A stretch of 64,000 nucleotides of DNA, taken from the NCBI RefSeq assembly GCF_964194025.1, contig NC_134471.1, positions 16,120,001-16,184,000 of the forward strand. The letters are read 5' to 3'. This stretch comes from Convolutriloba macropyga (Eukaryota). Of this stretch, positions 1 through 64,000 are shown piece by piece. Position 1 is the stretch's first letter. Each line of letters begins with the position of its first letter. The notes under the pieces were generated by a model. The model saw only the letters and a list, made by a program, of their open reading frames with translations, did not search any database and was not told where the DNA came from. Made by a program: the position numbers and the translations under genes.

Positions 1-2139
1 AAATCATACAAAGTCATATATGAAAAAATGGAAATCTTATTAAGATCATACACTAAGATATATTCTATGACTTGTATAGTATCATATATGATCTTATTAT
101 GGTTATTAAGAAATGGCAACTCGGTTAGAAAGTGTTATACTTGGTTGGGGTTTTCTATTAGATATTTTAATTTTAGTATCTTCCATCCTAAAAACGGAGT
201 TCAGTTTAATTCACTTTTTCAGTAAATTGTTCACAGAACACTGACATCTTGGACGAATTTCGCGATAACAGAATAGGGAAGATCTAATTGCTCCCAGCCA
301 CATGACTGCAGAGATTAGCTTGATACGAAAGTGGGCATTAGTTTTAATGAGCCAATTTTGGGTGATTGAAATATTGCGCACTGAATGGTATCATTGGAAA
401 ATTTGACGATGAGGGATTAAAATAAGGACAGGTTTCACTGAATTTCGCTTTTTTACGAAGACCTAATATGAATTAACTCTTTGTGAGCATTTTTCAGTTT
501 ATCCGCAGTTTAGTTCCTTCATTTTTAATCAAAATTTGTTTACTGAATTTTACTGCAAAACTCTCAATTTTGCATATGGTCGCTTCTAATGGTTATGAAA
601 AGTTGACTGAACTAATTTTTGACTGAACATTTAAAGATATAAAGAACATATGCAGCAAAAAATAGATACTTTAACATCAATTCAGCCTTTTTTTAAATAG
701 TTTTCTCCATTTTCTAGATTAAAAACGTTTGAAGTTGAATCAAAAATTAAGTGAAAACAAAAAGATGTTTTCCCTTGAATTACCTAAAAACGTTAACGAA
801 GAAAAAATTTAAAAAATAATTGTCGTTAATCGGCCAAATTTTTTCCAACAACTTTTGCCACTGATTTTTACCCATCTTAGGTTATTTAAAAACCACTACA
901 AACAGATTAAAAATTTGAACTTTTTTAATTCATATTTTGTTTAGCGTATTTCGTATAGCTCCTCAAAATTGTTTTCTCTGAAGAAATGAGGACCGATTGA
1001 ACAAAAGTCAACCTAACAGAGCAATTGAATTTTTTGTTTCGATAATGAAAACAAGTTGCATGCTTTTTATTGTCCAACAAGTTGCAAAGTTTCTTTCAAA
1101 CGACCAGTGAAAATTCAGATATATAATGTTTGCCAAATTGTTCAAAGTATCCATTCAAAAATGCAGCTGTAGCCAACTAAAGTAAAACGTTAGACAGAAC
1201 CTTTTGGTACTATTTTGTCACAATGTCCGAGAATTGCAGAATTAATCAGTCAAAAAACCATACAACCGATATTAAAGGAAATTTTCAATCCTAGAAAAGT
1301 ATGAATATTCAAAATTAGTGTCCTTAATACTCATTATTTATTTGCGCCAGGGTTTTTCTGTCAAGTTGAGCTAAAATTATACTAAGTAAAACATTCTATT
1401 TAAACTGCTTTTGATGTGCTTTGTCGGTCTCATCATAAAACTGCCTGTTTGATCGCACAGATCTCTGCATCAATTTGTTCTTGATAGTTTCCAACTCCTC
1501 TCATCCACATTGTTTAGACGCCGTTTGACGACCTTTGTGAAAACTAAAAACTCTCATTAATATACTCTACGTACATATAATTTCTGACAATAACCATTGA
1601 AACTCATTTTGTACGAAAATACTTTTTAAAAATGACAGTTTGAATTTTCAAATTTTTTGTGTCTGTTTGAAATGGAATCAATAAAATCTCTTTCGGTTTC
1701 AATCAAGCAGTATTTTAAAATTTCAAATGAGTAATCCTGTTAAAACATTTGTCAGGTTGTAAATTGAAATTGTCTGGGCTTCGTCGAGGCGCCCTTGCCT
1801 TTAAAAAGCGATTAAAAAGTTTATTTTTTGACGAGGAATTAATCGAACCAAGTAATAAAAAACAATTCAATTTTATTCAATTTTTTTTTCAATTTTTCCT
1901 TTTATCTAAACTGAAAATTTAATCATTTTTTCCTTTTATCTAAAACTTAAAAGCAGTTGTAGGTTTTTGCATCAATGGTTTTTTAATTTCATTGTCAAGA
2001 CAACGTACTAGCAAAATAAAATACTTTAAAGTTAAGCAGCACGATCTTCAAAGCAGGCACTTTTAAAGTTTAATTCAAATGCCCCGCAAATTTAATTTTC
2101 CGAAGCAACAGCTAACTTTTAATTTTTTATGTTCAAATG

Positions 2140-2460
2140 ACCAGCTGGATATTGCTGATGACGTGGTTAGCGCTTGTGAAAATGGCAGAGATACCAAAAT
2201 CTAGAAGTTTTGTCGCTGTCAAATCAGAATTGAGAAAATGTGAATACGGTTTCTGATTGGCTGATTGCAAAACAAGTGCTCCCTGATTTTAAATAGGATG
2301 TAAATGATAACGCGATATGGCTCAGAAGTCGCGTTGAGCCGAAAGAGAAAAACTGTATTTGGGGGGAACTGTTCACACGTTTGGTTGTGATAGATTTATA
2401 GCAAGTGCCACGGACCACCGAGGCATGGCCATGGCCCACGAGGCATTACAACACGCGGTA
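2140..2460 (+). pseudogene. Possible decayed Mutator/MULE transposase fragment
   Basis: Interrupted frames give LDIADDVVSACE, RSRVEPK..IWGNCSH and VPRTTEAW. These resemble, in order, the animal MULE C-terminal motifs 'LAFLPxDDVxxAFE', 'RxxPxFPxxxWN' and 'PRTxNxxExWH'. Stops and frameshifts present; no TIRs located. Confidence 0.4.
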
Positions 2461-3465
2461 AAATATATAATTTAGAATTAAGCTAATCAAATTTAGGTTA
2501 ATTGAACGCATAAAATTGGTGTTTTAATTTTCTGAACCAATCAGATTTCTTCAAGATTTTATATTTTGGTTTGTCTACTTGTTGTTGAGATGTCACCGGC
2601 TTGATTACTAAGGAGCAGACAAGGCAGTAACCAGAGCATTACACAACTACAGGATACCATCAGCAATTTTTATAATAATAAAAATGCAAAATTGGTTGAT
2701 TCTCCAATAAACAAAGAGTATGATGCGGTTGTGCAACTTTTGATCTATTCTAATTGTATTCAAGAGTCATTTATTTGTCCAAACTGCAAAATCTGCTCCG
2801 GAGTCTAGATGTGCTTTCATATTATATATTCTTCAGTTTAATTAATTGTTGCGTCTTATTTGGAACCCGACTTGTGAATTTACCGTTTCTAACAGGCGCC
2901 ATTTAAAAACAGAATTTTTACCTGTGATGTTGGCTTCCTAAGTTCAATTATTGGTTTTTTGAAAATATCAACAAATTGTAACTTTTTTCTGTCCCTTGAG
3001 TTTTTGGGTTTAATACTAAGACATCTCCTGTTTCTCGACATTACCCTCAATCAACCCTCACCCCACCCACCTACGCATTTTTCTACCGGAATTGCTCTCT
3101 TTAAAGGTTGTACTTTGATAACTTTTGGAAACCTAACTCAGGAGAACAAACATCTGCATAGCTTCGATTATTTTGTCTAGTTCTCAAGTATCCGACAGCA
3201 TGGTCTCAGAAGTATTTGCGTGGCGCCTTTCAGACGGAGTTCAATTTGAAAAATTTGGTGAGGTTTCCATGCTCGTTTTGCAGCCTAAAAGTTTGTCTAA
3301 AAGTCTAAATTTTTCGAGAAAGTGAATGACATCAGTGTTTTTAATTGATTATGCTTACAAGAAGCGGGTATTTTTGCCAAAAATTGGATTGTCTCATTAG
3401 TAGATAGTTATGCATCAGATATATACATCTGTTTTGTAATTATTCAGATGAATTTAAATAGTACA

Positions 3466-3662
3466 CTAAAAGTTCCAATTTGTTTTTCGTTTCTTGGCCT
3501 TCTTAACCGGCTGCTTTTTCTTTTCTGGACTCTTTGAGGCGAATTTAACAGAAGCAGACACTTTGTTAGCTGAATGTTTGTCCTCTAATTCCTGTTGGTC
3601 ACGTGCTTTGAATCGCGGAAGTTTCAACAAGTTCACTTCGGCTATCAGACACTTGTCCGAAT
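3466..3662 (-). CDS. Carbon-nitrogen hydrolase family gene, terminal coding exon (..SDKCLIAEVNLLKLPRFKARDQQELEDKHSANKVSASVKFASKSPEKKKQPVKKAKKRKTNWNF*)
   Basis: Acceptor cttttcag|AT, phase 1, 197 nt open to TAG. CLIAEVNL resembles the family's C-terminal 'LLxAxIDL' strand. Any exons between 3663 and 6560 are unresolved. Confidence 0.7.
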
Positions 3663-3834
3663 CTGAAAAGGTATTAATTGATATTTAAAGGTATTTTCCA
3701 TGTTTTCGCCCAGTTTGCAGCCCCCCCCCCCCCCCCACTTTTTATGACCCGCAGTTACAAATTATATGTTGTTATATAGCACATTACTATGTAAGAAAAT
3801 AGCACGTGCGCCTGGGGGTCATAAAAAATTTGGA

Positions 3835-3982
3835 TCCGTTTGTGCCCCCCAGCTTAGTGGGTGCATATTATTTGCAACCCCCCGACGCACGTGCAATATT
3901 TTTACATAATGATTTACTATGTAATGACACGTGCTCTGTCACTGGGGGGAGCATAACGTAATGGGGGGGGGGCACAAACGGA
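3835..3982. mobile_element. MITE-like element, family A copy 1 (TIR TCCGTTTGTGCCCCCC)
   Basis: Terminal inverted repeats TCCGTTTGTGCCCCCC / GGGGGGCACAAACGGA. The interior is homologous, in opposite orientation, to 10511-10672. A related half-unit with a poly-C run lies at about 3712-3830. Confidence 0.75.
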
Positions 3983-6560
3983 AAAGATCCAAAATTTTAT
4001 GCTCACTAAGCTGCGGGGGGGGGGGGGGGGCAGAATAGATCCAAAACTTCTTGTGAACTGACTGATTGAACTCCTAGATTTCTAACTCCTAGATACAATA
4101 ATAACTATTCTGAGCCAATAATAAGTATTCTTTTTCAATACTAAGCATTGTGGCGTGCCAAAAGCTGCAGCTGCGCAAACGCATCAAAATTATTCGTTTT
4201 GATTCAAAAGTGAAACAGACCTGCAAGTTTTAAAATCTCAGATCACTGTGGCGCCATATTTTCCTACTTACAGTTCCACATTTCAGAACTTGCAAACTTT
4301 GTGTTTCAAGTATAGGCTACGTGACTCTGCTTGAAGTCACATCGAAATTCTGGCGTAAATCTCAAACCACTACGCAGTTCCTAACGAATGCCCGATTTTC
4401 TCAGAGACTTCATAAGAGTGTCGTAACCTGTGCATACAATTCTTACTGCTGTGATCTTGGTTTCATAAAAGATGACAGTAAACGCAGTGAAATTTTACAT
4501 GATCTACGTTTATAAAATTAAATAAATTAAAATAATTAAAACTGAAACCTGAAGAGAAAATTTTGTCCTGAAATAAAATTTTTCGACAAAATTATAGAAA
4601 GTTAAACCATGCAATGCGAAGTGCGTCCATAAGCCAATGTTTTAAAATGTAAGCAAATGATGAAGCAGCTTTACTTGTTTTGACTTACGTTGATATATTT
4701 CTTAAAGGCAAATTAAACTGAATTAATTTATAGCAACATACCATGATAAGACACGATTTGGTCTATATATTATCAAAAAGTTGGAATTGACCTGACGATT
4801 GAAATGGAAAAAACAAAAATTACTTTATTACATTTCATTTTTACATTGTGATAGGAATTCATAAGATCCATCGAGAATTTATTGTCAAGACAATAGTTTT
4901 AAAAATAAACTCAAACTCTTATAAACTAAATTTTTGTGACTAAGAACAGTTATGTGTTAGCAAGATAAGTAGGTACAAACAAAGTTTGTTTAAGTTCCCG
5001 TCGAAGTACTAAATACTAGCAAATCATAATAAAAGTGACAAATTGCTTCCAAAAAAATTTTTCAAAAAAATCAGCTCAAATTCTTCCATTTCTTCCACGC
5101 TTAAATAAGCCAAACTTTTATCAGATTTCGTACACAATTTAGCGCATTGATTACAAAATTTTTTTTGTTAAAATTCCAAATTTTTTTATTTTGTAATTTT
5201 TTTGTAATTTTTGTAAATTTCTGTTGAAATTTTTTTTAAAAATCAGCGGCTATGAACCAACTTCGCATGGTTTCAGCACTTTTCATATGTCAATATAAAT
5301 ATTGTGCAAGATATGACAAAAGAAGCATATTTTCTCATACTCATAGGCAACGTGATTGTTAAAATAGGCAAAAATAGGCAACCTTCTCATAGATCAATAA
5401 GTTTTATAAATTGATATTTGATAAATGTTACAGAATATGAGCTTCTACTGTCAATGTTGCCAGCTCTTGATTATAAGAATGATTTAAATTTATTACATGA
5501 ACGCTAACGCTAGACTGTAGACTGGTTTTAAAAGCAAAAAATCATTTTGTGTCGAGAAAAATCCACATATTGTTTCTTTAGTGGGAAAAACGGTCACTAC
5601 CTAGCAATTTTTAGCTTATTGCTGCAAACAACACAGCGTTAAAAGTTCTCGCGGTTATCGGTTGGAAATAACATTTGACTTTGAGTTATATAAATTATTG
5701 GAAAAAGAAAATTAATAATTTTTTCAACTTTCTAAGAGGGATCGTAGCGTTATTAGAATTCAAATAGATGACGTATTGAGCAACAGTTCAATTTGATTAG
5801 GAAAGACACTACTAAAAGACAAAAAATCTATTGAGAGCAACAACTAACACATATATGGTTCTTAATGCAGAGTTAGTGAAACAAATTGTAGGTCCAAAAC
5901 TATTCTGTCTCCAAAAAGTTACTTTATTTTTTTTTACTTTATTCAAGTAAGTCAATCTGGCAAATATTCTCTTAAAAATTAGATGTTTTTAGTTCTATTT
6001 ATTACACTAAGAAACTGTTGAACTAATGGAAATTGCACTCACAACAAATTAACATTAGAAGAAAAATAACGTGAACATTATAGCAGCAATATTTTTAACT
6101 CTTTCCTTCTTCCGGGATTTGTGTGAACTCCTGTGATCTGATAAACTTTTTCTTAGGTATTCCAGACAGTCACAGAAAACCAGCAATTGATTATAAGGTT
6201 GCGAGGTGAAAGTTTTCAGCCATTTCAGAAACGGAGACTATTAATGGCCAGAAATCTCAAAAAAGCCAAAAATTTTAGAGATGCCCACACAAAAAAAATC
6301 CCTCGATCTATTATAAAACATTTCATTCAAAAATTTTCTTCATTTTTATAACCTTTTTCTCGAAAGATGTTCGCTAAAATTTCAAGGAAAGAAAGAAGAT
6401 TTTAAAAATATAAATTCATGCATCATTATTCCCAAGGGTTCAGAAGCAGAATAATTTTCCAGGAATTTACCACAAAAAGAGAACGTGAGCTTACTTATAC
6501 ATTTTGCACACAACTAAAAAAAATTAGTCAGTACGCAAAAAAAACAATTTTTTTGCTAAC

Positions 6561-6725
6561 TGTGTTCGTTGTAGTAATTGTGCATGAAGAACATGTGTTG
6601 TGATTGTATGAATCTGGGCTGTGGGATGACACTGTTTGACCTTGTAGAGAGTGAGAACAAAATGTCACACCTGTCCTTATACTTTCCACACACTTCTTCA
6701 ACTTTGCTCGTCTCCAGACAGATAC
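6561..6725 (-). CDS. Carbon-nitrogen hydrolase family gene, exon 5 (GICLETSKVEEVCGKYKDRCDILFSLS...; nucleophile Cys)
   Basis: ttgatag| acceptor and |gttagc donor, 165 nt, phase 1 to 1. Joined to exon 4 it reads RIAFGICLE, equivalent to 'RIGLLICYD', followed by RCDILF, equivalent to 'GADIL'. Confidence 0.85.
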
Positions 6726-7212
6726 CTATCAAGTTTGAACAATTTAGATGAACTATCAATTATTGTTATCTTTGAAGAATCGTACTAAAAGCTCATTCAA
6801 AGTAACCTTGAAAGATTCTTAATGCTTCGTTAAATATCTTGCAAGTCTTAAGCGAGAGTTAATGCTAACAGATACTTACAAGATAAATATATTTTTTCAC
6901 TTAGCAAGATTTCATATTACGCCTCAACTCTAGCAAGATTAACAGTAATAGTTTAGAAACTTTCTTGTTCTTGTTTTATTTTGTTTTATTTAATTTTGTA
7001 CAATAATTTTTTGTCAAAAACTCATTATTGTAAATAATCCGCTTGATACATGCATCCAACATTCTGGGCGGATAAACCTGAACAAAATAACATTTTAAGA
7101 GTGAGTTATAATCGCAATTAGACCAATCCTTACTTTGGCTTTGCATTTTCTCGGGGGAAAAATATGGAAGCTTTTTTTCCTCGATAACTTTTAGAGTGCA
7201 CTCAAAACTAAC

Positions 7213-7363
7213 CGAATGCAATCCTGGCTCCGTATTTCCATGTGAAAATGGGAGCAGAGTTAGATCCCCTGTTGAATATGGAGTTGGCGGAGGAGTAGTC
7301 GTCCCGACTGTGAACAAAGTCCAGCCGTGTCATTGGGTCGTAGAAACGGGCACAGTTCGAGAC
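7213..7363 (-). CDS. Carbon-nitrogen hydrolase family gene, exon 4 (VSNCARFYDPMTRLDFVHSRDDYSSANSIFNRGSNSAPIFTWKYGARIAF)
   Basis: ttgctag| acceptor and |gttagt donor, 151 nt, phase 0 to 1. Matches 'YNxAxxxDPxG..YRKxHL....FxxG....PVF....RIG'. Confidence 0.85.
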
Positions 7364-7853
7364 CTAGCAACGTCATCAAGTTGTTTTATGAGAACCCAGG
7401 GTTGGGTCACAATCCCGAAACAGGCATTAGCTGGACAGACTTGGTTCAAGGACAATGAGGTCCGTTTCGACCCAAGTTAACAGTTTGAACGAAATTTTGG
7501 TCACGCCTTCCATTAACGCAAAGTGTCTACGTTTCTGAATTTAAGCAAGTCGAATAACAAACAATTAAAATTTATTGAAAAAGAAAGTAGATTCGGCACT
7601 AACTATGCCAAAGTTGTGACTTTTTGTTCTAAATAATACATTTTGCCAAGTTCGCTGACGCTCAGCTGATTAAAAACAAAGGGGCCACAACGAAATGGAA
7701 ATTGAGCAAAAATTAAAACAAAAAAGAAGCCGTTTTTTGACAATTCAAACTTATTTGTGAAAGTCCAACGACTACAACTTTTTTCAGAGACCCCATAATA
7801 GGAAGTTGTATGTTGATAACTTTTTGAATTATGAGTTCAACCCGGACACTAGC

Positions 7854-7962
7854 CTTATCCGACTGTGAGTCGTACTCTGCATAGCCATACAGGACAGCCA
7901 CTTTGAATCTGTTTGCCAAATCTGCAATTCGACTGTTCAGCTTCTCTTTCTCATACAACACT
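7854..7962 (-). CDS. Carbon-nitrogen hydrolase family gene, exon 3 (VLYEKEKLNSRIADLANRFKVAVLYGYAEYDSQSDK)
   Basis: tttag| acceptor in phase 2, matching exon 2. IADLANRFKVAVLYGYAE resembles 'IxxLAxxxxIAIVxGYxE'. The donor is probably non-canonical AAG|gctagt, phase 0. Confidence 0.82.
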
Positions 7963-8449
7963 CTAAACTCAATGAGAGACATTTACTTACGTCACGAAAC
8001 GTGTCAGAGAAAATTATTTCAAAACAGAAAAAAATTCTGTTGTTAGCTGTGATTGGAGATTGAAACTAGTCATATCCAGTATCCGGTTGTTTTACTCTCC
8101 TCGATTATAAAAAAATCTCAGTATAACTCCCGAAAAACTGTTCAATTGGGTAGTTACAGCCTTCTAGGCTAACCAATTTGAGAAATCCTCGATAAAAATT
8201 AAGCTGAGAAACCACATTCTGCAAATTAATCAGTTAATTTAATGCATAGCTACTCGGTATGTCACGCAGTAACTTCTAAATAAAAAACCGACTTTCCAAA
8301 AAATGATGTCTGACAGCTTGTAAGTTTTATACACATTTCCGAACTAAAGCTCTCATATTTAGAGAAGAAATCTAGATCATCAGCTAATTCTGAATGATGA
8401 TCTAAGAAAATTGAGGAAGGGAAATGAAACAAATAAAAAGCTTAAGGAC

Positions 8450-9665
8450 ATCACTTGTGACAGAGCGAATTTTTGGTCAAACACTGCTTTCTCACTCTAT
8501 TTTAAAATTGGAGTGAAAATGATTCAGGCCATAACCACACGCTTTTCGCTCCACTTCCTGTTTTCAATCGACCAAAATCGTCGCTTCAATTTGACTTCAA
8601 AAATCATGACAGTGTGTGAACAGATCTTTAAAAAAAACATAACATGATAAGTCTTGGCCAACGAATGAAAGAACTTTCATTGACTAAACAAAAAAAATCA
8701 GAACAAGAATGGACTATGAATGGACTTTGGAAAAACATTTAGAAAACATCCGAGCCACATGAAAAAAAAGTGAAATTACCACATGTGGACTAAAAACAAC
8801 AAGCGAGAGAGCAAATTTTGTTCAAACACCATTGTCTCTTTCTTTAAAATTAGAGTGAAAAATTTTAACTCCGCGAAACCACTCGCTTTTTCAACTCGCA
8901 TAGCAGGACAAGTCCGGAAACAATTAAATTGACAAAACCAAAAAACTAGACCCTGAATTGAATTGAAAACGACTTTGGAAACCTTTTGCTAAAAAATATT
9001 CCTATGAAAAAAAACTTTAAAAAAACAGTACTTTTAAAAAATCTTTGAAAAGATGTCAAATTACCGCATGTGAACAAAAATTAGCTCTCAAAAACGGAAA
9101 ACTAAAACATAGCAGTACAAGTCTAAAAAACAAACTTTATAAAAACATTACAGGACAAGTCCTGAAACAATTCACGGAAATTTCATTGACAAACCAAAAG
9201 AGCTACACCCTGAATTGACTTTAACGACTTTAAAAACCGTTTGCTAAACAATTCCTATGAAAAAAGCTCGAAAAGACAGTATAAAATTTGCTCTCAAAAA
9301 CCGAAAACTAAAACATAGCAAAACAAGTCTAAAATATGCTTTAAAAAACGTAGCAGTACAAAATCTGAAACAATTCAATCAAATCAAAAACAAATCATGA
9401 AACATTAAACATCGAAGTCAAATTGCCACATGTGGACAAAAGATGACAAGAAATAGAGCAAATTTTTGTTCAAATAGCGTTCTCGCACTCAACTGTAGAA
9501 TTGGAGTAAAAAAATTCACGTCGCAAAATCCATCGGTTTTTCTTAATTTCTCGTTTTGGCGTGATCAAAATCACCACTCCAATTTGGTTTCAATAATCAC
9601 GAAATGTTGTGAACAGAAAAAAAGAGCGCCCCTTTACAATTCAAATTCTTTAAAATGTAAGAACT
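8450..9665 (+). repeat. Dispersed AT-rich repeat family with internal duplications (in intron 2 of the hydrolase gene)
   Basis: The block GAGCRAATTTTTGKTCAAAYA...TTCTCRCTC...AATTGGAGT...CAAAATC...CAATTTG occurs at about 8460-8640 and 9455-9665, and partially at 8810. The motif AGCAGGACAAGTCC recurs at about 8900 and 9150. Same family as 11030-11635. Confidence 0.7.
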
Positions 9666-9896
9666 GAAAATTGAATAAATCGTTTAAATCAAAGCACTTT
9701 GTTTATTTATCTCCAGACCATTACTGGCATTCGCTCTGGTTTAATATCCGTAATCCTCCTGACTAGACTACCATGTCTCTCATTATTGATGACAACATCT
9801 TTGAGTAAAAAAAAAACAATTTGCAAGAATTTCAATTCAATTTTTCGTTATTTGACCGAAGCATAATTTAATGTATAATGTACATCTACGGCTTAC

Positions 9897-10031
9897 GTAT
9901 ATTCGACGAATTTGGACCGGCTCATCTGGTATCCGGTTGTGTACAGCTCCGGAAAGAATGCCAGATCTGATTTGGATGCATTGCAGAATGAGAAAACTTC
10001 AGCAATGTCAGTCAACACTTCCTCTGGCGAC
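9897..10031 (-). CDS. Carbon-nitrogen hydrolase family gene, exon 2 (SPEEVLTDIAEVFSFCNASKSDLAFFPELYTTGYQMSRSKFVEY; catalytic Glu)
   Basis: ctctccag| acceptor and |gtaagc donor, 135 nt, phase 2 to 2. DLAFFPELYTTGY is the hallmark 'DLxxFPExxxxGY' motif. Confidence 0.9.
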
Positions 10032-10285
10032 CTGGAGAGAACATACGAGTCTTTCCAACTACATTTTAGCCCCCTCCCCCCCGCCCCCGCCCACCCGCTA
10101 CCGCTTATTGGTCATATAACGTACAGCACCGCCTCCCACCGCCACCACCCGCCGTTAATTACAATTACCCTAAATAAACAATAATGGGAGCTATATAATT
10201 TCGTGGGGAGCTGGGGAAGGCTTATAGTTTGTAAAGGGAAAAACCCAAACATGCAATTATCTAAGAGGAGAAAAATAGCTTATCC

Positions 10286-10425
10286 GGGGTCTTTCCCATT
10301 ATAGCCCCCCCCCCCCCCCCCCAAAGCGTTGCGGTCAGATAACCTATAGCCCCCCCCCCCCATCATGGTAAATATACCATAATGGGGGCTATATTTTCAT
10401 GGGGAGCTATAATGGGAAAGACCCC
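10286..10425. mobile_element. MITE, 140 bp, perfect 20-bp TIR, 6-bp TSD TTATCC
   Basis: GGGGTCTTTCCCATTATAGC ... GCTATAATGGGAAAGACCCC, flanked by TTATCC at 10280-10285 and 10426-10431. Confidence 0.85.
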
Positions 10426-10510
10426 TTATCCCTCTGTCAATTTTTAGTTATATAAGTTGATACTTTTAAGACCCATTATGAACAATAGTAAAAATAAACA
10501 TCTGACTTTT

Positions 10511-10672
10511 TCCGTTTGTGCCCCCCCCCCCCCCCCCCCCAGTACGTTATGCACCCCCCAGTTACAGAGCATGTGCCATTACATATGAACTCATTTTGTT
10601 AAAAAAATATGACACGTGCGTCTGGGGGTGTCATAATAATATGCGCCCACAAAGCTGGGGGGCACAAACGGA
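10511..10672. mobile_element. MITE-like element, family A copy 2
   Basis: Same TIRs as 3835-3982 (TCCGTTTGTGCCCC..GGGGCACAAACGGA) with a homologous, inverted interior. Lies in intron 1 of the hydrolase gene. Confidence 0.75.
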
Positions 10673-10714
10673 AGAAAAATCCAAAAATACCAAAAAATCT
10701 GTGAAAAAACTCAC

Positions 10715-10809
10715 CTTTTTATTCGCTGTCGCGGATTTACGACTGAAATCACCAACGTCATATCGGGAGTGTTACGCACAACCAACGGCAGTTCCACTTC
10801 ACCCGCCAT
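10715..10809 (-). CDS. Carbon-nitrogen hydrolase family gene, first coding exon (MAGEVELPLVVRNTPDMTLVISVVNPRQRIK)
   Basis: ATG at 10809, 95 nt, strong donor AG|gtgagt in phase 2 matching exon 2. MTLVISVVN corresponds to the first beta strand ('MKIALxQ'). Confidence 0.8.
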
Positions 10810-11029
10810 AATCCAATCAAAGGCACAAAAAATTACATGAATTAGCGTCAATTTCAAACAAAAATTGCGTATAATGTAATCACAGTGCTCAGTATCAGGT
10901 GTTATGGTATGGCTTTGTATTGTACGGTTATTGAATGTGTATAGAGTGCATTTTAATGGTTTTCTGGTTAAGCTGTAAAAGCCATGTAATGGTAAATTTA
11001 ATCATGTGAAGCCTTTTCTAATGAAGCTT

Positions 11030-11635
11030 AGAATAAAAACAGATCAGCGTATGAACAGACAAAAATCTGGTGTAGAATTCAAAAAACATAGCAGGACAAG
11101 TCCGGACGAACAATTCAAAGAATTTTCATTGACCAAACAAAAACTAGACCTAGAACGGACTATGAATGAACCGGGAAAACCGTTTCCGAAAAAATCAGAT
11201 ACAAAATTAAAAAACTGAAAATCATTGTATAAATGCCGCATATGAACAAAAAAACCACTAGCGAGAAAGGGAAATTTGGTTCAAACAAAAAACTAGGCCT
11301 AGAATGAACTATGAATGGATTAGGAAAACCACTTAGAAAAAAATCTGATCGAAAAAATCAACACAACAATAAAAATTAAAGTGAAATTGCCGGATGTGAT
11401 TAAAAAATCACTAGCGAGAAAGCGAATTTTTGTTGAAACACCGTTTTCTCACTCTAATTTAAAATTAGAGCGAAAAAAAATCACGCCGCAAAACCACTCG
11501 CTTTTTCGCTGCACTTTCTGTTTCGGCGTGACCAGAATCACTACTCCAATTTGACTTCAAAAGTCATGATAATGTGTGAAAAGATCTTTAAAAAAGACAG
11601 CGCCCTAATACAATTCAAATTCTTTGAATTGTAAA
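11030..11635 (+). repeat. Further copy of the dispersed repeat family seen at 8450-9665, just upstream of the hydrolase gene
   Basis: Shares AGCAGGACAAGTCCGG, AAAACTAGACC and the GCGAATTTTTGTT..AAACACC..CACTCCAATTTGACTTCAAAA..TACAATTCAAATTCTTT block. Confidence 0.7.
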
Positions 11636-12169
11636 ACGATTGTATACTCAAATGCACATTAATTAAAGTTAAGGCAATTTTAGCTTAAAAAATGACATAA
11701 CTCACCTCAACTGTTAAAGTAAATATGCCGTTCCTAACTAATGCTAACTTTACCTCAATTGCATTGAGATAAAGTTAGCCTTAGTTTCCTCTTAATTTCT
11801 TTCCAACTAATCTTTGAATTATTGGTTGCTTTTAAACAAATGCTTGCAAAAATCTTTTATTTTATAGGTCCCAATCTCAGGTAACATTTTCTGTTAATCA
11901 CTCAAAACGTCTTCCCACAAACTGCTACAAACACTTCTGAAATGTAGAAAAGTAGTTGACCACAACTCACATCGAGTTTTCCTAAGTACAGTGCTAAAAT
12001 AAGCAACAGTCCTAACTTTTCTCCCGAAAGTTAAAGCCTCAACACCGTTTCAAAGGCCTCAACACCTTAACTTTTCCCTAACTCGCCTTAAAATTACCTT
12101 AATTAGGTATCATAACGGTTGTGGTAAATTTGCTTTAACCTATCTTAATTGCTCCGATCCCACTTGTGG

Positions 12170-15100
12170 GGGGAGGAGCAATATACTCAAATGGTTTTTT
12201 TCAGACAATTTTGGCTGATCGATATATTCATCGTAGAGAAATGTGAGTGGTATCATTAAAAAGCTCGTCCAGCGTAGACATCAAAAGTAAAAAGAATTTT
12301 TGATTTTCGTTTTTCGCGATGAGTAATCGAGGATTAAAATTGTGCGAACACGGCATATTTGGCACAATTTTGTTCACTTTTAGAGTAATTTTTCTTCAAA
12401 TTAAGATCTTTTTTACTGAAATATTAAATCAAAATAATATTTCACGGCACAAAATGAAATTATTTTGAGTTTCTAATTGACGAAAACCAATAAACAAGAC
12501 TAGTTCGGGTCTCATAGGGAAGTTTACAATCAAAAAAATTCGAATTCTTTATGAGTTATTTTTTAGAAAACTTTTCATATTTTTTATGTTTTTTGGACAC
12601 CTAGAGACTTACTACTGTTCATATCTAGGATCCGTTGATGACAAACTTGATTTAAAATCAAGTGAAACCCAATGAGCAAAAAAATTCGTTTTCAAGGAAG
12701 CGCTCGTGTCTTCCCCTTTTGGCTTCGACTCTGATTTTTCGTAATTTTAAATTTTATTTTGATTTTCTTTTTGAAGCTCTACTAAATTGTTGGAGTCCTA
12801 CGGCATAGTCAAGTTGACTAAAACTGCAATAGGTTTTGTAAAGAGCATTAAGTGAACCTATCTAGAGCTTTAAATGGATAGCTGGCTGTTAAAACTTTAA
12901 AAATGATCTTTCGAGAAATTTTTTCAACATTAACCAATCATAAACATATATTCGTGAAAAGTAAGTCAGTCTGTGTATTAACAGGACACCTTTCTTTTTT
13001 ATGCAATAAAAATTAATCTGCTGGGCGGTTTTAAATTCTAAAAATTTGCTATATGACTTCAATGCCACAAGATTTCAAAAATTTTTTTTAAAAAATTTAG
13101 GATATTTTCTTGTTATCGAAACCTTGTCCAATTATACTAATTTTGATATCTCCTTTTGGCTTAGCGAAAATTTTCAGTGGATCGCAGATAAAATTTTCAG
13201 AGAAAAGCTTGTGGTTTAAATGGCTTCGACACTTTCTTCTCGCTCTTTTCTACTGAATTTTTCGTTTTTGCCTTTATTTGTTGTATTTTCCATTATCATG
13301 AGAGGTTTTGTGACGTCCTATTGATTACCTAAGCATGACCAAAATCATTTTCCTCCAATGCAGGCATACACTCCAATTGAGCGTATTTATTGACTTCTTT
13401 GAAAGCTATTGATTTTTATGGCTGATTAGACTTTAAAAATAATTATTCGAAATTTTATTTGAAAATTAACCGATCTTAAAATTTTTTTCGAGAACAACTT
13501 TAAGTCAGCTTCAGTAACTACCGGACCCCGTCATTTCTATTTCAACCAAAATTAATCTAGTTAGCGGTTTTATCTTCTAACTATTGGTGTTAAGACTTCG
13601 ATGCACGAGTTTTCATAATTTTTTTAAATTGTTGGATATTTTTTTCGTAATTCAGGTCCCTTTTGGAATCTTAACATATTTTCGTTATATTGATAGTTGC
13701 ACTGGCTTGGAGATGACGTTCAGTGGTTCATACAAAGAGTTTTCAGAAAAAAATTATGGTTTAAATGGCTTCGACATTTTCTTCTCTCAATTTTCTACTT
13801 TTTTTTGGATTTTGCCTGTATTTATGGTTGTTTTTATAGTCAATGACCTATTGTAATGTCTTATTGATGAATTATGAATGACAAACATCTTTTTTGTCTC
13901 ATCGATGGGGTAACTTAGCTTGATTATTAGCTTCCGTTTAAGCTAATGAATTAAATGGCGTTGATACTACGATTCTTCGAAAATTTTCGTGGGTTTAATC
14001 TAATTGTTCATGTTTGTTTATTTATTGGAGTCAATTTTTTTTTTGAAAAAAGAATCCGTTTGCTGTTAAAAAATTATTGAAAGAGGAAAAATTTTTACTG
14101 AAAAATTTATTTTTCAGTGGTTTCGACACTTTTCTTGCTCAATTATTTTTAGAATTGGCTGTTTTTGCCTTTTTTACTCTTTAGGTAGCCGTAAAATGCT
14201 GACCGGCCCTATACGCTTGTAATTGAGGATTGTTTGAATGATGTTACCCAAAGCAATCAATTTATAGCGAATAGTGTTAAATTTTTTGATATTATATATT
14301 TTAAAGAGTTTGAGGATTTTTTTGTCGGTTTTTGTTGTTTTTGTCGTCAAATTGTAACATATTCTCATCATTGAGAGTAAAAATCCAAGTATCTTAAAAA
14401 CTAACCTGAGTTTTGATTTTAAGACTTAACTAATTGTTTGTTGGTTGAACAATATGCGTTTCCATAAAAAAGTTATCTGACTGGTGTATTTTTGACACTT
14501 TTTCTCTTGTTTTAGCACAATCGCGTAATAACAGATCCCAATGATTTTCGACTGTGGCCCAATTGAACTTAAGTATACATTCAGTATAATTTAGCTGATT
14601 TTTATTGCATCACTTATTTGTATGTTCGCAATGTTTGTAATTTTTTGTTGGTTGTTTTTTGAGTTTTTTGCTTCTTTAGTCTGTTCCTATGGCTTAGTCT
14701 AACAAAAGACAGGTCCCATTGGTTTCATTGTGACTTTTTAGTAAATTTGTCAGGAATCATTTCTTTAAAAGCTAATTACTTTTCAGACTTTTGAAATTAT
14801 TTGGTTTAAAAATGTTGATTGATTTTGATTTTCGCCTTATTATTTCGTCATTTTGTCGACTTTTTATCAACTCTCATTAAGGAAAAATCCAATCTGATGT
14901 GTAGTTAGAAAAAAAAAAGTAAATTTGTGTAGTTAGGGTTTTGTCTGATTGTAATTTGACCTTGTTACTAAGTGCTTGAAAAATTAAGATATTGAGTTTT
15001 TCCCGTGGAATTTTTGTTTTTGCTTTTTTGTTGTTGTTCTTTTCTCATAGGCTTTCTAATGGCAGATCACTTTGTAATGGGGCATGGCATTATTTAATTC

Positions 15101-15190
15101 AAAGATTAATTTGGTTGAGTAACGATTTTTTTAACATCAAACATCTATTTATGATTATCTCTTTGCAAAAATGTAAGTCAAAAGACAGTT
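12170..15190 (+). repeat. Decayed, internally repetitive T-rich element (likely old non-autonomous transposon)
   Basis: Recurring degenerate unit TTCAG..AAAA..TGGTTTAAATGGCTTCGACAYTTT at about 13200 and 13745, with weaker copies at about 14115 and 14490. No coding signal. Confidence 0.4.
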
Positions 15191-17199
15191 AAGTCAAAAA
15201 TGTAGATGAGCGCGGGTCGGAATATCATGTGCAAACGCACATTAACGAGCCTCCTTTTGATAATTTACCCTAACTTTTTAGTGTGTTTAAAAGTATTTAA
15301 GAGGTTTTGCGTACACCAAAATATTTTGAAGTGTTAGTGCAGACTAATCGATGGCAATTATCTGTAATTTTAAATTACTGATATTGAAATCGGGTTGACT
15401 TACATAATTCGATCTTTTATTCTGTGAGATCGAAAAAAGGACAAGTTTATATTGATATTGTTAGTTTCATGACGGTACTTAAAGTAATATCTGTTTTAAA
15501 TCGCAACTCAAGAGGTTCTGATATAACCACAATTTGAAATTCATTCACCAGATGTTTGTCAAACACCCTAAAAGCTAAAATGTATTGTTCAAGAAGTATG
15601 TAACTTGCTTGAAAAAGCACAACATTAAAAAGATCTTTCGGGTTTATATATTTTAAATTAATCCTTCTATATGAAAAACAAGGCCATCAAATTTTTCGGA
15701 AAAAATAAAAGGTCTCTGTGTATTTGTGCCATTTTCTGTTTGATTAAATTAACATGACTCCTGACCACAGAACAGCGAGAAGTACAACACAATTGAATTT
15801 TGGTCAATAATATATTAGTTTGTAGAAAGTAGTGGTCTTCAGTTGCCTCGTTTCTCTCATAATCATCTTTGCTCCTCAGTTTCGCTTTATTCATATAAAC
15901 AGTACTAAGGTTTGTTTAAAAATTCAGACGGATAACGTCTACGTATATCACAAGTACTTTATCTCAAATCTCGCTATTTTTGAATTTCAACACAGTTTTC
16001 TCGCACAGCTCAAAAATTATACAAAATTAAAAATTTTTACAAAAGAATTTCAATTCAAATCTGTTGATACCTTAAATTCTAATTTTTCCCTCAGACAGAA
16101 AATTATGTGACTTTATCGTCAGACAAAAACAAATTTTTATATCTCAGACTTGTAGAACTTAGAGATTGTCTCAATTAATTGGCAATGAATGTTTCAGACC
16201 GACAGTTTTTAACCATGACCATTTCAATATTTTACAACAATAATCAAACAGTTATCAAAAAGCCGTCCCCTTTTGAGAGGAAAAAAATGCTTATTATTCA
16301 GAAGCGTGTATTTGGAAAATTTTGTTTTTTTTTTTCAGATGATCACTTCCAAGTTGGACTGAGTTCAGTTTTGCTACGCAAAATGGATCCTCTTTTCAAT
16401 AATGTATACTAATTTTCCAAAAATCAACTCCATCCGATGGTTACAAGTTGAAATCAAAAACACTTAGGTACAGTTCTCAATGAATTTACAAAAAAAACTA
16501 GTTAGCAACAATTTCGCCAATAATCAGCATAGACGTTGACGATTTTGAAATTTCACACAAAAAGATTTTAGCCATTTTTTCTTTGTACTCATCAATCAAA
16601 GATTACCATAGGGAAGAACGTACTTGTAATATCTCGGATCAGGTTAAATTTTTGAACGAGAAATGACACAACTGGTTAGAACGCTTCAGGAGAGGAAATC
16701 GGAAAAAATTTTTGGATTTATTTTCGTTGTATAATAATATTGGGTTTTGCGCTCTGACATTCAAAAATAATTTCTCATTTTAATTGCCCTTGAACTCAGG
16801 GAAGCAATGGAACTTAACTTTAGGTGTTCAATTTTCCTCCTTAGAAAAACGAAAGACAGGCCGGAAGACAGGACGATAAACGGAGAACCAAATAGGATAC
16901 AAATTCCCGCGCACTAATGAAAATGCTACGTTTAGAGAGTGGAAAAAGTAAAACGGCAGATTTAGATTTCATGACCGCCTTCATTTTGCGCTGATTTAAA
17001 TGGACTACTTTATAGTGACTATGTGCTATGTCTTAAGGCAAAAAGCAATATGATTGCAAAAACAGTCCTGCATACTTTTTTTTATCAAAGATGATTGTTA
17101 AAGTTATTGAAAAAACTCTTGAGTGCATTAATTAAGCCAAACATTTTTAGAACACTTGGCTGCATGAGTACAATTTGTTCAGTGTGCATAATCACCCAG

Positions 17200-18130
17200 A
17201 TCGAGGTGTCCAGACCAAAATGACTTCTGATCAGAACATCTTCGAGCGCACAAATGTTCATGGTACCCTCTAATTACATTGTCGGAAAAAGTCTTCCGTC
17301 ATATCTTCGTCTGGAAAATGGTCTGAAAATTGTTTTGTCTGAGGTCACTTTGGTCTTGGACATGCAGATTTAAGCGCACGCTAGTCTTATCAGAAAAAAA
17401 ATTTCAGCGCAATTGGGTCTGATCACAAACTAATTTGAGCGCAACTTTTTTCTGTCAAGCTTTTTTTTGCATTTGTTAATTGCGAGCTGTTTTCTCTGCC
17501 AATAAACAACAATACAGTAGAGATTCATCCCTGATCAGAGGGCCATCGAGAGTCTTTTAGGTCTGTTACCGCTTAACAGAACAAAAGAGTCCAGCTGATA
17601 TTAATTTTCGGTCCCATTAGAAATAACTTTGATTAACTGTTTATCGAGAGGATTTTTTGCATAGCTGTCTAAGTTCATCTACTGAGTCAAAAATTTGAAT
17701 TAATGGTAACCTAAAGTTTTGATATTTGTGTTTTTTTTGTTTTTAGCAAAACTCTTAGTATTGACTTTTCTTTAGTTGAGCATAATGCTGAAAACTTATA
17801 TTTTTGTTAAATCATATATTATAGCGATATTAAGAGATTTGTCTATGTTAAAAACCGTTCTATGCGTATTTTGAACTCACTTATTCTGATACGAGTCCAT
17901 CTCAAGCTCACTGTAGTGTGGTCAGAGGCAATTTTGAGATAGGTCACTTTATTATGACCAGAGGCGGATCCGAGAGCACAGGAATAACTTCTGATCAGGA
18001 ATAACTTTCGAGCGCACGACAATCGGGTCGGAGGAGACTTTCGAGCGCACTTCAAACGCACACGGAATTTCGAGCGCACGATTCTCTTGTCAGAAGTCAA
18101 TTCAATCTGGGAGGAGGGTCTAATCAGAGT
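17200..18130 (+). repeat. Degenerate TTCGAGCGCAC-containing minisatellite relic, related to the 32-bp array at 51400-52010
   Basis: Repeated (T/C)TTCGAGCGCAC and TCTGATCAG motifs at about 17240, 17370, 17435, 18005, 18040 and 18070. Confidence 0.6.
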
Positions 18131-18329
18131 CGACAGTAGTAACAAACCTATACACCTGAACTCACTTTTTGGCTGATTTTCACCCAAACATGTTCGATCA
18201 TGCGCGCGGATGAAAAGTTCTTGGCAATTATTCCCTGTATGTTAGGATTGTTGCCTGAATATGTAATAGACTTACCTTAACTCCATTATTTTAAGTAGAC
18301 AGGTACCTTCTTTGTTTATAAAGAGTAAT

Positions 18330-19390
18330 TACAGAAGCTGGTAAACTGTAGAGAAAACTGTTTTTACGCACGGTAAGGGAGCAATTGACTATGGGGGTAT
18401 CGTGCAATGGGGGTAATGGAGTGGAAATCCCATAAAGATTATAGGGTATAGCTTTTGCATGAGAGTAATAGGTTTTAGCGGTTACATGTAGAGACGCTAC
18501 TTGGTAAATTCCAGAAGTTGAAAATTACATTCCACTTATTGCATGGAGATAAAAGGGTATAGTTTTACCTTGCGGATAAAACACGTAGAACTGATTTTCT
18601 GCAAGCAAATAAAAGAGCAAAGATTTGAATCAGGATAGAAGGAAACAGAATTACATGTGGCTAATAAGGTAAACAAAGTTTGCCATGGGGAAAAAAGGGT
18701 GTAGATTGCAGCCTTTGCATTAATTAATGGGGTGAAGATTTGATTGGGTTTAATAGGGTAAAACATTGCATACTATTTAGCCGAACAAAATTGCCGTTGG
18801 GATAGTAAGATATAGGTTTGACTGTCGGCAAGATAAGGATAAGATTTGGAAAAAAAATATTAGGATTCAGATTTGCATAGGGATAAAAAGATATAGAATT
18901 GTCTTGTTTAGAATGTGGTATAGCTTTGAATAACTACGATATAATATATACAGGAAATAATTTTGAATATCTGCACGCTCGTAACATGGTGAAGATTAGT
19001 ACCCAGATTGCTTGGTTTAGTATTTTATGGAGACAAAAGGGGGTATAGATTCCAATATATGCACACGAGTAAAAAAAAAAGCAAGTGATGATTTGAATCT
19101 TGATGAAAGCTTGTAGTATCAAACAATAATTATAGAGTAAATTTTGCCAGGCAGATAGTACTGTATATAATGGATTATATGCAATTGGGGGGGGACAAAA
19201 AGGTTGAAGATTTGAATCTGAATACTAGGGTATAGTACTGAGTGGAGGTTAAAGGTAGGTTTTATTAAGATACTGTTGTATAGAATTCAATAATAGCAAG
19301 CATGAAATTTGAGTAAACATTTGAGTCGGTAAAGTAGAGTAAGGTTTTGCATGGAAGATAATAGGGTATAGTGTTGCCATTAGAGTAATA
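18330..19390 (+). repeat. Highly decayed ~30-bp minisatellite (ATAAWAGGGTATAG..TTGCATGG-like)
   Basis: Recurrent AGGGTATAG / TTTGCATGG motifs with strand-biased G content. Confidence 0.5.
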
Positions 19391-19399
19391 TACCGGTGC

Positions 19400-22300
19400 C
19401 ATATAATTTTTTAAAGCAAAATTTTAAACATTGGTGAACACTAAGTATTAGTTTTAGTGATATGAAGTACGAAAGAGTCATCAAAGGTCACCTGTACATC
19501 AATATTTTCCTCTCAATGTACAAGTCCTAGAGAAGATTTTCTTAAGTAAAAGCTGATCGTTTAGTAAAAACTAACAAAAAACTACTTAAGAAAACATCAA
19601 TTTTGCTCGCATAACATATTAATGAGTCATCAAAGATCAATTGTACAACAATTTTTTCCTCCTAATGTACAAGTCCTAGAGAAAAATTTCTTAAGGAAAA
19701 GTTGTTCCATTAGTGAAAAATAACACAAATATACTTTAAAAAACATCAATTTTGCTCTTATAACATATGTATGAGTCATCACAGGTCAATTGTACATCAT
19801 TTTTTTCCTCTTACTGTACAAGTCCTAGAGAAAAATTTCTTAAGGAAAAGTTGTTCCATTAGTGAAAACTAACACAAAAATACTTTAAAAAACATCAATT
19901 TTGCTCATATAACATATGTATGAGTCATCAAAGGTCAATTGTACATCATTTTTTTCCCTCTTAATGTACAAGTCCTAGAGAAAAATTTCTTAAGGAAAAG
20001 TTGTTCCATTAGTGAAAACTAACACAAATATACTTTAAGAAACATCAATTTTGCTCACATAACATATATATGAGTCATCAAAGGTCAATTGTACATCATT
20101 TTTCCCCTCTTAATGTACAAGTCCTAGAGAAAAATTTCTTAAGGAAAAGTTGTTCCATTAGTGGAAACTAACATAAATATACTTTAAAAAACATCAATTT
20201 TGCTCATATAACATATGTATGAGTCATCAAAGGTCAATTGTACATCATTTTTTCCTCTTACTGTACAAGCCCTAGAGAAAAATTTCTTAAGGAAAAGTTG
20301 TTCCATTAGTGAAAAATAACACAAATATATTTTAAAAAACATCAATTTTGCTCTTATAACATATGTATGAGTCATCACAGGTCAATTGTACATCATTTTT
20401 TTCCTCTTACTGTACAAGTCCTAGAGAAAAATTTCTTAAGGAAAATTTGTTCCATTAGTGAAAGTTAGCTCGAAACTACTTTAAAAAACATCAATTTTGC
20501 TCTTATGACATATGTATGAGTCATCACAGGTCAATTGTACATCATTTTTTTCCTCTTACTGTACAAGTCCTAGAGAAAAATTTCTTAAGGAAAAGTTGTT
20601 CCATTAGTGAAAAATAACACAAATATACTTTAAAAAACATCAATTTTGCTCTTATAACATATATATGAGTCATCACAGGTCAATTGTACATCATTTTTTT
20701 CCTCTTAATGTACAAGTCCTAGAGAAAAATTTCTTAAGGAAAAGTTGTTCCATTAGTGAAAACTAACACAAATATACTTCAAAAAACATCAATTTTGCTC
20801 ATGTAACATATGTATGAGTCATCAAAGGTCAATTGTACATCATTTTTTTCCTCTTAATGTATAAGTCCTAGAGACAAATTTCTAAAGGAAAAGTTGTTCC
20901 ATTAGTGAAAACTAACACAAATGTACTTCAAAAACATCAATTTTGCTCACATAACATATGTATGAGTCATCAAAGGTCAATTGTACATCATTTTTTCCCT
21001 CTTAATGTACAAGTCCTAGAGAAAAATTTCTTAAGGAAAAGTTGTTTCATTAGTGAAAACTAACACAAAACTACTTTAAAAAACATCAATTTTGCTCACA
21101 TAACATATGTATGAGTCATCAAATGTAAATTGTACATCATTTTTTTTTCTCTTAAAGTACAAGTCCTAGTGAAAAATTTCTTAAGGAAAAGTTGTCACAT
21201 TAGTGAAAACTAACACAAATATACTTTAAAAAACATCAATTTTGCTCACATAAAAATTATATGAGTCATCGAGGGTCACCTGTATATCAATTTTTTCCTC
21301 TTAATGTACAATTCCTAGAGAAAAAGTTCTAAAGGAAAAGTTGTTCCATTAGTGAAAGTTAGCTCGAAAATACTTTAAAAAACTTAAATAAAGCTCACAT
21401 AAAGTATATATGAGTCAGCACAGGTCATTTGCACATCAATTTTTCCTCTTAATGTACAAGTGATAGAGAAAATCGTCTTAGGAAAATGTTGTTTAATTAG
21501 TGAAAGTTAGCTCAAAACTACTTTAAAAAACATCAATTTTGCTCTTATAACGTATATACGAGTCACCAAGGTCAATTGTACATCAATTTTTCCTCTTAAT
21601 GTACAAGTGATAGAGAAAATTGTCTTAGGAAAATGTTGTTTAATTAGTGAAAGTTAACACAAAACTACTTTTAAAAAACTTAAATAAAGCTCACATAAAG
21701 TATATATGAGTCATCACAGGTCATTTGTACATTATTTTTCCCCCTCTTAATGTAGAAGTCATAGAGAAAAATTTCTTAAAAAAAGTTGTTCAATTAGTGA
21801 GAAGTAACACAGAACTACTTTAGGCAAACCTAAATACTGATCACATAAATTAAATATGAGTCATCAAAGTTCATATGTACATAAATTTCTCCTCTTAATG
21901 TACAAGTCATAGAGGAAAATTTCTTAATTAAAGTTGTTTAATTAGTGAAAGTTAACACAAAACTGTTCTAAAAAACTTAAATGAAGCTCAGATAAAGTAT
22001 ACATGAGTAGCACAGGTCATTTGTACATTTTTTTGTTTCCTCTTAGTGTAAAAGTCAAAGAGAAAAATTTCGATAGCAAAAGTTGTTTAATTAGTGAAAA
22101 GTAACAGAGAACTACTTTAGGAAAACCTAAATACTGCACACATAAAGTATATATGAGTCATCAAAGGTCATATGTACATCATTTTTTCCCTCTCAATGTA
22201 CAAGTCATAAAGAAAAATTATTTGAGGAAAACTTGTTCTAATAATGAAAACAAAGGCAAAACTGCTTTGAAAAATGTCAATTGCGCACACATAAAGAATA

Positions 22301-24260
22301 TATATGAATCATAAAAGGTCCTTTTTTCCTCTTAACGTACAAGTCATAGAGAAAAACTTCTTAGGGAAAACTTACTGCTCAGTTAGTGAAAATTAATACA
22401 AAAATGTTATAAAAAAATCAATTTGTCTAACATAGTTGATATATGAGTCATCAAAAGCAACTTGCACATCTTTTTTCCTCATAATGTTCAATTCATAGAA
22501 AAAAATTTCAACAATTTCAAAAAAGAGTCAAAAAAGTTCATTTGTACCTCATTTTTTCTCCTAATTTACAAATCTAGCGGTAAATTTGTTTGCTTGAGGT
22601 TTTTTCCTTAGTGAAAACTACCAATAAAATAATTAAATTTTCAGTTTCGTCCATACAAAATTTCCCAAAAGGTCATTTTTTAATACTTTTTCCTTTTAAA
22701 TTACAATTTCCAGAGAGAAATTTGTTTCCTAGCTAAAACTAAAACAATACTTGAAAAAGCATCAATTTTGTTTACATTAAGTATAAATGAGTCATCAATA
22801 TTTGCTTGTGCATCGCCCCCTCCTAAATATACAAGACCAGAACAAAAAAAATTCTCATGTGAAAGTTGTTTCACGTGTCATCATGTGTCGTCTAAATTAA
22901 TGTGAGAGTCATCATAAGTACATCGTTTTGCACTTAGCTTACTAGTTACAGTGAAAATTTCCTTCTATGAAGTTGTTTTGTATCTGAAAGATAACACAAA
23001 AAACATAAAATTGTATCAATTTTGCTCATAAAAGGTAAATATGAGTATATGTGAAATAAAGTGTTAAAAGTACATCATTTCTTTTACTTAGGGAACAAGT
23101 CCTGGAGAAAAGTACAAGTAAAAAAACGTTCATTTCTGAAAATTAACGCAAGATTTTTTTGAAATGTATTAGTTTGTGTCATAAAAAACATAAAATGAGT
23201 CATAAAAGTTTTATTGTACATCATTTTTTCCCTCTTAAATTACAAGTCGCAGTGAAAAGTTCATAAAATAAAAAACTTTCATTGGTGAAAATTAACAAAA
23301 AAACACTTTACTTTGCATTAGTTCTTTCCATAAAACGTATGTACGAGTCAGCTAACGTCAATGTTCATTTTATTCCACTTGAGGTACAAGTATTGGGGGA
23401 AAGTTCCTTCATTAAAAGCTTTTTTGTAAGTTAAAACTCATTCAAGACTTCTTAAAACTTAACGCAAACTAAAATGAGACTCATTTTTCCCTTCACAAAA
23501 TACAAGACTCTGAGCGAAGCCTTCAGAGACTCTTTTTTTTAAGAAAGTCTCGATCAATCAGCAAAAACTAACGGAAAAATTCTCAGAAGAGTATCAGTTT
23601 TGTTCGCGAAAATGTAAATGAGTCATTAAAAGTCAATTTTAAATCATTTTTCACCCTCTTAAAGTACCCAGAGATTAGATATTTAGAAAAAACTTGTTTC
23701 TTTAGTGAAAACTAACATGCAAACAATTTGAAATGTATTACTGTCGGTAATGTAAATTATATATGCGTCATCAGTATGTGTAATTGTACGTCATTTTTAA
23801 TCCGCTCAATATACATGTCCCGGAGAAATAATTCCTAAGTAAAAGTTGATTCATGCGGAAAAATTATTTAAAATATTTCAAAATGTATGAAGCTCGGTCA
23901 TATAAACTATAAATGAGTCATTACTAGTAAACAATAAATCATTCATTATCTTTCAATGTACAAGCAGTAGAGTGAAACTTAATCAATGAAAGTTAGTATT
24001 CTGAAAAGAAAAAAAATATTCAAAGGAACATCTATTTTATGCACTTACATTACATATGATTCATCCGGGGCTCAGACGTACACAATCTCAGATCACATAA
24101 TGTACAATAGTACGGCAATTTTTTGAAAACTTTTTTTACTAGAAAGTGGTTTTGAATGTAAATTCTTCAATGGAAACTTAAAAAATTTCACTTTTGTGCT
24201 CATTGTCGAGAAAGAAATGTTCGATTGTTTATAGTTTCCCATCTTTCAAGGTACAAGTGT
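19400..24260 (+). repeat. 149-bp tandem satellite array, about 30-32 units
   Basis: GAGTCATC recurs at 19475, 19624, 19773, 19922, 20072, 20221 and onward (period 149-150). Homogeneous core at about 19620-21200, progressively decayed to the right. Confidence 0.97.
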
Positions 24261-24294
24261 TATACCAAAATATACCTATTGATAACTTCCACCA

Positions 24295-24905
24295 ACTCAC
24301 ACCAAACTGTGTTACAGATTACTATGCATGAGTTGGAATTAACCGATGTACGTCTGACTCAGTGTTAATTTTTTTTGTATAAGTAGCTAGAAGACACCAA
24401 CACTCAAGAGTTTTTCAAAAAAAGTCCGGAATTTGTTTCCAAAATTGGTAGACAAAGGATTTGTTGTTGTTGATTGTGCAAACTGGTTTTTCGTAACGTA
24501 ATTATAACGAAACAAATTTACGCACTTGCAACTAAAATCATTATTTTTTTCTTTTTTGAAAAACGAAGCAAGGAACCATGCATGCACTTAGAGTTCTATT
24601 TGGTAGGTTTTCGTGCAAGCATGGTTCATTGCTTCGTTTTTCAAAAAAGAAAAAAAATAATGATTTTAGTTGCAAGTGCGTAAATTTGTTTCGTTATAAT
24701 TACGTTACGAAAAACCAGTTTGCACAATCAACAACAACAAATCCTTTGTCTACCAATTTTGGAAAAAAATTCCGGACTTTTTTGAAAAACTCTTGAGTGT
24801 TGGTGTCTTCTAGCTACTTATACAAAAAAAATTAACACTGAGTCAGACGTACATCGGTTAATTCCAACTCATGCATAGTAATCTGTAACACAGTTTGGTG
24901 TGAGT
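24295..24905. repeat. Near-perfect inverted repeat (293-bp arms, 25-bp spacer) truncated by the gap
   Basis: 24295-24587 is the reverse complement of 24613-24905, with 3 mismatches that I could see. Confidence 0.95.
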
Positions 24906-25105
24906 NNNNNNNNNNNNNNNNNNNNNNNNNNNNNNNNNNNNNNNNNNNNNNNNNNNNNNNNNNNNNNNNNNNNNNNNNNNNNNNNNNNNNNNNNNNNNNN
25001 NNNNNNNNNNNNNNNNNNNNNNNNNNNNNNNNNNNNNNNNNNNNNNNNNNNNNNNNNNNNNNNNNNNNNNNNNNNNNNNNNNNNNNNNNNNNNNNNNNNN
25101 NNNNN
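24906..25105. other. Assembly gap (200 N)
   Basis: Run of exactly 200 N, probably an arbitrary scaffolding gap size. Confidence 1.
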
Positions 25106-25379
25106 ACACTGTCTGGAGGGGAACAGCTTGGAGTGCAGCATCCGGCTAAGTGCTACTCATCATCCCTTATGTTCCGAACTACATTCATCGTTGCCGGATG
25201 GTGCACACGGTCCTTATAAGTTTTTTTTATTAATAGAAGAAAAAGAGACGGAAAAAGTTTTTTATTTTAGAACACTTTCATGAAAATATAGCCCTCACAA
25301 GATGAGGTACGAAAGCCGAGAAAGATAATGGCCAGAGCAGCATGGCTCTTGGACAAGGGGTCCGGTGCGACCCAACTCA

Positions 25380-26130
25380 ATGGTTTGGGAAAAATTTGGG
25401 TCACAACTTCCGTTTGTCCAATGGCAATTTTTGTTCCGTTCCGTCTGGGCAAAAGACACATCTTGCTCTATTTGGTCTGGCTAATACTCCCATATCGGTC
25501 TCTTTGGTCACGCCAACACCCACATTTTGGTCTGGCCAAAACCAAACAGACCAAAACGTGGGTGTTCCCGTATACTCGAATACCCATATTCGAGGTTCAA
25601 CCAATGGAGAAGCCGGTCGTCTGCAAAAAGTACGAAAGTATTCTGCATTGATTATTTTTCAAATTAACAGCCCATCGTTGGTAACCCATATCTAACTCTA
25701 GATGATTAGATTAGTTCATCAATCTAAATTCTGAAAATTGCATCGATCTATAAATTGGTAGTTTTTCCACTAAATTTTTTGTTAAAATCTTATAATCAGA
25801 TTTCGATCAAAAAAGTGGAAGGAATTAATCACATTTTTTATTGAAAGTCTAAAGTATTAAGGGGGTCTATCTAGCGGTCTGGCTCAGGTTCTCTTCTCTC
25901 TGGTCAATGGTCTGGACAATGGTTTGGAATATGGTCTGTTCCATCTGGCCGATGGTTGAGACAAAATCTGTTCAGTCTCGCCAATGGAAGCCAAAGTCTT
26001 TTTGGTCTGACTAAGGGTGGCCAGAGTCTGTTCCGCCTTGCCAATACCTATTTTTGGGTATGGTTGGTCTTCAGATTCTGTCTGGTCAGTACCTGCCTTG
26101 GGTTGCGGACCACATCCTGGGCTGAGTTCA
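25380..26130 (+). repeat. Two patches of decayed ~30-bp repeats (TTTGGTCTGGCYAA / TCTGTTC..TCTGGCC)
   Basis: Recurrent GGTCTGG/TCTGTTC motifs at 25380-25560 and 25875-26130. Confidence 0.5.
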
Positions 26131-26410
26131 GTCAAGCCAGTGACCCTACAAAATTGCGAAGGACAAATCTACAAACGTATATTAACAGATATAAAAAGTA
26201 CTACGTGTAAAATGTGGCAACAACAGAAAAATTAAAATACTTTGTCGCCCCTTTCCATAAACTAACAGGATTTTGTTAGATTACATATTCGACATGCGAT
26301 CCGACAATTAGGACCTTATTTTCTTTTCCACACTATGTAACTCCAAAGCCGAAATTAGTTTTAACAATTCCAATGTAACTATACAATATATCAGTTTAAT
26401 TTTTATCAAT

Positions 26411-26962
26411 CCCGCGTCGAGGTTTGGCGGTGAATTATCGTAAGAAATGCGGTGAAAAAAATTTTCACTGCGTATTTCTTGCATCTTTTTGCGGTGCATC
26501 GCGTTGAAATAATTATTTTCACCGCGTTCTCAGCATTTTTACAAGAAAGACTTTTCACTACCAGGGTTCGAACCTCTGCCTTCCTGCTCTCCTTCAACTG
26601 CTTATTGAACTGCGCCAACTGTCACTTTATTAATTGCTTTTTCTAGTGATTTTAAATCAGATTGAGTAAACGTTGTAAAGCAAATCCGCTGAATTTTTGT
26701 AAGAAATGTGGTTAATTTTATCGTTGAAATTTTGTGAAATCCGGTGAATTATTTTTTTTCACCGCTTTCACCGCATTTCCTACAATAATCTGCACAAAAG
26801 CCGATACAGTGAAATTTTATAAGAAACGCGGTGAATTTTTGTAAGAAATGCGGTGAAATGTGGTGAAATATTTATTTTCACCGCAATCACCTCAATTCTT
26901 ACAAAAATTCACCGCATTGACCGCATTTCTTACAAAAATTAACCCAAAAACCTCGACCCGGG
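26411..26962. mobile_element. Non-autonomous TIR element (CCC termini, 2-bp AT TSD, many GCGGTG subterminal repeats; CACTA/EnSpm-like)
   Basis: The left end CCCGCGTCGAGGTTT..GTAAGAAATGCGGT is inverted at the right end as ACCGCATTTCTTAC..AAACCTCGACCCGGG. AT lies on both flanks. More than 10 GCGGTG/CACCGC-type motifs. Confidence 0.8.
26555..26626 (-). promoter_or_regulatory. tRNA-derived Pol III head (A box + B box) inside the TIR element
   Basis: The minus strand reads TGGCGCAGTTCAA ... GGTTCGAACCC at tRNA-like spacing. No intact cloverleaf. Confidence 0.55.
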
Positions 26963-27049
26963 ATGTATCATTTTTAATTTCGCCATTCACTCCATCCCAT
27001 TGCAACAGCTTATAGTTTTTGAAAAGGCGCTATTTTAGTGTTGTCAATT

Positions 27050-29635
27050 AATCCGACTTTGCAGACACTTTGAAAGAAACTGAAATTTTATATTTGTACC
27101 CCTAAACGCTCTCGGTGTCTAAATGTTACGTACTTGCATAATTTTTAGATGATAACAATTTATCTCGTGAGAAATTTCATATCGAACAGAATGAACTATA
27201 CCTTTCAAATTCTATTGCAGAGTTTTCGAAAACAAAGCATCAAGACCTGTCCTTAAGATCTAGGCTGAAATGGAATTCGAAAGCTAAGCAAAATTATTAG
27301 AATAGTATATTTTCTAAAAAAAAAGACAAGATTCTGCAATAATCGGCTGTTTTAATTCTGTTTGTTTATCAATATGACTCTACTACTTCCTCGCAATTTT
27401 GATGGAACAAATTTGGCTATTTGAGCCCCACTTTAATGGAACCTACTATTTGGATCTCTCCTGTTAACGCAACAGATTAACTTCTCCGATTGTTATGATG
27501 CTACAACAAAAGTTTTAAAGAAAAGTCATGTTGATGAGAAATGTTTTAAAAAAAGAATTATGAATTGGCTTTTGAACAATTTAAGGAAACTGTCACAGGA
27601 AAAAAAACTATGTACCGCTGAAAAAGAATAAAAAACTTTTGAACTTTTGCACTAGAAAAGTTAGATAGACAGGAAAAGAATGGTTTCAACATAGTTTTAT
27701 AGAAAAACCCGAATCAAAAAACTAAAAAAGTTAAATAAAGTCAGGAATTTAATACAGATAAAGATTTTTAAAAAATGTTTAAAAGTTCTGTCAAAATACT
27801 TTAACATCGAATGCTTGAAAAAAACTTCAATTCTCTTAGAAATTTGAAAATTGAAATTGAAAAAGAACAAAAAAGATTATCTACTCAAGCGACAAAAATT
27901 TATAATAGATTGTATACTACAAATGGTTAAAGACTGGCTGACAAAATAGACACCATTGGGGGGAAACCTAGTTATGAAACGAAACTTGAAGAGCAGGTTT
28001 TTGAAGGAAACTAATGAATAAGAAATTTAACTACAAAATTGACACTTTGAAAAACAAGTACAGCACTGACTATGATGGACTTAACATTTGCCTACTTAAG
28101 AAAATGAAAACGCCATAGTTTCAACACTTGTTTTTCTAGTTAAGAAATGTTTTGAACGATGAGTTTTCCCGATGTGCTCAAAGAGTGCTATTGTCATGCC
28201 TAGTTGCAATGGCGGATGTCTTGATGATGTGGCAAAATTACACACCTTTTAGTCTATTTCCAACAAAAGCTAAAGTTCTAGAAAATTTAATCCCCAAGGG
28301 CAAGATTTGTAAATAATATGACCTAGTCAAAGAACGTTCACTTTGGGTTTCGGCAAAGCGCTGGAGCTCTTGAGGAAATTGTAGCTCTTTTTAAAATATT
28401 AGAGAGGGTTAGGAAAACAATAGCAAAGAGACAGCACCAGTGTTCATTGACAGCAAAAAAAAGCATTTGACACTGTCATACACAGCATTTTACTACAGAA
28501 ACTGGAATTTGTAGGAATGAGAGATGGTATGCAAGAGCTTTAAGAATCTTAATTTACAGACAGGGAGCAATGCGTAAAGTCTGGCGTTCTCAGTACCAGT
28601 CTTATAAACGTAGAGTACAGTGTGTTACAAGGGTCAGTTCAGCGCCCACTTCTTTTCTTATGTTTATAAATTATATATACCAGACTTCTGTGTTCACACA
28701 TTGGCAACTTTGTATGCCATTGATAACGTTCTGAAATGGAATGCAGAAAAAAAATTGATGACCGGAATACTTTTCCTTGCTGAATTGAATAAACACTTTG
28801 TCAATAAACTGACCTGCGATAAAACACAATTCCTAAACTTGAAGGCTATTGGACAAAACTCTGAGTGTGAATTATCCATCAACGACTGTATAACGACACA
28901 AGAAAAAATGCATAAAAATCATTGAGTTTAAACAGATGAAAAACTTGATCATGATAATCGTGTAAATGTCCTATGCGAGAAACTGTCAAACTCTCACGGA
29001 CTCTTTGATGAACTAACAACTTCCCAACTACTAACAACTAATAAACCCATATTTATGTGCATGTAACACGGAGTCTGAGCATCTGGTACATGCAGCAAAA
29101 AAATATTTAAAATCTCTACGGCCAAAAATAAAACCAATAAACAGGTTAATCTTCAGTAGAGAAATCAGAGTCCAACGCAGTGCTAGGAGAAGAACAAAAG
29201 ATCTGCTTTGTAAAAATTTCACATATTTTTTAGCTATTCAAAATGCTAATTGAAATACTACAAAAAAATGTGAAACCAGTGCATTGATGGCCTTATAACT
29301 CTAGAGGAAGTTGAAACTTTTCAGTCAAACAGAACTAGAGCGCGGCAACTGTCTAACCTGGCCCTATTAAAAAAACGAAAAATTTATGCAAAACGAGGTA
29401 AATTTTTTCTAGAATAGTTTTTAGAGAACACTTTTCTCAATTACGAAGATTTATCCACTCTTTTAATAATTGACCCTTTTTAATTTTTTTCCGACGCTCA
29501 AATTCTCCCATAATTTTTAATGCTGCTACTTGGCATCATTTGACTAGGACCGTAAGGTCCTTTTGATGACCAGTCAACTGGGTTGTGTTTTGCTGTAGCT
29601 TGGTTATTTACGGTAATGCCCATAGCCTACTTAAA
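27050..29635 (+). mobile_element. Decayed non-LTR retrotransposon (CR1/L2-group ORF2: endonuclease remnant + RT)
   Basis: Broken frames give, in order, (G)YDGL, FPDVLK, NYxPxSLxP..KVLE, FGFRQ, VFID..KAFDTV, VLQGS..PLLF and LYA-D. Many stops and frameshifts; structured 3' end at about 29532-29576. Confidence 0.85.
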
Positions 29636-31599
29636 AAAATATTTTTTTACAATTGAAAATAGGGTTTTTAAAATGTGTAACGTGGGGATCAAACATGTGC
29701 AGCCAAACGAATTGAAACATAAGATGACAAATTCCCAGCAGATGCAAGAAAGATAACCAGAGCTTTAACATCCCCTCCCCAAATGGTTTACAGTGTACTA
29801 AATTGCGTTCCATAATATGAAGATTCAAAAAGTTCAGGTTGCATCAGAAACGGAGAATGGGAGTCGATAGTTTTACCATAGTTGGTACTAATCTAAGCCG
29901 CATGTTTTGCTTCAAAAGTAATTATTTTTCAGCCTAGCGGCTCCAAAACTTATCGAACAAGCAAAACAAACTAAAACAAACGGAAAGGAAAATTGCTCGG
30001 TGCAAGCATTTTGAGGACTGAAATTACACAGATTCTGGAATCTAGTAGACTGACTTCGTCCTCAAATCAATATTGTGGGATTGCTCGACAAACGAGTGTA
30101 CCGGGAAAATTCCATAAAATACAAAATTCTCGGGCATAATACTGGCCAAAATTTTTGTTTTCTTTTTTTTGAAGGACACTTTCATTAAATTGTGATAAAT
30201 TGAGGCTGCGAGAGGTACTGGCCTGCTAATGTAGTGGAGGTGCTAAAATGGGGAGCTGTCGATATGCTTACAATTTTTTAATAAATTTTGATATATTGTT
30301 CGATTCCTTACATTTTAAGTTTACTTTAGACAGAACAGTTCAGCATATAAGGACAAAATTGTTAGGAGGCAAAGTGCAGTGTTAGTGACAATCAAGAAGT
30401 GTCGGGGCAAACTATGCATTGTCAAAGCACCCAATGTATAAAAACCACGCTTTAACAGATTGTTGTACATTATAGTTTTCTGGTGCCGTTTTCGAACGCC
30501 AAGTTTGCCGTAATAACTATTGAAGTGGATTTTCTAAGAGAATTCGCAATGCCAATTTGTTACTCGAGATAGGCAAGGTGAATGCACAAACAAATTATAC
30601 CTGACTCAATAGCGTGCGTCTTCAATATCAATGTTTTGCGGAGGGCTGATTCGCTGCGCGAATTCTGGGTTTCGGAGGTGAACCAATTCCAGTGTTGGAT
30701 GTCAGGAGTTACTGATTCGAGTTGCTTCGAGACACTCAGGTGTTTCTCTTATAGATTGAACAATGCTGATGGGAGGCTGGTGTGTCTCTATATCGCCAGA
30801 TCATTTCTTTTTTTCTCGGTGTGAGAGAATCTTCTGGACAGGAATTCGTCCATTCATCAGACGAGTCGTCTTTGTAAAAGCTGTAGAATTACGGGCTAGG
30901 ACTATTGCGTTTGTTATTTCTCGTTTGAATTTCTTGGAGGCGCGTCTTGTGGGTGTTAGATCAACTTTTTGGATCTTTTTCATTTGTGCTCCTGCCCACC
31001 AAAATGTTATGCAACCCCCCGTTACACAGCACTGGGTCGGGGTTTGCGAATAGTTTGCTCCCACTAAGATTGGGAACGGAAAAGCCCTCAAATTTTCTTT
31101 TTCATATACTTTCTTTTATGTTCCTAATAATTTTGTGTTACAGTTTCTACATTTGACTACATGGTTAATCTTTGAGAGAATGCTCCTAGATTCATACAAA
31201 AAAATTATTGCAACAGAAGAAAACGGACAGACCTGAAAATTACACAGAAAATGGGGTATGGTACACGCAAAATGGACAGAACTGTGAGCACCAACAACCA
31301 AACATAAAAACACAGCCTTTAAGTTTACGGCAAAAGTGCATTTAAACAACATGCTAGGCTATATGAGCCGCGTCAAAGGTTTATAATAAAGCACTTCGTT
31401 GAATTCGGTGGATGTAGACAATGTCAAGTTAATATATTTTGCAAATCATTTATTGGACTGTGAGTCAAATATAAGTAAAAAAAAAACATTGAATTCCCAT
31501 TAAGTTATTAACTGCAAACAACTAAATGGCAGTGTAGGTCAGATCATACATAAACTAATTTTATTACGGTTTAAATTGAGACAGTGGTACTATGAAACC

Positions 31600-33830
31600 T
31601 AAAACTTTTCCATGATGCCTTGCCGTACGATGCATTATTCGAGTTTTGTTTAAATAAATGAAAGAAAAACATTTTAAGATGCTTCTTTAGAACTAGTGGT
31701 CTTGCATCCCTTTCAATTATGTTTTTAAAAAAACTCACGTTCATAAATTTATTATGAAGGGTTTGCCGATATTCAGGATAGAGTTTTCTAGTGCAGATGA
31801 GTTTATTTTGTGATTGAAGCAGTACTCTCTGGTTCGCTCGCTGGCTGTAACGTAGATTTGATGTTTGTGAGTGTAGTTTTTCGAAAATCGGAAGCTGGTT
31901 ACTGGTTAATTTCATAAAATAATTTAATACTTTGTATTCCAAGAAAAATTTTATTGGCAGAATTTGATGTTTTAGTTTTAGATCCGAAAAACTGCCGTAT
32001 TTTTTGCGATTGAAGCACGTCTTTACAGCCCAGCTTTATTGTTTCTCCAAAGCAATAAAACAATTGTTTTTAGCTGGCCAGTAAAAGGCCCGAGTAGTGT
32101 AAACGACTCATCACTAAGGCGTTCAGGAGTAGTATTCTTGTCTGCTCAGGGAACGGGCGTGAAATACGTTCTAATGTTTTATCTCTGTAGCCATTTTGCG
32201 TAATACGTGTTTTAATTCTTCTTGAAAATTTAATGTGCAGTCAAGATATATTCCGAGGTATTTTACGCAATTGACGTTTGGTTTTTTTGTAATTACCATT
32301 AAACAGATTGTTTCTTTTGGTTTCTTCTAGATTTGATTTTTTTTCAGAATGTACTAAATTCAGTTTTTGAGTGATTGAGCATTAGGCGGTGTTTTTTGTA
32401 ATATTCAGATATATTTTTTAAGGATTGTTCAAGATTATATGTTGCTAATTTACGGTCCGTATTGTATGTAAGAATGATAGTATCATCGATGTATTGAATT
32501 TTTTTTTTGTATTAGCAGGTTTTTGTTTGTTCAAGTCATTAATGTACAGATTAAAAGGAAGCGGACCCAATATTGTTCCCTGTGGGACACCTTGATAAAA
32601 CCCAATCCAATCGGATTCAACATGATTCACTATGGTTTTTTTGTAGCCTGTGTGATAGATAACTTTCTATTAGTTTTAGAGCATTTTCGGAAAATCCTAA
32701 TTCATGCAGTTTATGAAGAAGGATCTTGTGATTTATAGAATCGAAAGCTTTAGACAGATCTGGTAGAGCTTCAGTGATAAAATTATTTTTGTTTTCATGG
32801 TACCTTATAGGTTCAGTACAGTAAACGAGTGCGTCAATCGTTGAGACTTTGTTACGAAAAGCAAATTGAGTATTGGAAAGCAACTCAAACTTTTCAAGAT
32901 ATTCTAAAACAACAGCCTTTTTAGGATCATCAGGAAATTTCCCTTCAGCTAAAAATTGGTTAAAAAAATTTAATTGGATCAGCTAAAATGAAAAACTCAT
33001 CTTTAAGAGCCCATGATGCAATATCTGAAGGACCTGATGGTTTGTTCGAGTTTAGATTTTTTAGAATCAGTACGACTTCTTTTGTGGTTACGAATCTAAC
33101 ATCAAAACTGTTTTTAGATGTCCTATGACTGGTGGGAAAAAAGTTGCAAGTGTTTCCAATGTAATAACCTAATTTAGAAAATTTATAGTTGAGCAGTTGG
33201 GCAGTTTTGTAGTTATCAGTAATAACATCATCAAAACAGTTTTTGAGGTAGAAGATATTTTGGGAGAACTTAGTAGAGTTTCTTGAGTCGTTTATAATAT
33301 TCCATTTTGTTTTTTCCGAATCTGCTTTTTTTAAAGATGCTCTTTATGAAATCATTGCTCTCTAGTTTAATTTTGGATTTTTCAGTCCGTATGAAGACCA
33401 TTTTAGAGGGGCGTGATAGCGGATCACTTTAGTCAAAGTTTTCTTAAATAAACGATACATGTCTTCAGCGTCAGATGCCGTGTAAAGAACATCACAATGT
33501 CTTTCAGGTCTTGTAGGTATAACTTTTTACAATATTTTGATTTGTCGAAGAATATTTTTCTTCTTTGAGGCTGCCTTTTATTTATAGTTACAATCGTTAC
33601 CATTGCAATAGCTTTGTGATCCGATGTAATGGGCGATTCAAAAGTAAAAACATTGGAATGAGGCAGCTCATCATCTTTGATTACAAAATCAATCAGATTT
33701 TTCCCCTTGTAGGTGTTTTGCTGACCACTGATAGACCAGAAGGTACAAGAATTGTGTCCATTTTGTTTCTATCGTTGGGGTTAAGGTAATTTATATTGAA
33801 ATCGCTAAGTAAAAGAGACGATGTACGAAA
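31600..33830 (-). mobile_element. Decayed non-LTR retrotransposon (CR1/L2-group ORF2)
   Basis: Minus-strand QFAFRNKVSTIDAL, DLSKAFDSINH and GVPQGTILGPL, upstream KPSGPSDI, and endonuclease-like LSDFNINYL at about 33810. Disrupted. Confidence 0.88.
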
Positions 33831-34412
33831 ACAATCGTTATTTTAAATCAAGTTAATTTTATTTGACAGTTCGTTTTTCTCTGCAGCCGAAAAATAATAC
33901 CTGAAATAAGGTGTCAAGATTTGTTACTAATTGTTTTATAGTGAGCTTGGCAGACGGCCCTAGGCCTCCCAAGCGAAAAACATGAGTGGAACTAAACTAT
34001 TTTTTTTCGCTCGCGTTCTCAAAATGGGTTGTTTTCACGTCGAAGGATCTGCTTAATCCATACCCCAATCCATTTGCTTTAATGTCAAGTCGATAGTTGT
34101 CATCAGTGTTAGGACACCGCACGTCGTGTTGCGATTATATTGTTTTATAAGATTTAGGTTATTTGTCAATTAGTTCGACAGAATTTAGATAGCATTTTTG
34201 CTGTGAATATTTGTTTCTGGCGAGAGCGTTGATCGCTTGTAACCACGTAGTATTTTTCAATTGGAAGCATTGGGTTCAGGCAGCTATCATGGCATCCCTG
34301 GTTTGACAGTCTCCCGTTTTAGGAGAGGGGAATTCTTTTGATGCACCTTTTTACTTAAAAGATTCCTAGGTATTGTTTTTTAACTTTCTATGAAATGATT
34401 CTAAGATTAAGT

Positions 34413-35168
34413 ATGGGCTTTCTCGAAGATTGCGAGAAGTGCTTCAACACACCGGTTCTCTACGATATATTGGGTGTCGAAACAAATGTGAGTTCAAGTG
34501 ACTTGAAGAAAGCGTTTTACAAGAAATCGCTGGAGTTTCACCCTGACAGGAAAAAGGGTGCGCCTGATGAAGAAGAAAGTACCCTCAAGTTTCAAACACT
34601 AAACAAGGTGTACAAATTTCTTTCAGATGAGGAGAAGCGAAAAGTATATGATGAAACAGGGGAAGTTGAAGACACCGATGCTGCGTTATTCGAGAACGAT
34701 GACTTAGACTTTATGGTTTTCTGGCGGAACCTGTTTCCGAAGGTGACGAAAAAGGACATCATGGATTTTAAAGCGAAGTTCAAGCATTCTGAAGAGGAGA
34801 AGGAGGATTTGAAGAAATTTTATCTGAAGTTCGAAGGAAACATGGATAGAATTTTCGAATGTCTGATGTTTGCTGAAATCGCCGATGAAGAGCGGTACCA
34901 CAAAATTATAAATGAGATGATTGAATCAAAAAAGGTACCCGCATTCAAAGCGTTCACGAATGAGCCGAAAAAGAAAAAGGATGCTCGAAAGCGCAAATAC
35001 GAACGCGAAGCTAAGGAAGCCGCCAAATTTACCGAAAATGGGGGTCTGGAAGATTTGACGGCGGCTATTTTGGGTCGTAAAGATAGAGAAAAGACTCACA
35101 ATGATTTTTTGGCAAATTTAGAGGCAAAGTATGCTTCGGCCGGCAAGAAAAAGCCCAAAAAGAAGTGA
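34413..35168 (+). CDS. DNAJC9: DnaJ homolog subfamily C member 9 (J-domain histone H3-H4 co-chaperone), intronless CDS, 251 aa
   Basis: MGFLEDCEKCFNTPVLYDILGV matches the DNAJC9 N-terminus ([22 protein letters not shown]). HPD motif, SDEEKRKVYDETG, FWRNLFPKVT, SEEEKEDLKKFY..FEGNMD and C-terminal FLANLEAKY are present. The ATG at 34413 is preferred to 34395 by homology. Confidence 0.95.
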   Translation: MGFLEDCEKCFNTPVLYDILGVETNVSSSDLKKAFYKKSLEFHPDRKKGAPDEEESTLKFQTLNKVYKFLSDEEKRKVYDETGEVEDTDAALFENDDLDFMVFWRNLFPKVTKKDIMDFKAKFKHSEEEKEDLKKFYLKFEGNMDRIFECLMFAEIADEERYHKIINEMIESKKVPAFKAFTNEPKKKKDARKRKYEREAKEAAKFTENGGLEDLTAAILGRKDREKTHNDFLANLEAKYASAGKKKPKKK

Positions 35169-35857
35169 TATTCTAAAACTACTGAATATGAACTGGTGTT
35201 TTGAGTACTGTTTTTTGATTGAGTGTCCTAGTTTGCTGTTTTTATTGGATGCAATTACTTACAATTCAATTCGGATTCTTTATATTTTGTTTTCTCTTCC
35301 TACTGATTCTGTTAATCGGGTCTCCTATGCGGCATTCTATAGCCTGTCCCATAGAGTTGAGGTAAAAAAAATTGTTTCAAAAATTAGTGGACATTGTTCA
35401 AAAGTCAGTTGAAATTTAAAAAGATGTAGAGCTAAAGGGAAAAAACGTTGACGTTCGGTTGACTACATTGATGCCCAATTGCATGCTATCGCGTTTTTCA
35501 AACTATTTCAACTTATTAGAAAGACTATAGTCTGTTCCATGAAGTTGCTACGCTAGCTAACGTTTCAAATTTCACATTTAAAACATGCAGATATTAACCA
35601 TTTAATGTTCACATTTGCATGTCTGGAGTCTTTCGAACGTTCATTAGCGTTTTAATTTTATGGGACTATTAATATCTCCGTTATGGTAAGGCATCAAGCA
35701 TTTCTTGGGCATCCATGCAAATCAATGCATTTATAGCTGTGTCGAACCTCTGATGTAGCGATAGATGGAAACGTGCAAGTGCGTGATTTTCAAGAATATG
35801 TTTAGTATCGATATGTTCAGGTACAAAATAGCCTGTACGAACTTTCAGAGTTGCGAT

Positions 35858-36060
35858 ATGGAGTTTCTCAAACAGGCGTTCAAAATCTCCTTCAGTGAGG
35901 TTACAGTAACTCCCAGTCCCAAAGACATGCCCTTCTTTGACCCAAACTACGGCTTCTCAGAGCCCAGGCCAACATTGCAGCCCACAATGACCGCTAAACA
36001 GATGCAAGATGCCGAAATTCCGTCGCACAACAGAGATATTTGTGCTCTTGACTATTTCAG
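35858..36060 (+). CDS. NDUFB7: NADH:ubiquinone oxidoreductase subunit B7 (B18), coding exon 1
   Basis: MPFFDPNYGFSEPR..MTAKQMQDAEIPSHNRDICA resembles NDUFB7 'MPTFxPxYGFxER..ATQQEMMDAxL...RDYCA'. Donor TTCAG|gttatt, phase 2. Confidence 0.93.
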
Positions 36061-36825
36061 GTTATTAACGAAGATTTAGCTGGATTAAGCGAACACTTGA
36101 ATTGTTGTATTTATTAGACTTTAATCTGAGTTTTTTTTTACCATCGACACATGTTAACAGCTAAGAACACAGTACGGGACTTATGTTGTTTAGAAGACGA
36201 ACCACCTAACTAAACCTTTTGGAATTGTAAGATCTGGGCACTATTGTTTTCCCATGATTGGCTGCCTATTCAGAATCTTACACCTACTTTGAAACAATAG
36301 AAGAATATCGGTTTCCTGGGCGTATTGCAAATTGATTAGAAGAGGAGTATGCTGGTTCTGCTTTTCGTGGAGCTTAAACTTATTGTTTTCTACCCTTTTT
36401 TCCCAAAGTGTGTGATTTGTATGTATGTAAGGCATCTCAGACCAACCAAGTTGATACCATGTTAAGGCTCTGTGAGACGAATTCAAACATCAAAAAAGTG
36501 TTCTCTATTTCAAAAAGTTACTGATACCTGCATTTTATCTAATCGGGCAATTTTACTACCATTTCGCTCATTTTTTGGTTGAGTTTCCAAATGCTGAGAA
36601 TGAATTATTTTAATGCGGTCAAAATCACATTTCCCGCAAAGTAGCACGCAGCTCTGAAGACATCTGAACTCGAAACTAAAAATTAAAGGCAAAATTGCCT
36701 TTTATTAACAAATAGCAATAATAGTTTTTGAATTTCAACTGCATCTGAAATATTTTAAATTACTTATGAAATAATTTTTTCTGGCAAAATTACATGGCTG
36801 AATAGTGTTACTCAAAATTGAATAA

Positions 36826-39090
36826 TCTATATATTAATTCAGTGTCGACATAAAAGGCACCATGTTTAAGCTCCTAATCTTAACTTGTTTTAACAGCCCC
36901 TAAACATGCTTTTCGGCAAAAAGCGACTGGCAATAGTCGGATTCCAGCCGGGGTCCGTGAGTTAAGAGGCAAAAGCGCAATGAGTTGAGCTAAGAAACAG
37001 ATGAGTCACGTATTTATCGGGATTTTTGTCCATTAACGTCGTATCCGTTTCTACTTTCTCCAATTCCCTCCTTTTTTCACAATTTTTTGTGCTCCACGCC
37101 TTTCTCCTGTCACTATCTATCTTCTATCAATCTATATATAAAAAATAATTTGAATACCTATACCACCATGTTTAAGCTCCTAATCTTCACATGTTTTAAG
37201 GCCTCTTAAATACACATCAAAGCGTTTTGATTCGCATGTATTTTGAAAAAAGTCAATGACCGAAAACTTGACCTTTCCAAAAAGTAAATGACCGAAAAGT
37301 TACCTATGCTGTAAAGGTCAATGACTGAATACTGAATGTAAAAATGGTTTCTCTGTTCGAAAAGCTGCCTATGACCGAAAAGCAGTCATCTATGTCTATA
37401 TATTAATTCAGTGTCGACATAAAAGGCACCATGTTTAAGCTCCTAATCTTAACATATTTTAACAGCCCCTAAACATGCTTTTCGGCAAAAAGCGACTGGC
37501 AACAGTCGGATTCCAGCCGGGGTCCGTGAGTTAAGAGGCAAAAGCGCAATGAGTTGAGCTAGGAAACAGATGAGCCGCGTATTTATCGGGATTTTTGTCC
37601 ATTAACGTTGCATCCGTTTCCACTTTCTCCAATTTCGTCCTTTCACAATATTTTGTGCTCCATACCTTTCTCCTGTCACTATCTATCTTCTATCAATCTA
37701 CATAATAAAAATAATTCGAATACCTATACCTTTAGGTTTAAGCTCCTAATTTTCACATGTTTTAAGGCCTCTTAAATACACATCAAAGCGTTTTGATTCG
37801 CATGTATTTTGAAAAAGGTCAATGACCGAAAACTTGACCTTGCCAAAAAGTAAATGACCGAAAAGTTACCTATGCCGTAAAGGTCAATGACTGAATAATG
37901 AATGTAAAAATGGTTCATCGTTTGAAAAGCTGCCTATGACCGAAAGCTGTCATCTATATCTATATGTTAATTCAGTGTCGACATAAAAAGCACTATGTTT
38001 AAGCTCCTAATCTTTACATGTTTTAACAGCCCCTAAACATGCTTTTTGGCAAATATGCAACTGGCAACAGTCGGATTCGAACCGGGGTCTGTGAGTTAAG
38101 AGGTAAAAGCGCAATGAGTTGAGCTAAGAAACAGATGAGCCGCGTATTTATCGGGATTTTTGTCCATTAACGTCGCATCCGTTTCTACTTTCTCCAATTT
38201 CCTCCTTTTTCACATTTTTTGTGCTCCATGCCTTTCTTCTGTCACTATCTATCTTGTATCAATCTACATATTATAATTCATTCGAATACCTATACCAACA
38301 TATTTAAGCTCCTAATCTTCACAATAAGGCCTCTTAAATATACATCAAAGCGTTTTGATTCGCATATATTTTGAAAAAAAATCAATGACCGAAAACTTGA
38401 CCTTGCCAAAAAGTAAATGACCGAAAAGTTACCTATGCCGTAAAGGTCAATGACTGAATATTGAATGTAAAAAAGGTTTCTCTGTTAGAAAAGCTGCCTA
38501 TGACCGAAAAGCTGTCATCTATAATATATATATAATAATTCAGTGTCGACATAAAAGGCATCATGTTTAAGCTCCTAATCTTAACCTGTTTTAACAGCCC
38601 CTAATCATGCTTTTCGGCAAAAAGTGACTGGCTACAGTCGGATTCCAGCCGATGTCCGTGAGTTAAGAGGCAAAAGCGCAATGAGTTGAGCTAAGAAACA
38701 GATGAGCCGCGTATTTATCGGGAGTTTTGTCCATTAACGTCCCATCCGTTTGCACTTTCTCCAATTCCCTCCTTTTTTCACAATTTTTTGTGCTCCACGC
38801 CTTTCTCCTGTCACTATCTATCTTCTATCAATCTATATATTAAAAATAATTTGAATACCTATACCACCATGTTTAAGCTCCTAATCTTCAAATGTTTTTA
38901 GGCCTCTTAAATATACATCAAAGCGTTTTGATTCGCATGTATTTTGAAAAAGGTCAATGACTGAAAACTTGACTTTGCCAAAAAGTAAATGCCCAAAAAT
39001 TTACCTATGCCGTAAAGGTCAATAACTGAATACTGAATGTCAAAATGGTTCATTTTTGGAAAAGCTGCCTATGACCGAAAAGCTGTAATT
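36826..39090 (+). repeat. Tandem array of four ~568-bp units
   Basis: GTGTCGAC at 36842, 37411, 37975 and 38543 (periods 569/564/568). Each unit has two sub-units sharing CCATGTTTAAGCTCCTAATCTT and a TGACCGAAA cluster. Confidence 0.97.
38062..38132 (-). promoter_or_regulatory. tRNA-derived segment (A box TAGCTCAA, CTCTTAA loop, B box GGTTCGAATCC) in unit 3; degenerate copies in units 1, 2 and 4
   Basis: The minus strand reads TAGCTCAACTCATTGCGCTTTTACCTCTTAACTCACAGACCCCGGTTCGAATCCGAC. The acceptor stem does not pair, so it is not a functional tRNA. Confidence 0.6.
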
Positions 39091-39329
39091 GTCGAAAAGT
39101 CAGTGACCGAAAAGTAGTTTATGCAATAAAGGTCAATGACTGGATAGCTGCGGATGTTTTTAATCGGAAATTTTTACGCTGAATGTTTTCTTGACCAATT
39201 TTTAAACAATATTTTGCTTCTTTTGTTTTCAGTTTTGCTTGATCTCAGTCTTAATAAAAGTTTTGAACAACCGAAGTTTAATTAACTGAATCTTTTGTTG
39301 CCAGTTTTTTTTCAAAAGTTAGGCTCTGA

Positions 39330-40373
39330 AGAATTTGGTCTTTTTTTACTTTTTTACTTTCGAAGGAAGATCTTTTCTCTTCCGTTTCTTTCTTTCTTTG
39401 CTCCTTCTTTTTCTTTTTATTTTCTCCTTCATTTGTTTTGTTTTTGGTTATATTTCTTCTATCTCTTCTGCTTTTTATCTTTGCTTTCACTTTCTTTTCT
39501 CTTTCTTTTTTCCTTTCTTTATCTCTCCTTTTCTTTTGCTTTTCTCTCTCGCTCTCTTTTCTGTCGTTCTGCTTTTTTTCTGTTTTTTTCTGTACTTGTC
39601 TGCGTTTCTTTTCTCTTTTTTTTTCTTTCTTTTCTGCTTTTAGTTTCTTAATGGTTATTCTCTTTTTCGTTCCTCTCTTTAGCTTGTCGTTCTTTCCTCT
39701 TTGCTTTCTATTATTTTCTGTCTTACTGTACTCTTTCTTCTCTGCTTTTCTTTTCTCTTTGTTTTCTTTTTTCTGTTGTTTTCTGCCTTTTTTCTCATCC
39801 TTTCTCTCTTTTGTTCCTGTTTAGCTTCTCTCTTTATTGTCTCGCTCACTTTTCTGTCTTTTTGTTCTCTTGCTTTTCTCTGTCTTTTCTGTCTTTGGTT
39901 TTTCTTTTCTCTCATTTCTTTCTGATTATTTTCTGCCTCTTTTTTTGTTTTTCTTTTCTGTCCCTCTCGTTCTCTTTTTTTCTCTGTTCTTTCTGCTTTC
40001 TTCTCTCTTTTTTGCTTTCTGTCGTTTTCATTTTTCTTTTCTGTATTTCATTTCTTTCTTTTCTCTATTGCTTTTGTCTGTTTTCTGTTTTTTTCCTGCC
40101 TTTATTTGTTTTCATTCGTTTTCTCTTTCGTTCCTCTGTCGTTTCTCTTTATTTTCTCGTTCTTTTCTCTTTGCTTTCTGTTTTTCTTTATTCTACCGCT
40201 CTTTTGTGTTTTTTCTGTCTTTTTTTCTCTTGATTTCTTTTTCTTTTATCTTGCGTTTCTCTTTCCTGTCTTTCAATTGTGTCTCTTTTCTCTCTTTCTT
40301 TTAACTCTTTCCTTTCTGTTTCTTTTTCCTTTCTTTTCGCATTTGTTTCTTTCTGCTCCCTCTTTCTCTCCTT

Positions 40374-40452
<79 letters not shown>

Positions 40453-40980
40453 TCTGTTTTTCTCTCTTACTTCACTCTTGCTTTTCTCTTTTCTTGCTTT
40501 TCTGTCTTTTGTCTCTTTCTTTTCTGTCTTTCGTTTCTCGATTTATTTTCTCTCTTTTGTTTGTCTTTCTTTTTTCTTTTCTGTCCTTTTCTTGTTTCCC
40601 TCCTTTCTCTCTTGCTCTTTTTTTCGTTTGTTTTTCTCTGTTTCATTTGTCTTTTTTGAATTTTTCCTCTTTCGTCCACCCATCTTTTTTCTCTAGTTTG
40701 TCTCTTTTTTTATCATTTTTTATCTCGTTTTATCTTGCTTTTCTCTCTTTCTCCTCCGTTTGTTTCTGTCTTTTTTCTCTTTCTTTTGTCTTTTCTGTCT
40801 TTCTTTTCTCTCTTTTTCTTCTTTTCTGTTTTGCTGCCTTTTTTCTTTTTTCTGTCTTTCCTTTGTCTTCTGTCTCGTTTCGCCCTTTCGTTTCTTCCTT
40901 TTCTCGTTCCTTTCTGTCTTTCTTTTCTTTTTTCTGTTTTCTCTCCCTCCATATCTTGTTTCTTCTCTTTTTTACGCTCC
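39330..40980 (+). repeat. ~1.65-kb polypyrimidine low-complexity tract with (CT)n core at 40381-40451
   Basis: Almost exclusively T/C on +, built from TTTC/TCTG/TTCG words around a nearly pure CT dinucleotide run. Confidence 0.97.
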
Positions 40981-41399
40981 TTAAAAATGCAGCCTATCGT
41001 ATTACAGGCGTTACGCTACGACACCATGTAGAATTTCGTTATCTGTACAAGTCTTAGCGCTCCCTAATTATAAGGGACAGCAAAGCCGAAAAAAGTTGAA
41101 CACAAAATTGCTGGGACTTGGAGGTATTATACTAAACCAAACACATCGGTAACGTAACGTAATACCTATGGCTGTTGAACGAGGGGCATGTGTTCCAGCC
41201 CGAGGTGGTAGAAAAAAATTAATTTTAAAACTTCTATTTTTCAAATGATCTTGTTATACTTTTGCGGGCCTGCTAGTAATAATGATAATGCAGACTTTAA
41301 AAATAATTGTTGTAACAAATTTATTAAATAGTCTCCACGAGCACCCGGGAGGCTATTTAATTCTGTTTCAGCTCTTGATTGTAATTATTTACTGTTGTA

Positions 41400-44300
41400 T
41401 TAGAGGCCGGACTTTGTTTGGGTAGCACCAGTTACCGGGGATTTCAGATTCCGGCGGAAGAAACTTGTATGCTTCATATTCGACTATTGCAAACGGCGTA
41501 GTATTTAACGAACAATGAAGCCCTGACTTCCGAGATCAAACTTTGGCGCAAGGATTCTTCGCAATTGTTTGAATTTTGGTTAGATTAGGTTATTTTCTCA
41601 AACAACATTTGGCGCGAGGGTTCTCCGCATTTGTTCGACTGATTAATTTGTCTTAGTTATTTATTTAGTTAAAAGGATTTAGATTATTCGTTTAATCAGG
41701 ACTTATTCAGCAGAATTTTCAGCCCTTGATCGACTATCTGCTCTTGAAGTTAAATTAGAGAAAGTAGACTTGCTGATTTTTGAAATTCAATCACTGAAGC
41801 TGGATATATATTCTCTGAACAAACCGGGTTACCCGTATCTTAGAGCTTTCAGAAATCGGATTGACAGTACTGCTAGCGATCGTAATTCAAAGAAACGAAA
41901 AGCTGAAGGCAATAAAAATGTGCTTGCCGGCTAAGAGTCTCAAGACAGAAAACCAAAATTTTTCAAGACGGGCACAAATAATAATCGTCAGACGGCAATC
42001 AGTGCAATTAAAAGACCACCGAAAAGACGGCATCTGCATTGGTCGTTTAAGCAACTGTCTCTACGGAAGATACAAGAGAATACTGCAAGAACAAGGGAGC
42101 TGATCTACTGTGTATCCGTTGAATATCTAGGTAAGATTCTCGTCTGAAATCATTCCACTGTATTCAAATTCGATAATGATCAAGTTGAATCTCCCGATTT
42201 CTGGCCCGAAAGTGTTTCATTTTCACGATTTTGTTTAAATAAGAAAACGAGGGAATGACTGGCCTCCTTTGATACATGACTACCAAATTTCAAAACTGTC
42301 AATGACCGTGTAAAAGTATGTTTACATAACGCAAGATCGGTTCGCAACAAGACCTCGCAAATAAGAAATCTTATTGAAGCTAATGATTTTAACCTCATAA
42401 TTTTAACAGAAACGTGGATCAAAGATAACTCACGTGATGAGTTTTAACTCCGGCAGAGTTGCCCAAATGGCTATTGTTACTTAAGTGCAAACAGAAAAGA
42501 AAAAAGTTGGCGAAGGATTAGCGGTGTTCTATTTGCGTGTCGATAATTCTTCAAACAAGTGTTTTACAAACGCGGAGGTGGCTTTTCCTGAATTTACGCT
42601 GGGCAAGTCAGTGTTTTTTTGGTTTGTATGTACCGTCGACAAAATACTAATGTACGTGTCTTTATAAGTGAGTTAACATTGTTTATAGAGGAGAAAGTGC
42701 TGTTGTTCAAATTTTTTTTTATGGTAGGCGATATCAATATTTCTATGCTGCTATCAAATAATGCGTCAAGAATTCGGATTTCTTTTTTGCTTGATTTTGG
42801 TTTGCAACAGCAAGTTAGCGTGCCTACTCACAAAAGTGGTGGAAATTTAGACCAGGTTTTTACATCCGAGGAGGTTGCAGTATCAGAACCTCTTGTAAGT
42901 TTCGTTACAAGCTCTGATCATGAAATTGTGCACTTTGACCATCTGCAAAAGCACGATAATTTAGCTGTAAAGAAGGCCTCGTGCAGGAAATGGCAAATTT
43001 TTGACTTGGTAGCGTTTGCAGAAAGAATTGTTGCTCCGATCGGCAGAGATAATCCTGAAAATGTCACGAAATCAGCTGTCGATAAGAACCATCCTCTGAA
43101 AACTAGATATGGGAGAAATCATACGTGCCCTTTCTTTCACGATGAGCTAAGAACGATGAAAACATCAAGAAGAAAGTTTGAGAAAGCTTTCCGAAAGAAT
43201 GCTCCCAAGCCAAAAGCCGGTTTCTTAATGCAGTTTTGGAGTATTTTGAGCTGTTTACCAAAAAGAAAAGTTAATACCTCGAATGTGTCGCTAGTGAAAA
43301 TAAGCGTGTTAGGTATTCTATGCTGCATCAACTCTTAGGAAAAAATAATGTTGTCCTGCCACAGTCACTAGGGGAGCCTGAATGTCTAGCAAATAAGTTT
43401 AATGCTTTCTTTGTTTAGAAAATAGAAGCCGTATTAGTTTCACTACCTCCAACAAATTGTCTAGAATTGATTGATTCACATACAACGATCCTGGAGTTTT
43501 CACACTGAGCAAATTGCAATTACTTCAACCAAAATTTTCGAACAGTACGGCACCAAGTGATGTAATATCAACGAGGTTATGTAAAATTGTTTTGACAAAT
43601 TCTCCGGACTACTTCATTGCGTTAATTAATTCAACTCTCCAGACAGGATGCTTCCAAAATCAGTTCAAATAAGGAGTCGTGAGGCCGCTCATAAAGAAGT
43701 CTAACCTTGATCCTGAGTTGTTGTCGAGTTATCGCCCTGTGACAAATCTAAGATTCCTGTCAAAAATTATTGAAAGAGTTGTTTTTGAGCAATTTAATTT
43801 CTATCTGGAATCCAATAATCTTATGAGCAAGTATCAGAGTGCTTTTCGTTGCTCGCATTCAACAGAAACGGCTTTGCTTAAAGTCTTTAATGATCTTCTT
43901 TAATATCTAGACGAGTCGCACTCCGTGATGTATATTGGGTTAGACTTGTCAGCAGCGTTTGATATTGTTGATCATCAGTTTTTATTTGAGATATTAGCGA
44001 AAAGGATTGGTTTGCAATCGGTGGTGTTACTGTTTATTAAGAATTATCTTTCGCGTCGTAAGCAACAAGTTATCATGAATGCATGTCTTTCTGGTGATGT
44101 TAAAGTTAAGACGGGTGTGCCACAAGGGTCGGTTCTTGGTCCTTTACTTTTGTCCTGTTACATGCTGACTTTAGAAGATAAGCTGAAAGAACCGGGAATA
44201 TAGTATCATTTTTACGCTGATGATACCGTTTTTTATTTTGAATTCGGTTCGGCCCTCAGTCAGTGCACGTTTGAGATATTTTGACCTCGATTCAACGTTT

Positions 44301-45058
44301 GTTCAGCATTGCAAAATCGAAATTGAATGCGAATAAGAGTGAGTAGATGATTATTCGGAAATGTAAAATTGTTAAACATGGTCTTTTACGTCTACCGGAA
44401 GATGGTGACTACACTGAACCGGTAAAAGTTATAGGTTGTTATTTTGATTATCAATTTACTCTGCAACGACATGTCAACTTCGTTTGTTTGAATTCATTTT
44501 ATTATCTCCATAAAGTGTGGTCAATTCGTGATCAAGTTAAAACATCAGTCCTAATTGAGTTAATTAGAGTTTTAGTGTTATCACGTGCTGACTACTGTAA
44601 TTCTCTTTTATTAACTTTTATTAGCAAAACTTCAGCGAATAATGAACACTGCCGCGCGTTTGATTTTTCGATTGTCACCTTCAACGCCATCCTCGTCGTA
44701 CCTGAAGCAGCTACTCTGGTTGCCAATTAGGCAACGCCTTGTGTTCAAAATCCTATTGTATGCGCATCGCTTTGTACATCAGCCTAGTAAACTCCCATTA
44801 TATTTATCGGAACTAATGAAACAAAACACGATGGTTACAAGGTCTCAATATTTTTACTATATACTTGTTCCAAAATTTCTCTAATTTAGGAAGACGTTCG
44901 TTCTCGCATGCTGTCGCTGTTGAGTGGAATAAACTCTCATTTGATTTGAGACTTATACCCTCTGAAATTTTATTGAGGCGAAAACTCAAAACTTATCTTT
45001 TTTGGTTTTCCTGCAATGTTGAGATTTTAAATGGTGCTTAAACCAATAATAATAATAA
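41400..45058 (+). mobile_element. Near full-length, inactivated L2-clade (CR1 group) LINE: ORF1 remnant + APE-RT ORF2 + (AAT)n tail
   Basis: ORF1 end PDFWPESVSFSRF (about 42195). Endonuclease motifs LHNARSVRNK, ILTETW, VGDIN, THKSGGNLD, SDH. RT motifs YRPVTNLRFLSKIIER, QSAFRCSHSTETAL, LDLSAAFD, GVPQGSVLGP, YADD. L2-type DYCNSLL and LxWLPI. Tail AATAATAATAAT at about 45046. Several stops and frameshifts; 5' boundary approximate. Confidence 0.92.
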
Positions 45059-45099
45059 GACATAACAACTCAAGGGTTTTTAATCCCAAAAAAAAATCA

Positions 45100-46740
45100 G
45101 TTCACAGTTTGTGTAATTTTAAATTTATTTGTTACGGTGCAGTTCCCAAGTTCCCATCCTGAACTGATACGCCACGTGCATGGTACCAATTCATTGCAGT
45201 GAAGTTCCAAGAAGTCTGTTTTCATCTTTCTGTTAGTTGTATAGGGCAAAAAAAATTTCCGATTATCTAGTGCTGCCAGTAGCAAGTGACACAAAGCACT
45301 TCCAAACAATGTCAACTTGTCGCGAGAGCATGGAGGAAACCAATAACAAACAGTGCAGCTCGAAGTTCAACGAAAAAGGCAATAGCTTCAACTGGAGAAA
45401 TCGTTCCTTAGTTGTAAGAGCCAACGATCCACAAAGCTGACCATCTTTGAACCGATTCCATCTTTTTTGTGTCGGCTCTGTTGAGACAAACAACTTCATT
45501 TGTATAAGAAAGAATTGGCATCACCTAGCTGCAATAAAAGTCAAGCTTTATGGAAACTGATTTATTAGCTGATAGGCTTCTTTTGACTTGAAACAAGGCT
45601 GCTATTGCTTTTCTGCACCTGACTTCGACATGATCTTTTCAACTTAGTGATTCAGGGATAATGACACAGAGGTCTTTAGATTAGTTGAGGGTGTAAGGGT
45701 TTTTACGAAAGCAAAGTTCAGTAACTTTTTCGGAATTTAGTGCTATGAATTTTGTTTTGCACCACGTTTTCAGAATTTTAGCATCCCTCTGCATGTCGCT
45801 GATGTCCAAACAAGCGTTACATCGTCGGCGTAGGCATGGGTGAGTGATTTAATTTGTAAAAGATCATTAATGAATGCGAGGAAAAACAACGGGCAGAGCC
45901 GAGGGACACCGCTATTGACTGAACATTTTTGACCGGACGATGCATTGCTACATCACGCGTTGGGAGCGTTCATACAAGTAACTGCTAATCAGTTGCAGCA
46001 GAAGTCCCTAGTTTCCAGACTACCGAAGCTTTTGTAAGAAGGATTTGATGATTATTTCTATCGAAAGCTTTTGGAGAAGTCAAGATACAGAACACTAAGT
46101 ATTTCGTCGTCTCCATAGGACAGGTTCAACAAAGATGACACGAAGTAGGTCATTTGAGCAACCGCTGAGCGTTTCGGAGTGAACCCGAACTGGACTTCCA
46201 GTAAATGTTGTCGGATCTGCCCTTCGGTGCAGTCATAAACAGGTTCTCGAAAACTTTTGCAACAGCAATGAGGAGGATGATTGGTCGGTAATTTTCAACG
46301 CAGATTTTACTGTCAGTCTAGTCTTGTGAACCGTGGCACTGTTATCATACTTCCATTTGGCTGGAAATACTCGCTTGAGACAGGTCTTAAAGATTAGGCA
46401 TAAAGGTTTTCTTATTGCTCTGCTCAAGTTCTTCAAAATGGAAGGGGACATACCATCATGCCCGGTGGTTTTATTTGATTTCAATTTTTCTAAGACTGAA
46501 TGAATGCCTTCTGTCACAAGCAACTTTCTCAAACAGTCTGTGTGAGTGCATTCAACTGTTAAAGACTCGCTGTTACGGTTTTCTTTTTCGGAAAACAGGC
46601 TTTGAAAAAAGCCGTTGAACATTTCAGCCATCTCTGTTAGTGTCTGCCACTGTATAGACTTGAAGGCTGATAAACTTGAATTTCGCTGTGCAGAGTTTTT
46701 TATTATCCCAGTTTTGACTCTACGTTGTTCGCGCATTTGA
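45100..46740 (-). mobile_element. 5'-truncated decayed CR1-like LINE (RT), tail-to-tail with the L2 copy
   Basis: Minus-strand GHDGM, FPAKWK, QFGF..KRSAVAQM, YLDFSKAF, SGVP, AFINDL and AYADDV in broken frames. Confidence 0.88.
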
Positions 46741-46912
46741 TTTTCTAAAATGGTTCATTCATAGCTTTTACTTGGTATCTTTGATTTGTCTCTAAACTAT
46801 TTTGAATGTCTCTAATTGACCGTTTCTAAACTAGTGTGACTTGATAGGTTTTGATAGAAATTAGAGTGTTTAAATGCAGGCGTACTAGATAACTAGTTTG
46901 ATGTAATTTCAG

Positions 46913-47120
46913 GTGGAGAAAGTGTTGCATAGCTCAGCCCAGAAGTTTCTTTATCGAGGAATGCAACGTAGAACGAACTGTTTTCGACAGATGTAAATTG
47001 GCTCAGGAAGTGAATGCCGTCAAAGAATACGAAAGGGAACGGCGCTTACTGAAAAGACGGGAACGAATTTTGAACAAATTGGCAAAAGAGGCGAAGAAAA
47101 ATGCCGAATCTTCAGATTAA
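46913..47120 (+). CDS. NDUFB7: NDUFB7 coding exon 2 (WRKCCIAQPRSFFIEECNVERTVFDRCKLAQEVNAVKEYERERRLLKRRERILNKLAKEAKKNAESSD*)
   Basis: Acceptor aatttcag|G is in phase with exon 1. The joined protein is 136 aa with twin CX9C (C-ALDYFRWRK-C, C-NVERTVFDR-C) and KEYERERRLL. AATAAA at about 47175. Confidence 0.95.
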
Positions 47121-47915
47121 CTCTGAAATTAGAAACTTGATAAACGTTGTCTTAAAATATAACCGATTTTAACAAATAAATTGGATAAATAGATATTTTA
47201 GTAACAAATATTTGATGTTTTTTAAATGCGCTCTTGGAGAGCTAGTGAATTTTTTTAACGACTATTCTACGAGTATACCAGTTTTACCACTTCAAAGGAA
47301 TTCGAATAACATATTTTTTTTGAACAACGGGAGTTACCGTATTGGTGTACCATATACAAGCAAGAGCCCCCACCCCCCGCCTTACGCACACACACGCTAG
47401 CTGATAAACTCCTTAAATTTAAACCTAAATTTCTGTTTGGGGCTATCCGAGCTCGGAAATTCGCTTTAATTTAAAATTTGATGTCAAAAATTCCAACTTT
47501 GACATAGATTTAACAACTTTTTTAACAACTTTGACAAAGATTTAATTATTTTCAGATTTTGATTGCGAATTTGTTTTTTATGGTAACTATAAACATGCTG
47601 TGTTTTAAAATTGAAGATCACCATTTCGGAGCTAGGAAACTAATTTGAAAACTAATTTGGGCAACTTCAGTTGTGCTCTTTTTCATGAAGACTTAAGCTA
47701 CCTTTTTCTAAAAATTAACCTTCCGAGGAGTTGCGGCGACCGATTTGAAAATGCAACCAAAAATGCATAGGAATAAATTAGGTTAAGACCTGTCAAAAAT
47801 TAGCGACATATTTTTGACAGGTCGTCTTGGAGACATTGAGTTATGTTTTATATTGTAACCTAATCTCTCTCTAAACAGACGAAAGAACTCTCAATTGGAA
47901 GTAACAAGTGTATAG

Positions 47916-48445
47916 TTAGGAACATGAGAAAAGTTTGTAATTGAATAACGCAAAATCAAACCAATATGAATTTATTTGTGATAACTTTGCTTTCTTTCCC
48001 AAAAATGGCGAAAAATTCCTTGAAGCATTTTCCACACTGCTGAGTTCTCCTATATTTTTCCATCTGTTGTAAAGATCGTTTATTCTCGTTGGCAAATTTT
48101 TTGACCGAAAAAAGTTATCAAGTTCGTTTGGTGTATCAACTTTCAATATTGCATCAAATGTTGTCAAGCAAGGAGAACAATTGTCCCGGATTTCGCCATT
48201 TTGCAATGCACGCTTTGATCTGCCCGGTGACTTCACATTTGTGTTTTTGCTTAACTTCGCAGTTAAATTTGAACTTTCTTCTACTTTGGTATAAATAGCC
48301 GTTTCATTGTTTTTGCTTAGCTCTGAGGGTGTAGATAGTAAGCGAAAGAGAGGATGTTGAACTGCTAGAACATTCTTTGAATCTGCCGCTATGTATTTGG
48401 TAAAATCGAATTTTGTCCTACCCCATCGATGTTTGATGTCTTCTA
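47916..48445 (-). CDS. Divergent carbohydrate sulfotransferase (Sulfotransfer_2; CHST8-14/HNK-1ST family)-like gene, last exon
   Basis: ttttag| acceptor, phase 1. VQHPLFRLLS ~ 'VRxPFERLVS', NCSPCLTTFDAILKVDT ~ 'LCxPCxxxYDxIGKxET', YWFDFALFNY ~ 'YxxDFxLFxY'. Confidence 0.85.
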
Positions 48446-49162
48446 CTAAAACATGGTAATTTATCATACTAATTTATCAACAAAAATGGCCCCAACACTT
48501 CGAGGAAATTTTCGGTGCAACAGTTTTTGACAATGTGATACCAAAAGATGCAATTCACTGTCACTCTATGATTAAACATATCAGCTGTCTCCAAATCTCT
48601 ATAAAAGCTCAAATTTTCTTAAAAGTCATTCTGCCATCTGAAATTGTAATTATCGTTTATTCATTTTGTTTCATCACCAAAAAAAGGTTCAGAATGACAT
48701 TTTGTTGTAGATGCAAATGAACTAAACAGCGGAATTTAATTCTATGACATAACCCCCTTAACAACACACAAACGGCTTCTAATTATTTTGAAATTTTGTA
48801 TGAACAATAAATAAGCCTTTTTCAAGCTAAATTTTTTACCAAATTTTCTGACACGCATTTTTTAAGTATCTAGAGTAACCAAAAACGTTACTCTGAAACT
48901 TTAGACGTTAGTTAAGCCTATTTGTTTCTCTAACAACAGCATTGACTTGACATTTAAAGTCAATGTTACGTGATCAATAGAAAATTTAGGGAAATGTATT
49001 TAGTAAATACAATAGAAGTGGTGATCTTAGATACATTAAAAAATCCTATATTACGAACATTTTCGATCTCTAATTGGATAAAAGTTCACTATTCAATCAA
49101 TTGTGAGTCTTTAACAAGCAAGTTTTTTCGATAGTTTTATCGCTAAAACTTTTAATTTAGTT

Positions 49163-49674
49163 GAGCTCCATTATACCGCGAGTTTTTCTAACCGTTGTGG
49201 TTAGACAAGAGTCTTCATAGAACTCAAATCTAACGACTGGTTCGAGCGGGTTAGGGCGGTGGTGTTCTTTTGACTGACTAACAATCGCCAAGAAACAATA
49301 AGCCAAAGTGTACTGTAGCAAAAGTACTGTAACTTCTACTTATTCAAGTTAAGACTATCCTTGACGGTGAAAAATGTTTAAAAAACTCATTATTTTTGTA
49401 AGGCTGTAGTTAATAAAGGTACTATTGCAGCAATAGTAACTTTATTAACTACGGCCTTACTAAATTTATGAATTTTTCAAGTTTTTACCGGCAAGGGAAG
49501 TCGTAACTAGAATAAGTGAAAGTTACAGTCCTTTCAACACTTTTGCTAATTGTTTGTCAGCGATTTTTAGTCAGTCAAAAAACCAATGCCGCCATAATGT
49601 TCTAGGCTGTAGATTTGGGTTCTGCGAAGACTCTTGGATAACCGTAACAGGGAGAAAGTGTCAAGCTGGAGCTC
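49163..49674. mobile_element. Foldback/palindromic element (~510 bp, imperfect arms, essentially no spacer) in the sulfotransferase-like intron
   Basis: Centre CTATTGC-A-GCAATAG at 49429. Mirrored blocks GTAAGGCTGTAGTTAATAAAG/CTTTATTAACTACGGCCTTAC, TTTTGACTGACTAA/TTAGTCAGTCAAAA, CAAGAGTCTTC/GAAGACTCTTG and GAGCTCCA/TGGAGCTC. Confidence 0.85.
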
Positions 49675-50593
49675 TGATAAACGATGCGGAAGCAACGGAA
49701 ATTGCACAGTTAAGGTAACGCAACCACAGTTATAATAAAACGTAGATCCATCAGCAATATATAAAATTGATAGTTAATTATGTATGTCAAGCTATGAATA
49801 CTGAACAAATGCAAATTTTGTTTCAATAACTCTGAAATATTTTTGGTTTGTTAGCTGACAGTGAATTAGTTTCACTTAGTTGGTAATCATGAGAGTCTCA
49901 TTTTTCGAGAAAATAGTAATAGTTACCCTAATTGGTCGCTTTACCTTTTACCTTAGTTATAATCCAATGGCTTCATTTGTTTCCAGCAACAGGTTTTGTA
50001 TATAATTTGTTGTCTGTTCGGTTTTTTCATACTTAACGTGTCAATGCTTTCATCTTTATCTGCTCTAAAATACTTATTGTTCCTCTTATTAGCTATGACG
50101 ATTTCACTAGATAGAACTCAGTCTTATTTGAGCGCTTTTTGTTTGCAAAGAATTCAATTATCGATTATTTAAGTCAAAAGCTCACTGACCAGCCAAGCTC
50201 ATAGCCAGCCAAGCTATTTCCAAATTCTATTTTTTTTAATTTATCCCTTTGCAAAACGAACTGATGCTAGCATAGTATCGCGAATTAAGTGAGAAATAAA
50301 ATCAATCATCCGTTTTCTCTTGGTGTTATTGTTTTATCGCAAAACTGTTATTGATTATCACACGAGAAATGTTTATTAAAAATGAGACAAAAACTAGGAC
50401 AAGTAATTCTCCTGAGCTTGGCCCTTTATCGTCTGGGTGCGTCTTATCATGTATAGTTTTGAACGAGGGCCTTAACTGGGGATGTAAATCCACAGAATTC
50501 GCAACTGTCACACAAAAATCGTGTTCAACTACCACATCAAAAAGTTTACTATAAACCATTTTCAAAGGAACATAGTTTTTAACATATACTTAC

Positions 50594-50757
50594 ATGAAGG
50601 CGGTGCTGTGTTTACATGCCTCAATTTACTGCGCTCAATGAAATCAAAGACGTGAAGCCATATCGACAAAATATGGTCATTGGCAGTAGAGCACAGCAGA
50701 ATTTTGCTCCTGGGAAAGTAGTACATTTTGTCTACTATTGGTCCACCAGAACTGTTT
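50594..50757 (-). CDS. Sulfotransferase-like gene, internal exon (NSSGGPIVDKMYYFPRSKILLCSTANDHILSIWLHVFDFIERSKLRHVNTAPPS)
   Basis: tttcacag| acceptor (phase 2) and |gtaagt donor (phase 1); both phases match the neighbouring exons. KILLC.......W ~ 'KLLYCYVPKVAxTNW'. Confidence 0.82.
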
Positions 50758-51399
50758 CTGTGAAATAAAAATGAGAATTTGCAGATGTGTAATTTTTGTA
50801 TCTGATAATACAGCAGTTTTACAAGCAAAACTGGCCATAATCACTGAATACACTCTAAATAAAGTTTAGGTAAGTTTGCTAGAAATCTGTTCAGGTATTT
50901 GGCGGTCCAGGTGAACTTCAAGTGTACAGATACCTGAAAAGCACTTACACAGTAATTTATGTATTTTTTTAAATTAAATCGATTCAAGCGTGGTTACCTG
51001 AAAAAAGCAGTTATACTGAAGTATGCATTGCATCAAACAAAACTCTGCTGCTATTAAAACCCAGTTAAAACAATCTAAAATTAATGTTGCCTTTCCATAG
51101 CGCATCAACGGTTAATATCATGAGACCAGAAATGACTATGCAATTAAAGTAGATCCTTACCAATTTTATGAAAAAATTGCTGTACAATGAGAGAAATTTG
51201 CCCGAACGATTCAAGTAAATTCAGGTGTCTTTTGAGACAATTTTATCAACTTTTTAAAGAGTTTATGACGTCAACAATCCCAAAATAACTAAGACTGTTA
51301 TGTAAACTGTTCATAAAGCTCGCTATTACTGTCAACTGTCCACTAATACTGGATATTAAGTGAAATTTCCAATAGTGGTTGACGTACCCAGGTTGAGGT

Positions 51400-52010
51400 G
51401 TGCTCTCGAAATCGCCCTAGTCTAGACCATTTCGAGCGCACACTTGACTTTTGTGCGCTCGAAACTACAGGGTCTGGAAGGTGGAATGAGCGCACTTGAG
51501 TCTGATCATAGGCGGAATCGAGCGCACTTCGAGCGCATACAGACTGTCTAGCGCGCTTGAGTCTGATCCTAAACGGCTTCGAGCGCTCTTAAGTCTGATG
51601 ATAAACGACTTTGAGCGCAACTGAGTCTGGACCAAGAATGCTTCGAGCGCAACTGAGTCTGGACCAAGAATGCTTCGAGCGCAACTGAGTCTGGAACAGG
51701 AATGCTTCGAGCGCAACTGAGTCTGCACCAGGAATGCTTCGAGCGCAACTGAGTCTGGAACAGGAATGCTTCGAGCGCAACTGAGTCTGCACCAGGAATG
51801 CTTCGAGCGCAATTGAGTCTGCACCAGGAATGCTTCGAGCGCAACTGAGTCTGCACCAGGAATGGAGTCTGCACCAGGAATGCTTCGAGCGGAAATGAGT
51901 GTGGACCAGGAATACTTCGAGCGCTACTGGGTCTGGACCAGGAATACTTCGAGCGCAGGATAATCAATAATCCTGCGCTCGAAGCCTTCCGATCTTCGAG
52001 CGCAAAAGAA
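51400..52010 (+). repeat. 32-bp minisatellite (GAGCGCAACTGAGTCTGSAMCARGAATGCTTC), about 11 good units plus decayed flanks
   Basis: GAGCGCAA at 51613, 51645, 51677, 51709, 51741, 51773, 51805 and 51837 (period 32). No unique spacers. Confidence 0.95.
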
Positions 52011-53182
52011 GTGATAATTGAAACAGCTAAATTTGTGTAGAAAAATTTCTCCAAGTCCAGTTAAAAAACCGACTTTTGAGATTTTCCAGTATGTTCTGAA
52101 ATTTTTACCCTCCTCTTTTTTCATTCCGGGCTGGGGACCGGCAGTGGCGGAACTGCTTTAAGCTATAGAAGAATTGAGCAAAACACGAGGTGAGAATGTT
52201 CAGTATCAATGAAAAATTGTTCGTAGCACATCTATATCATCGCTGAAAAGCACAAAAAGCATGAACACGTAATTATGCACATTAGACCACTGCTTTCGGC
52301 AATCGTCATTAATGGATCATTCTTCTGACCCATCTGACTCGTTTCAAACAACCAAAAACTCGATACGTTCAAAAGCAGCAGTTTAATATGCAATTGTCGG
52401 TTTCTGTTTTTGCATTATTGCTATCTATACATGATATCAGGCTGATAAACGGTACAACGTCTAAAACTTCTACTAGAAATTCAAACTACAAGTCAATTTG
52501 GAATTAATGCTTACAACTAAGAAAAATGTAGTCCATAATTGCATTTCCGACAATTTGGATGCATTCGGTGACAATGATGTACCTGAACGGTTCAGAACAT
52601 TTTGATTGTCGAACGGCTGACTGATCACCAGTAGTCGAAAAACCAAATCTTATCACCGAGAGCAACTCACGACTTGGTGATACTTTCTTGCCATCATGAA
52701 CTATAGGTCGTTCTGCTAATCTTGATGTTAGATGCTGCGCCGCGTGCTATGAATGTCTCCACTGAATATCAGAGACATTTTCAGCTCATTGAGAAAGAGA
52801 GAGTTTATGTATTTTTTCGTCACCGAACTACCGGGGAGAAAAACTTGATCTTCAATTTAAACTCACCCAAAAGAGAGGGGAGTTAAGCAATGATATGAGC
52901 CTTGAGTTTGATGGCAGAACAAGAAGGGAGTTTGAAATGAGAGTCTAGTTAGGGGACAACGGTCAATGTTGATTGATATAATCTTGCTAAAATTAACCCG
53001 AACATTAATATTTCAAAATTCATTATCTTGACAAATTTACTTTGTATATGATGGGTGAAAAATTAACTTAGATATATGCAAATTAATGTAAAATAACTTA
53101 AAAAAATGCATTGGTAACGTGGATGATCTTAATATTAACTTGGTTCTGCGAATGTTTGTTTTTCAACCGAAAATTGACTTAC

Positions 53183-53421
53183 CTTTTCATTGACAATCTT
53201 TTGCAGGTCTTTCGTAAATGGGCGTTTCTACTCCTCAGAACTTCTTTATACTCATCGATTCTGTTGGCCGAGTTCGCTTCATTGCTAAAGAATCTGAGTC
53301 CAGCAGTCAAGTTGATAACTTTATCTGTCTCACTAATTGATACGTTGTCCAAGGGAAATACGACTTCACACTTATCGTTCTCAGGGTGAAATGATAGCTC
53401 ATTTTCTGTGAGTGACAATTT
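53183..53421 (-). CDS. Sulfotransferase-like gene, stem-region exon (..EYKEVLRSRNAHLRKTCKRLSMK)
   Basis: ggatttcag| acceptor and AG|gtaagt donor, phase 2. RNAHLRKTC resembles the 'RxxxLxxxC' motif that precedes the CHST catalytic domain. The upstream exon (start and transmembrane anchor) was not found. Confidence 0.75.
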
Positions 53422-53691
53422 CTGAAATCCAATAACGGGAATATTTTCAAACACCGATTCTCATGAATTTTTCAGTGTCTTTTTTTTCAACTGTTACAGA
53501 AATAATCAATACTTTTTTTCAAATTTCGGGCTGTTTCTGTGCAAGAGTTGGCATGCTTAAGTGTTTTTACTAGGATTTTACTAATACCAAAATTGCTTTT
53601 AATAACCCCCCCCCCCCCCACCCCTTAATTGCCTTAATACCCATATTGCTAAGATTTTCTAGCAACATTCTCAGTTCGCTTTTATAGTCAA

Positions 53692-53832
53692 TGTTTTAAA
53701 ACATATCTCTAGTCTAAACATTTGTTAAAAGAGCACGTCTAAGTTTCACGTTGTTGGACAAAAGAGTCAAGTTTTTGTTGCAATTTTGGCGGTTTTCGAA
53801 TCATCTTGAAAGTTGCAATAACATCGGCAACA
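53692..53832 (-). repeat. 3' LTR (141 bp)
   Basis: TGTTTTAAAAC...TCGGCAACA, identical to 63523-63663. Confidence 0.97.
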
Positions 53833-53950
53833 TGCTGCAAGGGCACAAAGGGGGCATCAAGGGTTTTCGGAGGCATCAATTGATTGAAGTCTTTTCTCAT
53901 CTTCTTTGAAATTGGCTCTGAAACTGTAGGCTGAAATGTTGTCAATATGG

Positions 53951-56900
53951 TCAGTACATCAATTTGTGGGAAAGGGGTAACTCACGTTGCCTGAAACCGG
54001 AGCGACAAAAATCAAAAAAAAAACTACGGAGAAAAAACGCGTCGGAAACGGGGCGAACGAACGTGCCGTAAGCCGTTTTTACCTTTACGACTCGTGTTTC
54101 TCCATCTCGTCCTGGTGTTGTCTCCATGACTCTTCCCAGTGGCCAAATGCCTCTTGGTGTTTGGTCTTTCAACACCCAAACAATGTCGTCCACTTTGAGA
54201 GGTCGATCGTTGCTGTTTGACCATTTCGACCGTCGGCTAAGGGTTGGCAGATACTCTTTCACCAAGCGTCGCCATATATGGTTCATCAGCTTCTGCGTGT
54301 TTTTCCATGTCTTCAAGCTTGCAGGTTGCTGGTCTCCAAATTGTCCTGGTGGCAAGCTATTGAAGGGACGCTGGATAAGAAAGTGGTTTGGAGTCAAAGG
54401 TTCCTCGTTGTCAGGCTGCTCAGCAACGTTAGTCAGTGGTCTGGAGTTGAGGATTGATTCTGTTTCCACCATAATTGTTAGGAAAGTGACAAAAGAGAGT
54501 CTTCTGGATCCTAGAATGAGGAGGAGCGTTCTTTTGGCGCTCTGGATCAAACGCTCCCAGACACCGCCAAAATGAGGGCCGTATGGGGGATTGAATTTCC
54601 ACGTTGTATTGGCTACTGCTAAAGCTTTGTAGATTCTGTCATTGTCCAAGGCTTTAACAGTTTTCTTCAGTTCTTCAGAAGCGCCAACGAAGGTTTTCAC
54701 GTTGTCGCTGTAGAGAAGGTGGGGCTGGCATCGACGACTGCAAAATCTTCTGAAGGCATTGAGAAACGTATCTGTATTGAGGTCTGGACACGTTTCTAAG
54801 TGAACTGCTCGCGTCACCATGCATGTAAATATTAGACCATAATGTTTTTCTAAAATGCCTTTGGAATCTTCGATGTAGAAGGGTCCAAAGAAATCTACAC
54901 CAGAATTAGCAAAGGGGAACTCTGTTTTTGTTGTTGGAAAACGAAAACTAGGTAATGGTGCCATAATTGGTTGAATGTTTTTCGTGTCAAAGCGTCGACA
55001 TAAGAAACAATGAAACCGTACGCTTGCTAACGCTTTCCGAAGGCCAATCACATGGTAACGTTGTTGAATGAATGCTTTTGTTGGTTCTGTGGACTGGTGA
55101 ATACATATTTGATGGGCATGTTCCAAATACAAACGAACAATTTTGTCCTTGGCGTGCAAAATTATTGGACATTTTTCCAAATCGAGTTGTGTTGGTGCAT
55201 ACTGCAATCGACCACAAGACCTGAGTAATCCGTCCTCATCCAACAGCGGATTTAAGCATCGTATTTTGCACTTAGAATCTAGTTTGATTCCACGTTGTAA
55301 GGAATTAACGGTCGAATGGAAAAAACTGTCCTGAGATAATTTCAGGAGATAATTTCTTGACAATTGAATGTCTTCAGTTGTGTATTGGTGATTGTTCGTT
55401 CGCATTTTCTTTGCACGATTAATTAGGTTGAACACTGTTGCAACTGTCAGAAGAAGTTTGTTCCATGTTGAGAATTTACTCGGATCGACTACAGGTTTAA
55501 TTGTCTTGGGACTTCTCGTGACTGCCGCACATGTTGCGCGTGGTTTGTTTATATCATTCCAGGTCGACTCGCTTTGGCAAAGAAATTGGGGTGGATCTAA
55601 CCATTTCTGCCGAATTTCGTTTGTCTCAAGACCGCGAGTTCCGTGATCGGCGGGATTGAGATAAGTTGAGATGTGATGCCATTGCTGAGGTGAAGAACTT
55701 TTATGAATTTCTTGCAATCTGTTTGAAACAAAAACGTTTTGCTTCTTATTTGAGGCTATCCAGTCCAAAACTACTTGACTGTCGGACCAGAGAAAAGTTT
55801 GGTCGAATGTCAGTGTCATTTCTCTTTGGATCAGTTGTAGAAGGCGCACTCCTATAACAGCAGCTTCTAGTTCCATTTTTGGCACACTTATTTGTTTAAT
55901 GGGAGCAACTTTGCATTTTCCCATGAGAAAACATGCTTGTGGCGGAGTGGTTTGATTATTGGTCGTACGGAGGTAAGCAACGGCTGCCATAGCTGCCATT
56001 GAGGCATCCACAAATATATGAAGTTGGCTGCTTGTGATTTTACTGAAATTGTGAACAGTTCTTGGTATTCGGATTTCGGGCATGGCAAAGTAGCTGTTTA
56101 GAACTTTCTGGAGGTCATGGTGTAGTTCATGTGGTATCAAATCATCCCATTTTCTTCCAAGTTTCCAAATCTGCTGCAAAACCATTTTGATTCTAATTGT
56201 CAGGGGAGACAACAGACCGAAGGGATCGAAGATTGAAGATACCAAACTGAATATTTTCCTTTGTGTGTACACTGTTGCATCTTTAGGAAATTGTTGTAGG
56301 GGAAACATGACAAAATCGTCAGTTGTTATCTTCCATTTTTGACCAAGGACTCTTATGATCACTTTTGTTTCGTCTTTGTCGTCGGAAGAGACTTCAGCGA
56401 GTACATCTGGTTCGTTCGAAACAAATTTTGTCAACCTGAAGCCACCATTTTTCAGGCATCTTGTTGTCTGTGATATGACTTCTTTGGCTTCTGAAATTGT
56501 TGGCAGGGACTGGATTTAGTCATCCATATAAAAGTGGTGTTTAATAGCAATCAAGGCGGCTGGAAATTCACTTTTGTTGTCTTCTGCACATTTATTGAGC
56601 ACATAAATTGCGCAAAATGGTGAACATGTTGCGCCAAAGATTAATCTAGTGAATTGGAATTGTCGAATGGAGTTGTCTATCATCCAAAGAAAACGAAGAG
56701 CAGACTGGTCTTCTTGTCTCACGGCAATCTGCATAAACATTCCTTCTATGTCTGACAAAACAGCAACCGGGTGTTCTATGAATCTCAACAGCACTCCAAC
56801 TAAGTTATTTAGTAAATCAGGACCAGTTAGAAGATTTGAGTTCAGCGATTCACCGCGGAATTTTGATGCTGCGTTGGCAACTCTTCTCACTTTTCCGGGT

Positions 56901-59900
56901 TTGTTTGGATTAGTGACTGGATGATGAGGTAAGTACCATATTGACTCTGGGGGTGGTGCTTGCATTTCGACTGGCTTGACAAAATTTTTATCCAAGTCTG
57001 TTTGGAGTGTCTGGTTGTACTTCTGATTGAGACCGGGATCGTTTTGTAGTCGTTTTTGTAGACTTTTTAGTTGACTGACTGCTGAGAAATAGTTATTCTG
57101 GAGTTTCTTTACAGGTTTCCAAGGAAGGCCAATCTGATATCTTTCACCGTTGTGACAGATTGAGTTTTCCATTGTTTTGACTGCTAATTGTTCTAGTGAG
57201 CTGTCTTCATTCTGTTCGGGTAATGTACCCTCAGCTTCTATTTTCCAGAATCTTTGAACTAATTCGTCCAATGGTTCCTCTTCAGTGTCTTTCCGGCAGA
57301 CATGGTAAATGAATGGTTGGCGAGGGGGCTTGTTTGCGTTCATTGTTTTAGGAGATAGCTCGTACTCTCCAGCGAGAGTCCAACCAAGCTTTGTTTTTAC
57401 GCCAAATGGACGCTTTTTGCTACCTTGGATTACGTCGACTGGATATGTGAAGGCAAACGTATTGACACCAAGAAGGGCGCCTATTGCACCGTTGGCTATG
57501 TCAGGGAAATAAATGTGACTAAGTTCCTTGAAGGTGTCGCATAATTGATTGAGTTCAAGAACGTTAGCGGGTGATACATTGAGACATGGCGTGCTATAGG
57601 CTCTTGCAATGCTGAAGTGTTGACTGATTTTGTCATAAGGCGTTACTGTCACTGTTTCACTAATTTTGGACAGTGGCATTTCATGTTCAGTGCTTAGGTA
57701 CTGCAGAGTTGTTGATGCTTGTGCTTCGCAGGGAAGCTCAAGAAAGCTAGTAATTTTATCCAGCAGGAAGGTGAACTGGCTTCCGGGGTCAATCAAGGCG
57801 TAAGTATCAAACACTTTACTTCCGTTTACAAATGAAACTGGTATTATTTGTAGTTGTTCATACCATTCAGGAGGAGGAATTGTATTTCGGTTGATACTGA
57901 AGTTTTGGGTCGGATTCGAAGCACTCAAATGGGCGCGTTGAATATTTTGTTGCTGTGATTGTCTTTTACCAGAAAACGATTGACCGTATCTTGTCTGCTG
58001 GCTCTTTGTACTGCTGACAGTGTCAGTACTTTTGTTTTGATTTTGTTGTTGAAAGGATGGCTGTGTTTGGGGGCTTGCTAGATTTTGTGTCGGCTGATTG
58101 GGATTGCTTGTTGAGAGGGCAGCGGTGGGCCGCTTAACTTGTTTCGAAGGATCATGCAAAGTTGTGTGGTGAAATCCTTTACATGTTTGGCATCGTTTTG
58201 TGGACGGACATGACTGCTTAAAATGTTTGTTGCTTAAACAGTTCGAGCAAAGATTGTTCTTGCTCACAATGTCATACCTTTGGTCTGGCGCACATTTCTG
58301 GTATTCAGGGCATGTTGCGAGTATGTGACTTCCTTTGCATTTCTCGCAAGACCTGTTTGACTGATCAGCATCTTTACGCGGAGGAAAGGGTGGTTGACCC
58401 TGCTGGTTTGCAGGGCGACTTGAGTGCAATGAATTCGGTTTCCAATTGTTTTGTGAAGTATTAGAAAATTGATTCATAGCATTGCTGTTCCTATTATCAT
58501 TGTTGTTGTTAATTCTGCTAATGCTATTACTGTTGTGACCGAAAGTATTCCAATTATTAAACGGCTTATGAACATTTTCTCTGTTGATTTTGTCGTATAC
58601 TTGGGCCTGTACTTCAAGCCACTTCTGAAAATCAGAGACGGTTGGTTGATTTCCAATTGATGTTATTGTATACTCTGTCCATTTTATCAGAAAATTATGT
58701 GGAATTTTTTCTTTTGCCTTATTCATCAATGTTGAACTTTGCAAGTCGGCTTTGAAGCCTAAATATTCAAAAGCTTGCACTAATCGTTTGAGAAAAGAAG
58801 CAAAAGATACGAAACTCTGTTTGTTGTAGTCATTGTTCGGACGCCAGGCTTCCAGTTGATTGATGAAAGCATTCACAACAATGCTGGGATCTCCAAAGTG
58901 ATCCATGAGCTCTTTTAAAGCAATCGCGTAGTAAACTGGGTCACACGAGTAGGCTTGAATTTTTTCTTTGGCTTTCCCTACGACCGAGTTCTGTAAGTAT
59001 GTTATACGGTGTGTATCCGTAAGGCTAGTATTATTGTGAACTAGGTTGAAAAAATTGTTTATCCACTCATGGTATTTCAGTGGGTTACCATTGAAATTTG
59101 ATATTGTTATTGGTGGAAGTTTAATGGAATTTTTGTTTGTGGTTTGTAAATTAAAATTATTTTCAAACGGGATTGTTTCTGTTTGTATTTCAGTTCGTGG
59201 CTGAAACAGTTGCTTTCCAGAAAAAGACCAATTTGGAATTTGTTTCGAATTTCCGGAAATGTTTGGTTGGCTAATATATTGAGTAAAGGGGGGAAGAATG
59301 GCTGTTTGGTAGTTTGTAAAGGGATTTTCCGGCGTAAGCGGACAATTAGGTGGCTGAGATGATGTACAGCAAACAAGGTTGGTACCTTGGTTGTTGAGTG
59401 TTGTATTGGAGGGGAAAACAATTCCATTGTTTGGTTCTTCCGTTCGATTTCCATTGCTAAAATGAACTCCAGTTGGGTAAAGTGGGTTCTGAAATTGTTG
59501 GGAAACGTTTGTTTGCGCTACTGTTGGTAACGACATTGCTGACGCCAATTTAACGCTGTTCTGGTTTTCACTTATAGGAACAGCTGAAAATTGAGTGTTT
59601 GAAACAGTTTGAGCAGTTGCACTTTGATTGTTGTCAAAATGTAGGGGATTGTGTCGACTGTCTTCGTAACAATATGGATTTGGCGTGGTCTCATTTGTCA
59701 CTCTATTTGTTCCTTTTTCTGAATGAAATTGACGCTGAAGCATTTGCTCATTCAAATTGCATGAACTTGATGTTTGATATGTATTGGTTTTGTTAACTGG
59801 GCAGTTATGTTGAATTGAGTTTTGTAAATCTAATGCAAGACGTTGTATGCTTTGATCTTCTCTTTTGTTATTTAAGGGAACAGAAGACTTTTCTTTTGGT

Positions 59901-60856
59901 CTAACTGTGGCATTTGCTGGTTGATTTATTGGCATTTCGGGCAATGTGATCAGCTTTGAACTAGAGAACTGATTCAATTCTCCAATTGATGAGTGAATTA
60001 ATTCCGGCTGGTTATCAATAGATTCAACAGGAAATAAGACTGCAGTTTGCTTCATTGGAATGGAGGGTTGTTGAATTGAAGCAAACTGGTTGAAAGTGTT
60101 CTCTTGCTCTCTGAGAACAACTTTGTGTACTGGGGATTGAGGATTACTCAAGACAAATCTGTCCTGAATGTTTGCTCTGGATAATAGGGTTGATGCTGGT
60201 GTTGGGGCTGCTAACAACGACATTGACTGATTTATGTGTTCAACCGTCGTAAAATTTTTTACTGATTCTTCAGTCAATTCTCTAGTATCCTGCGCAAATT
60301 GGCTGTTGCTCTGAAGGAATTTGGAGAGAAGGTTGGGTTTATTTTCTCCTTGCGGAAGGAAAAACGATGGTTTCGCCGGTCTTGGGGGCACTGGAGGGGA
60401 GACATCGCTGGCAGGGTTCTTTACTGTCATGTTGTTTTGCTCTGAGTTTTGGGAAACCGGTGTCAATCGATGCAAATCGAGTTGTCTTCTTGAGGACTGT
60501 GAGATGCAGCTGATGTCATCGCGCACTCGAGTTGATGATTGACTCAATTGACCATCATCGTCGAGACTGTTGACTTCTAGTTCCAACTTTTCTAGACGAG
60601 AGATTAAGTTCGATTGACGCTTCATGACTGAATTTATGCTACTGGAGCTTACTTTTTCAAGCATGATGCTGTCAAGGTTTGTCTTCAGCTCTTCAACGCT
60701 CTCCTTGATTTTGTTGATCAACAAAGAAAGAGTGCGGAAGCTTTTTCTCTGCTGAACGGATGTCTGTAAGAGATCAAGCTGATTTTTCATGTTGAGCTCA
60801 GTCATTTTGAACTTGTTCAATGCGTATTGTAACTTCTGGCTGTTTTCTTTTGTCAT
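53951..60856 (-). pseudogene. BEL/Pao gag-pol polyprotein, one reading frame interrupted by TAA at 56516-56518
   Basis: DUF1759-type IKLPPITISNFNGNP, three Cys/His knuckles (CEKC..H....C, CSNC...H....C, CQTC...HH...H), protease ALIDPGS, RT YLPHH/GPDL/YMDD, RNase H FVDAS, NPAD, integrase H-H/C-C, VDFFGP, SDN, WERL. The two track ORFs (1446 and 827 aa) are in the same frame. Confidence 0.95.
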
Positions 60857-62039
60857 CTTGATGAACCGGCTGTAGTCAACTCGTAATGGTTCTGTCGTAT
60901 TTAAAGTAAAGGTAAAGAACGGCTCGAAATTTACGGAGCGACGACTTTTTGGTAAATTAAAAACATCTTAAGTTTTTGTAGGCTAATCAGTCTAGCTCTT
61001 TTCGTTCAAAAATAGCGACGCAACTTTTCACAAAAACAGGAATCCTAAAGGTGTTTTTTTTGGTGCTAAATCTAGCTAAAATTTGCTTAAAAAAGGAAAA
61101 ACTAAGCGTTCGCGCGTGTGTACCGTTGATTTGTTGAACAGGACCAAATAATTGCTTTCACTTTTTTTTTACATATATGACTTCGCAACGATTCTACTGT
61201 AAATTTTAGTTCTCCTTTAATCACAATCAAAGTACCAGAAAAAATTTTACTGAAGTGTTTTCTTTTTTTTGTGTGGAGTTTTAGGAACAAATATAACCTA
61301 AAACCAAACAAACTAAATCTATATTGATACTTCTTCAAAATAAGTTAACTTTTTTTTAGAATTTAAAATGCGGTGCGACCTGGCAACGTGAGCTACAGAC
61401 AAGCAGAGAAAATTGGTTGCTTAAAAGCTGGGTCTACTTTGAAGCTCTTTTCCAAGAAATTCTGTTTTGCGATTCTTATGAAGTTAAGGACAACTGCTAC
61501 CATTAAACTGCTTGTATTTGTTTCTGGATATTATCTGCCACCTATGTATTGCTAATCTTTACTTTGGTGACTACTGCGACCCAACGGAAACACACTCCTC
61601 TTCAGTTGGTGACTACTGAGACCAAAGGGGGAAAAGGGACTTCTTTCGGCAACTTCTGAGACCGCGGACAAAAAAAGAGATGTTTGAGTTTTCCAACTTA
61701 AAGAGACTATATGTGTGAATGAATTTGAGTGGGGAATTATTCGAGAGCTTTTGATTTACTTCTTTTTGAGAAAAAAGGAAAATAGATCTTATCTTCTTTT
61801 TATTTCTCTTGAGGAGGTATTTTCAGTGTATACTACTCAATTTACTAGATGCGCGGCTAGTAGTATGCAAAATGAAAACAAAATAAGTGTAAATGTCGGG
61901 CTTTCTTAGGAAAGCATACTACCCCATTAACTAAGCTCGCGGCTAGTAGTATGCAATTAAGATCAAAGAAAACACAATTCTCTTTGAAGGTTTTTTTTTT
62001 TTCAGAAGCTTTTCAGTAATTTTCTGTCTGTTCTCTTCG

Positions 62040-62890
62040 GTTTTGCAGAATGATTATATAGTTATTCATTTTGTTTTTTAATGAACTGCGGAGGTATATA
62101 AAATAGCTCTTTTTTGAAAACTGATTGATTTTTTATCTTTAATCAGAAAAAAAAAACGTTAGAAAAACGCTTTTTGATTTTTATATAACAGAGAAACATA
62201 CTTGCCACTTTTCTGTTGCTTCTTTGCGGTTTTGAAATAAATCAAATAAATTTTCAGATTATTTTCAAACAAACGGAAGGAGCTATTTCGAACGCTTTCT
62301 TGTTATCTGCTGAAAATTTCCAATAATCATTAGAAAAATGTTTTTTTGAGTTTTTTAAGTAAAAGAAGCAAATTCGCAAATTTCAAGTTGCCTCTTTATA
62401 AGTTTGTATATTCAATCAACTGATTTTGGACTTGTTTTTCAACAAAACCAGGGGAGCTAATCAATGGGTTTCAGTGGAACTATTAAATGTTTTATTCAAA
62501 ACGTTAGGAAAACGTTTTTTGAATTTTTTGATTCAAAGAAGCAATTTTTGTCAAAATTGAGTTGCTTCTTTACAAAATTGCGAAATCGATAAACTGATTT
62601 TGAAGTTTATTTTCCAACAAACCCAGGGGGGCTAATCAATGGGTTTTTTGGATTTATTAAAAGGTTTTCCCTAAAACGTTAGAAAAACGTTTTTTGATTT
62701 TTTGTAGTCAAGGAAGCAAATTTTGTCAAAATTGAGTTGCTTCTTTACAAAAATGCAAAATCGATAAATTGATTTTGAAGCTTTTTTTCCAACGAACCCA
62801 GGGGGGCTAATCAATGGGATTTTTGGATTTATTAAAAGGTTTTCTCTGAAACGTTAGAAAAACGTTTTTTGATTTTTGACGCTCAAAAAA
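62040..62890 (-). repeat. ~175-bp tandem repeat (about 5 units) inside the BEL 5' leader
   Basis: TTAGRAAAAYG at about 62159, 62330, 62503, 62679 and 62853. GGGGRGCTAATCAATGGG at about 62451, 62626 and 62801. Confidence 0.85.
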
Positions 62891-63508
62891 GCTTTTTTGC
62901 GACTTTCTCAATTTTGAGCAAAAATTTTTACATAAAGTGTTCAACCAAAATAAAGTTGATTTCAAGTCCAACTGAAGTGTTCCATTCAAATAAAAATTTT
63001 ACTTTCATGTAGATTTTTTGCGACAAATTGAGAAAATTGTTTTTGAGTTTTTCAGATGCAAAAACGCTATATCGTTTTTTCGGGCAATTTGTGTTTTTTT
63101 TTCGTTAATTGCTGACTTGTAGTTGCTCACGGCATTTCTTTCATAAACCATCTACCAAAAGCTCGTTGGGGGACAATTTTTGTGTGTTTGAGATTTTTTG
63201 TCGCAAAAAAAAATCACGTTTTTTTTGGATACGTCTAACCGGGGAAAGGACTTCTAAGGTGACGTCTGGAACCTCGGGCGATCATCTCCTGGTGACGTCT
63301 GTAACCAAAAAAATGTCAGGCCTTCTTGGTCGGGTGACGTCTGAAAACCCTTGAAAAAAAACTCTTCGTCTTTGGTTGGCTCGTCTGCAATGAGAAACTC
63401 TGTCGTAGTCTTGGATATTAGTCTTGGGGTGTGCTCATGCCCCCTCTTTGTTTCAAAAAAAAATAAATTTAATTCAGAAGGTTTTATGTCCTTATTATCA
63501 AGGCGGAT

Positions 63509-63516
63509 GGTCACCA
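63509..63516 (-). promoter_or_regulatory. Primer-binding site TGGTGACC (compatible with a tRNA-Trp 3' end over 8 nt)
   Basis: The minus strand reads LTR..AACA-TAATTT-TGGTGACCATCC. Eukaryotic tRNA-Trp ends ..GGGGTCACCA. Confidence 0.55.
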
Positions 63517-63522
63517 AAATTA

Positions 63523-63663
63523 TGTTTTAAAACATATCTCTAGTCTAAACATTTGTTAAAAGAGCACGTCTAAGTTTCACGTTGTTGGACAAAAGAGTCA
63601 AGTTTTTGTTGCAATTTTGGCGGTTTTCGAATCATCTTGAAAGTTGCAATAACATCGGCAACA
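63523..63663 (-). repeat. 5' LTR (141 bp)
   Basis: Identical to 53692-53832 and followed on the minus strand by the PBS. Confidence 0.97.
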
Positions 63664-63670
63664 GTCAAAA

Positions 63671-63684
63671 CCACTAGAGGGCGC
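63671..63684 (+). promoter_or_regulatory. Consensus CTCF core motif CCACTAGAGGGCGC
   Basis: 14/14 match to CCASYAGRKGGCRS in an otherwise AT-rich context. Binding is not demonstrated. Confidence 0.5.
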
Positions 63685-64000
63685 TAAAAATCAAAGCGTA
63701 CGACAAATCCGTTCTAAAGCGCTTTCGCCCATGTAATAAAATAAAAAAAACTGAATTCTCTTAGTAATCCAAGTGAATTAATAACTCTTCAATTAATTAT
63801 CATTAATTATATTATTACAATTAATTATTAATGCTTGTTCAAGCCTCTTATATGTTCCAATTGGTACATAGCAACATTTATAATTGTTCGATACTATTAG
63901 AAGCCTCAACCTAGGAAAAGATCGTCTGAGACATATATTTGGTACTGAAAGAATTTGCCTAGACTTTTTTATTTGTTTTGGACAGAGGCTGGAACTAAAA

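Follow-up and report, generated by a model that had tools for sequence, protein, structure and literature searches.

What does a protein do that keeps the glutamate and cysteine of the nitrilase superfamily and carries an arginine at the position of the lysine? A Glu-Lys-Cys triad counts as the signature of this superfamily, and the question is raised by a spliced gene on the minus strand of the window analyzed here, a stretch of 64,000 nucleotides from the acoel worm Convolutriloba macropyga. We have assembled the gene model, compared it with orthologues and with reference enzymes, and weighed what its remodelled active site may be used for.

Gene model and orthologues

Six minus-strand exons join in frame to 852 nucleotides, that is 283 codons and a stop, and encode a protein of 283 amino acids. 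The features are listed here with positions counted within the window.

10715..10809, minus strand: exon 1, with the start codon at 10809-10807, the N-terminus and strand beta-1 (RNTPDM..LVISVVNPRQRIK), and a GT donor
9897..10031, minus strand: exon 2, helix alpha-1 and the catalytic-Glu motif KSDLAFFPELYTTGYQM
9949-9947, minus strand: Glu60 codon GAG, in exon 2
7854..7962, minus strand: exon 3, LYEKEKLNSRIADLANRFKVAVLYGYAEYDSQSDK, followed by a GC donor at 7853-7852
7213..7363, minus strand: exon 4, NCARFYDP strand, hairpin and SRDDY
7306-7304, minus strand: Arg133 codon CGG, in exon 4, at the catalytic-Lys position
7303-7298, minus strand: Asp134 and Asp135 codons, in exon 4
7285-7280, minus strand: Asn140/Ser141, in exon 4, opposite the lost second Glu
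6561..6725, minus strand: exon 5, FGICLETSK motif, phase 1 into exon 6
6720-6718, minus strand: Cys166 codon TGT, in exon 5, at the nucleophile position, with Glu168 at C+2
3663..6560, minus strand: intron 5, 2898 nt, GT-AG, without a coding exon of this gene
3466..3662, minus strand: exon 6 (terminal), last strand SDKCLIAEVNL, Lys-rich low-complexity tail and C-terminus KKRKxxWNF
3468-3466, minus strand: stop codon TAG, in exon 6

The five exons and the terminal exon proposed in the initial annotation are all present at these minus-strand coordinates, and the peptides quoted there (FFPELYTTGY, HSRDDY and AFGICLETSKVE) were recovered from the exon translations. The final acceptor AG has its end at 3663, which places the first base of the terminal exon (3466-3662) at 3662 and not at 3663; with this boundary exon 5 joins exon 6 directly and in frame, and the missing exon suspected in the gap at 3663-6560 does not exist. 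Exon 5 is likewise joined directly to exon 6 in three further species, where the orthologous introns measure 596, 383 and 69 nt, and in the orthologue that NCBI predicts for the acoel Symsagittifera roscoffensis. Intron 5 of C. macropyga holds G/C-run repeats that resemble small transposons (MITEs). Exon 5 also carries the family-specific motifs LFSLSTRSN, PQPRF and FFMHNYYNE. Intron 3 has a GC donor (AAG/GCTAGT), and the junction between exons 3 and 4 is confirmed by L012 and L013, two orthologous sequences that lack the intron and read ...DK/[VI][SY]NCARFYDP.

The gene is single-copy in the C. macropyga genome, and complete orthologues with every exon kept occur in three other genomes at 58-70% amino acid identity, a range that excludes the orthologous contigs being copies of a single genome. 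All three share intron positions and phases and are free of stops and frameshifts. Every junction is matched in L011, in L012 and in L014 together with L013, either by an intron of the same position and phase or by absence of the intron; exon 1 is kept in L011, L012 and L014, and there it forms one exon with exon 2. L011 is the S. roscoffensis orthologue (XP_063723839.1, 291 amino acids), and our exon-based model of it is identical to the NCBI protein at each residue. The gene had been called hidden, which proved only partly true, as NCBI does predict this orthologue, under the name 'uncharacterized protein'.

Among the orthologues pN is 0.18-0.27 and pS 0.75-0.89, giving pN/pS of 0.24-0.34; because pS is saturated at so low a pN, the gene is judged to be under purifying selection. 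Invariant residues occupy 129 of the 302 columns of the four-orthologue alignment, and the Arg133 codons of the four species (CGG, CGG, AGA and CGA) differ by synonymous changes only. The dN/dS-type comparison that the initial annotation had proposed thus points to selective constraint, and its view that this is not a dead gene is borne out by the four intact frames, the saturated pS with low pN and the synonymous turnover of the arginine codon. The gene is real, and selection maintains it in four species or more. The family seems confined to few genomes, which makes its wider impact moderate.

Membership of the nitrilase superfamily

P0126, the full-length S. roscoffensis orthologue that was used in the Pfam and alignment work, matches Pfam PF00795 over residues 36-169 with 36.3 bits (E = 4.9e-9; cut-off 23.2). 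Separate pieces match the same profile collinearly (E = 0.0052, 0.027 and 0.11), those from exon 2 at profile positions 8-54. When the four-orthologue alignment was compared by hhalign with 133 CN_hydrolases, a probability of 94.7%, P = 6.3e-8 and a score of 58.6 were obtained, the score lying some 15 sd above a null of shuffled columns (mean 15.2, sd 2.8, maximum 27.4). A local HMM built from the 133 CN_hydrolases gives the four proteins 19-34 bits, with 24.6 bits for that of C. macropyga, and for two pieces CN_hydrolase clusters make up 100/100 and 94/100 of the protein language-model hits. Taken alone, the C-terminal half with its Cys motif shows no significant similarity (hhalign P = 0.04), exon 5 alone was recognized neither by Pfam nor by PDB nor by protein language-model features, and single exons searched against Pfam and PDB gave no match. 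The superfamily assignment of the initial annotation is upheld by the Pfam score of P0126, 36.3 bits for a cut-off of 23.2, and by the hhalign P-value of 6e-8: as judged from these profiles, the encoded protein is a strongly diverged CN_hydrolase. The RK motif is normal in the ordinary Nit2-like, beta-ureidopropionase-like and NADSYN1 genes that the C. macropyga genome also carries.

Downstream of the cysteine the protein lacks some 30 residues of the C-terminal half, from the stretch that separates FSLST from DKCL, and it has gained a basic tail of 45 residues with the invariant end KKRK..WNF. In canonical enzymes the C-terminal half builds the dimer interface that adjoins the active site. 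The superfamily fold is an alpha-beta-beta-alpha sandwich. An AlphaFold2 model computed with CN_hydrolases in the alignment reaches pLDDT 75.5 (45-87 in the C-terminal half) and pTM 0.78 and matches Nit2, NitFhit and amidases with Z of about 20 over 212-228 residues, figures that are biased by the alignment and not independent of it. The model computed from orthologues only has a pLDDT of 34.7.

Active site and possible function

Active-site positions were mapped with MAFFT on 43 reference enzymes, and spacings were counted in 133 references from several branches. The columns of Glu60 (general-base position) and Cys166 (nucleophile position, in FGICLE) hold Glu and Cys, respectively, in 43/43 references, and both residues are invariant in the four orthologues, Cys166 being placed by alignment only. 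Arg133, which is Arg in 4/4 orthologues, shares its column with Lys in 41/43 references. The spacing from the conserved Asn of YN[ST]A to Lys is 17 in 128/133 references, as is that from Asn to Arg in 4/4 orthologues, and the match extends to the aromatic or His residue that precedes the Lys by two positions. The reading 'Glu-Arg-Cys, not Glu-Lys-Cys' of the initial annotation therefore stands, on the Lys column and the conserved spacing. In hhalign the register is shifted by one, so that Arg133 pairs with the Arg of 'RK' and Asp134 with the Lys; lysine is absent in both registers, and its replacement, Arg in the MAFFT alignment, could be Asp.

A Cys-Glu-Glu-Lys tetrad has been described for the nitrilase superfamily (PMC11732141). 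The column of the second Glu (Glu in 40/43 references) faces Ser140/Asn141 of P0126, and in the orthologues this position is Asn, His or Ser, the auxiliary Glu being lost. The motif behind the cysteine has changed less than the initial annotation assumed, as both the C+2 acid (ICLE versus ICYD or CWE) and the C+7 acid are kept. PELYTTGYQM, FGICLET and RDDY are invariant in the four species.

We are confident that the locus is a functional single-copy six-exon gene for a diverged CN_hydrolase in which Glu60 and Cys166 are invariant, Arg133 stands for Lys, the second Glu is lost, the C-terminal half is trimmed and a basic tail is added. Should this description be right, we lean, by a modest preference, towards non-canonical turnover or none, and consider a still-efficient Glu-Arg-Cys enzyme a substantial but lesser prospect. 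Amide or nitrile turnover of the normal type is predicted to be most likely gone, because the Lys and the second Glu have disappeared and the region with which canonical enzymes dimerize is trimmed, and the protein is probably not an ordinary amidase. Since the pocket residues are its best-conserved part, it would act through the active-site pocket: it may be a pseudoenzyme that binds a ligand or peptide, or it may form thiol adducts slowly, possibly in a single turnover. Such action may take place in the nucleus, a localization suggested by the KKRK motif alone. That Glu, Cys and the residues around them do not vary would fit retained catalysis as well as binding, and we put forward this explanation as a whole as the best available, with some reserve.

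The strongest competitor, less probable in our estimate, is a still efficient enzyme in which a Glu-Arg-Cys triad drives thiol-based C-N or acyl-transfer chemistry. Here Arg133, held by the invariant Asp134 and Asp135, would take over the oxyanion-stabilizing role of Lys, and a small amide or an N-terminal Asn or Gln might serve as substrate. That Glu60, Cys166, the C+2 acid and their flanks are invariant across saturated divergence, as if the nucleophile were in use, speaks for such an enzyme, as do the positive charge that Arg retains exactly at the Lys position, the invariant RDDY, which suggests a co-adapted site, and the best sequence match among solved structures, the N-terminal amidase Nta1p (E = 0.0023). 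It has to contend with the loss of the second Glu of the tetrad as well, with a C-terminal half, the dimer interface of canonical enzymes, that is trimmed and unrecognizable, and with literature searches that found no natural Glu-Arg-Cys member of the superfamily; to our knowledge no natural Glu-Arg-Cys member has been characterized. An enzyme whose Arg is held by an Asp-Asp pair and that works without the second Glu would be a catalytic variant undescribed for the superfamily, possibly aimed at protein N-termini or nuclear substrates in acoels, a proposal that we make tentatively.

It is quite improbable that the diverged region is misaligned and that a Lys from elsewhere, such as Lys113 or the invariant Lys171 at C+5, reaches the site to give a canonical triad in three dimensions. 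The HMMER alignments do end before the Lys region, where hhalign and MAFFT differ by one residue, but the constant hairpin length and the matched aromatic or His residue oppose a misalignment, and Lys171 aligns with the conserved, non-catalytic Arg of ICYDxRFPE. Least credible of all is a pseudogene remnant, or chance open frames resembling nitrilase motifs, for although no RNA run containing the stretch was found and single exons lack a Pfam or PDB match, the comparative data contradict it: four intact orthologous frames with common intron phases, low pN/pS at saturated pS, the same protein predicted by NCBI in S. roscoffensis, a Pfam score above the gathering threshold and an hhalign score far beyond the shuffles.

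In at least four genomes strong purifying selection acts on a family that keeps Glu and Cys and has Arg fixed for Lys. An active protein would mean that the oxyanion Lys is replaceable in nature, with RDDY pointing to the compensating residues; an inactive one would be a conserved pseudoenzyme of the nitrilase fold, its pocket preserved and its localization probably nuclear, and undescribed as far as our literature searches go. The 'uncharacterized' protein of S. roscoffensis gains a name and a hypothesis, and C. macropyga a gene model.

Comparison with known systems

Within PF00795 (CN_hydrolase) the structurally nearest proteins are Nit2/omega-amidase and NitFhit (PDB 7elf, 4hg3 and 1ems), on which the alignment-biased model superposes with an rmsd of 3.3-3.8 over about 220 residues (Z about 20). 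The order of elements is that of CN_hydrolases, from beta-1, alpha-1, the FPE-Glu strand, alpha-2 and the YN[ST]A strand through the hairpin to the G-I-C-x-[DE] nucleophile elbow, and Glu, Cys and the C+2 and C+7 acids are kept. Unlike canonical CN_hydrolases, the acoel protein has Arg for Lys and Asn, His or Ser for the second Glu; it lacks about 30 residues where canonical members have a helix and a beta-hairpin, and its identity to any canonical member is just 13-19%.

The sole nitrilase-superfamily chain returned by a plain PDB sequence search is yeast Nta1p (PDB 5hyy, 5b62), with 20.6 bits over 109 residues (18-126 versus 21-130). Nta1p is the N-terminal amidase of the Arg/N-degron pathway and has a normal Glu-Lys-Cys triad. 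Shared features are NP[QR] after beta-1, FPE..TGY and GY.E.D, and the similarity ends before the Lys region. Nta1p measures 459 residues in the PDB chains versus 283-291 in the acoel protein, which lacks its long insertions. With alignment confined to residues 18-126 at the E-value given above, with Lys absent and with this difference in length, we do not place the protein in the Nta1 branch; at so modest an E-value, a specific relationship to Nta1p is a lead.

Like conserved pseudoenzymes generally, the protein has a fold that stays under purifying selection after the loss of residues regarded as essential for catalysis. Unlike them, it retains nucleophile and general base, only Lys and the second Glu having changed, so that catalysis is possible.

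Gene model and orthologues

The five exons and the terminal exon described in the initial annotation were all found on the minus strand of the window, and every motif quoted there is present in the translated exons. The gene model thus comprises:

10715-10809, minus strand, exon 1
9897-10031, minus strand, exon 2
7854-7962, minus strand, exon 3
7213-7363, minus strand, exon 4
6561-6725, minus strand, exon 5
3466-3662, minus strand, last exon

A terminal exon starting at 3663 breaks the frame. The real acceptor AG lies at 3664-3663; with the exon running from 3662 the junction to exon 5 is phase 1, and the six spliced exons form an open reading frame of 852 nt (283 codons and a stop). The introns have GT donors and AG acceptors, except that the donor of intron 3 is GC; this GC-AG boundary (window 7852-7853) has GT at the same site in Symsagittifera roscoffensis, and the intron is absent in two other species. 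The gene is single-copy in the C. macropyga genome.

Exon 5, the sole part of the gene searched exhaustively, was compared by phmmer with 1.84 billion representative proteins and returned three proteins only, each of them a fragment predicted on an ENA metagenome contig (L011, L012 and L013). A motif scan of the JGI metagenomes with alignment A4 added contig L014, the sole contig found, which overlaps L013 by 19 nt and contains the first (5′) half of the gene found there. A metagenome scan with alignment A3 (exon 5) produced no hit, a homologous-protein search with exon 4 gave no candidate under a length filter that leaves out full-length kin, and a profile search with the N-terminal piece recovered only the same two species. 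Orthologue frames were built by tblastn followed by splice-site reading, and the complete frames count 291, 273 and 286 codons. A cluster look-up identified the L011 protein as S. roscoffensis XP_063723839.1 (NCBI 'uncharacterized protein LOC134851613'), which is identical to our L011 exon model. The motif ELYTTGYQ found no match in a scan of bacterial and archaeal genomes, so nothing points to a bacterium as recent donor; comparison with the L011 and L012 flanks revealed no conserved neighbor genes within the flanking DNA compared.

Three intron positions, with their phases, are common to all four orthologous genes. The intron between exons 1 and 2 is absent from the three other orthologues, and that between exons 3 and 4 from two of them. 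Every window junction is thus confirmed, the orthologues having either an intron at that place or coding sequence that runs straight through it. In all four genes exon 5 is spliced directly to the last exon, across introns of 2898 (window), 596, 383 and 69 nt, which rules out an extra coding exon in intron 5, such as the initial annotation had expected within the gap 3663-6560.

 In S. roscoffensis six Gly codons are inserted (L011 10100-10130, residues 186-191), turning RCDIL into RGGGGGGVDLL at the site of a Cys conserved in the other three species. On L012 (6296-6913), the gene caller took an in-frame TGA as Trp and continued through the intron; translating the contig with the standard code does not yield the stored sequence P0002, and this mismatch is an annotation artifact. 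As to the introns of the window, introns 5 and 1 contain MITE-like repeats with long G or C runs (3694-4040 and 10290-10680, respectively), which have the common core …CCGTTTGTGCCCC…AGCTT…; one pair is inverted, its 49-nt arms (3835-3883 and 10624-10672) being 86% complementary. Intron 2 holds several degenerate direct-repeat families (D2-D5, 8768-9466) at a spacing of 200-360 nt, which look like a decayed tandem array, and 5177-5214 is A-rich, low-complexity intron sequence.

Membership of the nitrilase superfamily

Single exons gave no match in Pfam or the PDB, and small orthologue profiles, of pieces or of the whole protein, gave chance matches or none against the PDB. Longer pieces without interruption, taken from the other species, each had PF00795 as their best Pfam family, in collinear order.

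Matches of uninterrupted orthologue pieces to PF00795
Profile 8-48, E = 0.027
Profile 65-112, E = 0.0052
Profile 13-54, E = 0.11

The proposed assignment to the superfamily is upheld by the Pfam CN_hydrolase profile, which the full-length S. roscoffensis protein matches with 36.3 bits (E = 4.9e-9, cut-off 23.2) over residues 36-169, spanning the Glu, Lys-site and Cys positions. We then compared the four-orthologue alignment by hhalign with 133 reference CN_hydrolases, comprising animal NIT2, prokaryotic Nit2-like, C. macropyga Nit2-like and beta-ureidopropionase-like proteins and other paralogues of five prokaryotes. The score of 58.6 over 248 columns (probability 94.7%, P = 6.3e-8) compares with 15.2 ± 2.8 for 200 column shuffles (maximum 27.4) and 25.0 for the reversed alignment. 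The signal is confined to the first 165 columns (P = 1.4e-8), the part from the Cys motif on scoring 18.5 (P = 0.04), and significance is reached only with the more diverse reference set, Nit2 proteins alone giving P = 0.059. Protein language-model neighbors fall in CN_hydrolase clusters for 94 of 100 (N-terminal piece) and 100 of 100 (middle piece), a search with exon 5 giving no usable neighbor, and among solved structures the closest sequence match is yeast Nta1p, over residues 18-126 (E = 0.0023). The predicted protein, known from four genomes, is a real and selected, apparently lineage-restricted CN_hydrolase derivative.

Structure predictions were made on the S. roscoffensis orthologue, standing in for the spliced window protein. 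AlphaFold2 with orthologue fragments only gave an unusable model (pLDDT 34.7), and addition of 43 CN_hydrolases raised pLDDT to 75.5 (pTM 0.78), with per-region values of 85-98 for residues 20-170 and 45-87 beyond. In Foldseek (E down to 5e-13) and VIA-align (Z about 20, rmsd 3-4 Å over 212-228 residues) this assisted model matches structures of formamidases, amidases, Nit2 and NitFhit. It is consistent with a nitrilase fold but, being built on an alignment that contains CN_hydrolases, is not independent proof.

Active site and selection

The superfamily norm is a Glu-Lys-Cys triad, and a Cys-Glu-Glu-Lys tetrad (PMC11732141, review). Aligned by MAFFT with 43 canonical enzymes, the S. roscoffensis protein has its Glu61 and Cys167 (Glu60 and Cys166 of the window protein) in columns occupied in all 43 by Glu and Cys, respectively, and its Arg134 (window protein Arg133) in a column that is Lys in 41, the preceding His standing in a His/Phe/Tyr column. 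The acids at C+2 and C+7 are both kept, and Ser or Asn stands opposite the second Glu, a column with Glu in 40 of 43. The alignment shows Glu, Arg and Cys at the predicted triad positions and no second Glu, and at the level of alignment the Glu-Arg-Cys reading is well supported; searches of the literature library used returned no paper on a pseudoenzyme or Arg variant in the nitrilase superfamily.

With changes at two of the four catalytic residues and in part of the oligomer interface, such a protein appears unlikely to show ordinary amidase turnover. Conservation is strongest around the pocket, from which we infer that selection acts on it; the pocket may be used for binding, or for slow or altered thiol chemistry. 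We give a non-canonical enzyme or pseudoenzyme a little better than an even chance. That the protein is still an efficient enzyme, working with Glu-Arg-Cys, is a serious possibility, though the less likely one. A hidden Lys completing the triad is improbable. The hhalign register has one inserted gap, which pairs Arg with the Arg of 'RK' and the Asp after it with the Lys; Lys is missing at the catalytic site in this register as in that of MAFFT. The one-residue shift is itself disfavored because spacing is kept: the Asn of YN[ST]A precedes the Lys by 17 residues in 128 of the 133 references (16 in four of the remaining five) and the Arg by 17 in all four orthologues.

A pseudogene or chance frames can be dismissed as highly improbable on the pattern of substitution among the four orthologues, whose proteins are 58-70% identical pairwise with 129 of 302 alignment columns invariant. 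Pairwise Nei-Gojobori counts give a low pN of 0.18-0.27 against a saturated pS of 0.75-0.89, which places dN/dS well below 1, dS itself not being estimable. The Arg codon reads CGG, CGG, AGA and CGA in the four species and the Glu codon GAG or GAA. The initial annotation had favored an intact over a dead gene, and these counts, with the synonymous change at the Arg codon, bear it out: judged by its substitutions, the locus is a working gene.

Comparison with canonical members and the ordinary relatives

The preferred reading, a non-canonical enzyme or pseudoenzyme, concerns a protein that also departs from canonical members beyond the pocket. After the Cys, the assisted model contains one helix and three strands only, and the distance from Cys to last strand is ~61 residues against ~93 in Nit2, with alignment gaps at the helix that follows FSLST and at the G.S.I..P.G hairpin. 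The C-terminal 45 residues are of low complexity and include 14 basic residues (Lys or Arg); all four species have KKRKxxWNF at the very end, and the KKRK motif suggests a nuclear site.

Three other PF00795 loci were found in the C. macropyga genome:

L001, G000:C4:48039193-48039975, Nit2-like, 293 aa, nearest named relatives animal NIT2 proteins at ~63% identity
L002, G000:C3:32121788-32122540, beta-ureidopropionase-like, 286 aa
L003, G000:C13:576075-576407, N-terminal domain of a glutamine-dependent NAD synthetase (NADSYN1-like)

About 1.5 kb downstream of L003 there is a second partial copy of its exon. Origin of the gene as a paralogue of L003 was rejected, L003 being NADSYN1. All three are ordinary genes with a normal RK motif, unlike the Glu-Arg-Cys gene, and the family profile matches of L001 and L002 each lie in one uninterrupted open frame, whereas the Glu-Arg-Cys gene is intron-rich.
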